NCBI GenBank assembly: GCA_934129745.1
Contig: CAKOWZ010000011.1
Location: 1,087-65,086 of the forward strand
DNA from: an uncultured Clostridia bacterium
GTDB taxonomy: Bacteria > Bacillota > Clostridia > TANB77 > CAG-508
Length of the DNA: 64,000 nt
Direction: 5' to 3'
Shown here: in pieces, positions 1 through 64,000 of the stretch
Layout of the letters: the number at the start of each line of letters is the position of its first letter
Position numbering within the stretch: position 1 is the stretch's first letter
Notes under the pieces: model-generated
Database searches by the model: none
What the model was told of the DNA's origin: nothing
What the model saw: the letters and a program-made list of their open reading frames with translations, nothing else
Program-made: the position numbers and the translations under genes

Positions 1-273
1 ACTCTTGAATATTATTATAGTGATAGTAGTAAAAAACAAAACCAAAAATTTGCTGGATTAAAGAAACAAACAAGATATTCTACACAATTTGTGTATGTAT
101 ATGATGAAAGTAAATTTAAATATAATCAAATGTCATTAACAATAAGTTGCCCTAATTGTGGAGCTCCACTTAATAAATTAGGAGAAGGTAATTGTCAATA
201 TTGTGGAACATATATAAAACCAATTAATTTAAAAGGATGGTATATGGTTTCATATAAAGATGAATATAAATAA
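1..273 (+). CDS. 3' end of a gene that starts upstream of the window; the C-terminus carries a CxxC-N12-CxxC zinc ribbon (CPNCGA...CQYCGT), as in the proteins at 56836 and 57898
   Basis: Frame 1 is open from nt 1 (TLEYYYSDSSKK...) with no upstream stop. The zinc-ribbon motif and the following W-hydrophobic motif match the C-termini of the two downstream paralogs. Confidence 0.5.
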   Translation, partial: TLEYYYSDSSKKQNQKFAGLKKQTRYSTQFVYVYDESKFKYNQMSLTISCPNCGAPLNKLGEGNCQYCGTYIKPINLKGWYMVSYKDEYK

Positions 274-380
274 AAAAGTTTTAAAATTTATTGTTAAAAT
301 TAAAAATTTGTAGTATAATTTAAATTAATTAATACATAGTATAAAACATAATTAAAAATAAAAAATTAGGAGGTAAAATT

Positions 381-1646
381 ATGGGATTAATTAAAGCAGC
401 AGCAGGTGCAATAGGAAGCACATTACATGATCAATGGAAAGAAGCTATTAGATGTGAAGATTTAGGAAATGATATTCTAATGATGAAAAAAACAACACCA
501 ACAGGTGTTATAACAAATAAAAGTACAATTATTGTAGCACCAGGACAATGTGCTGTTATATTTGATAATGGTAAAATTATTGATGCAACAGCAGAAGAAG
601 GGTATTATACATTTGATACATCATCAAGTCCTTCATTTTTTGCAGGACAATTTGGTGCAGTATTTAAAGAAATGTGGCAACGTTTTACATATAATGGTGC
701 AACAGCTAAAGAACAAGCAGTATTTTTCTTTAATATTAAGGAAATTATAAAAAATAAATTTGGTACACCAGCACCTATTCCTTATCAAGATTGGTCACAT
801 GCTATACCAAATGAAATGACAGGAACACTTACACCATTAGGGGTTAAAGTTAAATGTTTTGGTACATATACATTTAGATTAGTAAATCCAGCTTTATTTA
901 TGAATAATATTGGTGGAACTGCTAATGTATATAGAGTATCTGAGTTAACAGAACAAATTCGTTCAGAAGTTGTAGCTGTATTCCAAAATGTATTAAATGA
1001 ATTAGGAAATTCTGCTCATAGAGTTCCAGTATTAGAATTACCAAGTAATACAGATGAAATAAAACAAATGATGGATGAAAAAGTATTTGATGAACCAGTA
1101 AGAAGAAGAGGTATGCAAATTGAAGTATTTTCTGTTGAATCTGTTACATTAGATCCTGATTCTGAAAGAAAAATTGAAGAATATGAACATAATTCAAATT
1201 CAAGAATGCAACAAGGTCGTGTTCTTGATGTTATGGAAGCAGCAGCTAAAAATGCAAATGGTTCTGCAAATGGATTTATGGGACTTGGTGTTATGAATAT
1301 GGCTACAGGTGGAATGGGAAATGCTGTTATGCAAAATGCATTTAATCCAGCTCAAACAACTCAATATCAACAAAATGCAAATTCTCAAACACAAAACCAA
1401 ACAACACCAGCTCAAGAACAAGCTCAACCAGTAACACCTGAAAATTCAAATGAAAATACACAATCAACATCTACATCAAATACAGCTAATTCATGGGTTT
1501 GCCCAACATGTGGAAATACATCAACAGGTAAATTCTGTGGAGAATGTGGTACTAAAAAACCAGAAGCTAATGTATGCAAAAATTGTGGAACAAAATTAAA
1601 TGAAGGTGCTAAATTCTGTGGAGAATGTGGTACTAAAGTTGAATAA
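381..1646 (+). CDS. SPFH/band-7 (stomatin-prohibitin-flotillin) family protein with two tandem C-terminal zinc ribbons (COG4260/YdjI-like)
   Basis: The N-terminus MGLIKAAAGAIGS...QWKE is typical of this family. An N/Q-rich linker is followed by WVCPTCGN..FCGECGTK and VCKNCGT..FCGECGTK. A strong RBS (aggagg) lies upstream. Confidence 0.8.
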   Translation: MGLIKAAAGAIGSTLHDQWKEAIRCEDLGNDILMMKKTTPTGVITNKSTIIVAPGQCAVIFDNGKIIDATAEEGYYTFDTSSSPSFFAGQFGAVFKEMWQRFTYNGATAKEQAVFFFNIKEIIKNKFGTPAPIPYQDWSHAIPNEMTGTLTPLGVKVKCFGTYTFRLVNPALFMNNIGGTANVYRVSELTEQIRSEVVAVFQNVLNELGNSAHRVPVLELPSNTDEIKQMMDEKVFDEPVRRRGMQIEVFSVESVTLDPDSERKIEEYEHNSNSRMQQGRVLDVMEAAAKNANGSANGFMGLGVMNMATGGMGNAVMQNAFNPAQTTQYQQNANSQTQNQTTPAQEQAQPVTPENSNENTQSTSTSNTANSWVCPTCGNTSTGKFCGECGTKKPEANVCKNCGTKLNEGAKFCGECGTKVE

Positions 1647-1683
1647 TTTTTGGTAAATAATATTTGTTATATATCATAAATAA

Positions 1684-1720
1684 AAAAGCATAAAATCATA
1701 AAGATTTTATGCTTTTTTAA
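1684..1720. terminator. bidirectional rho-independent terminator between convergent genes
   Basis: Hairpin aaagcataaaatc / gattttatgcttt flanked by A- and T-runs. Confidence 0.6.
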
Positions 1721-2349
1721 TATAGTAATGTAATGCTATTTCCGTTTTTATCAATAACTTTATCATTTTTTAAATATCCAATTTCTCTCATCATAGCACT
1801 TCTATCAACACTTAAGTAATCAGCAAGATCTGTAAGTGAAAAAGGGAGTGCAAAGGTTTTACTAAATGTTGAAGTAGAAATTATATTAAAATAGGTTAAA
1901 AGTTTTTCTCTTATAGTACGTTTACTTAAAATTTCAATTCTAGTATTTAATGAATTAATTTGATTTAAAAGCAAATTTGGTAATGTTTGAACTACAATTT
2001 TGTGATATGAACAGTTTTGAGTACATTTATTTTCTATAAATTCATAATCAAAAAACAATACTTCACATTTGGTTTTTGCTTCAACAAATAATTCATTATT
2101 TGTTGTAACATTATAAAAAATTTCACCAAAAACACTATTTGCAAGATAGTGTTCAACAATTGTTTTATTTCCATTAAAATCATATCTTATTAGGTCTGCT
2201 TCACCATTTTTTAAAAGACATAATTGGCGTCTTTTGGCTATATATGTAGTTATGATATCATTTTTTTTGAATGTTTTATTTTGTACTTTTTTACAGGTAT
2301 TACTGAATTCATCAAAAAATGTTGCTATTTCTTTTTGAGTTATATTCAT
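1717..2349 (-). CDS. Crp/Fnr family transcriptional regulator
   Basis: N-terminal cNMP-binding-like region and C-terminal HTH (FALPFSLTDLADYLSVDRSAMMREIGYL), the typical Crp/Fnr DNA-binding helix. Confidence 0.8.
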   Translation of the reverse strand: MNITQKEIATFFDEFSNTCKKVQNKTFKKNDIITTYIAKRRQLCLLKNGEADLIRYDFNGNKTIVEHYLANSVFGEIFYNVTTNNELFVEAKTKCEVLFFDYEFIENKCTQNCSYHKIVVQTLPNLLLNQINSLNTRIEILSKRTIREKLLTYFNIISTSTFSKTFALPFSLTDLADYLSVDRSAMMREIGYLKNDKVIDKNGNSITLLY

Positions 2350-2399
2350 GATGTAGCTTCCTTTCTTAGATATTTTTTATGGTTATTATACACGAAAAA

Positions 2400-2415
2400 T
2401 GTTGCGATTGCAACA
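2400..2415. promoter_or_regulatory. 16-bp palindrome TGTTGC-GATT-GCAACA, a candidate operator about 50 bp upstream of the Crp/Fnr regulator start
   Basis: Perfect 6-4-6 inverted repeat read directly from the sequence. Confidence 0.45.
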
Positions 2416-2567
2416 AAATTTGGATTAATTAATGATAAAAAAAATTATAACTTTTTATGGTAAATAGACGTAATAACTATGTCAAAAAAATGTAATAAAA
2501 TTTTTTCAAAAATTTTTACTTAGAAAAAACTGGGCTGAGCCTGTTCGCCTAAAAAAAAGTCATAATA

Positions 2568-2583
2568 TGTTGCAAATGCAACA
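2568..2583. promoter_or_regulatory. 16-bp palindrome TGTTGC-AAAT-GCAACA, a candidate operator about 90 bp upstream of nrdD
   Basis: Perfect 6-4-6 inverted repeat with the same half-sites as 2400-2415. No other copy occurs in the window. Confidence 0.45.
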
Positions 2584-2672
2584 ATAAAATACAAAGTAAT
2601 AGATTATAATTAGTTCATCAAGAAAAATAAAAATTAATACAAATAACTCAAGAAGAAAGGGATGTATGTAAG

Positions 2673-4976
2673 ATGCAAGTAATTAAAAGAGATGGAAGAT
2701 TAGTAGAATTTAATGGTGAAAGAATTGTTAAAGCTATAACTTTAGCTATGGCACAAACACAAGGTGGAGTAGATGTAGAATTAGCCAATAAAGTAGCAAA
2801 TGCTGTAGAAAAACAATTAGAAGATAAAAATCAAGTAACAGTATATGAAATTCAAGATTTAATTGAAAAAAAATTAATGACAACTTCAAGAAAAGAAGTA
2901 GCACAAAGTTATATAACATATAGATATAACAGAGATGTTGCAAGAAAATCTAAAACTAAAGAAATCTTTTTAGAGATTATTGGAGCAAAAGCAAATGATA
3001 TTACAAGAGAAAATGCAAATATGAATGCAGATACACCAGCTGGTATGATGATGAAGTTTGCTTCTGAAACTACAAAACCATTTGTTGATGATTTTCTATT
3101 TTCAGATGAAGCTAGAAAAGCTGTAAAAGATGGATATATACATGTTCATGATAAAGATTATTATCCAACAAAATCTTTAACTTGTTTACAACATCCATTA
3201 AATAAAATTTTGAAAAATGGTTTTAAAGCAGGACATGGTGCTTCAAGACCAGCAAAAAGAATTGAAACTGCAAGTATTTTAGGATGTATTTCAATGGAAA
3301 CTGTTCAAAATGAAATGCATGGTGGTCAAGCAATTCCAGCTTTTGATTATTATTTGGCTCCATATGTAAAAATGACATTTGTTGAGGAAATTAAAAAATT
3401 AGAAGAATTAACAGGAAGTGATTTATCAAAATATTATGATTATCAAGTTGAAGATTATATCAAAAAAGATATAAAAGATTTGAAAGGTGAAGAAAGAGAA
3501 TTACAATTTGCCATAAATAATACAGTATCAAGAGTTCATCAATCAATGGAAGCTTTTATACATAATATGAATACAATACATTCAAGAGGTGGAAATCAAG
3601 TTGTATTTAGTTCAATTAATTATGGAACAGATACTTCTCCAGAAGGTAGATGTATTATAAGAGAAATTTTATTATCTACTGAAAGAGGTGTTGGAAATAA
3701 TGAAACACCAATATTTCCAATTCAAATTTGGAAGAAAAAACGTGGTGTTAATTATTTACCAGAAGATAAAAACTATGATTTATATAAATTAGCTTGTAGA
3801 GTAACAGCAAAAAGATTTTTCCCTAATTTCATTAACTTAGATGCTACATTTAATCAACATGAAAAATGGAATGCAAATGATCCAGAAAGATTTAAATATG
3901 AATGTGCAACAATGGGATGTAGAACTAGAGTTTTTGAAAATAGACATGGTGAAAAAACATCTATTGGAAGAGGAAATTTATCATTTACAACAATTGATTT
4001 ACCAAAATTAGCAATAGAATCAGCTCTAGAAGCTCAAGAAAAAACAGGATGTAAATTTGATTTAGGTAGAGGTTCAGAAGAATTTATGACAGCTACTTAT
4101 AAAAAATCTGTAAAGAAAATTTTTATGAATAAATTGGAAGAATATGCAGGTGTTACAGCTCGTCAATTATATGACAGATATAGATTCCAATGTACTGCTA
4201 TTGCTAAACAATTCCCATTATTAATGGCAGGAATGTGGGAAGGAAGTGATGCTTTAGGTCCAAATGATTCTGTTGAACCAGTTTTAAAACAAGGTACTTT
4301 AGGAATTGGATTTATAGGATTAGCAGAATGTTTAACTGTTTTAACAGGTAAACATCATGCTGAATCAGAAGATTCTCAAAAATTAGGAATTGAAATTATT
4401 ACAGAATTACGTGATTTATCTAAAGAATTTTCTGATAGATATGATTTAAATTATAGTGTTTTAGCTACACCAGCTGAAGGGTTATCAGGAAGATTTACAA
4501 AATTAGATAGAAAAAAATATGGAACAATTTTAGGTGTTACAGATAGAGATTATTATACAAATAGTAATCATGTTCCAGTTTGGTATAAATGTACAGCTGA
4601 ACAAAAGGCTAGAGTTGAGGCACCATATCATGATTTAACAAGAGGTGGACATATATTCTATATTGAATTAGATGGTGATGCTACACATAATCCAGATACA
4701 ATTGAAGGTGTTGTTGATTTAATGGATAAATATAATATGGGATATGGAAGTGTTAATCATACTCGTACAAGATGTATGGATTGTGGTTTTGAAAATGCTG
4801 ATGCTAATTTAGAAAGATGCCCAGTGTGTGGAAGTGTTAATATTGATACAATTCAAAGAATTACTGGATATTTAGTTGGAACAACTTCTCGTTGGAATAA
4901 TGGAAAATTGGCTGAATTAAGAGATAGGGTTACTCATATTAGTGGAAAAGATTGTGAAGTTAAAGGTGCTCAATAA
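2673..4976 (+). CDS. nrdD: anaerobic ribonucleoside-triphosphate reductase (class III RNR)
   Basis: N-terminal ATP-cone (MQVIKRDGRLVEF), C-terminal zinc ribbon (CMDCG...CPVCG) and glycyl-radical motif RITGYLVGTTSRWNNGK. Confidence 0.95.
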   Translation: MQVIKRDGRLVEFNGERIVKAITLAMAQTQGGVDVELANKVANAVEKQLEDKNQVTVYEIQDLIEKKLMTTSRKEVAQSYITYRYNRDVARKSKTKEIFLEIIGAKANDITRENANMNADTPAGMMMKFASETTKPFVDDFLFSDEARKAVKDGYIHVHDKDYYPTKSLTCLQHPLNKILKNGFKAGHGASRPAKRIETASILGCISMETVQNEMHGGQAIPAFDYYLAPYVKMTFVEEIKKLEELTGSDLSKYYDYQVEDYIKKDIKDLKGEERELQFAINNTVSRVHQSMEAFIHNMNTIHSRGGNQVVFSSINYGTDTSPEGRCIIREILLSTERGVGNNETPIFPIQIWKKKRGVNYLPEDKNYDLYKLACRVTAKRFFPNFINLDATFNQHEKWNANDPERFKYECATMGCRTRVFENRHGEKTSIGRGNLSFTTIDLPKLAIESALEAQEKTGCKFDLGRGSEEFMTATYKKSVKKIFMNKLEEYAGVTARQLYDRYRFQCTAIAKQFPLLMAGMWEGSDALGPNDSVEPVLKQGTLGIGFIGLAECLTVLTGKHHAESEDSQKLGIEIITELRDLSKEFSDRYDLNYSVLATPAEGLSGRFTKLDRKKYGTILGVTDRDYYTNSNHVPVWYKCTAEQKARVEAPYHDLTRGGHIFYIELDGDATHNPDTIEGVVDLMDKYNMGYGSVNHTRTRCMDCGFENADANLERCPVCGSVNIDTIQRITGYLVGTTSRWNNGKLAELRDRVTHISGKDCEVKGAQ

Positions 4977-5083
4977 TTAAAAAATTGATTTAGATAAAAA
5001 TTATAAAGATACTAAAGGTTAAATAGAGAATGAATGAAGTTTTTATTTGTTCTCTATTTAATAAACAAAAGGAGGATTTAACT

Positions 5084-5587
5084 ATGAATATGGCAGGTTT
5101 TTATGATGAGAGTATATCAAATGGACTAGGATGGAGAGCAGTTTTATTTGTAAGTGGTTGCCCTCATAATTGCCCAGGATGTCAAAATAAAATGGCACAA
5201 AATTACAGTTATGGTGAACAATTTGATAAACAAAAAATTATAGATAGAATTTGTGATAATTCTCTTTTAAAAGGAATTACAATAAGTGGTGGTGAACCTC
5301 TTTGTAAAGAAAATGTTGGGGCAGTTTTAGATTTTATAAAAGATGTAAAAAAAGTTAGACCTAATTTTAATGTATGGTGTTATAGTGGATATACAATTGA
5401 AGAATTAAAAAATAGAAATGATAAGATTACAAATGAGGCATTAAATGAAATTGATGTTTTAGTTGATGGAAGATTTGTACAAGAAAAAAGAGATCCAAAT
5501 CTTAAATTTAGAGGATCTTCTAATCAAAGAATTCTTGATGTTAAAAAAACTATTAAAGAAAACCAAATTGTACAAATTGCTTTATAA
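5084..5587 (+). CDS. nrdG: anaerobic ribonucleotide reductase activating protein (radical SAM)
   Basis: CPHNCPGCQN radical-SAM cluster motif. An AGGAGG RBS lies 8 nt upstream of the ATG at 5084, and the gene sits directly after nrdD. The ORF-track start at 5030 lacks an RBS. Confidence 0.9.
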   Translation: MNMAGFYDESISNGLGWRAVLFVSGCPHNCPGCQNKMAQNYSYGEQFDKQKIIDRICDNSLLKGITISGGEPLCKENVGAVLDFIKDVKKVRPNFNVWCYSGYTIEELKNRNDKITNEALNEIDVLVDGRFVQEKRDPNLKFRGSSNQRILDVKKTIKENQIVQIAL

Positions 5588-5733
5588 TTTTTTATGGACA
5601 TCTATCAAATTTTTGATGTTTTGAAAGATGTTATTAAAAGACACTTTTAAAAGACACGAAATTTTGAACTGTTTTTTAGAGGTGTCTTTAATAACATTTT
5701 CAGAGGTGTTACTAAAACAAAGGGAGGAAAAGT

Positions 5734-7218
5734 TTGAAAGTTATAAAAAGAGATGGAAGAGCTGTTGAATATAATAGTAATAAAATTTTTGTGGCAATTG
5801 AAAAGGCTAATAATGATGTTACTGAAGATAAAAGAACAACAGAAGAAGAAATTAATCATATAATTGAATATATAGAATCTCTTGATAAAAAAAGAATTTT
5901 AGTTGAAGATATACAAGATATTATTGAACAAAAATTAATGGAATTAGGTAAATATGAACTTGCAAAACAGTATATAGTTTACAGATATACCAGAGCTTTG
6001 GTTAGAAAACAAAACACTACAGATGAATCAATTTTAGGTTTAATAAAAAATGGTGGAAATGTTTTTCAAAATCCTGAGGGAAATAGTATGATGGCTTGTG
6101 TTCAAAGAAATTTGATTGCAGGGGAAGTGTCTAAAGACTTGACTAAAAGAATTTTATTACCAGAAAAAATTACTAAAGCACATGAAGATGGAATACTTTA
6201 TTTTCATGATATGGAATATTTTTTACAACCAATAATAAATTCATCTTTAATAAATTTGGGCGATATGCTTGATAATGGAACATGCATAAATAATTATAAT
6301 ATTGATACTCCAAATGGATTTTTAGAAGCATGTATGATATTTTCACAAATTATTCAAGCAGTTTCAAATAGTCAATATGGAAAAATTTATGTAGATGTCA
6401 AACATTTAGGAAAATATTTGAGAAAAAGTACCAAAAATATTATTGAAGATGAAGAAAATATTATAGGAAAAAATTCATTGGAAATTCATAAAAAACAACA
6501 GGAAATTGTGGATAATAAAGTTGAAAAAGAACTTGAACAGGGAATTAAAATTATTAAATATCAAATAAATGGATTAATAAATATGAGCGGAAATAATCAT
6601 ATTGTTTCATTAATAATGATAAATGATAGTGAAAATGAATATTATGAAGAAATTGAAATGATAATAAATGAAATTAAAAAACAAAATATTGAGAATTGTG
6701 ATATTATTACAAAAAAACAGGAAATTCCTAAGTATCAATATGAAGGGCATTTTAATTATGGAATTGTTAGTATTAATTTATTGAAAATTGTTAAAGATTT
6801 ATTAAAAAATAATTTTGAAAATAGTAATAAAGAAGAGATTGATAAAAATAAACTAGAAAATAATTTTTGGAAAATGTTAGATGATAGGTTAGAATTATGT
6901 TATGAGGCTCTTATGTGTAGACATTATGCTTTATTAGGAACAATATCTGATTCAAGCCCAATTCATTGGCAATATGGAGCAATTTCAAGGATTGAAAAAG
7001 GTGAAAAAATTGATAAATTGTTAAAAGATGGATATTCTGATATTTGTTTGAATTATACAGATTTTGATGAAACTATAGATACAATGTCAGAAAATTTAGA
7101 AATGGATAAATCTTATGAAGAAAAATTCAAAAATAAATTGAGTAAAAATTTAGAAAATAAGGTTCAAAATTGGAGAAAAATGACCGGATTAGGTTTTACA
7201 TTAAAAAAAGATATATAA
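5734..7218 (+). CDS. truncated NrdD-like paralog: ATP-cone plus NrdD N-terminal core, lacking the glycyl-radical and zinc-ribbon C-terminus
   Basis: MKVIKRDGRAVEYN is an ATP-cone. GILYFHDMEYF aligns with nrdD's GYIHVHDKDYY, and EALMCRHY aligns with nrdD's ATMGCRTRV. The protein ends at 494 aa after a K/E/N-rich low-complexity insert. TTG start with a GGAGG RBS. Confidence 0.6.
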   Translation: MKVIKRDGRAVEYNSNKIFVAIEKANNDVTEDKRTTEEEINHIIEYIESLDKKRILVEDIQDIIEQKLMELGKYELAKQYIVYRYTRALVRKQNTTDESILGLIKNGGNVFQNPEGNSMMACVQRNLIAGEVSKDLTKRILLPEKITKAHEDGILYFHDMEYFLQPIINSSLINLGDMLDNGTCINNYNIDTPNGFLEACMIFSQIIQAVSNSQYGKIYVDVKHLGKYLRKSTKNIIEDEENIIGKNSLEIHKKQQEIVDNKVEKELEQGIKIIKYQINGLINMSGNNHIVSLIMINDSENEYYEEIEMIINEIKKQNIENCDIITKKQEIPKYQYEGHFNYGIVSINLLKIVKDLLKNNFENSNKEEIDKNKLENNFWKMLDDRLELCYEALMCRHYALLGTISDSSPIHWQYGAISRIEKGEKIDKLLKDGYSDICLNYTDFDETIDTMSENLEMDKSYEEKFKNKLSKNLENKVQNWRKMTGLGFTLKKDI

Positions 7219-7361
7219 AAAGAAAAATGAGATATCTTCTTTAATTATTTTTAGTAGGTATTTCATTTTTTTATTTTTTGAAATCCAAACTTAATGATTG
7301 TATAGACAAAAATTTTTCATTATGGTATAATTGCAATAAATTAAGGAAAGAGAGAGATTAT

Positions 7362-8129
7362 ATGCCAAAATTTTTTGTTAATAATGAACAAGTTGATAAT
7401 GGTAAAATTAGAATTTTAGGAAAAGATATTAATCATATAAAAAATGTATTAAGAATGAAAATTGATGATACTTTTAATGTATGTAATGAAGATGATTCAC
7501 AAAATTATGTAGTTAAAATTGCTAGATTTGAGGAACAAGAGATTATTTGTGATATTATCGAAAAATGTGAAAATAGTGCAGAATCTAATGTAAAAGTTCA
7601 TATTTTTCAGGGATTACCAAAATCAGATAAAATGGAATTAATTATTCAGAAATCAGTTGAATTAGGAGTTCAAAAAATTACTCCTGTTGAAATGAAAAGA
7701 TGTGTTGTAAAATTAGATGGAAAAGATAAAATTAAAAAAATAGAAAGATGGCAAAAAATTGCTGAAGTTGCAGCAAAACAAAGTGGTAGAGATATTGTAC
7801 CAGAAATATGTTCTGTAAAAAATGTTAAGGAAATTTCAAGTGATTTTAGTAAATTTGATTTAGTTATTTTGTGTTATGAAAATGAAAAAAATATTTTCCT
7901 AAAAGATGTTTTAAAAGAATTGGCTAAAAGAAATTTGAATTCTGTTCAGGAGTTAAAAATTGCTGTTATTATTGGACCTGAAGGTGGAATTGATATTTCT
8001 GAAGTTGAATATATGGAACAAAATGGTGCAAAAGTTGTAAGTCTTGGAAATAGAATTTTAAGGACTGAAACTGTTGGATTATCTTTGTTAAGTATTATTA
8101 TGTATGAATTCGAAAGGAATGAAAGATAG
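7362..8129 (+). CDS. rsmE: 16S rRNA (uracil1498-N3)-methyltransferase
   Basis: The MPKFFV start is typical of RsmE, and the C-terminal SPOUT-like region reads GPEGG...RILRTETVGL. The ORF-track start at 7278 is probably too far upstream. Confidence 0.85.
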   Translation: MPKFFVNNEQVDNGKIRILGKDINHIKNVLRMKIDDTFNVCNEDDSQNYVVKIARFEEQEIICDIIEKCENSAESNVKVHIFQGLPKSDKMELIIQKSVELGVQKITPVEMKRCVVKLDGKDKIKKIERWQKIAEVAAKQSGRDIVPEICSVKNVKEISSDFSKFDLVILCYENEKNIFLKDVLKELAKRNLNSVQELKIAVIIGPEGGIDISEVEYMEQNGAKVVSLGNRILRTETVGLSLLSIIMYEFERNER

Positions 8130-8130
8130 T

Positions 8131-9228
8131 ATGAGTAAAGTTGCTGAAAAAAATGAAGTTATTAATGAAAATGTTGAGGTAAATAATAGTTCAAAAAAAA
8201 GCAAAAAATTAAAAGCAGATTCAACTGGTAAAAAAAGTGAGAAAGAAAAAGTGGAAAAGGCATCAGCTAGTGGAAACAGTGGAAAGACAAAATCAAAAAA
8301 GGTAGAAGTTAGTGGAGAAAATAAAAAAACAGAATCAAAAAAAATATCAAATAGTGAAAGTAGTGAAAAAACTAGTTCTGAAAAAAGTACATCAAATTTA
8401 AAAAAAGCAAGTGAAAAAAAAGAGTTGAAAAATGAAAATACTAAAAATATAGAGAAAACAAATACAGAAAAAAAGAAAAGTGCCAAAATTGCGAAAGAAA
8501 GCACAAGCAAAAATAAAAATTTAAGTACAAGCAAAAGTTCAAATAAAAATTTAAAGACAGCTCAAAAAACTAAACAAAAAAAGAATGATGAAAAACTAAA
8601 AATAATTGATGATGATTTAGATGATGAAAAATTAGAAATAATTGATGAAAATGATGAAAAAAGTGAAAATAATAAAGATAGTAAAATTATAGATGATGAA
8701 GATGAAAATCAGAAAAATGAGCAATCTGATGAAAACAAATATGATACAGTAAGTTTGAAAGAAATTAGAGAAGCAATTGAAAATAAAGTTGATAAAAAAC
8801 AGAAAAAAAGTGTTATAAAAAAAGTATTAATTAATTTTGGAATTGGAATAGCAATGATTATATTTCTAATATTGGTAATAATGGGAAATAAAAATATTAG
8901 TGCTGATGTGTTAGAAAAAGATATGAAAATTATGACTTTATTTATATTAGGAATTGGAATTTTTACACTTGAATTAGCATATCAAAAAGATAAAACAGAA
9001 ATAGTAATTAATGCTATTGAAATATTAATTTTTGGAGCAGCTAATTTATGTCTAATTTATATTTTTAAATTATATATTGGTCAATTAATGTATGCAACAA
9101 TTGGAATTGGTGCTACTGTAATTGGATATTATGTGTTAAAATCAATTATTATGTCAATTATAAGTGTTAGAAAATTTAAAAAAGATAATAGTGATATTAA
9201 AGAAATTGTTGAGAAAAAAGTGATTTAA
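8131..9228 (+). CDS. hypothetical protein: K/S/E-rich low-complexity N-terminal region plus C-terminal 4-TM domain
   Basis: Composition and hydrophobic segments only. The start is uncertain and the frame overlaps the rsmE end. Confidence 0.45.
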   Translation: MSKVAEKNEVINENVEVNNSSKKSKKLKADSTGKKSEKEKVEKASASGNSGKTKSKKVEVSGENKKTESKKISNSESSEKTSSEKSTSNLKKASEKKELKNENTKNIEKTNTEKKKSAKIAKESTSKNKNLSTSKSSNKNLKTAQKTKQKKNDEKLKIIDDDLDDEKLEIIDENDEKSENNKDSKIIDDEDENQKNEQSDENKYDTVSLKEIREAIENKVDKKQKKSVIKKVLINFGIGIAMIIFLILVIMGNKNISADVLEKDMKIMTLFILGIGIFTLELAYQKDKTEIVINAIEILIFGAANLCLIYIFKLYIGQLMYATIGIGATVIGYYVLKSIIMSIISVRKFKKDNSDIKEIVEKKVI

Positions 9229-9357
9229 ATTATTAAAAAGTGAGAAATATTATAAATTATACTGATTTATAAAGTTATAGATATATTAAGTTATGAAACA
9301 AAGTAGATAATTTAAAGGTAAAACAGAAAACTAATGTTGAGAAAGGAAGTAGTAACT

Positions 9358-19493: not shown

Positions 19494-19528
19494 AGCACAG
19501 GTGTTCAATACAGCTCCTGTGCTTTTTT
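19494..19528 (+). terminator. rho-independent terminator
   Basis: Hairpin agcacagg / cctgtgct followed by TTTTTT. Confidence 0.7.
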
Positions 19529-19530
19529 GC

Positions 19531-19600
19531 AAATAAGTTTTGGCAAATAAAGTTTTTATAAATAAAGTTTTTACAAATAAAGTTTTTACAAATAAATATG
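19531..19600. repeat. tandem repeat of roughly 15 bp, (c)aaataaagtttttay in about 4 copies
   Basis: Direct inspection of the sequence. Confidence 0.6.
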
Positions 19601-19683
19601 ATATATCAGTAATTAATATTATAAAATAAGCCTTTAATAAAATAGTATTAAATAAGGCAAAAGAAGGGATATGGTGAGTACAT

Positions 19684-20334
19684 ATGAAATTTTTAGAAAG
19701 ATTAGCATTAATATTATTTTCAATAATTATGATGATATTGGCTATTACAAGTTGTTTAATTGTATTTGATATTGTTCAATTAAAAACTATATATAAATTA
19801 TTTGAGGAACTTTTAAAAGATGATATTGCAAAAAGAGTAATTATTGGTTCATCAATTGTTACAACATTATTAGCTATAAAATCATTATTTTTTCCGACAA
19901 AAATGAAGAAAAAGCAAGAAATTAAATCAGGTGTTTTATTAGAAAATAAAGATGGTAGATTATTAATTTCTAAAGATACAATTGAAAATCTTGTAAATAG
20001 TGTTGTAAATAGTTTTGAAGAAACAGTTGATAGTCAAACAAAGGTGGTATTAGATTCTGACAATAATCTAACAGTTTTTGTGAGTTTATTAGTAAAAGAT
20101 AACTCTATTATTAAAGAAATGTCTTCAAATATGCAAAATAAAATTAAAGAAACAATTAAGAGAAATACAGATTTAGATGTAAATCAAGTTAATATTAATA
20201 TAAGAGATATTGATAGTAAATCTAGTGGGAAAAATAGTCAAACAAAAATTAAGATAAATAATGTAAAGGTAAATCAAGAAAAAAAACAAAAAGAAGAAAC
20301 AACTAATAAAGAGCAAAATCAACAAATTAGTTAA
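19684..20334 (+). CDS. amaP: AmaP-like alkaline-shock response membrane anchor protein
   Basis: Two N-terminal TM segments plus an Asp23-like soluble region, directly downstream of asp23 as in the S. aureus asp23 operon. Confidence 0.55.
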   Translation: MKFLERLALILFSIIMMILAITSCLIVFDIVQLKTIYKLFEELLKDDIAKRVIIGSSIVTTLLAIKSLFFPTKMKKKQEIKSGVLLENKDGRLLISKDTIENLVNSVVNSFEETVDSQTKVVLDSDNNLTVFVSLLVKDNSIIKEMSSNMQNKIKETIKRNTDLDVNQVNINIRDIDSKSSGKNSQTKIKINNVKVNQEKKQKEETTNKEQNQQIS

Positions 20335-20361
20335 TAAAATAAAAATTTTAATAGGAGGTTT

Positions 20362-20571
20362 TTGATTATGAATGAAAACAATAATTTCTGGTTAAAAAAT
20401 TTAGGAGCTATAATTGGAATTATAATAGGAGCAATTTTGGCATGTACAAAATTATATAGAGTTGTTATTATAATTATGGCAGTTATTGGTGGAGCTTATA
20501 TTGGAAAATATATTCAATATAATAAAGAAGAAGCAAAAGATAAGATGAAAAAGTTTATTGATAAATTATAA
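20362..20571 (+). CDS. small 2-TM membrane protein (DUF2273-like, asp23 operon member)
   Basis: 69 aa, with hydrophobic helices GAIIGIIIGAILA and VVIIIMAVIGGAYIG. Strong RBS. Confidence 0.55.
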   Translation: MIMNENNNFWLKNLGAIIGIIIGAILACTKLYRVVIIIMAVIGGAYIGKYIQYNKEEAKDKMKKFIDKL

Positions 20572-20599
20572 AAATGTAGAAATAGAAGGGTGAAGAAAA

Positions 20600-21049
20600 A
20601 TGAATAAATCAACAATAAGAGAACTAACTTTTAAATTATTATATAGCTTAGAAATTCAAAGAAGTTTTGAAGATGAAGATATTGAATTGTTTTTTGAGGA
20701 TACAGGATTAGAAAGTAATCAAGCAAAAAAACAAATTAAAAATGATGTTAATGAAATAGTATCAAATAAAGAAAATTTATTAAAATTAATTTCAGGAAAC
20801 TTAAAATCTGATTGGAATGTTGAAAGAATTTCAAAAGTAAATATTGCATTATTAGAGATAGCTATATATGAAATGCTATATAAGAAAGTTCCTTATAAAA
20901 TTGTCATTAATGAAGTTGTTGAACTTGCAAAAAAATATGGAGAAGATGCTTCAAGTTCATTTATAAATGGAGTATTAGCTACAATTGTTAAAGAAAATAA
21001 TTTACAACAAAGTAGTGAAATTAAAGAGGAAAATTCTGAAGAAGAGTAA
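20600..21049 (+). CDS. nusB: transcription antitermination factor NusB
   Basis: [16 protein letters not shown]-terminal pattern, and position upstream of xseA (the yqhY-nusB-folD-xseAB synteny seen in Bacillus). Confidence 0.8.
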
Positions 21050-21073
21050 TACATAAGTGAAAAGAGGGGTAAG

Positions 21074-22264
21074 ATGGAATATAATCCAATTACAGTTACA
21101 GATTTAAATAGATATATAAAAAATAAAGTAGATGGTGATGAATATTTAAATAATGTTCTTGTTAAAGGTGAAATTTCAAATTTTAAGCATCATTATACTG
21201 GACATATGTATTTTACTTTAAAAGATGAAAATTCATTAATAAAATGCATAATGTTTAAAACATATACTCCTAATTTAAAATTTGTTCCAAGAGATGGGAT
21301 GAAAGTAATGATTTTAGGAACTGTTTCGGTTTTTGAAAGAGATGGAGTATATCAAATTTATTGTAAAGCAATGCAAGAAGATGGAATGGGAAGTTTATAT
21401 AAAGCATATGAAGAATTAAAAAATAAACTTGAAAAACAAGGTTTATTTGATATGAAATATAAGAAACCAATTCCTAAATTTCCAAAATGTATAGGAGTTT
21501 TATCAGCAAGTACAGGTTCAGTTATACGTGATATAATAAATGTTTCAACAAGGAGAAATCCAAATTGTTATATTAAATTATTACCAGTTCCAGTTCAAGG
21601 TAAAGGTGCAGGAGAAAAAATTGCAGAAGCAATTAAAATTATGAATAAATACAAATTAGCAGATGTAATTATTTTAGCACGTGGAGGAGGTTCGTTAGAA
21701 GATTTATGGCCATTTAATGAAGAAATTGTAGCACATGCTATTTTTGAATCTGAATTACCTGTAATTTCAGCAGTTGGACATGAAACAGATTTTACAATTG
21801 CAGATTTTGTAGCAGATTTAAGAGCTCCAACACCATCAGCTGCAGCTGAATTGGCAAATCCAAATGTTGCAGATTTAATTTCTGATCTTGAAAAATATAA
21901 TAATAGATTAAAAAAATCACTAATTACAAAAATTGAAACAATGAAATTAAGATATGAAAAATGTATGGCAAGTAGAGTATTTAAAGAACCTTTACAAAAA
22001 ATAAATGAAAGATATATTTTAATTGATATGAAAGTTAAAAAAATGCAAAATTTGATTAATAGTAAAGTAAAAGATGATAAAACTAAAATGGTTGAAGTTA
22101 TTGCAAAACTGGATACTTTGAGTCCTTTAAAGACTTTAGCAAGAGGTTATAGTTTGACAACTGGTATTGATGGGAAAATTATTAAATCAGCTAATAATAT
22201 AAAAAAAGATGATGAATTAGTTATTAGATTTAAAGATGGAAAAACAAATGTTAAGGTTATTTAA
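21074..22264 (+). CDS. xseA: exodeoxyribonuclease VII large subunit
   Basis: OB-fold N-terminus (GEISNFKHHYTGHMYFTLKD) and catalytic core ARGGGSLEDLWPFN. Confidence 0.9.
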   Translation: MEYNPITVTDLNRYIKNKVDGDEYLNNVLVKGEISNFKHHYTGHMYFTLKDENSLIKCIMFKTYTPNLKFVPRDGMKVMILGTVSVFERDGVYQIYCKAMQEDGMGSLYKAYEELKNKLEKQGLFDMKYKKPIPKFPKCIGVLSASTGSVIRDIINVSTRRNPNCYIKLLPVPVQGKGAGEKIAEAIKIMNKYKLADVIILARGGGSLEDLWPFNEEIVAHAIFESELPVISAVGHETDFTIADFVADLRAPTPSAAAELANPNVADLISDLEKYNNRLKKSLITKIETMKLRYEKCMASRVFKEPLQKINERYILIDMKVKKMQNLINSKVKDDKTKMVEVIAKLDTLSPLKTLARGYSLTTGIDGKIIKSANNIKKDDELVIRFKDGKTNVKVI

Positions 22265-22299
22265 AAATAATAGAAAAAATTGAAGGGAGACAAAAGATT

Positions 22300-22770
22300 A
22301 TGAGTAAAAGTAAAAAGGAAAAAGATAATTCTTTAAAAATAATATTAGGTTTATTAATAATTGGTGTTTGTTTATGTTTAGCATATGGTGGAAAAATGTA
22401 TTTAGAAGATAAGAAACCTGTAGAAGCTGTTATTGATAATCAGCAACCTAATAAAGTTGTTGCTGAAGATAAAAAAGATGAAGTAAAAGAAGAGAATAAA
22501 GAAGAAAACAAAGAAGAAAAAGAAGATACTGATAAAAAAGAAGAACAACCAGAACAACCAGAACAACCAGAAAGTGAAGAAGTTAGTGCAAGTGCTGAAG
22601 ATAAAGCTATTGAATTAGCAAAAAAAGAATATGGTGTTACAGATGGAGTTTATTTTAGAATTGAACAAACAAAATCTAGTGATGTTTATGTTGTTAGTGT
22701 AAGAGATGAAAGTACAACAGCAGCATTAGAATGGTATACAGTAAATATTTCTACTGGTGAAGTTAAATAA
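22300..22770 (+). CDS. membrane-anchored protein with acidic E/K/P-rich linker and a PepSY-like C-terminal domain
   Basis: N-terminal TM, repeats EENKEENKEEKED and PEQPEQPE, then AIELAKKEYGVTDGVYFRIE...YVVSVRD...WYTVNISTGEV. Confidence 0.45.
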   Translation: MSKSKKEKDNSLKIILGLLIIGVCLCLAYGGKMYLEDKKPVEAVIDNQQPNKVVAEDKKDEVKEENKEENKEEKEDTDKKEEQPEQPEQPESEEVSASAEDKAIELAKKEYGVTDGVYFRIEQTKSSDVYVVSVRDESTTAALEWYTVNISTGEVK

Positions 22771-22811
22771 TAATAATTAGTACTTAGTAAAAACTGAAAA
22801 GGAGAGGAAAA

Positions 22812-23042
22812 ATGGCTAAAGAAAATAAAGAAAACATAAGCTTTGAAGATACAATGAAACAATTAGAACAAATTGTAACAGAACTTGAAAAAAATGATTT
22901 AGATTTAGATACATCAGTTACTAAATTTGAAGAAGGAATGAAATTATCTAAACAATGTAGTCAAATGTTAGATGATGCAGAAAAAAGAATTAGTATATTA
23001 GTAAGCTCTGAAGATGGGATTGTTGAAAAAGATTTTGAGTAA
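22812..23042 (+). CDS. xseB: exodeoxyribonuclease VII small subunit
   Basis: SFEDTMKQLEQIVTELE..LDLD is the typical XseB coiled coil. Confidence 0.85.
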   Translation: MAKENKENISFEDTMKQLEQIVTELEKNDLDLDTSVTKFEEGMKLSKQCSQMLDDAEKRISILVSSEDGIVEKDFE

Positions 23043-23096
23043 TAATAACATATTGTAGATTATGATAATTGCTAAAGATGGAAAGGTGTGGAGCAC

Positions 23097-24758
23097 ATGA
23101 AGGATATTGAAATTGCACAAAATGCTAAATTAGAGAAAATAGAAAATATAGCTAAAAAAATACAAATAGAAGATGAATATCTTGAACAATATGGAAAATA
23201 TAAAGCAAAAATTGATTTATCAATTTTTGATAAACTGAAAAATAAGGAAAATGGTAAATTAATTTTAGTTACATCAATTAATCCAACTCCATTAGGAGAA
23301 GGAAAAACTACAGTATCAATTGGTATAACAGATGGTTTAAATAAAATAGGAAAAAAAGCAATTGCAACATTAAGAGAACCATCTTTAGGACCTGTTTTTG
23401 GAATTAAAGGTGGAGCAACAGGTGGAGGATATTCACAAATAGCACCAATGGAAGATATAAATTTACATTTTACAGGTGATATTCATGCAATAACATCAGC
23501 TAATAATTTATTATCAGCAATTATTGATAATCATATTTATTTTGGAAACAAACTTCAATTTGAAAAAGTTACTTGGAAAAGATGTGTTGATTTAAATGAT
23601 AGACAATTAAGATGTGTTAAAACTGGATTATCAGGTGAAAAAAACATTGTACCAAGAATAGATGGATTTGATATAACAGTTGCATCAGAAATAATGGCTG
23701 TATTATGTTTATCAAAAAATATACAAGATTTAAAAAATAAAATATCAGAAATAATAGTAGGATATAATATAGAAAAACAACCAATTAAAGTAAAAGATTT
23801 GAATGCACAAGGAGCATTAACAGTTTTATTGAAAGATGCAATAAAACCAAATTTGGTTCAAACACTAGAAAATAACCCATGTTTAGTTCATGGTGGACCT
23901 TTTGCAAATATAGCACATGGATGTAATAGTATAATTGCAACAAAAATGGCATTAAAGTTAGGGGATTATGTTGTTACTGAGGCTGGATTTGGAGCAGACT
24001 TAGGAGCAGAAAAATTCTTAGATATTAAATGTAGAAAATCAGGACTAAAACCAGATTGTGTTGTTTGTGTTGCAACAATTAAAGCTTTAAAATATCATGG
24101 AGGAATGGCAAAAGAAGATATTCAAAATGAAAATATTGAAGCATTAATTAAAGGAAGTAAAAATATTTTAAAACATATTGAAAATATAAGAAAAAAATTT
24201 GGATTAAATGTTATTGTTGCAATAAATAAATATAATACTGATACAGAAAAAGAAATTCAAACTTTAAATAATATTTTAAATGATAATGGAATACAATTAA
24301 GTTTGTGTGAAAATTGGGAAAAAGGAAGCCAGGGGATTATAGATTTGGCTAATAAAATTGTTGATTTATGTGATGAAAAATCAAATTTGAAATTTATATA
24401 TGATTTAGAAGATACAATTGAAAATAAAATAGAAAAAATTTGTACTAATATATATGGTGCAGAAGGTGTAGAATATACAGAAAAAGCAAAAGAAAATATT
24501 GAAAATATACGAAAATTAGGTTATGAGAATTTACCTATATGTATTGCAAAAACACAATATTCTTTTTCAGATGATCCGAAAAACCTAGAATGCAATACAA
24601 AATTTAATATCCATGTTGAAGATGTTAATTTAAAAACAGGAGCTGGATTTATAGTTGTTTTAACAGGAAAAATTATGACAATGCCTGGTTTACCAAAAAC
24701 TCCAGCAGCAGAAAATATTGATATTGATTTAAATGGAAATATTGTGGGAATTTTTTAA
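23097..24758 (+). CDS. fhs: formate--tetrahydrofolate ligase
   Basis: SDIEIAQ-like N-terminus, PTPLGEGKTT P-loop and LVHGGPFANIAHG motif. Confidence 0.9.
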   Translation: MKDIEIAQNAKLEKIENIAKKIQIEDEYLEQYGKYKAKIDLSIFDKLKNKENGKLILVTSINPTPLGEGKTTVSIGITDGLNKIGKKAIATLREPSLGPVFGIKGGATGGGYSQIAPMEDINLHFTGDIHAITSANNLLSAIIDNHIYFGNKLQFEKVTWKRCVDLNDRQLRCVKTGLSGEKNIVPRIDGFDITVASEIMAVLCLSKNIQDLKNKISEIIVGYNIEKQPIKVKDLNAQGALTVLLKDAIKPNLVQTLENNPCLVHGGPFANIAHGCNSIIATKMALKLGDYVVTEAGFGADLGAEKFLDIKCRKSGLKPDCVVCVATIKALKYHGGMAKEDIQNENIEALIKGSKNILKHIENIRKKFGLNVIVAINKYNTDTEKEIQTLNNILNDNGIQLSLCENWEKGSQGIIDLANKIVDLCDEKSNLKFIYDLEDTIENKIEKICTNIYGAEGVEYTEKAKENIENIRKLGYENLPICIAKTQYSFSDDPKNLECNTKFNIHVEDVNLKTGAGFIVVLTGKIMTMPGLPKTPAAENIDIDLNGNIVGIF

Positions 24759-24816
24759 AAAATAGTATAATTCACTTTATTTTGGAAAAGATAATTCTAA
24801 AATGAGGTGATTTTTT

Positions 24817-25557
24817 ATGTTTAAAAATAATTTAGATAAAATATATAAATCTAATAATTCAGCAAAAATAAAAAGAACTAGAAAAACACAAAAAATTTGT
24901 GCATTAGTTAATATAATAGCTGTATTTATGATGTTCTTTTTATATAATTTATCATTTAGAACAAATGAATCTTTTGCTTTATCAAAATATGGTTCAAGTG
25001 GAAGTGAAGTAAGGCAAATTCAAACAAAGTTAAAAAGATGGGGATATTATAGTGGAAATGTTGATGGAATTTATGGTAGTAGAACAGTAGCAGCAGTAAG
25101 AAGTTTTCAAGCTAAAAATGGATTAACTGTTGATGGAATTGCTGGAAAAAGAACATTAGAGGCAATGGGAATTTTTTCATCTTCATCAAGTAGTAGTAGT
25201 TCTAGTAACAATGACCTTAATCTATTGGCTCGTATAATTCATGCAGAGGCAAGAGGAGAACCATATAAAGGTCAGGTCGCAGTTGGAGCAGTAGTATTAA
25301 ATAGAGTAAAAAGCAGTAGGTTTCCAAACACTATAGCAGGTGTAATCTATCAAAAAGGAGCTTTTGATGCTGTTAGTGATGGTCAGATTAATTATGCACC
25401 AGATAGTACAGCAATTAATGCAGCAAGAGATGCACTAAATGGATGGGATCCTACTTCTGGTTGTATTTATTATTTTAATCCAAGTACTGCTACAAGTAAA
25501 TGGATTTGGTCTAGGCCACATGTTATTACTATTGGAAAACATAGATTTTGTAAATAA
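24817..25557 (+). CDS. sleB: SleB-like spore cortex-lytic / cell wall hydrolase (TM anchor, PG-binding domain, hydrolase-2 domain)
   Basis: PG_binding_1 motif (VRQIQTKLKRWGYYSGNVDGIYGSRTVAAVRSFQ) and LLARIIHAEARGEPYKGQVAVGAVVLNRV. Confidence 0.8.
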   Translation: MFKNNLDKIYKSNNSAKIKRTRKTQKICALVNIIAVFMMFFLYNLSFRTNESFALSKYGSSGSEVRQIQTKLKRWGYYSGNVDGIYGSRTVAAVRSFQAKNGLTVDGIAGKRTLEAMGIFSSSSSSSSSSNNDLNLLARIIHAEARGEPYKGQVAVGAVVLNRVKSSRFPNTIAGVIYQKGAFDAVSDGQINYAPDSTAINAARDALNGWDPTSGCIYYFNPSTATSKWIWSRPHVITIGKHRFCK

Positions 25558-25558
25558 G

Positions 25559-25605
25559 AGAAATGAAACAAAATTGCTCTGTCCCCAATTGTTTCATTTC
25601 TTTTG
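25559..25605 (+). terminator. hairpin terminator after sleB
   Basis: Stem gaaatgaaacaa / ttgtttcatttc followed by a T-run. The loop contains GTCCCCAATTG, a motif shared with the 55-bp repeat family. Confidence 0.5.
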
Positions 25606-25666
25606 AACATCTTGACAAATTCATATTTCACTGATAATATAAATGTGTAAAATAAGGAGGAAAAAT

Positions 25667-26167
25667 ATGCTAATTTATCCAAAACATTATTGTAATAATG
25701 TACGAGAAATTGATATAGAATTCTTAAGGAAAAACAATATAAAAGGAATTATTCTAGATGTAGATAATACATTAATAGATTACTATAGAAATTTTGAAGA
25801 AGGTACAATTGAATGGGTAAAAAAACTTAAAAATGATGGCATAAAATTTTACATTGTATCAAATAGTAATAAAGTAGATAAAGTGAAATATGTTGCTGAA
25901 ACACTTGAGTTGCCTTTTATAAGTTTTGCAAAAAAACCATTTAAAACTGGTTTTTTAAAAGCACAAAAAGCCATGGGGCTAGAAGCTGAAAATGTTGCAG
26001 CAATTGGTGATCAAATTATGACAGATGTAATTGGTTCAAATAGATGTAAAATGTTTTCAATTTTGGTTAAGCCTATAAATGAAAAAGATATTTTAATAAC
26101 AAAAATTAAAAGACCTATTGAAGATTGGATTATAAGTTCATATTTAAAAAAGAAAGAGAAGGTATAA
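25667..26167 (+). CDS. yqeG: YqeG-family HAD-IIIA phosphatase
   Basis: DVDNTL motif I and IGDQIMTDV motif. An AAGGAGG RBS lies 8 nt upstream. Confidence 0.75.
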   Translation: MLIYPKHYCNNVREIDIEFLRKNNIKGIILDVDNTLIDYYRNFEEGTIEWVKKLKNDGIKFYIVSNSNKVDKVKYVAETLELPFISFAKKPFKTGFLKAQKAMGLEAENVAAIGDQIMTDVIGSNRCKMFSILVKPINEKDILITKIKRPIEDWIISSYLKKKEKV

Positions 26168-26173
26168 ATATAA

Positions 26174-26923
26174 ATGTTTATAAATGATATACATATTTTC
26201 TGGTATGTTGGAATTGGTTTATTAGGACTATTTGTTGGAAGATTGATAGGATTAGTAAATAACAATTTACCTGAACATAAAGAAATTTTTTCATTAGATG
26301 TTATTAAAGAATACATAAAAAATTCAGAAGCAAATTATATAATAATGATTGTTATAAGTGTAATTTATATAGCACTACTTAGAGTTATTGGAATGGATGA
26401 TAAAATTGAATTATTACAATTTTTAATTTTAACCCCAATGCTAGTATCAGCTTTTTGTATAGATTATAAATTACAAATAATTCCAAATAGATTAACACTT
26501 ACAATGCTAGAGGTTGGAATTGCATTTAGTTTTTTTAGAGGAATAAATAATTTAAATATAGCAGTTGAAATGTGGCTAGGAATGATATTAGGTGCAGGAA
26601 TATTCCTATTACTTACATATTTAGGAAATTTAATATTTAAAAAAGAAACAATGGGATTTGGAGATGTTAAATTAATGGCTTCTCTTGGATTGTTTTTTGG
26701 TTGGAGAAATGTAATTGCTATAACTGTTTTATCATTTTTTATAGCTACAGTATTTATATTATGTTTAGTAATAAAAAATAAAATTCAAAAAAAGCAAACA
26801 GAAGAATTTATTCCATTTGGACCTTTTATAGTATTAGCATCATTTATTGTTATGTTTGTACCATTAAATATTTGGATTAAATTGATTTTCTTTGTGTTCA
26901 CATTAGGTAAATACAAATTTTAG
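26174..26923 (+). CDS. A24-family prepilin peptidase (type IV leader peptidase-like)
   Basis: Polytopic membrane protein with the MGFGDVKL (GxGDxKL) motif and an upstream D...IPN motif. Confidence 0.65.
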   Translation: MFINDIHIFWYVGIGLLGLFVGRLIGLVNNNLPEHKEIFSLDVIKEYIKNSEANYIIMIVISVIYIALLRVIGMDDKIELLQFLILTPMLVSAFCIDYKLQIIPNRLTLTMLEVGIAFSFFRGINNLNIAVEMWLGMILGAGIFLLLTYLGNLIFKKETMGFGDVKLMASLGLFFGWRNVIAITVLSFFIATVFILCLVIKNKIQKKQTEEFIPFGPFIVLASFIVMFVPLNIWIKLIFFVFTLGKYKF

Positions 26924-26943
26924 TGATAATTGGGGGATGTTTT

Positions 26944-28032
26944 ATGAATGAAAAAATAGAGGCATTAAGGGAAAGATTAAAAAGTTTAGATTTACAAGGA
27001 ATGATTATTACAAATCCTGTAAATATAAGATATTTGACAAATATAAATGCAGAAGGAGTTTTGCTTTTAACAAGACGTGAAAATGTATATATTACAGATG
27101 GAAGATATATGGAAGTTGTAAAAAATGCACTTACAATAGAAGATGAAGTTATTGTATATAGTTTTAGAGAATTAACAAAAGAAGACTATGAAAATTTCTT
27201 TATTTTTTGTGAAAATGTAGGATTTGAAGAAAATAATCTTACATATGCTCAATATAAGGAATATATGCATAAATATAAAATAAATAATTTTGAGGAAACT
27301 GAAGGATTATTAGAAAGACTTAGAGTTGAAAAAAAAGAAGATGAGATTGAAAATATAAAAAAAGCTTGTCTAATAACTGACAATTGTTTTGAATATCTTA
27401 AAAAATTTATAAAAATCGGAATGACCGAAAAAGAAATAGCATTTGAAATTCAAAAATATTTTTTAATGAATGGTGCTGATGAACTTGCATTTAATACAAT
27501 TGTTGCTTCAGGTCCAAATTCATCAATGCCTCATGCTGTTCCAACAGACAGGAAAATTGAAGATGGAGATCCAATTACAATTGATATGGGATGTAAAGTT
27601 AATGGATATTGTTCAGATATGACAAGAACAGTTTTTGCAGGACATGTTCCTCAATATATGAAGCCAGTTTATGATTTAGTTTTGAAAAATCAATTACGTG
27701 TTTTAGAAGAATTAAAAGAAGGAGCTAATATTAAACTTATAGCTAAAAGTGTTGAAAGTGAATTTAAACTACATGGAACAAATATGATTCATAGTCTTGG
27801 ACATGGTGTTGGTTTAGATATTCATGAATATCCATTTATGAGTTCTAAACAAGACTTTTTGTTAAAAGAAAATATGGTGATTACTGATGAACCAGGAATC
27901 TATATTCCAGGCAGATTTGGTGTTAGAATAGAAGATACAGTTTTGATTACAAAATATGCATCTCAAAAACTAACAATGAGTGATAAAAATTATGTAATTG
28001 TTGGTGCATCTGAGGATACCTCTAAAATGTAA
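26944..28032 (+). CDS. pepP: Xaa-Pro aminopeptidase (M24 family)
   Basis: HGVGLDIHEYP, ITDEPGIY and GVRIEDTV metal-ligand motifs. Confidence 0.85.
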   Translation: MNEKIEALRERLKSLDLQGMIITNPVNIRYLTNINAEGVLLLTRRENVYITDGRYMEVVKNALTIEDEVIVYSFRELTKEDYENFFIFCENVGFEENNLTYAQYKEYMHKYKINNFEETEGLLERLRVEKKEDEIENIKKACLITDNCFEYLKKFIKIGMTEKEIAFEIQKYFLMNGADELAFNTIVASGPNSSMPHAVPTDRKIEDGDPITIDMGCKVNGYCSDMTRTVFAGHVPQYMKPVYDLVLKNQLRVLEELKEGANIKLIAKSVESEFKLHGTNMIHSLGHGVGLDIHEYPFMSSKQDFLLKENMVITDEPGIYIPGRFGVRIEDTVLITKYASQKLTMSDKNYVIVGASEDTSKM

Positions 28033-28070
28033 CATTAATTTATAACTGGAAATTAAAGTGATTACTTAAG

Positions 28071-28106
28071 ACAGGTTAAACAGATTTGAGTTTAACCTGT
28101 TTTTTG
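28071..28106 (+). terminator. rho-independent terminator
   Basis: Hairpin acaggttaaac / gtttaacctgt followed by TTTTTT. Confidence 0.7.
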
Positions 28107-28328
28107 AAGAAATTTAAAGAAAAAATGATAAATATAGCTAAAAATATTTATTTTCAAAGCAATAAATAATAACTAAAAATTCACAATTTGGACACAAAAA
28201 TATTGTATAATAAAACAATAATATGAAATAAAGGTATAATTTGGTAGATGTTTCAAAAAACATTACTAAAAATAAAGGTGCAATTTAAAATGCAACCCAA
28301 AAAACATAATAAAAAAGGAATGATAAAT

Positions 28329-29006
28329 ATGGGCGAAATTACAATTTTAGTTGTTGATGATGAATCAAGAATGAGAAAATTGATAAAAGATTTTTTGGTA
28401 AAAAAAGAATATCATATTTTAGAAGCTGTTGATGGTGAAGATGCATTAAAAGTTTTTGAAGAAAATAAAGAAAAAATTAATTTAATATTACTTGATGTAA
28501 TGATGCCAAAATTAGATGGATGGTCTGTTTTAAGGCAAATTCGACAAGAATCAAATATACCTATAATTATGCTTACAGCAAGAGGTGAAGAACAAGATGA
28601 ATTATTTGGATTTGAATTAGGTGTTGATGAATATATTTCAAAACCATTTAGTCCTAAAATTTTAGTGGCAAGGGTAGAGGCTTTGCTAAAAAGAACTATA
28701 AAAACAAAAAATAATGTGTATGATATTGGTGGAATTGAAATAGATAGTGATGGAAGAACAGTAAAAGTAGATTCAAAAATAGTTGAATTAAGTTTAAGAG
28801 AATACGAGCTTTTGAAATATTTAATTGATAATAAAGGAATTGCATTATCAAGAGATAAAATTTTAAATAATGTTTGGAATTATGATTATTATGGAGATTC
28901 AAGAACTATAGATAGTCATGTTAAAAAAATTAGACATAAATTAGGAAAAAAAGGAAAATATATTCAAACAATGAGAGGTGTGGGATATAAATTTGAAGTT
29001 AAATAA
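28329..29006 (+). CDS. OmpR-family response regulator
   Basis: Receiver domain (ILVVDDE, LLDVMMP) plus a winged-helix output domain (RTIDSHVKKIRHKL). Confidence 0.85.
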   Translation: MGEITILVVDDESRMRKLIKDFLVKKEYHILEAVDGEDALKVFEENKEKINLILLDVMMPKLDGWSVLRQIRQESNIPIIMLTARGEEQDELFGFELGVDEYISKPFSPKILVARVEALLKRTIKTKNNVYDIGGIEIDSDGRTVKVDSKIVELSLREYELLKYLIDNKGIALSRDKILNNVWNYDYYGDSRTIDSHVKKIRHKLGKKGKYIQTMRGVGYKFEVK

Positions 29007-30513
29007 AGAAGTTGAAAAAATAAAAAAAAGTGTAAAATCTGTTAGAATAAAGCTATTTTTAACATTATGTATTACAATAAGTGCCATAATTTTGCTTCTT
29101 GTTCTTATAAATACTGTTGTTCTTGAAAAATTTTATTTATATAACAAAACAAGAGGAATGATAAATATATATGAACAAATAAATGATATATATAATCATA
29201 AAATTGATAAAACAGAAATAGGGACAACCTTAGAAAATATTTCAATTAAAAATAATCTTGATATATTGATTAAATCAGATGAAAATATAATATTACTTGA
29301 AAGTAATAATTATAAATCAAATGAAAAGAATGAAAGCGAATTTTTTGAAGAACTTTGTGATGGAGAAAATGAAACAAGGAAAATTTTTAAAGAAAAAAAT
29401 GTTACAGTAAAATTAATAAAAGATGTTTCTTCAGGAGCTAATTATATAGTTAGTTCATCTAAATTAGATAATGGCTTAAACCTATATATGGCAACTCCTA
29501 CAGGAGATTTACAAGAAAGTGCGAGAATTTCTAATAATGTTTTAATAACAGTTGGAAGTATAGTAATCATAGTTTCTGGAATAATATCTTCATTTGTATC
29601 AAAAAGATTTACAGCACCAATAGTTCAGTTAAATACAATTGCTCAAAAAATGTCAAATTTAGATTTTTCACAAAAATATCAAATAGATGAAACTGATGAT
29701 GAAATAAATAATTTGGGAAATAGTATTAACATAATGTCAGATAAACTTGAAAAAACAATTAAACAATTAACAGTAAATAATAGTGAACTTGAAAAAGATA
29801 TAGAAAAAAAATCAAAAATTGATGAAATGAGAAAACAATTTATTTCAGATGTATCACATGAATTAAAAACACCGATTGCATTAATACAAGGGTATGCAGA
29901 GGGATTGGTAGAAAATGTAAATACAGATGATGAATCAAGGGAATTTTATGCAAATGTTATTTTAGATGAAGCAAATAAAATGGATAGATTAGTAAAACAA
30001 TTATTAGAATTAATGAGTCTTGAATATGGAAAACGTGAATTTAATAATGAAAATTTTGATATTGTTGGACTTATAAATGAGGTTATTAGAAAAAGTAATT
30101 TGATGTTACAAGAAAATGAAGTAAAAATTAATTTTGAGGAAAAAGAACCTGTGATTGTATATGCTGATAGTTTTTATATAGAACAGGTTGTGACTAATTA
30201 TGTAACAAATGCTATTAAATATTCAGAAAAAATTAATGATGAAAAGAAAATAGTTATAAGTATTGAAAAACGTGAAAATAATAAGATTAGAGTTAATGTT
30301 TTCAATAGTGGAAATTCTCTTGATGAAAATGAATTACAAAGAATTTGGGGAAGATTTTATAAAATTGATCAATCACGTAATAGAGATAAAGGAGGAACTG
30401 GAATAGGATTATCTTTTGTTAAAGCTATTATGAATAATTACCAAAATGATTATGGTGCTATGAACAAAGATGGTGGACTTGAATTTTATTTTGAATTAAA
30501 TGAAGGAAAATAA
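28978..30513 (+). CDS. sensor histidine kinase (TM-HAMP-HisKA-HATPase)
   Basis: H-box SDVSHELKTPIA, followed by N-, G1- and G2-boxes (GGTGIGLSFV). The exact start is uncertain and overlaps the regulator. Confidence 0.85.
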   Translation: MWDINLKLNKEVEKIKKSVKSVRIKLFLTLCITISAIILLLVLINTVVLEKFYLYNKTRGMINIYEQINDIYNHKIDKTEIGTTLENISIKNNLDILIKSDENIILLESNNYKSNEKNESEFFEELCDGENETRKIFKEKNVTVKLIKDVSSGANYIVSSSKLDNGLNLYMATPTGDLQESARISNNVLITVGSIVIIVSGIISSFVSKRFTAPIVQLNTIAQKMSNLDFSQKYQIDETDDEINNLGNSINIMSDKLEKTIKQLTVNNSELEKDIEKKSKIDEMRKQFISDVSHELKTPIALIQGYAEGLVENVNTDDESREFYANVILDEANKMDRLVKQLLELMSLEYGKREFNNENFDIVGLINEVIRKSNLMLQENEVKINFEEKEPVIVYADSFYIEQVVTNYVTNAIKYSEKINDEKKIVISIEKRENNKIRVNVFNSGNSLDENELQRIWGRFYKIDQSRNRDKGGTGIGLSFVKAIMNNYQNDYGAMNKDGGLEFYFELNEGK

Positions 30514-30702
30514 AATTCAACTTAAAAATAAATATTTGGAACAATTTTGAGTAATTTTCAGTACACATACAAAAAATTGCTGCAAAAAATTATAAATTTA
30601 AATTACAAAAGCCAAAAAATGCTCTCTAATACTTGACTTTTTGCCAAAAAAAACATATTATAAGATAAATAAAATTAATAAAACAAAGGAGAGACTAAGC
30701 AT

Positions 30703-31581
30703 ATGTATACTCAAATATTAACATCAAAAAACGGCGGGGAATTAATAAGTTTCAAGTTAAATGGAAAAGAAAGAATACATCAAGGTGTAGATTGTGTAGA
30801 TGAAAATGGTAAAGTTTATTGGAAAAGACATTCACCAGTACTGTTCCCAATTGTAGGAAAATTAAAAAGAAATCAAACAATAATAAATGCACGAACATAT
30901 GAAATGTTTCAACATGGATTTGCTAGAGATCAAGAATTTGAGCCAATAACAAAATTAAATAATTTTCATTCTTATGTGTTAAAAAGTAATAGAAATACAT
31001 TAACTAGATATCCTTTTGATTTTGAGTTATATACAACATATAGGCTTGATGAAAATAGATTAACAACAATATATAAAGTAATAAACACAGGAAAAGCAAA
31101 TATGCCATTTTGTATAGGAGGACATCCTGCATTTAAAATAGATGCAGAAGCATTTAAAAATGGTGATTATTATCTTGAATTTGAAGAAGATGAAGATAAA
31201 ATACATTTCCTATATTTAGTAGATGGATTAATTGGAACAGATTATGCACAAAATAAAATTGTAGACAAAAGAAAAATCTTTTTAGATAAAGATTCATTTA
31301 ATAATGATGCAATAATTATGAAAGGAATGATATCATCAAAAGTAACATTAATGAGAAAATCAACTCAAAGACGTGTACTAACAATGGACTTCTCAGAATT
31401 CCCATATTTAGCATTATGGTCAAAACCAGGAGCTCCATTTTTGTGTATAGAACCATGGCATGGAATGTCAGATTCAATTAAAAGTAGCGGTATTTTTACA
31501 GAAAAAACCTCAATTATTTTGCTAAAACCTAACGAGGAATTTGATTGCAAATATACAGTTGAGTTTTATGATGAAAAATAA
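30703..31581 (+). CDS. aldose-1-epimerase (mutarotase) family protein, LacX/YihR-like
   Basis: β-sandwich family motifs FPIVGK...FQHGFARD...EPWHG. Confidence 0.55.
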   Translation: MYTQILTSKNGGELISFKLNGKERIHQGVDCVDENGKVYWKRHSPVLFPIVGKLKRNQTIINARTYEMFQHGFARDQEFEPITKLNNFHSYVLKSNRNTLTRYPFDFELYTTYRLDENRLTTIYKVINTGKANMPFCIGGHPAFKIDAEAFKNGDYYLEFEEDEDKIHFLYLVDGLIGTDYAQNKIVDKRKIFLDKDSFNNDAIIMKGMISSKVTLMRKSTQRRVLTMDFSEFPYLALWSKPGAPFLCIEPWHGMSDSIKSSGIFTEKTSIILLKPNEEFDCKYTVEFYDEK

Positions 31582-31633
31582 TGTACAATTGGGGACGCGT
31601 CCCAATTGCACACATTGTGCAATCAGAGACATA
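31581..31633 (-). repeat. GC-rich nested-palindrome repeat element, copy A (inverted orientation)
   Basis: The reverse complement reads CTATGTCTCTGATTGCACAATGTGTGCAATTGGGACGCGTCCCCAATTGTACAT, matching the copies at 32451 and 61939. Confidence 0.7.
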
Positions 31634-31737
31634 GTATATGCTGCTTATAAATAGAAAATACTAATCAGAATATCATATGAGATAATATATGATATTTGAA
31701 TTGTATTAATAAAAATAGATTAAAGGATGTTTGAAAT

Positions 31738-31920
31738 ATGGATAAAGTTTTGTGTTTAATTGGTTTAATTATAATTGCAATAGGAATGGTTTGTATTTAT
31801 GATGCTAGAAAAATAACAAAAAAATTTTTTAGTTCAAGTGATAGAAATAATGCAACTAAAACTGCCAAGATTGTTGGATTTGTTGTATGTGTGATTGGAA
31901 GTGCTTTTATTTTAATTTAG
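31738..31920 (+). CDS. small 2-TM membrane protein
   Basis: 60 aa with two hydrophobic helices and an upstream RBS. Confidence 0.4.
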   Translation: MDKVLCLIGLIIIAIGMVCIYDARKITKKFFSSSDRNNATKTAKIVGFVVCVIGSAFILI

Positions 31921-32029
31921 ATTACATTTTAAATTAGATTATATTTTAATTTAGGTTAAGTATTGCATTTACAAGAAATTTATGTTAATATATTAAATAT
32001 AGTTAAAAACAAAGAAAAAGAGGAGTAAA

Positions 32030-32367
32030 TTTAATAAATTATTTAGAGAATAGAAGTGATACGCTGAAAGCTTCTTATAATAAATTAAATTGAAGGTAGC
32101 TTTGGAGTTGATAATTTGAAAAATATAATCTGAAAGAAATTAGATTGAATTTAATATTATTAAATTATACAATGCTAATAAAAATCAAAAATTAAAAACA
32201 GATTAGAAATTTAGTAGAATTATCCGTTTAAGCAACGTTAAAAGCTAATTAAGATGTTATGTATTATCACAATATACATTAAAATTAAAATATATATGTG
32301 ATTATATAATAAATTAAGGTGGTAACGTGAAGATGACTTCGCCCTTATTGTAGGGTGAAGTTTTTTG
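32030..32367 (+). promoter_or_regulatory. T-box riboswitch leader of valS, with intrinsic terminator at 32336-32367
   Basis: The T-box conserved sequence is aattaaggtggtaacgtg. It is followed by a terminator hairpin cttcgccc / gggtgaag plus TTTTTT. The 5' boundary is approximate. Confidence 0.55.
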
Positions 32368-32450
32368 ATTTTCAGATGTAAATGAAACTTTTAGATTTTA
32401 TATATAAATGAGAATTTCTAAAACATAAAAATACAATTGAAAATTAAAAT

Positions 32451-32503
32451 ATCTGTCCCAGATTGCACGATGTGTGCAATTGGGACGCGTCCCCAATTGA
32501 ACA
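32451..32503 (+). repeat. GC-rich nested-palindrome repeat element, copy B, between the T-box terminator and the valS RBS
   Basis: Sequence ATCTGTCCCAGATTGCACGATGTGTGCAATTGGGACGCGTCCCCAATTGAACA. Confidence 0.7.
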
Positions 32504-32517
32504 AGGAGGAGATAAAA

Positions 32518-35169
32518 GTGGAACACAAATTAAATGACAAGTACAACCCACAGGAATTTGAAGAAAAATTATATGATAAGTGGGAAAAGAATGGCTATTT
32601 TAAGCCAAGTATGGATAAAACAAAAGAAAGTTATTGTATTATGATGCCACCTCCAAATGTAACAGGTAAGTTGCATATGGGGCATGCATTAGATGCTGCA
32701 ATTCAAGATTTTTTAATTAGATATAAAAGGATGCAAGGATTTAATACTTTATGGCTTCCTGGTACAGACCATGCTGCTATTTCTACAGAGATGAAGGTTG
32801 TTCAGGAGTTGAGAAAACAAGGTGTAAAAAAATCTGATTTAACTAGAGAACAATTTTTGGAAAAGGCTTGGGAGTGGACACATGAGTATGGTGGAACTAT
32901 TCAAAAACAACAACGTAAAATGGGGTGTTCTTGTGATTGGGATAGAAGTCGTTTTACAATGGATGAAGGATTGTCTAAATCAGTTGAAGAGGCTTTTTTC
33001 AGATTATATGAAAAGGGATATATTTATAAAGGAAAAAGAATGATTAATTGGTGTCCAAATTGTAAAACATCAATTTCAGATGCTGAGGTTGAATATAAAG
33101 AAGAAGATTCACATATTTGGCATTTAAAATATCCTATAAAAGATTCAGAAGAAGGTGAACAAGATTATTTAGTAGTTGCAACAACAAGACCTGAAACAAT
33201 GCTTGGGGATACTGGTGTTGCTGTAAATCCAAAAGATGAAAGATTTAAACATTTGATAGGAAAAAAATGTATATTACCATTAATGAATAAAGAAATTCCA
33301 ATTATTGCAGATCCATTTGTTGATATGGAATTTGGTACAGGATGTGTTAAATTAACTCCATGTCATGATCCAAATGATTATCAAGCAGGTAAGAAAAATA
33401 ATCTTGAATTTGTTGAAGTATTTGATAGTAATTTAATAATGAATGATTTAATACCAGAAGTTGCTGGAATGAATGCATATGATGCAAGAGAATTTATTGT
33501 TAAAATGCTTGATGAACAAGGATTTTTAGTTAAAATTGAAGATTATACACATAATGTTGCAAAATGTGAAAGATGTAAAACAACAATAGAACCAACAATT
33601 TCAGACCAATGGTTTGTAAAAATGGATGAACTTGCAAAACCTGCAATTAAAGAAGTTAGAAGTGGGGATATTAAATTTATTCCAAATAAATATGATAAAA
33701 CATATTTCAATTGGATGGAAAATCTACAAGATTGGTGTATATCTAGACAATTATATTGGGGACACAGAATTCCTGCTTATTATTGTGATGAATGTGGAGA
33801 AATTCATGTTTCAAGAACAATGCCAGAAAAATGTAATAAATGCGGATGTACACATTTAACACAAGATCAAGATACATTAGACACATGGTTTAGTTCAGCA
33901 TTATGGCCATTTTCAACACTTGGTTGGCCAGATAATACTGAAGATTTAAAAACATTTTATCCAACAAATGCAATTGTTACAGGATATGATATTATAACTT
34001 TATGGATTTCAAGAATGATATTCTCAGGAATGGAATATTTGGGACAAAAGCCATTTTCAGACATAATAATTCATGGTTTAGTTCGTGATGAACATGGTGT
34101 AAAAATGAGTAAATCATTAGGAAATGGTGTTGATCCATTAGAAGTTGTTGCAAAATATGGTGCAGATGCATTAAGATTTTCATTAATATTAGGAATTTCA
34201 TTTGGAAATGATATTAGATATATTCCAGCAAAAGTAGAACAAGGTGCAAATTTTGCAAATAAATTATGGAATGCATCAAAATTTGTATTAATGAATTTAG
34301 AAGATTATGAAGAAAATGATGGTCAAAATTGTGATTTAAGTAAACTTGCAATTGAAGATAAATGGATATTATCAAAAGCAAATAGATTAGCTAAAGAAAT
34401 TGCAACAAATATTGATAATTATGATTTAGGTGTTGCAACACAAAAAATATATGATTTTATTTGGAATGAATTTTGTGATTGGTATATTGAAATTGTAAAA
34501 ACACGTTTATATGATAAAAATTGTGATACAAGAAAACAAGCTCAATTTACATTAAATACAGTTTTAGAATATAGTTTAAAAATGTTACATCCAATTATGC
34601 CTTTTGTTACAGAAGAAATTTATACAAAATTATATAATAATGATGAAACAATAATGACATCAAATTGGCCTCAATTTAAAGAAGAATTTAATTTTGAATT
34701 AGAAGAAAATGAAATTGAATTATTAAAACAAATTATTGGAGATATAAGAAATTTACGTAATAATATGAATGTTCATCCTTCTAAAAAAGCAAAATTAATA
34801 TTTGTTACTGAGAAATATAATGATTTAATAAAACAAAGTGAACAATTTTTATTAAAACTAGGATTTGGTAGTGAAATTGAAGTAAAATCTAGTAAGGAAA
34901 ATATACCAGATAATGCTGTTTCAATTTTAAAACAGGATTTAGAATTATATATGCCTTTTGAAGATTTAGTTGATTTAGAAGCAGAAAAACAAAGATTAGA
35001 GGGAGAAAAAATTAAACTTGAATCAGAAGTTGAAAGAGCTAAAAAAATGCTTTCAAACTCAGGATTTGTAAATAAGGCTCCTGAAAGTAAAATTAATGAG
35101 GAAAAAGAAAAATTGGCTAAATATGAAGAAATGTTGAAAAATACGGTTGAAAGATTAGCTAGTATGTAG
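32518..35169 (+). CDS. valS: valine--tRNA ligase
   Basis: HMGHAL (HIGH), KMSKS, and a C-terminal coiled coil. The start is probably the GTG at 32518, with an AAGGAGG RBS 8 nt upstream. The ORF-track start at 32437 would translate the repeat element. Confidence 0.9.
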   Translation: MEHKLNDKYNPQEFEEKLYDKWEKNGYFKPSMDKTKESYCIMMPPPNVTGKLHMGHALDAAIQDFLIRYKRMQGFNTLWLPGTDHAAISTEMKVVQELRKQGVKKSDLTREQFLEKAWEWTHEYGGTIQKQQRKMGCSCDWDRSRFTMDEGLSKSVEEAFFRLYEKGYIYKGKRMINWCPNCKTSISDAEVEYKEEDSHIWHLKYPIKDSEEGEQDYLVVATTRPETMLGDTGVAVNPKDERFKHLIGKKCILPLMNKEIPIIADPFVDMEFGTGCVKLTPCHDPNDYQAGKKNNLEFVEVFDSNLIMNDLIPEVAGMNAYDAREFIVKMLDEQGFLVKIEDYTHNVAKCERCKTTIEPTISDQWFVKMDELAKPAIKEVRSGDIKFIPNKYDKTYFNWMENLQDWCISRQLYWGHRIPAYYCDECGEIHVSRTMPEKCNKCGCTHLTQDQDTLDTWFSSALWPFSTLGWPDNTEDLKTFYPTNAIVTGYDIITLWISRMIFSGMEYLGQKPFSDIIIHGLVRDEHGVKMSKSLGNGVDPLEVVAKYGADALRFSLILGISFGNDIRYIPAKVEQGANFANKLWNASKFVLMNLEDYEENDGQNCDLSKLAIEDKWILSKANRLAKEIATNIDNYDLGVATQKIYDFIWNEFCDWYIEIVKTRLYDKNCDTRKQAQFTLNTVLEYSLKMLHPIMPFVTEEIYTKLYNNDETIMTSNWPQFKEEFNFELEENEIELLKQIIGDIRNLRNNMNVHPSKKAKLIFVTEKYNDLIKQSEQFLLKLGFGSEIEVKSSKENIPDNAVSILKQDLELYMPFEDLVDLEAEKQRLEGEKIKLESEVERAKKMLSNSGFVNKAPESKINEEKEKLAKYEEMLKNTVERLASM

Positions 35170-35261
35170 GTAAAATGAAAGATTAAAAAATTAAAGTGTA
35201 GATACTAGAGGATAAATTTAAAGAATAGATACTAAAGTATTAAAATATAAATATTATAATA

Positions 35262-35400
35262 TAAATGTCAAACTATAAATATTAAAGCATAAATATTAAA
35301 GTATAAATATTAAAGTATAAATATTAAAGTATAAATATTAAAACATAGATATTAGAGTGCAAATATTAATGCATAAATATTAGAACATAAATAGTAAAGA
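35262..35400. repeat. tandem array of a roughly 14-bp unit (rtataaatattaaa, about 10 copies) in the valS 3' region
   Basis: Direct inspection of the sequence. Confidence 0.7.
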
Positions 35401-35402
35401 AA

Positions 35403-35446
35403 AACCTGAAAAGAAGTTATAAATGATTTCTTTTCAGGTTTTTTAT
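35403..35446 (+). terminator. rho-independent terminator
   Basis: Hairpin aacctgaaaag / cttttcaggtt followed by TTTTTT. Confidence 0.75.
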
Positions 35447-35715
35447 ATTTTGGTGGTAATAAATAAATCAAAAATAATTCATAAAATTTATTTATTCGAC
35501 AAGATTCGACAAAAAATCCGAGAGAAATGTAGTAGAATATACAAAGTAGGAATCACAAAAATAATAAGTACAAAATAATAAATACAAAAATTTGTAATCA
35601 AAACAAAAAAATATAACTAATAAATATTATAATAAAAGGAAAAATAATCCAACCAAATATGTGAATAATTTTAACAATTTTAAACAAATTAATTATAAAG
35701 GAGTGGATGATAAAA

Positions 35716-36248
35716 TGAATGATAAAGATAATGACAAAATAAATGAAAAATCAAAAAAAATAAAATTAATTATAGCAGAAGATAACAAAGAATTTAATAA
35801 TATACTTAAACAGATTCTAGAGTCAAATGACAAAATTGAAGTTATTGGAAGTTGTTATTCAGATGAGCAAGAATTACAAATGATTGAAAAACTTCATCCA
35901 GAAATAGTGATAACAGATTTGGTTAGAAATGGTAAAAAATCAGGTTTAGAAATAATAAAAAAATGTAAAGAAAAATCAAATATTCCAAAATTTTTAGTGA
36001 TAACAGCTGGAGGTGATGATGAAATTGATTGTGATATTATTGATGGATTAATAAAAAAGCCTATTATAAATTATGAAATTATTGTTGACCAATTATTAAT
36101 ACTAAAAAAACAAATAATGCAAGAAACATTGCGTATTTCAAATGATAATGATACGATGGTTCATGTTGGTAATATTTTTAATGATTTTAGTAAAAAATTT
36201 GGGAACAATAAAAAAAGAAAATTTGAAAAGATAATTAAAAATCTATAA
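35716..36248 (+). CDS. stand-alone response-regulator receiver-domain protein (CheY/Spo0F-like) with a short C-terminal extension
   Basis: LIIAEDN...IVITDLVRNG...LIKKP matches the receiver-domain acidic pocket, phospho-Asp and conserved Lys. An AAAGGAG RBS lies upstream. Confidence 0.5.
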
Positions 36249-36413
36249 AGAAAGGTAACGAAGTAAATTTTCGTTTTTTATTTGTTCTATTTAACAACTA
36301 CAAACCACATAAAATAAACAATTGTAGTTGATAATAAAATCAAAAAATAAGTGAGATAATACTAGCAAATGATAAAAATAAATGTTGCTAGTATTGGAGG
36401 AATTAATAGTAAA

Positions 36414-36833
36414 ATGAGTAGAACAGATAGATATGAATATCAAGATTGGGATGGATTTGGTGCAAGAACACGAAACTATAGACTTGCAATAGGACTTACA
36501 AAAGAGACTTTTGCAGATATGATAAATCGTTCTGAAAATTATGTATCAGAATTGGAAAAAGGTAATAGTAGTTGCAGTGTTCATACTTTATACCAGATTT
36601 CACAAGCATTGAAAGTTCCTAGCGATAGTTTGCTTTATGAGGAAAATGAAGCATATATGAAAGATGATTATAGTGATAAGGAGATTTTGAAAAATATTAT
36701 AGATAGATGTAGTGATGAGGAAGTAGCTGTTATTAAAGATTTGATTACAGCAGCATATCCTAATTTGGATAAAATGACTGCTAATAGAAAGATTGGAAAA
36801 GAAAAAAATAAGAATTGTGAAAATAAGAAATAA
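36414..36833 (+). CDS. XRE-family HTH transcriptional regulator
   Basis: The HTH_3-like helix reads LAIGLTKETFADMINRSENYVSELEKG. The start is uncertain. Confidence 0.5.
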   Translation: MSRTDRYEYQDWDGFGARTRNYRLAIGLTKETFADMINRSENYVSELEKGNSSCSVHTLYQISQALKVPSDSLLYEENEAYMKDDYSDKEILKNIIDRCSDEEVAVIKDLITAAYPNLDKMTANRKIGKEKNKNCENKK

Positions 36834-36938
36834 AATTTTTTTAGTTAATATTTTGGAAACTTTAATTTTAGCTGGTATCATAAGTGGTGGTACTGGCTTA
36901 TGTTGCTTGTGAAAAACTTGAAAACAAAACTAAAATAT

Positions 36939-37000
36939 TTTTCAATATTTTGCTATGAGTTGAATATTTTGATATGAGTCAAATATTTTGCTATCGTCAA
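36939..37000. repeat. three roughly 20-bp tandem repeats (aatattttgctatgagttg-like)
   Basis: Direct inspection of the sequence. Confidence 0.5.
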
Positions 37001-37012
37001 GTGAAAAGTTAA

Positions 37013-38824
<1,812 letters not shown>

Positions 38825-38844
38825 AAAGAAAGGAATGTTTAAAC

Positions 38845-39030
38845 ATGAATGATAATGTTAAATTGGATATTGCAATTGAAATAATGTCAAGTAAGGTTGC
38901 AGATGTAATGGAAGGAAAAAATAAAAAAGAAATAGATAAGATACTTGAAGAAAGGGAACAAATGTATCTTGGAAATTGGGAAGTTATTAATAAAATTCTT
39001 ACTGAATATAGTGAAGATGTAAAAAGGTGA
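38845..39030 (+). CDS. small helical protein directly upstream of two zeta-toxin-like genes, a candidate epsilon-like antitoxin
   Basis: 61 aa, charged and helical in composition, with position and overlap as in a toxin-antitoxin module. No sequence motif was recognised. Confidence 0.3.
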   Translation: MNDNVKLDIAIEIMSSKVADVMEGKNKKEIDKILEEREQMYLGNWEVINKILTEYSEDVKR

Positions 39031-39044
39031 AAGGGAGTAAAAAA

Positions 39045-39911
39045 ATGAATTATGAACAAAGTTTAGAAAAGATTAAAGAAAAATATGTTCTTAATAATGA
39101 ACAATTTCAAGAAATGTATGAAAAATGTAAAAAGATATCTTTTTATAATTGTGAAAAAAGTAATAATCCAGTTGCAGTGTTTACAGGAGGACAAACAGGA
39201 TCAGGAAAAGGTGGAATAGATGTTTTCTCAGGAAGAGAAGTTCATAAAAATGGAGAGCATATGGCTGTTTTAGATGTTGATGTGTACAGAGCAACATTTC
39301 CTTATACAAAAGAAATTTTAAAAAAATATCCTACAATGTATTCAGATATTACAGCTGAAGTTACAGGCAAAATTGTAAATAGGATTATTAATGAAGCAGC
39401 TGAAAATAGATTTAATTTTGTTTTTGAGGGAACATTGAGAAATACTCAACCATTTGAAACATTAAAATCAATGCCTAATGATTACAAAAAAATAATTAGA
39501 GTAATGGCTGTTTCAAATATTGAAAGTTTACTAACAGCATTTGAAAGAAATTATGAACAAATTAAATTAACAGGATATGGAAGATTTACAAATGTTGAAA
39601 CTCACAACAAAACATATAATGGTGTATTGGATAGTGTCAAAAAAATTGAAAAGAATAATGAAAATGTGATTATTGAAATATTTAAAAGAGGAAAAGATAT
39701 GGTTTCTCCAATAAAGATATTTAGTACAAGTGAAAAGTCTAATAAACTTGCAAGTGAGGTATTATCTGAGCAAAGAAACATTGATAAAAATTTATATAAA
39801 GAAGAAAGAGCAAAAAGATTAAAGGTTTTGCTTGAAACTTTAAGTCCAAAGGATGAATTTGAAAAAATACAATTTGAAAAACTGAGGGATGAATTAAATT
39901 TTTTGATTTAA
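39045..39911 (+). CDS. zeta-toxin-like P-loop kinase (AAA_33/Zeta_toxin family)
   Basis: Walker A FTGGQTGSGKGG (zeta/PezT GGQxGxGK) and FEGTLRN motif. Confidence 0.6.
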   Translation: MNYEQSLEKIKEKYVLNNEQFQEMYEKCKKISFYNCEKSNNPVAVFTGGQTGSGKGGIDVFSGREVHKNGEHMAVLDVDVYRATFPYTKEILKKYPTMYSDITAEVTGKIVNRIINEAAENRFNFVFEGTLRNTQPFETLKSMPNDYKKIIRVMAVSNIESLLTAFERNYEQIKLTGYGRFTNVETHNKTYNGVLDSVKKIEKNNENVIIEIFKRGKDMVSPIKIFSTSEKSNKLASEVLSEQRNIDKNLYKEERAKRLKVLLETLSPKDEFEKIQFEKLRDELNFLI

Positions 39912-39927
39912 AAATTATATAAAAGGA

Positions 39928-40923
39928 ATGGAAAAAATGGAATTAGAAGAGGCAATTAAAAAATATAAGATAAATGTTCCTACTGATGAGGAATTTTACA
40001 GTGAAGAATATAGAAAATACTTTGAAGAAAATGTAAAAAATGAAGAATTAAAAATAAAATATGGCAAATATGAAGAATTTCATAAAATGTATATAGAAAG
40101 TTTCTATGTTACATTTTATAGAGCACAAAGAAAGTTTAACTCAAAAAATAAATCTATTGCTAATTCAGAAGCTGTAATATTAGGAGGACAGGTAGGAGCA
40201 GGAAAAGGAGGTTTAGTATCTGTTGCAAAAAGAGAATTTGAAGAGCAGGGAAAAGAGGTTTTTCTGATTGATGATGATCAATATAGGAAATTTTATCCGA
40301 AAGAAAAAAGAAAAGGTATATTAAAAGAGTGTCCAGAATTTTATACTAAAATTACTGCAATTGGAAGTTCAAGTATAACTCCTAAAATTATGAAATATGC
40401 ATCTGATAATGGATTAAATTTTATCTTTGATGGTACAATGAAAAATCCAAGAATTATAGAAACAGCAATGATGTGGAATAATTACAAAATTAATTGGAAA
40501 GTAATGGGAACATCTAAAGTGGAAAGTTTAATTTCTGTGTTTGAAAGAAATGAAATTTTAAGGAAAAGAAAAGATTGTAGATTTATTACAGTTGATGTTC
40601 ATAATGAAACATATTATGGATTAGAAAATACAGTAATGTTGTTGGAAAGTATTTCGAATATTGGAAAAATACAGGTGTATAAAAGAGGTAATAAACCTGA
40701 ATCACCAATAAAAATTTATGATTCTAAAGAAAAAGATCATAAGTATGAAACTGCTGTATCAGCATTAAAGGAAGCAAGGAAACAAGACAAAGAAAGGTGT
40801 ATTAGAGGAGTAAGTTCAAGAATAAAAAAATTAAAAAATTGTAATAAAAATAGAAATGAGGCAGAAAAAGTAGCTTTAGATGAATTAGAAAAAGCAATAC
40901 AGTTAGAAGAACTAGAAAAATAA
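39928..40923 (+). CDS. second zeta-toxin-like P-loop kinase, a tandem paralog
   Basis: Walker A ILGGQVGAGKGG and FDGTMKN. The order of motifs is the same as in the upstream paralog. Confidence 0.6.
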   Translation: MEKMELEEAIKKYKINVPTDEEFYSEEYRKYFEENVKNEELKIKYGKYEEFHKMYIESFYVTFYRAQRKFNSKNKSIANSEAVILGGQVGAGKGGLVSVAKREFEEQGKEVFLIDDDQYRKFYPKEKRKGILKECPEFYTKITAIGSSSITPKIMKYASDNGLNFIFDGTMKNPRIIETAMMWNNYKINWKVMGTSKVESLISVFERNEILRKRKDCRFITVDVHNETYYGLENTVMLLESISNIGKIQVYKRGNKPESPIKIYDSKEKDHKYETAVSALKEARKQDKERCIRGVSSRIKKLKNCNKNRNEAEKVALDELEKAIQLEELEK

Positions 40924-40973
40924 TAATAAATGGAAAATGAATTGTGAATTTTATGTGAATTTAATAAAAACAT

Positions 40974-41002
40974 ATTGACAAATACAAAATATGGGTGTAA
41001 AT
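40974..41002 (+). promoter_or_regulatory. sigma-A promoter of groESL (TTGACA-N17-TAAATT)
   Basis: Read directly from the sequence. Confidence 0.5.
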
Positions 41003-41004
41003 TA

Positions 41005-41031
41005 TTAGCAGTCTTAAATAAAGACTGCTAA
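41005..41031 (+). promoter_or_regulatory. CIRCE operator (HrcA binding site)
   Basis: TTAGCAGTC-N9-GACTGCTAA compared with the consensus TTAGCACTC-N9-GAGTGCTAA. Confidence 0.85.
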
Positions 41032-41067
41032 TAATTTTGTCATATCATAATTGCAATATGCATATAA

Positions 41068-41388
<321 letters not shown>

Positions 41389-41450
41389 CATAAAAATCGT
41401 AAATTATTTTATAAAAATGTTATGTCAATGAAAAAAATGAAAGGAAGTAA

Positions 41451-43091
<1,641 letters not shown>

Positions 43092-43092
43092 A

Positions 43093-43197
43093 AAAAGAGT
43101 CAATTTTGAAGTGCACCCAGATTAGTATACCATAATAAAAAAGAGTTATGGTATACTTTAATCAGAGGTGTATTTTATTTGACTCTTTTTTTATACT
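43093..43197 (+). terminator. long nested hairpin terminator after groEL
   Basis: Outer stem aaaaagagtcaa / ttgactcttttt and inner stem tagtataccataa / ttatggtatacta, followed by a T-run. Confidence 0.5.
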
Positions 43198-43316
43198 AAT
43201 GTTTTTAAAGTCTAGAATGATAATCAAAACAACATGTTAACCCAACATACCCCATTGACATTTTCAAAAAATATGATAAAATAAACCAAAATACAAAAGA
43301 AAGGATATGATGAAAA

Positions 43317-43847
43317 ATGAACATCTGGCATGATATTAATGAAAACAGAATCAAAAAAGATGATTTTATTGCAATAATCGAAATCCCAAAAAACGGAAGA
43401 AATAAATATGAGCTAGACAAAGAGACAGGAGTACTAAAATTAGATAGAATACTATATACAGCAACACATTACCCAGCAAATTATGGATTTATCCCAAGAA
43501 CATATTCAGAAGACCATGATCCATTAGATGTACTAGTTCTTTGTCAAGAAGAAATAATTCCAATGACATTAGTTGAATGTTATCCAATAGGAATTTTAAA
43601 AATGATTGATAATGATGAAGAAGATGAAAAAATAATCGCAATATGTAAAAATGATCCATATATGAATAGTTACAATGATATAAGTGAATTACCAAAACAA
43701 TATATGGACGAAATTACACACTTCTTTGAAGTATATAAAACTTTAGAAGGAAAACACACAAGTGTTGGAGAAGTGTATGGTAGAGATGTGGCAGAAGATA
43801 TTATTCAAAAATGTATAAAAAAATACGGTGAAAAATTTGGCAAATAA
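43317..43847 (+). CDS. ppa: inorganic pyrophosphatase (family I)
   Basis: DHDPLDVLV and YPANYGFIP motifs. Confidence 0.9.
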   Translation: MNIWHDINENRIKKDDFIAIIEIPKNGRNKYELDKETGVLKLDRILYTATHYPANYGFIPRTYSEDHDPLDVLVLCQEEIIPMTLVECYPIGILKMIDNDEEDEKIIAICKNDPYMNSYNDISELPKQYMDEITHFFEVYKTLEGKHTSVGEVYGRDVAEDIIQKCIKKYGEKFGK

Positions 43848-43910
43848 TTCATTAAAAGTCTAATCATTCAAAACAAGAGAATAACTAAATAGAATTGAAG
43901 AGGTATAAGG

Positions 43911-44948
43911 ATGGTTTTAGCAAGAATAGTAATATTTGTAATAGTAATATTAATTTTACTAGCAATAATGTTTTTTATTTTAAGAAATAATTATATAGAA
44001 GAAAAAATAAAATTATTCAAATTAAAAATGCTAATTATAACTGGAAAAGATGAACAGGCAAGAAAATATGCATTAAAATTCATTGATCAATTTCCAAAAA
44101 ATTTTGAAGCACACAAAATACTTGGAAGTTTGTATGAAAAACAAGGAAATATAAGTGTTGCATTAGATGAATATATAAGAGCAGTTGAGTTAAATGGAAA
44201 TGATTTTGAAATGCATTATAAAGTTGCAGATTTGCTTCAAAAAAATAATAGAAATGAAGATGCAATAATTATGTTACAAGATTTATTAAAATTAAAGCCA
44301 GATTATTTGGAAGCATCAAAACTTTTAGGTAATATTTTATATGATGAAGAAAGATTTAAAGAAGCTGTTTCAGTGTACATGTATGCATTAAGATATAATC
44401 CAGCAGATTATGAATTATATTATAATTTAGGAATGACTTTTACAAGATTAAATGATTTTCAAAGGGCAAAAGAATTTTACAGAAAAGCTGCTAAAATTAA
44501 TACATATTTGTATAATGGACAATATAATTTAGCTTTAATTGAGATGATTCAAGGTGAGCTTGAACAAGCTGAAAAATATCTACAACAAGCTATTAAAGAA
44601 GAAGAATTAGAACCAATGGCATATTTTTATTTAGCACATATTGCTATGAGAAAAAATGAAAAACTTAAAGCTATTGATTATTTAAATTTGGCATTAGAAT
44701 TGGATGAAAAAATAAAAGAAAAAATTGAAAATCAACCAATATTTAAACCAATACAAGATAAAATAAGAATTCCAAGTGAGCCTAATAAAAAAATTAAAAT
44801 TAGATTATCTAAAAAAGAAAGAAAAACCAATGAATATCTTGAAGAAATGTATAGTTTAGTTGATTCTTTAAATGGCGGAAATATATTGAATAATACTAAA
44901 GATAATAAAGAAATTGAAATTCAAATTGAACAAGAAAAAGAAAGATAA
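43911..44948 (+). CDS. TPR-repeat protein with N-terminal TM anchor
   Basis: Repeated 34-residue A/Y/L patterns (ALRYNPADYELYYNLG and others) and an N-terminal hydrophobic helix. Confidence 0.6.
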   Translation: MVLARIVIFVIVILILLAIMFFILRNNYIEEKIKLFKLKMLIITGKDEQARKYALKFIDQFPKNFEAHKILGSLYEKQGNISVALDEYIRAVELNGNDFEMHYKVADLLQKNNRNEDAIIMLQDLLKLKPDYLEASKLLGNILYDEERFKEAVSVYMYALRYNPADYELYYNLGMTFTRLNDFQRAKEFYRKAAKINTYLYNGQYNLALIEMIQGELEQAEKYLQQAIKEEELEPMAYFYLAHIAMRKNEKLKAIDYLNLALELDEKIKEKIENQPIFKPIQDKIRIPSEPNKKIKIRLSKKERKTNEYLEEMYSLVDSLNGGNILNNTKDNKEIEIQIEQEKER

Positions 44949-45081
44949 TATTATTTGAAATAAAGAATATTTGAAAAATTACTTAAATATACTCATAATA
45001 TACAATTTATATTTATTAAAAATCTGATTATTAAAAATTAATTTATCAGAAAAATATTGATATGAAAGGATTTGTGATATT

Positions 45082-45957
45082 ATGAATATTTCTGTAATTG
45101 GTGGAGATTTAAGAATTATTGAATTAGCTAAATTATTTGATAAAAATGGTGATAATGTTTGTTTATTAGGATTTGAAAATTTAGAAGAAAAAATATTGGA
45201 AAATTCTAAAATAACAAAAATTACAACACTTAATAATTCAGTTAAAACAGCTGATTTGGTAATAACATCAATTCCAATATCAAAAGATGGAAAATATATT
45301 AATTCTCCATATTCAAATGAAAAAATTGTTGTAAAAGACTTTTTTGAATTAACAAAAAACAAGAAAATTATTACAGGAAATGTTACTGAAAAAATTCAAG
45401 AATGTATAAATAAAAACAATAATAATGAAATAATAGATATTTTAAAATTAGAAGAATTAGCAATAAAAAATTCAATTCCAACAGCTGAAGGAGCAATACA
45501 AATTGCAATGGAAAAAAGTTTAATAACTATACATAATAGTAATTGCTTAATTTTAGGTTTTGGAAGAATTGGTAAAATATTAGCTAAAATGTTAAAAGGT
45601 ATGGGTGCAAAAGTTTATTGTGAAGCAAGAAAACAGCAAGATTTAGCATGGATTGAAACTTGTGGATATAGCAAAATTGATTTGAAAAATCTGAATAATG
45701 AATTAGAAAAAGTAGAATTTGATTTTATATTTAACACAATTCCATCATTAATTTTAGATGAAAAAAATCTAAAATTTATTAATAAACAATGTATCATAAT
45801 TGATTTAGCATCAAAACCAGGTGGGGTTGATTTTGAAGAAGCAAATAGATTAGGATTAGTTACAAATTGGGCATTAGCATTACCTGGAAAAGTTGCACCT
45901 AAAACAGCAGCAAAATATATTTTTGAAACAATTAAAAATAATTTTGATTTATTATAA
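45082..45957 (+). CDS. dpaA: dipicolinate synthase subunit A
   Basis: ISVIGGDLR N-terminus, KNSIPTAEGAIQIAM, a Rossmann segment LILGFGRIGKILAKMLKGMGAKV, then NTIPS, DLASKPGGVDF and LPGKVAPKTAAKYI. This matches the SpoVFA motif order as recalled from memory. Confidence 0.7.
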   Translation: MNISVIGGDLRIIELAKLFDKNGDNVCLLGFENLEEKILENSKITKITTLNNSVKTADLVITSIPISKDGKYINSPYSNEKIVVKDFFELTKNKKIITGNVTEKIQECINKNNNNEIIDILKLEELAIKNSIPTAEGAIQIAMEKSLITIHNSNCLILGFGRIGKILAKMLKGMGAKVYCEARKQQDLAWIETCGYSKIDLKNLNNELEKVEFDFIFNTIPSLILDEKNLKFINKQCIIIDLASKPGGVDFEEANRLGLVTNWALALPGKVAPKTAAKYIFETIKNNFDLL

Positions 45958-45992
45958 TTTATGTAGTAAAAAAAGAAAGGAAATATAAAATT

Positions 45993-46784
45993 ATGTTAAA
46001 TATATATATGCAATCATTAATATTAGGAATAGTGCAAGGACTAACAGAACTTTTACCAATATCTAGTTCAGCACATTTAAATTTAATACCATGGATGTTT
46101 AATTGGGGAGAAATACCAGACTCATTTGATGTAGCACTTCATTTTGGTACATTACTTGCAATTGGTATATTCTTTTTCAAAGATTGGTTAGATTTAATAA
46201 CAAATGGATATAATTATGTTGTAAAAAAGAAAAAAACACCAACAGGTAGAATGTTTTGGTATTTAGTTTTAGCAACAATTCCTGGTGGAATAATTGGATT
46301 TTTATTAGATCATTTTTTAGAAGATACATTAAAAAAGCCAGTTATAATCGCAATTGCATTGATTGTTATGGGTATAATTTTATATTTTGTTGATAAAAAA
46401 TGTAAATCAGAAATTGATTATGAACATATGGGATTAAAAGAAACTTTTTTAATTGGATTATCACAATCATTAGCTTTTATACCAGGTGTTTCAAGATCAG
46501 GAATAACAATGACTACAGCTAGATTATTAAAAGTTGATAGAGAATCAGCAGCAAAATATTCATTTTTGTTATCAGCACCAATAGTATTAGCAGCAACTAT
46601 TTTTAAATTTAGTAGTTTTACTTTAAATCTACAATTTTTTATAGGAGTGATTTCAAGCTTTTTAGTTGGAATTGCAGTTATAAAATTTTTGATGCAATAT
46701 TTGAAAAAAGGTAGTTTCAAAATGTTTGCAATATATAGAGTTATAGCAGGGTTGATAGTTTTATTAGTGTATGCTTTAAAGTAA
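45993..46784 (+). CDS. uppP: undecaprenyl-diphosphatase
   Basis: LGIVQGLTELLPISSSAHL and GVSRSGITMT motifs. Confidence 0.9.
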   Translation: MLNIYMQSLILGIVQGLTELLPISSSAHLNLIPWMFNWGEIPDSFDVALHFGTLLAIGIFFFKDWLDLITNGYNYVVKKKKTPTGRMFWYLVLATIPGGIIGFLLDHFLEDTLKKPVIIAIALIVMGIILYFVDKKCKSEIDYEHMGLKETFLIGLSQSLAFIPGVSRSGITMTTARLLKVDRESAAKYSFLLSAPIVLAATIFKFSSFTLNLQFFIGVISSFLVGIAVIKFLMQYLKKGSFKMFAIYRVIAGLIVLLVYALK

Positions 46785-46829
46785 GATTTTAAGATATATT
46801 AAGTAAAAATATAATAGAGTTAAAATAAA

Positions 46830-47042
46830 ATGAAAGGACATGGTAAAAATATGAAAAATGATTCATTAATTAAATGGACAATAATTGGATTAATTGTTTT
46901 AACATTTGTTGTTGTTATTGCTCTTGTTCTTGTTGGAGATAATGGGTTAATTAAACAAGAAGTAAAAAAATATAATGATACACATACAGAAGAAATTGTT
47001 GATAAAGATAATAAAAAAGTTGTTGTTTATGAGAATAACTAG
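46830..47042 (+). CDS. small single-TM protein
   Basis: 70 aa with one hydrophobic helix, and a terminator directly after. Confidence 0.4.
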   Translation: MKGHGKNMKNDSLIKWTIIGLIVLTFVVVIALVLVGDNGLIKQEVKKYNDTHTEEIVDKDNKKVVVYENN

Positions 47043-47048
47043 AATTTG

Positions 47049-47087
47049 GCTGTTTTAAGAATTTAAATCTTAAAACAGCTTTTTTTA
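47049..47087 (+). terminator. rho-independent terminator
   Basis: Hairpin gctgttttaaga / tcttaaaacagc followed by TTTTTTT. Confidence 0.75.
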
Positions 47088-47188
47088 TACAAATCAAAAA
47101 GAAATAAAGTTACCAAAAAACTGATATTTGTAGTGATTTTTTAAAATTATTTTTATGGATTTTTTTGAACAAAAACATTGGAAAGTTC

Positions 47189-47217
47189 TTGACATAATAC
47201 CAGAAATAGAGTATAAT
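47189..47217 (+). promoter_or_regulatory. consensus sigma-A promoter (TTGACA-N17-TATAAT) about 240 nt upstream of rnj
   Basis: Read directly from the sequence. It implies a long 5' leader. Confidence 0.55.
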
Positions 47218-47456
47218 TAAACACAGTTAGTACCAGAGATTGGGAAAATGAGATTAAATTTGTATATAATATTTATTTAATGGTGTGGATAAATATTGAT
47301 AAAAAAGATTGTAGAATGAGTTCGGGAAAATAAAATTAAAATTATGTGGTTTATAATATTTAATTAATAAACTATTTTTTTGCTATGACAATTTTTCTTA
47401 TTTACAATATGCAAATTTAAACGAAAATTAAATAAGAAAAGGAGAAATGTAAATTT

Positions 47457-49508
47457 ATGACAAATGAAATTAAAGGAAAAGAAAAAACAGAAAGAAAAAC
47501 AAAGGAAAAATTTGGATATGAAAAAAACTTTAGAAATGAAGACAAAATGACAAAAAAGAGAGCACAAAATGAATTAAGAGAGACAAGAAAACCAAGAAGA
47601 AAATTAGTAAATGAGAATATAGAAAATAATGAATTAGAAAATATGAGTGTTTCAAGTGTTCAAAAAGAAAGAGAAATATTGAAAAAAGAAAATAAAAAAA
47701 CAAATACAAAATCAAATACAAGATTAAATACAAAATCTATGAACAACAATTCAAGAGATGTAAAAGAAAGCAAACAATCAAGAAAAACAAGAACAACAAA
47801 AACACAAAGAACATCAATAATACCAAGTTTGGACATGAATTTTGAGTTTAAAAAACCAAATTTAAAAATTATCCCATTAGGTGGATTAGATGAAATCGGA
47901 AAAAATATAACAGTTTTTGAATATGATGATGAAATTATTTTAGTAGATTGTGGACTAGAATTTCCTGAAGATAATATGTTAGGTGTAGATTTAGTTATAC
48001 CTGATGTAACATATTTGGTAAAAAATCAAGAGAAAATTAAAGGATTAGTAATAACACATGGTCATGAAGATCATATTGGGTCAATTCCATATGTATTAAA
48101 ACAAGTTGATATGCCAATATATGCAACAAGATTAACTGTAGGATTAATACAAAATAAATTAGAAGAACACAAATTATTACGTAAAACAAGATTACACACA
48201 GTTGAACAAGGACAAACAATAAATTTTGGAAAAATGCAAGTTGAATTTATTAGAAGTTCACATAGTATTCCAGATTCAGTAATGCTTGCAATTCATACAC
48301 CTGTTGGAACAGTAATGCACACAGGAGATTTCAAAATTGATTTTACACCAATAGATGATCAATTAATGGATTTTGGAAGAATTGCAGAAATAGGAAATCA
48401 AGGTGTTTTAGCTTTATTATCAGATAGTACAAACTCTGAAAGAAAAGGATATACAATGTCTGAAAGCTCTGTAGGAGAAGTATTTGATAGATTATTTATG
48501 AATTGTACAAAAAGAATTGTAGTTGCAACATTTGCATCAAATGTACACAGAGTTCAACAAATTTGTAATTCAGCTGTAAAATATAAAAGAAAAATTGCAG
48601 TATGTGGAAGAAGTATGATAAATATGATTGAAGTTGCAAGAAACTTAGGATATATCCAAGTTCCAGACAATACTTTCATAGATATAGATATGATTAAAAA
48701 TTATACAGATGACCAATTAACAATTTTGACAACAGGAAGCCAAGGTGAAGCAATGTCAGCACTTACAAGAATGGCATCTGGAGAACATAAAAAAGTTGTT
48801 ATTACACCAAATGATTTAATAATAATCTCAGCTACAGCAATTCCAGGAAATGAAAAATTAGTTTCTAAAGTAATAGATGATTTAATGCAAATTGGTGCAG
48901 AAGTTGTATATAGTGCATTAGAATCAGTTCACGTTTCTGGACATGCTTGTCAAGAAGAACAAAAATTAATAATGTCATTAGTTCGTCCAAAATATTTTTT
49001 ACCAGTTCATGGAGAATTTAGACAATTAAAAGCACATGCTGAAACAGCTAAAAAAATGGGAATACCTGCAGAAAACATATTTATGCTTGAAAATGGTAGA
49101 GTACTTGAATTAAATGAAAATGAAGCAAAAATAACAACTGCAGTTCCATCAGGAAAAATTTTAGTAGATGGATTAGGTGTTGGAGATGTAGGAAATATAG
49201 TTTTAAGGGACAGACAACATTTATCACAAGATGGATTAATTATTATAGTAATGACAATGGATTCAGGTTCTGGAGAAATAGTTTCAGGTCCAGATGTAAT
49301 TTCAAGAGGTTTCGTATATGTTCGTGAATCTGAGAATTTGATGGATGATGTTAAAAAACAAATTAGATTAGAAGTTCAAAGATTTGAGGAAAATGGTGTT
49401 ACAGATTGGGCTACAATTAAATCAACTTTAAAAGATAATTTAAGAGAATATATTTTCCAAAAAACTAAGAGAAATCCTATGATTTTACCTATTATTATGG
49501 AAGTATAA
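47457..49508 (+). CDS. rnj: ribonuclease J (metallo-β-lactamase/β-CASP) with a roughly 125-aa Lys/Arg-rich N-terminal extension
   Basis: KIIPLGGLDEIGKNITVFE, VITHGHEDHIG, and β-CASP plus C-terminal domain. The extension is MTNEIKGKEKTERKTKEK... with an AAGGAG RBS at the 47457 start. The internal Met at 47835 has no RBS. Confidence 0.85.
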   Translation: MTNEIKGKEKTERKTKEKFGYEKNFRNEDKMTKKRAQNELRETRKPRRKLVNENIENNELENMSVSSVQKEREILKKENKKTNTKSNTRLNTKSMNNNSRDVKESKQSRKTRTTKTQRTSIIPSLDMNFEFKKPNLKIIPLGGLDEIGKNITVFEYDDEIILVDCGLEFPEDNMLGVDLVIPDVTYLVKNQEKIKGLVITHGHEDHIGSIPYVLKQVDMPIYATRLTVGLIQNKLEEHKLLRKTRLHTVEQGQTINFGKMQVEFIRSSHSIPDSVMLAIHTPVGTVMHTGDFKIDFTPIDDQLMDFGRIAEIGNQGVLALLSDSTNSERKGYTMSESSVGEVFDRLFMNCTKRIVVATFASNVHRVQQICNSAVKYKRKIAVCGRSMINMIEVARNLGYIQVPDNTFIDIDMIKNYTDDQLTILTTGSQGEAMSALTRMASGEHKKVVITPNDLIIISATAIPGNEKLVSKVIDDLMQIGAEVVYSALESVHVSGHACQEEQKLIMSLVRPKYFLPVHGEFRQLKAHAETAKKMGIPAENIFMLENGRVLELNENEAKITTAVPSGKILVDGLGVGDVGNIVLRDRQHLSQDGLIIIVMTMDSGSGEIVSGPDVISRGFVYVRESENLMDDVKKQIRLEVQRFEENGVTDWATIKSTLKDNLREYIFQKTKRNPMILPIIMEV

Positions 49509-49578
49509 TGAAATAAAACAAATATAATCATGATAAAATGTATTGAATTAAAATGAAAAACAGGAAGGATAGATAAAA

Positions 49579-51216
49579 ATGGATTATAAAGATTTAGCAA
49601 ATTTAATATTTCCAGATGCAAAGGATATTTCATATTATGAGGAAAAATATCCTAGAAGAAATTTACCAGAAGGAGCAATGGTTGTAAGAGTTGCACCAAG
49701 TCCAACTGGAAATGTGCATATTGGTACTATAGATCAAGCAATGTTAAATAAAAAATTAGCAAAACAAACAGGTGGAATTTTTTATGTAAGAATAGAAGAC
49801 ACAGACCAAAAAAGAGAAGTAAAAGATGGAATTACACAAATAATTGAATCATTAAAAAAATTTGATTTAGAGCCTGATGAAGGAATGATAAATGAACAAG
49901 AGTCTAAAGGAGAATATGGACCATATAGACAATCATTAAGAAAAGATATATATGAAGCATATGCAAAATATATGTTAGAACAAGGAAAAGCATATCCAAG
50001 TTTTGAAACTCAAGAACAATTAAATGAAATGAGAGAAAAACAAGAAGCAGCTAAAGTTAGAACAGGATATTATGGAGTATGGGCAACTTCAAGAAATTAC
50101 ACAGTTGAAGAAGCAACTGAAAAAATTAAAGCTGGTGTTCCATATATTATAAGATTTAGATCTCCAGGTAGAGAAGATAGAAAAATCAAACATAAAGATG
50201 TTATAAAAGGTAATGTTGAATTCCCTGAAAATGATCAAGATATTGTAATAATTAAAGCAGATGGATTACCAACATATCATTTTGCACATGCAGTTGATGA
50301 CCATTTAATGGGAACAACACATGTTTTAAGAGGTGATGAATGGTTATCATCAGTTCCACTTCATTTACAATTATTTCATGAATTAGGGTTTAAACCACCT
50401 AAATATGCACATACACCAACACTTTTGAAAAATGATAATGGTGGAAAACGTAAAATAAGTAAAAGAAAAGATCCAGAGGCAGCAGCATCATATTATGAAC
50501 AAGCAGGAATTCCAAGTTCTGCAGTAAAAGAATATTTATTAAATATAGCAAACTCAACATTTGAAAATTGGAGAAAAGCAAATCCAGATAAATCAATTGA
50601 TGAATTTGATTTCCAATTAAATAAAATGAGTGTAAGTGGAGCTTTGTTTGATATGGTAAAATTATTAGATGTATCAAAAAATGTGATTTCAAAATATTCA
50701 GCACAAAGAGTATATGATGAAACAATTACATGGGCTAAAAATTTTGATACAGAATTAGCTGAAATGCTTTCAAAAGATACAGAATATTCATTAAAAGTAT
50801 TAGGAATAGAAAGAGGAAATACAAAACCAAGAAAAGATATAGCAAAATGGTCAGATGTAAAAGAAAACATATCATATATGTTTAATGAAAAATTTGATAA
50901 AAATGCTGATTTTGAATATGGTAAAATTTCTGATAAATCTGAAATCGAAAAAATTACAAAATTATATATAGAAAAATATTTTGATATAAATGATGATAAA
51001 CAAACATGGTTTAATAAAATGAAAGATTTAGCTGAAGAAGTTGGATATGCAAGAGAAGTTAAAATGTTTAAAACAGAACCAGAAAAATGGCCAGGACATG
51101 TAGGTGATATAAGTACTGTAATACGTGTTTCTTTAACTGGAAGACAAAATACACCTGATTTATATGAGATTATGCAAGTTCTTGGAAAAGAAACAATTAT
51201 TGATAGATTAAGCTAA
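49579..51216 (+). CDS. gltX: glutamate--tRNA ligase family (class I Glu/Gln-tRNA synthetase)
   Basis: VAPSPTGNVHIG (HIGH), RIEDTDQKRE and KISKRK (KMSKS). Confidence 0.7.
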   Translation: MDYKDLANLIFPDAKDISYYEEKYPRRNLPEGAMVVRVAPSPTGNVHIGTIDQAMLNKKLAKQTGGIFYVRIEDTDQKREVKDGITQIIESLKKFDLEPDEGMINEQESKGEYGPYRQSLRKDIYEAYAKYMLEQGKAYPSFETQEQLNEMREKQEAAKVRTGYYGVWATSRNYTVEEATEKIKAGVPYIIRFRSPGREDRKIKHKDVIKGNVEFPENDQDIVIIKADGLPTYHFAHAVDDHLMGTTHVLRGDEWLSSVPLHLQLFHELGFKPPKYAHTPTLLKNDNGGKRKISKRKDPEAAASYYEQAGIPSSAVKEYLLNIANSTFENWRKANPDKSIDEFDFQLNKMSVSGALFDMVKLLDVSKNVISKYSAQRVYDETITWAKNFDTELAEMLSKDTEYSLKVLGIERGNTKPRKDIAKWSDVKENISYMFNEKFDKNADFEYGKISDKSEIEKITKLYIEKYFDINDDKQTWFNKMKDLAEEVGYAREVKMFKTEPEKWPGHVGDISTVIRVSLTGRQNTPDLYEIMQVLGKETIIDRLS

Positions 51217-51272
51217 AACCTGAATTTTAAATGTTTTTCATCCAAAATTTAAAAGAAAGAGATGTGATTCAT

Positions 51273-51461
51273 ATGGAATATAATATAGGAGATATAGTAA
51301 GAACAAAAAAACAACATCCATGTGGGAGCAAATTATGGGAGATAACAAGAATAGGTGTTGATTTTAAACTTAAATGCCAAGGTTGTGGTCATGTAATTAT
51401 GGTTGAAAGACAAAAAGCAGTGAAAATGATTACAAAAATTGAAAAGGCTGGAGCTAAATAA
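51273..51461 (+). CDS. small DUF951-like protein with C-x2-C...C-x2-C
   Basis: MEYNIGDIVRTKKQHPCGS...CQGCGH, about 62 aa. Confidence 0.45.
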   Translation: MEYNIGDIVRTKKQHPCGSKLWEITRIGVDFKLKCQGCGHVIMVERQKAVKMITKIEKAGAK

Positions 51462-51506
51462 GCTCCAGCCAGGAATTTGCTAAATTCGCTAGATTATTTT
51501 CATACA

Positions 51507-51752
51507 TTATTCTGTATGACGTCTGCCACCATATCTTCTCAGTTTAGCCTCTATATCCAGCATAAATACAAGAGATTTATTGGATGGCACAAAAAGGGTT
51601 CTTTCTGTAGCATAGGCTTTTACACCAGAGATTGAGTTGAAAAACTCATCATTGATTGCTTTTTCGGCAGCCTTGAGAGACTCAGGACTCTCGAAACAGT
51701 AGGGGGTATAAGAGATCTTGCGGGTGTTTGACTGTGTTGTTGTGATATTCAT
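51507..51752 (-). CDS. hypothetical protein in a visibly GC-richer islet
   Basis: A GGAGGT RBS lies before MNITTTQSNTRK. Base composition is clearly G+C richer than the flanks. No family was recognised. Confidence 0.45.
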   Translation of the reverse strand: MNITTTQSNTRKISYTPYCFESPESLKAAEKAINDEFFNSISGVKAYATERTLFVPSNKSLVFMLDIEAKLRRYGGRRHTE

Positions 51753-51999
51753 GGAAAATACCTCCAATAAATAATATAAATTTATCATCTCTTGAGATGA
51801 TATGTAACTAATAATAGCATATAAAATATAAAAAGGTCAATAAAATTCGACAAAATGTTAAAAAAAATTTCGACAAAACGTTAAAAATATTTAAATAATG
51901 TTTACTAGTTAGTATTAATAATAAATAATATTTAATATTTAATCAAAATAGAATTAAATCATAATAATAATTTAAAATTAAATTAATTCATTGTAAGAA

Positions 52000-52362
52000 C
52001 TATTTGATTTCAGGGTTAAATAATTCTTCAAATTCGTTCCAATTAATAAGTTTAATATTTGAACAATCATAAGAAAAATTATTAACAATATTTTTTGTAT
52101 TGTCATTAGAATTTAAATCCAAAACAATAATATTTTCAACAATATCATCATTACCATATAATAATCTGAAATTTAAAGAACGTAAAAATCCTTCGATTTT
52201 ATCTTCTTGATTTTTTACTGCAACAATAACATTTATACCTTCTGTTTTAATTTTGTTACAAGTATGTATATAAATAATATTTTTGATTATTTCAACAAGA
52301 CCATAAAGTGCTAAAACCCAGAAGATACAATTAATTAGAAAGCTCAACATTAAGTAAATCAC
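52000..52362 (-). CDS. hypothetical N-terminally anchored membrane protein
   Basis: ORF with an N-terminal hydrophobic helix. No motif was recognised. Confidence 0.4.
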   Translation of the reverse strand: MIYLMLSFLINCIFWVLALYGLVEIIKNIIYIHTCNKIKTEGINVIVAVKNQEDKIEGFLRSLNFRLLYGNDDIVENIIVLDLNSNDNTKNIVNNFSYDCSNIKLINWNEFEELFNPEIK

Positions 52363-52429
52363 CTCTCTGCTGTATAATATGCCTAAAATGGCAGTGATGT
52401 TAATAATAAAAAAATATAAAAATAAAAAA

Positions 52430-52454
52430 GACCTGAAAAATTATCAGGTCAAAA
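52430..52454 (-). terminator. terminator hairpin for the minus-strand gene at 52477-52692
   Basis: Stem gacctga / tcaggtc followed by a T-run on the minus strand. Confidence 0.55.
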
Positions 52455-52476
52455 CAAATAATAAAATTAAATTAAA

Positions 52477-52692
52477 TTATTTGAAAGGTGCATCTTCTAC
52501 GAGTTTACCGCCAGCAGAAGTGATAAAAGCTATTATCTTAGAATCAAAGATAATAGAATTACGAGCTTCTACAACAAGAGTAAGTGTATCTGGTAATGCC
52601 AGAACAGATACATCAGGGTGTAATTTGCTCATATTAGTACTAGCAGTTGTAAGGGAGTCAATGTTTGAAAATGTAAAATGATAAGTGTCCAT
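52477..52692 (-). CDS. small 71-aa hypothetical protein
   Basis: A strong AAGGAGG RBS lies 7 nt upstream of the ATG on the minus strand, with a terminator after the stop. The overlapping plus-strand ORF 52379-52681 lacks both. Confidence 0.5.
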   Translation of the reverse strand: MDTYHFTFSNIDSLTTASTNMSKLHPDVSVLALPDTLTLVVEARNSIIFDSKIIAFITSAGGKLVEDAPFK

Positions 52693-52840
52693 AAAAGTGC
52701 CTCCTTAATGAAATTATTTACATATACTTAATTTACCATAATTTGAAGCAAAATGCAAGACATAATTCTAGACTTTTTAAATCTTATATGATAAACTGAA
52801 ACCATGAAAATAAATATAAAGGAGTAAAGGTGACTAAGAA

Positions 52841-64000: not shown

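Follow-up and report, generated by a model that had tools for sequence, protein, structure and literature searches.

A conserved pair of palindromes as probable operators of a Crp/Fnr-family regulator for nrdD and for its own gene in uncultured gut Clostridia

The DNA considered here is a window of 64 kb, by which we mean the whole stretch that was analysed, and it is very AT-rich (25.7% GC). Within it, a gene for a Crp/Fnr-family regulator and nrdD, the gene for the catalytic subunit of a class III anaerobic ribonucleotide reductase (RNR), lie divergently about an intergenic region that holds two perfect 16-bp inverted repeats. The regulator-side copy, TGTTGCGATTGCAACA, is separated by 50 nt from the ATG of the regulator (2349), and the nrdD-side copy, TGTTGCAAATGCAACA, by 89 nt from that of nrdD (2673) (Table 1). 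A first-pass annotation of this DNA had named these two palindromes and their two flanking genes; both palindromes were found where it had placed them, and the domain matches agree with the gene identities (cNMP_binding and HTH_Crp_2 for the regulator, NRDD for the reductase). The NrdD protein is full-length; it ends in a zinc ribbon at the C-terminal side and contains RITGY as its glycyl-radical motif. The activase gene nrdG, which lies 3' of nrdD, probably shares one operon with it, and a truncated second NrdD paralogue is probably the last gene of that operon. Truncated NrdD forms of 506 and 534 aa are likewise kept at the closely related loci L081 and L083, and a scan of the window with the position weight matrix (PWM) described below placed no separate operator 5' of the truncated gene.

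Table 1. Coordinates of the regulator-nrdD locus within the 64-kb window. Operators are predicted, and promoter elements and operator centres are inferred.
Feature	Position	Strand	Remarks
Crp/Fnr-family regulator, 210 aa	1717-2349	-	cNMP_binding and HTH_Crp_2 domains
Inferred -10 TATAAT, regulator promoter	2385-2390	-	minus-strand TTGCAA, 17-nt spacer, TATAAT
Regulator-proximal operator (predicted), TGTTGCGATTGCAACA	2400-2415	.	perfect 16-bp inverted repeat; overlaps the regulator's own -35 region; inferred centre -29.5
Inferred -35 TTGCAA, regulator promoter	2408-2413	-	inside operator half-site
nrdD-proximal operator (predicted), TGTTGCAAATGCAACA	2568-2583	.	perfect 16-bp inverted repeat; inferred centre about -41.5 in the nrdD promoter
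Inferred -10 TATAAT, nrdD promoter	2605-2610	+	kept in L081, L083 and every type-B nrdD promoter
nrdD, class III anaerobic ribonucleotide reductase catalytic subunit, 767 aa, PRK07111 type	2673-4976	+	ATP-cone and NRDD domain, E=4.5e-188
nrdG, radical-SAM activase	5030-5587	+	3' of nrdD; gene order kept in L081 and L083
Truncated second NrdD paralogue, 494 aa	5734-7218	+	ATP-cone and N-terminal NrdD part; without zinc ribbon or glycyl-radical domain

The palindromes are rare in their surroundings. Their 14-bp core, GTTGC-N4-GCAAC, is present in exactly two copies in the 64 kb, as compared to 0.03 on average and 1 at most in dinucleotide-preserving shuffles, none of 100 of which gave two; the pair is far above chance expectation, and the earlier statement that the window holds no third copy is upheld by these counts. 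The remaining 10 matches to the 16-mer pattern in the window carry two mismatches each. A PWM derived solely from the sites of other genomes, with the window left out, gives the two sites 23.3 and 27.9 bits, and the next best position in the window attains 12.7 bits, such that the scan of the 64 kb returned no further regulon members. The half-sites are arranged as 5-N4-5, in agreement with the proposed fit to Crp/Fnr-family geometry. A GC-rich 20-mer in the same intergenic region, ctgggctgagcctgttcgcc (2531-2550), was also considered as a functional element, and was set aside since it is not conserved in the closely related L081 and L083.

Databases contain 3544 homologues of the regulator with E values of 1e-5 or better, the nearest of which come from metagenome-assembled genomes (MAGs) of uncultured gut Clostridia and are named merely 'Crp/Fnr family transcriptional regulator'. 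Sampling of orthologs at one genome per species provided 80 loci with regulators 57-76% identical to the window protein, and every organism in this comparison is uncultured and known from MAGs. A nrdD-type gene directly adjoins the regulator gene in approximately 70 of the 80 loci, mostly in the divergent orientation and in tandem in a few (L046, L047 and L050), and the regulator-nrdD intergenic region of most loci contains two copies of the palindrome. The nrdD-side copy, represented by some 66 unique promoters, stands 58-62 nt 5' of the nrdD start codon (87-89 nt for the nrdD type found in the window), and the regulator-side copy stands roughly 30-60 nt 5' of the regulator start codon. The distance between the two copies differs from locus to locus (about 100, 123, 127, 155 and 168 bp) and keeps no constant phase, and as such DNA looping or helical phasing between the sites is not required.

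The distribution of the motif was further examined in the 4-kb flanks of the loci together with the 64-kb window, which define the scope of our regulon sampling. Across 639 kb of loci there are 148 PWM matches at 16 bits or above; 127 of these fall within the regulator-nrdD intergenic region, and nearly all of the others lie 5' of a regulator or nrdD gene in tandem or split arrangements. It follows that the motif tracks the regulator and nrdD alone in the sampled DNA. At the three tandem loci noted above, the regulator and nrdD each retain a site of their own, and at four loci where nrdD is not adjacent (L016, L020, L052 and L059) the site is kept with the regulator gene.

Within 94 unique sites taken from other genomes, the positions G2-T3-T4-G5-C6 and G11-C12-A13-A14-C15 are essentially invariant, and the 4-nt spacer and flanking intergenic sequence are variable. 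This pattern bears upon the notion that the palindromes are RNA hairpins, serving as small terminators or attenuators, and not protein-binding DNA. A terminator scan does flag 2415-2400 on the minus strand (6-bp stem, 4-nt loop, T-run), and the T-run after the regulator-side site is conserved. However, the stem amounts to just 6 bp, the nrdD-side copy is followed by GAAAA with no T-run, and by the inferred promoter geometry both copies would lie 5' of the -10 boxes and therefore outside the transcript. The stem is, furthermore, invariant with zero covariation over the 94 unique sites while its 'loop' varies, and an invariant stem with a variable loop argues for base-specific protein contacts and against RNA pairing. 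A scan of positions 1600-7400 against Rfam returned no relevant riboswitch or RNA element, and we give next to no credence to a hairpin function.

The protein that would make such contacts has the architecture of the Crp/Fnr superfamily, namely a beta-barrel domain and an HTH with a dimerisation helix, to which the two-fold symmetric 5-bp half-sites may be added, their N4 spacer being within the N4-N6 range of superfamily operators. Its cNMP-binding-like beta-barrel (PF00027) spans residues 25-111 (E=3.2e-08; 33.9 bits against a cut-off of 27.5), and its Crp-type HTH (PF13545) spans residues 164-209 at 27.0 bits, which is exactly at the cut-off of 27. The AlphaFold2 model (mean pLDDT 81) consists of a beta-roll, a long helix at 114-141 and an HTH at 172-195. 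Structural neighbours returned by Foldseek are generic (NtcA, Clr, Vfr, FNR, CprK, CRP and CooA; E about 1e-11, less than 22% identity), hhalign gives probabilities of 95.7% against FNR and 92.2% against CRP, and by sequence Listeria Lmo0753 comes closest among PDB entries (E=1e-8). No NCBIfam equivalog covers the regulator, with the NtcA, FnrL and CRP matches far below threshold. In an exhaustive profile search the nrdD-linked clade forms a single 50%-identity cluster, and it lies within a much wider family, of which 250 clusters are recovered at E values no higher than 1e-30 and 2600 at E values no higher than 1e-10. The regulator represents an undescribed subfamily of uncultured gut Clostridia: our full-text literature search found no account of a nrdD-linked Crp/Fnr regulator in Clostridia or of a GTTGC/GCAAC box, and an earlier in-silico annotation in a curated regulon database is possible. 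The sole GCAAC-type palindrome met in the literature is an unrelated Zur site of Desulfovibrio.

Two features of the family tie the protein to the motif. The recognition helix R183-S-A-M-M-R188 is invariant in 120 of 120 members, and many distant members from high-GC gut Clostridia, 35-53% identical to the window protein, keep it within the segment DRSAMMRE. Six of these distant members (about 36-39% identical; L138, L140, L150, L154, L156 and L158) carry the palindrome 5' of their own gene with no nrdD nearby. The occurrence of GTTGC-N4-GCAAC beside RSAMMR homologues in settings that lack nrdD supports the pairing of this helix with this core.

This pairing must be weighed against the alternative that the palindromes serve NrdR, a global regulator or another unlinked factor, with the Crp/Fnr gene as a bystander. 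NrdR is a repressor composed of an ATP-cone and a zinc ribbon, and its boxes occur in tandem pairs phased by whole helical turns over the promoter. It is a natural candidate insofar as nrd promoters ordinarily have NrdR boxes as their cis-elements (PMC4009431), and these boxes resemble the present sites in being a conserved 16-bp palindrome 5' of RNR genes found by comparative genomics. However, the palindromes mismatch the NrdR box consensus, acaCwAtATaTwGtg (PMC4009431), and they stand one per promoter at 100-168 bp from each other, in contrast to the close tandem pairs of NrdR. Scanning for NrdR boxes gave none in the regulator-nrdD intergenic region, and the four matches at three or fewer mismatches in the window compare with 3.7 by chance. 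An unlinked factor would also fit poorly with a site that stays beside the regulator gene in the absence of an adjacent nrdD and recurs at distant homologues, and with an invariant recognition helix that goes with an invariant core. We consider this alternative very improbable. That the palindromes are instead the operators through which this regulator would control nrdD and itself is, on the linkage and conservation given above, a very likely proposition, and is the firmest part of our interpretation.

The arrangement of the sites relative to promoter elements is informative as to what a bound regulator might do. On the nrdD side, a perfect TATAAT lies 20-22 nt past the palindrome in 63 of 66 unique promoters, the other three having been scored at an earlier chance TATAAT; the spacing is 20 nt in 59 of the 66, and 21-22 nt in the clade of the window, which includes L081 and L083. 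The -35 position of the nrdD promoter reads ACAGAA, which is unlike TTGACA, and there is no -35-like hexamer. On the regulator side, a perfect TATAAT lies exactly 9 nt past the palindrome in all 54 unique promoters, that of the window among them. There, a promoter scan independently picked out TTGCAA-17 nt-TATAAT, whereby the left half-site, TTGCAA, doubles as the -35 hexamer of the regulator gene. If transcription is assumed to start 7 nt beyond the inferred -10, the nrdD site would be centred at -40.5 to -42.5, and the site of the regulator gene at -29.5.

Class II activator-dependent promoters have an activator site centred at about -41.5 that overlaps a poor or absent -35 element, together with a functional -10. 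With the start as assumed, the predicted nrdD promoter displays this layout in its site centre, its perfect TATAAT and its lack of a -35 box. Given a centre near -41, a perfect -10 and a missing -35, the predicted regulator most likely activates nrdD. At the other promoter the -35 hexamer lies inside an operator half-site, and a bound dimer should therefore block the polymerase, from which we infer negative autoregulation.

It could be argued that the same protein, at the same sites, represses both promoters and that a signal releases it from the DNA. Crp/Fnr proteins can repress, negative autoregulation is already presumed at the regulator-side site, and the nrdD-side palindrome ends at approximately -33, where it would overlap a would-be -35 hexamer. 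Nevertheless, two distinct and rigid spacings (20-22 nt as opposed to 9 nt) are hard to explain by plain occlusion. The ACAGAA of nrdD promoters, in place of a -35-like hexamer, is typical of activator dependence, whereas the regulator promoter possesses TTGCAA; and -41.5 +/- 1 is where class II activators are canonically centred. Repression of both promoters is thus improbable in our estimation, and we favour, with reasonable though not strong confidence, the view that nrdD is activated and the regulator gene repressed. The first-pass annotation had proposed that the regulator controls nrdD as well as itself. Linkage, the presence of both sites and a fixed promoter geometry, conserved in about 70 loci, speak for that proposal, which may be put more precisely as probable activation of nrdD together with probable self-repression.

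The signal to which the regulator may respond is less readily deciphered, and here the conserved residues of the protein are the principal guide. Residues C19, C109, C113 and H116 are invariant in all 120 members and C44 is conserved in 119; distant members (35-53% identity) retain exactly one N-terminal Cys together with the C-x3-C-x2-H segment. As compared to FNR and CRP, the CxxxCxxH segment is inserted just before the dimerisation helix, and together with the N-terminus it forms the lowest-confidence part of the AlphaFold2 model. Low model confidence is common where a cofactor is missing, and in FNR the region before the dimerisation helix passes the state of the cluster on to dimerisation. 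Since these residues are invariant family-wide, are placed so as to affect dimerisation, and accompany a target enzyme that O2 destroys, we favour a metal or redox sensor; even so, we put the chance of a metal or thiol redox mechanism of any kind at slightly less than even, and regard an Fe-S cluster in particular as doubtful. The same Cys and His residues could alternatively bind structural zinc.

A small-molecule effector in the beta-barrel is possible as well, in that the pocket carries a clade-specific invariant T83-N84-N85-E86. Responsiveness of the regulator to O2 or to redox conditions is a plausible idea, against which it can be said that obligate anaerobes may have no need to place nrdD under O2 control. 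The gene neighbours of two of the distant homologues, L140 and L158, offered no hint as to the signal. At its most ambitious, the signature may be read as a new class of Crp/Fnr sensor, wherein the N-terminal Cys and CxxxCxxH would hold a 3Cys-1His Fe-S or metal centre that gates dimerisation and DNA binding by O2, oxidants or iron. Such a class would occur widely among gut Clostridia, in hundreds of 50%-identity clusters, and one dedicated branch of it would act as the on-switch for the sole ribonucleotide reductase of small-genome obligate anaerobes. We offer this as a speculation that is more apt to be wrong than right.

Taken as a whole, the following sequence of events can be postulated. 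A dimer of the regulator would bind GTTGC-N4-GCAAC, each half-site being read by an RSAMMR helix. At about -41 of the nrdD promoter the dimer would recruit RNA polymerase in the manner of a class II activator, and thereby switch on nrdD-nrdG, probably along with the truncated paralogue. On the promoter of the regulator gene, where its site is centred at about -29.5, it would block polymerase and ultimately limit synthesis of the regulator. Our best guess at the signal is a metal centre or redox switch on Cys19 and Cys109-x3-Cys113-x2-His116, at the head of the dimerisation helix, and sensing of this kind would couple expression of an oxygen-labile glycyl-radical enzyme to anoxic or reducing conditions. 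We assign this explanation a probability of roughly 0.78; the conservation of the sites, the linkage of the genes, the spacing of the promoters and the signatures of the protein are observed, and binding by this regulator, the direction of its action and its signal are deduced from sequence.

The class III RNR is probably the only source of DNA precursors in many strict gut anaerobes, and to our knowledge the control of this enzyme class is essentially uncharted apart from FNR and Anr/Dnr in the Proteobacteria and the general NrdR system. The locus offers a clear operator sequence, a predicted direction of regulation at each promoter and a candidate new Cys/His sensor module, all of them for a large set of gut Clostridia that are uncultured. 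Regulon reconstruction in MAGs and anaerobe-specific expression switches could both make use of the 14-bp core and its fixed geometry, and the conserved signature provides a short list of residues for mutagenesis. The regulatory principle itself would not surprise a specialist; the case is an unusually clean one, and the Cys3-His signature might mark out a new type of sensor among abundant gut anaerobes that have not been cultured.

The system most comparable in its logic is that of FNR, which is known to autoregulate negatively. Anr/Dnr is said to fill an FNR-like nrd role in Pseudomonas, and FNR activation of the E. coli nrdDG promoter was reportedly described by Boston and Atlung in 2003 and by Roca and colleagues in 2008. 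In E. coli, FNR acts through a pair of FNR boxes, at -33.5 and -64.5, to activate nrdDG (PMC10425943, PMC4009431). As in that system, a Crp/Fnr dimer is here predicted to act through 5-N4-5 repeats 5' of a class III RNR operon and to activate it, and in both cases an O2-labile enzyme would be expressed only when it is workable. The differences are nonetheless considerable. The box is GTTGC-N4-GCAAC as opposed to TTGAT-N4-ATCAA, and each promoter has a single site, at about -41 for nrdD, in place of the tandem FNR sites. The regulator is local and dedicated, beside nrdD, whereas FNR is global, and the hosts are obligately anaerobic, low-GC, uncultured Clostridia, unlike E. coli. In the alignment with E. 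coli FNR, the recognition helix reads R-S-A-M-M-R where FNR has V-E-T-I-S-R, with Ser at the position of Glu209 and Met at that of Ser212. The N-terminal C-x2-C-x5-C of FNR, which together with Cys122 ligates a [4Fe-4S] cluster, is absent from the window regulator, which possesses a single conserved N-terminal Cys (C19), and Cys122 of FNR aligns with C95, a residue replaced by Ser or Ala in 14 of the 120 members. As the sensor features of FNR are absent, the label 'Fnr-like' given by the first-pass annotation holds merely at the loose level of the superfamily.

The same annotation had suggested looking for either an N-terminal Cys cluster or a cNMP pocket, and the protein conforms to neither, having the invariant Cys/His signature instead. 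In the alignment with CRP, Arg82 and Ser83, which bind the cAMP phosphate, are replaced by the invariant Asn85 and Glu86, and the CRP site, TGTGA-N6-TCACA, differs from the present one in its half-site as well as in its N6 spacer. Among Gram-positive members of the family, B. subtilis Fnr uses three Cys and an Asp to hold a C-terminal [4Fe-4S] cluster, and CprK and Lactobacillus Flp use disulfides. These proteins, which sense O2 or redox conditions with non-canonical Cys, illustrate that the family tolerates many sensor designs; the C-terminal C-x2-C-x4-C of Bacillus Fnr is absent here, however, as the window protein ends ...GNSITLLY at residue 210 and has no Cys after the HTH.

A further parallel is found in HcpR2 of Clostridia, Bacteroides and Thermotogae, a prediction of comparative genomics made by Rodionov et al. 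2005 (PMC1274295). Its box is GTAAC-N4-GTTAC, and the motif shifts with the residue at CRP position 181 (PMC1274295). HcpR2 and the present regulator are alike as local Crp/Fnr regulators of anaerobes that lie beside their target gene and employ a 5-N4-5 palindrome, and Ser at position 181 is shared by the window regulator and some Clostridial HcpR2, most HcpR2 having Pro. They differ in target (nrdD as opposed to hcp), in the GTTGC/GCAAC core, and in the Cys...CxxxCxxH signature, which is not described for HcpR. The regulator accordingly falls outside FNR sensu stricto, Bacillus-type Fnr, CRP and HcpR2, and the sites fall outside the NrdR regulon; the superfamily and the regulatory logic are familiar, and the DNA motif, the dedicated nrdD target and the putative sensor signature are new.

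The nrdD gene that partners the regulator alternates between two NrdD lineages, as judged from the species-level loci carrying regulator orthologues (L001-L080) and the window's own nrdD (2673-4976). In most species the adjacent nrdD is of the PRK09263 type (type B, ~708 aa), and in the clade made up of the window, L001, L081 and L083 it is of the PRK07111 type (type A, 767 aa). Three loci (L019, L039 and L043) hold both types in series, and there an extra, weaker site precedes the type-A copy. Whichever nrdD type is present, the operator goes with that gene.

Immediately 3' of the nrdD-proximal palindrome, at about -32 to -28, a GAAAA motif is nearly invariant in type-B nrdD promoters (L002-L080), with its G found in 41/42 unique sites; the window carries ATAAAA at this place, and the regulator-proximal sites are followed instead by a T-run. 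GAAAA may provide an additional contact in the activated promoter, either for the regulator or for a sigma factor.

Two further elements lie between the operators (see table). Within the direct repeat, the block TTTATGG(A/T)AAATAGACGTAATAA(C/G)TATGT is about 90% conserved in the close relatives L081 and L083, and the intergenic sequence neighbouring the repeat block is conserved in neither. The block may be the site of a second factor, or may serve as an upstream promoter element. The GC-rich patch is conspicuous in an intergenic region of 25% GC; it shows no conservation in L081 or L083, and no match to it was returned by Rfam.

Features of the window and their counterparts in close relatives
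Feature	Location	Strand	Remarks
22-nt imperfect tandem direct repeat	2452-2499		halfway between both operators; TATGGTAAATAGACGTAATAAC / TATGTCAAAAAAATGTAATAAA
GC-rich patch, 20 nt	2531-2550		ctgggctgagcctgttcgcc
Truncated NrdD paralogue	5734-7218	+	494 aa
Counterparts of truncated paralogue	L081 1-808; L083 1-744		
SPFH/Band-7 protein, C-terminal double zinc ribbons	381-1646	+	convergent to regulator
SPFH/Band-7 protein in close relatives	L081 4912-6123; L082 1277-2488; L084 807-2099		syntenic

Downstream of the activase gene nrdG, the truncated paralogue shows 47% identity to type-B NrdD (708 aa), the form that adjoins the regulator in most other species, in an alignment that covers residues 1-545 of the latter. 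It has an internal deletion and also lacks the C-terminal ~160 aa, which include the zinc ribbon and glycyl-radical motif, and the DNA downstream holds no remnant of this stretch. Since close relatives keep comparable shortened forms (506 and 534 aa) 3' of nrdG, the paralogue may be a maintained non-catalytic ATP-cone protein rather than a fresh pseudogene.

On the other side, a strong bidirectional terminator hairpin (1681-1719) separates the SPFH/Band-7 gene from that of the regulator. Coding strand bias is extreme across the window (1-64000): the + strand carries nearly all ORFs of >=120 aa that overlap no longer ORF, and very few genes, the regulator's among them, lie on the - strand.

A far wider Crp/Fnr family (metagenome loci L085-L164; proteins P0134-P0216) is hosted by high-GC (about 60%) gut Clostridia. 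Its genes show no linkage to nrdD at these loci, and only a minority (L138, L140, L150, L154, L156 and L158) carry GTTGC-N4-GCAAC upstream of their own gene. What its members have in common with the regulator is the single N-terminal Cys, the C-x3-C-x2-H segment and the DRSAMMRE helix.
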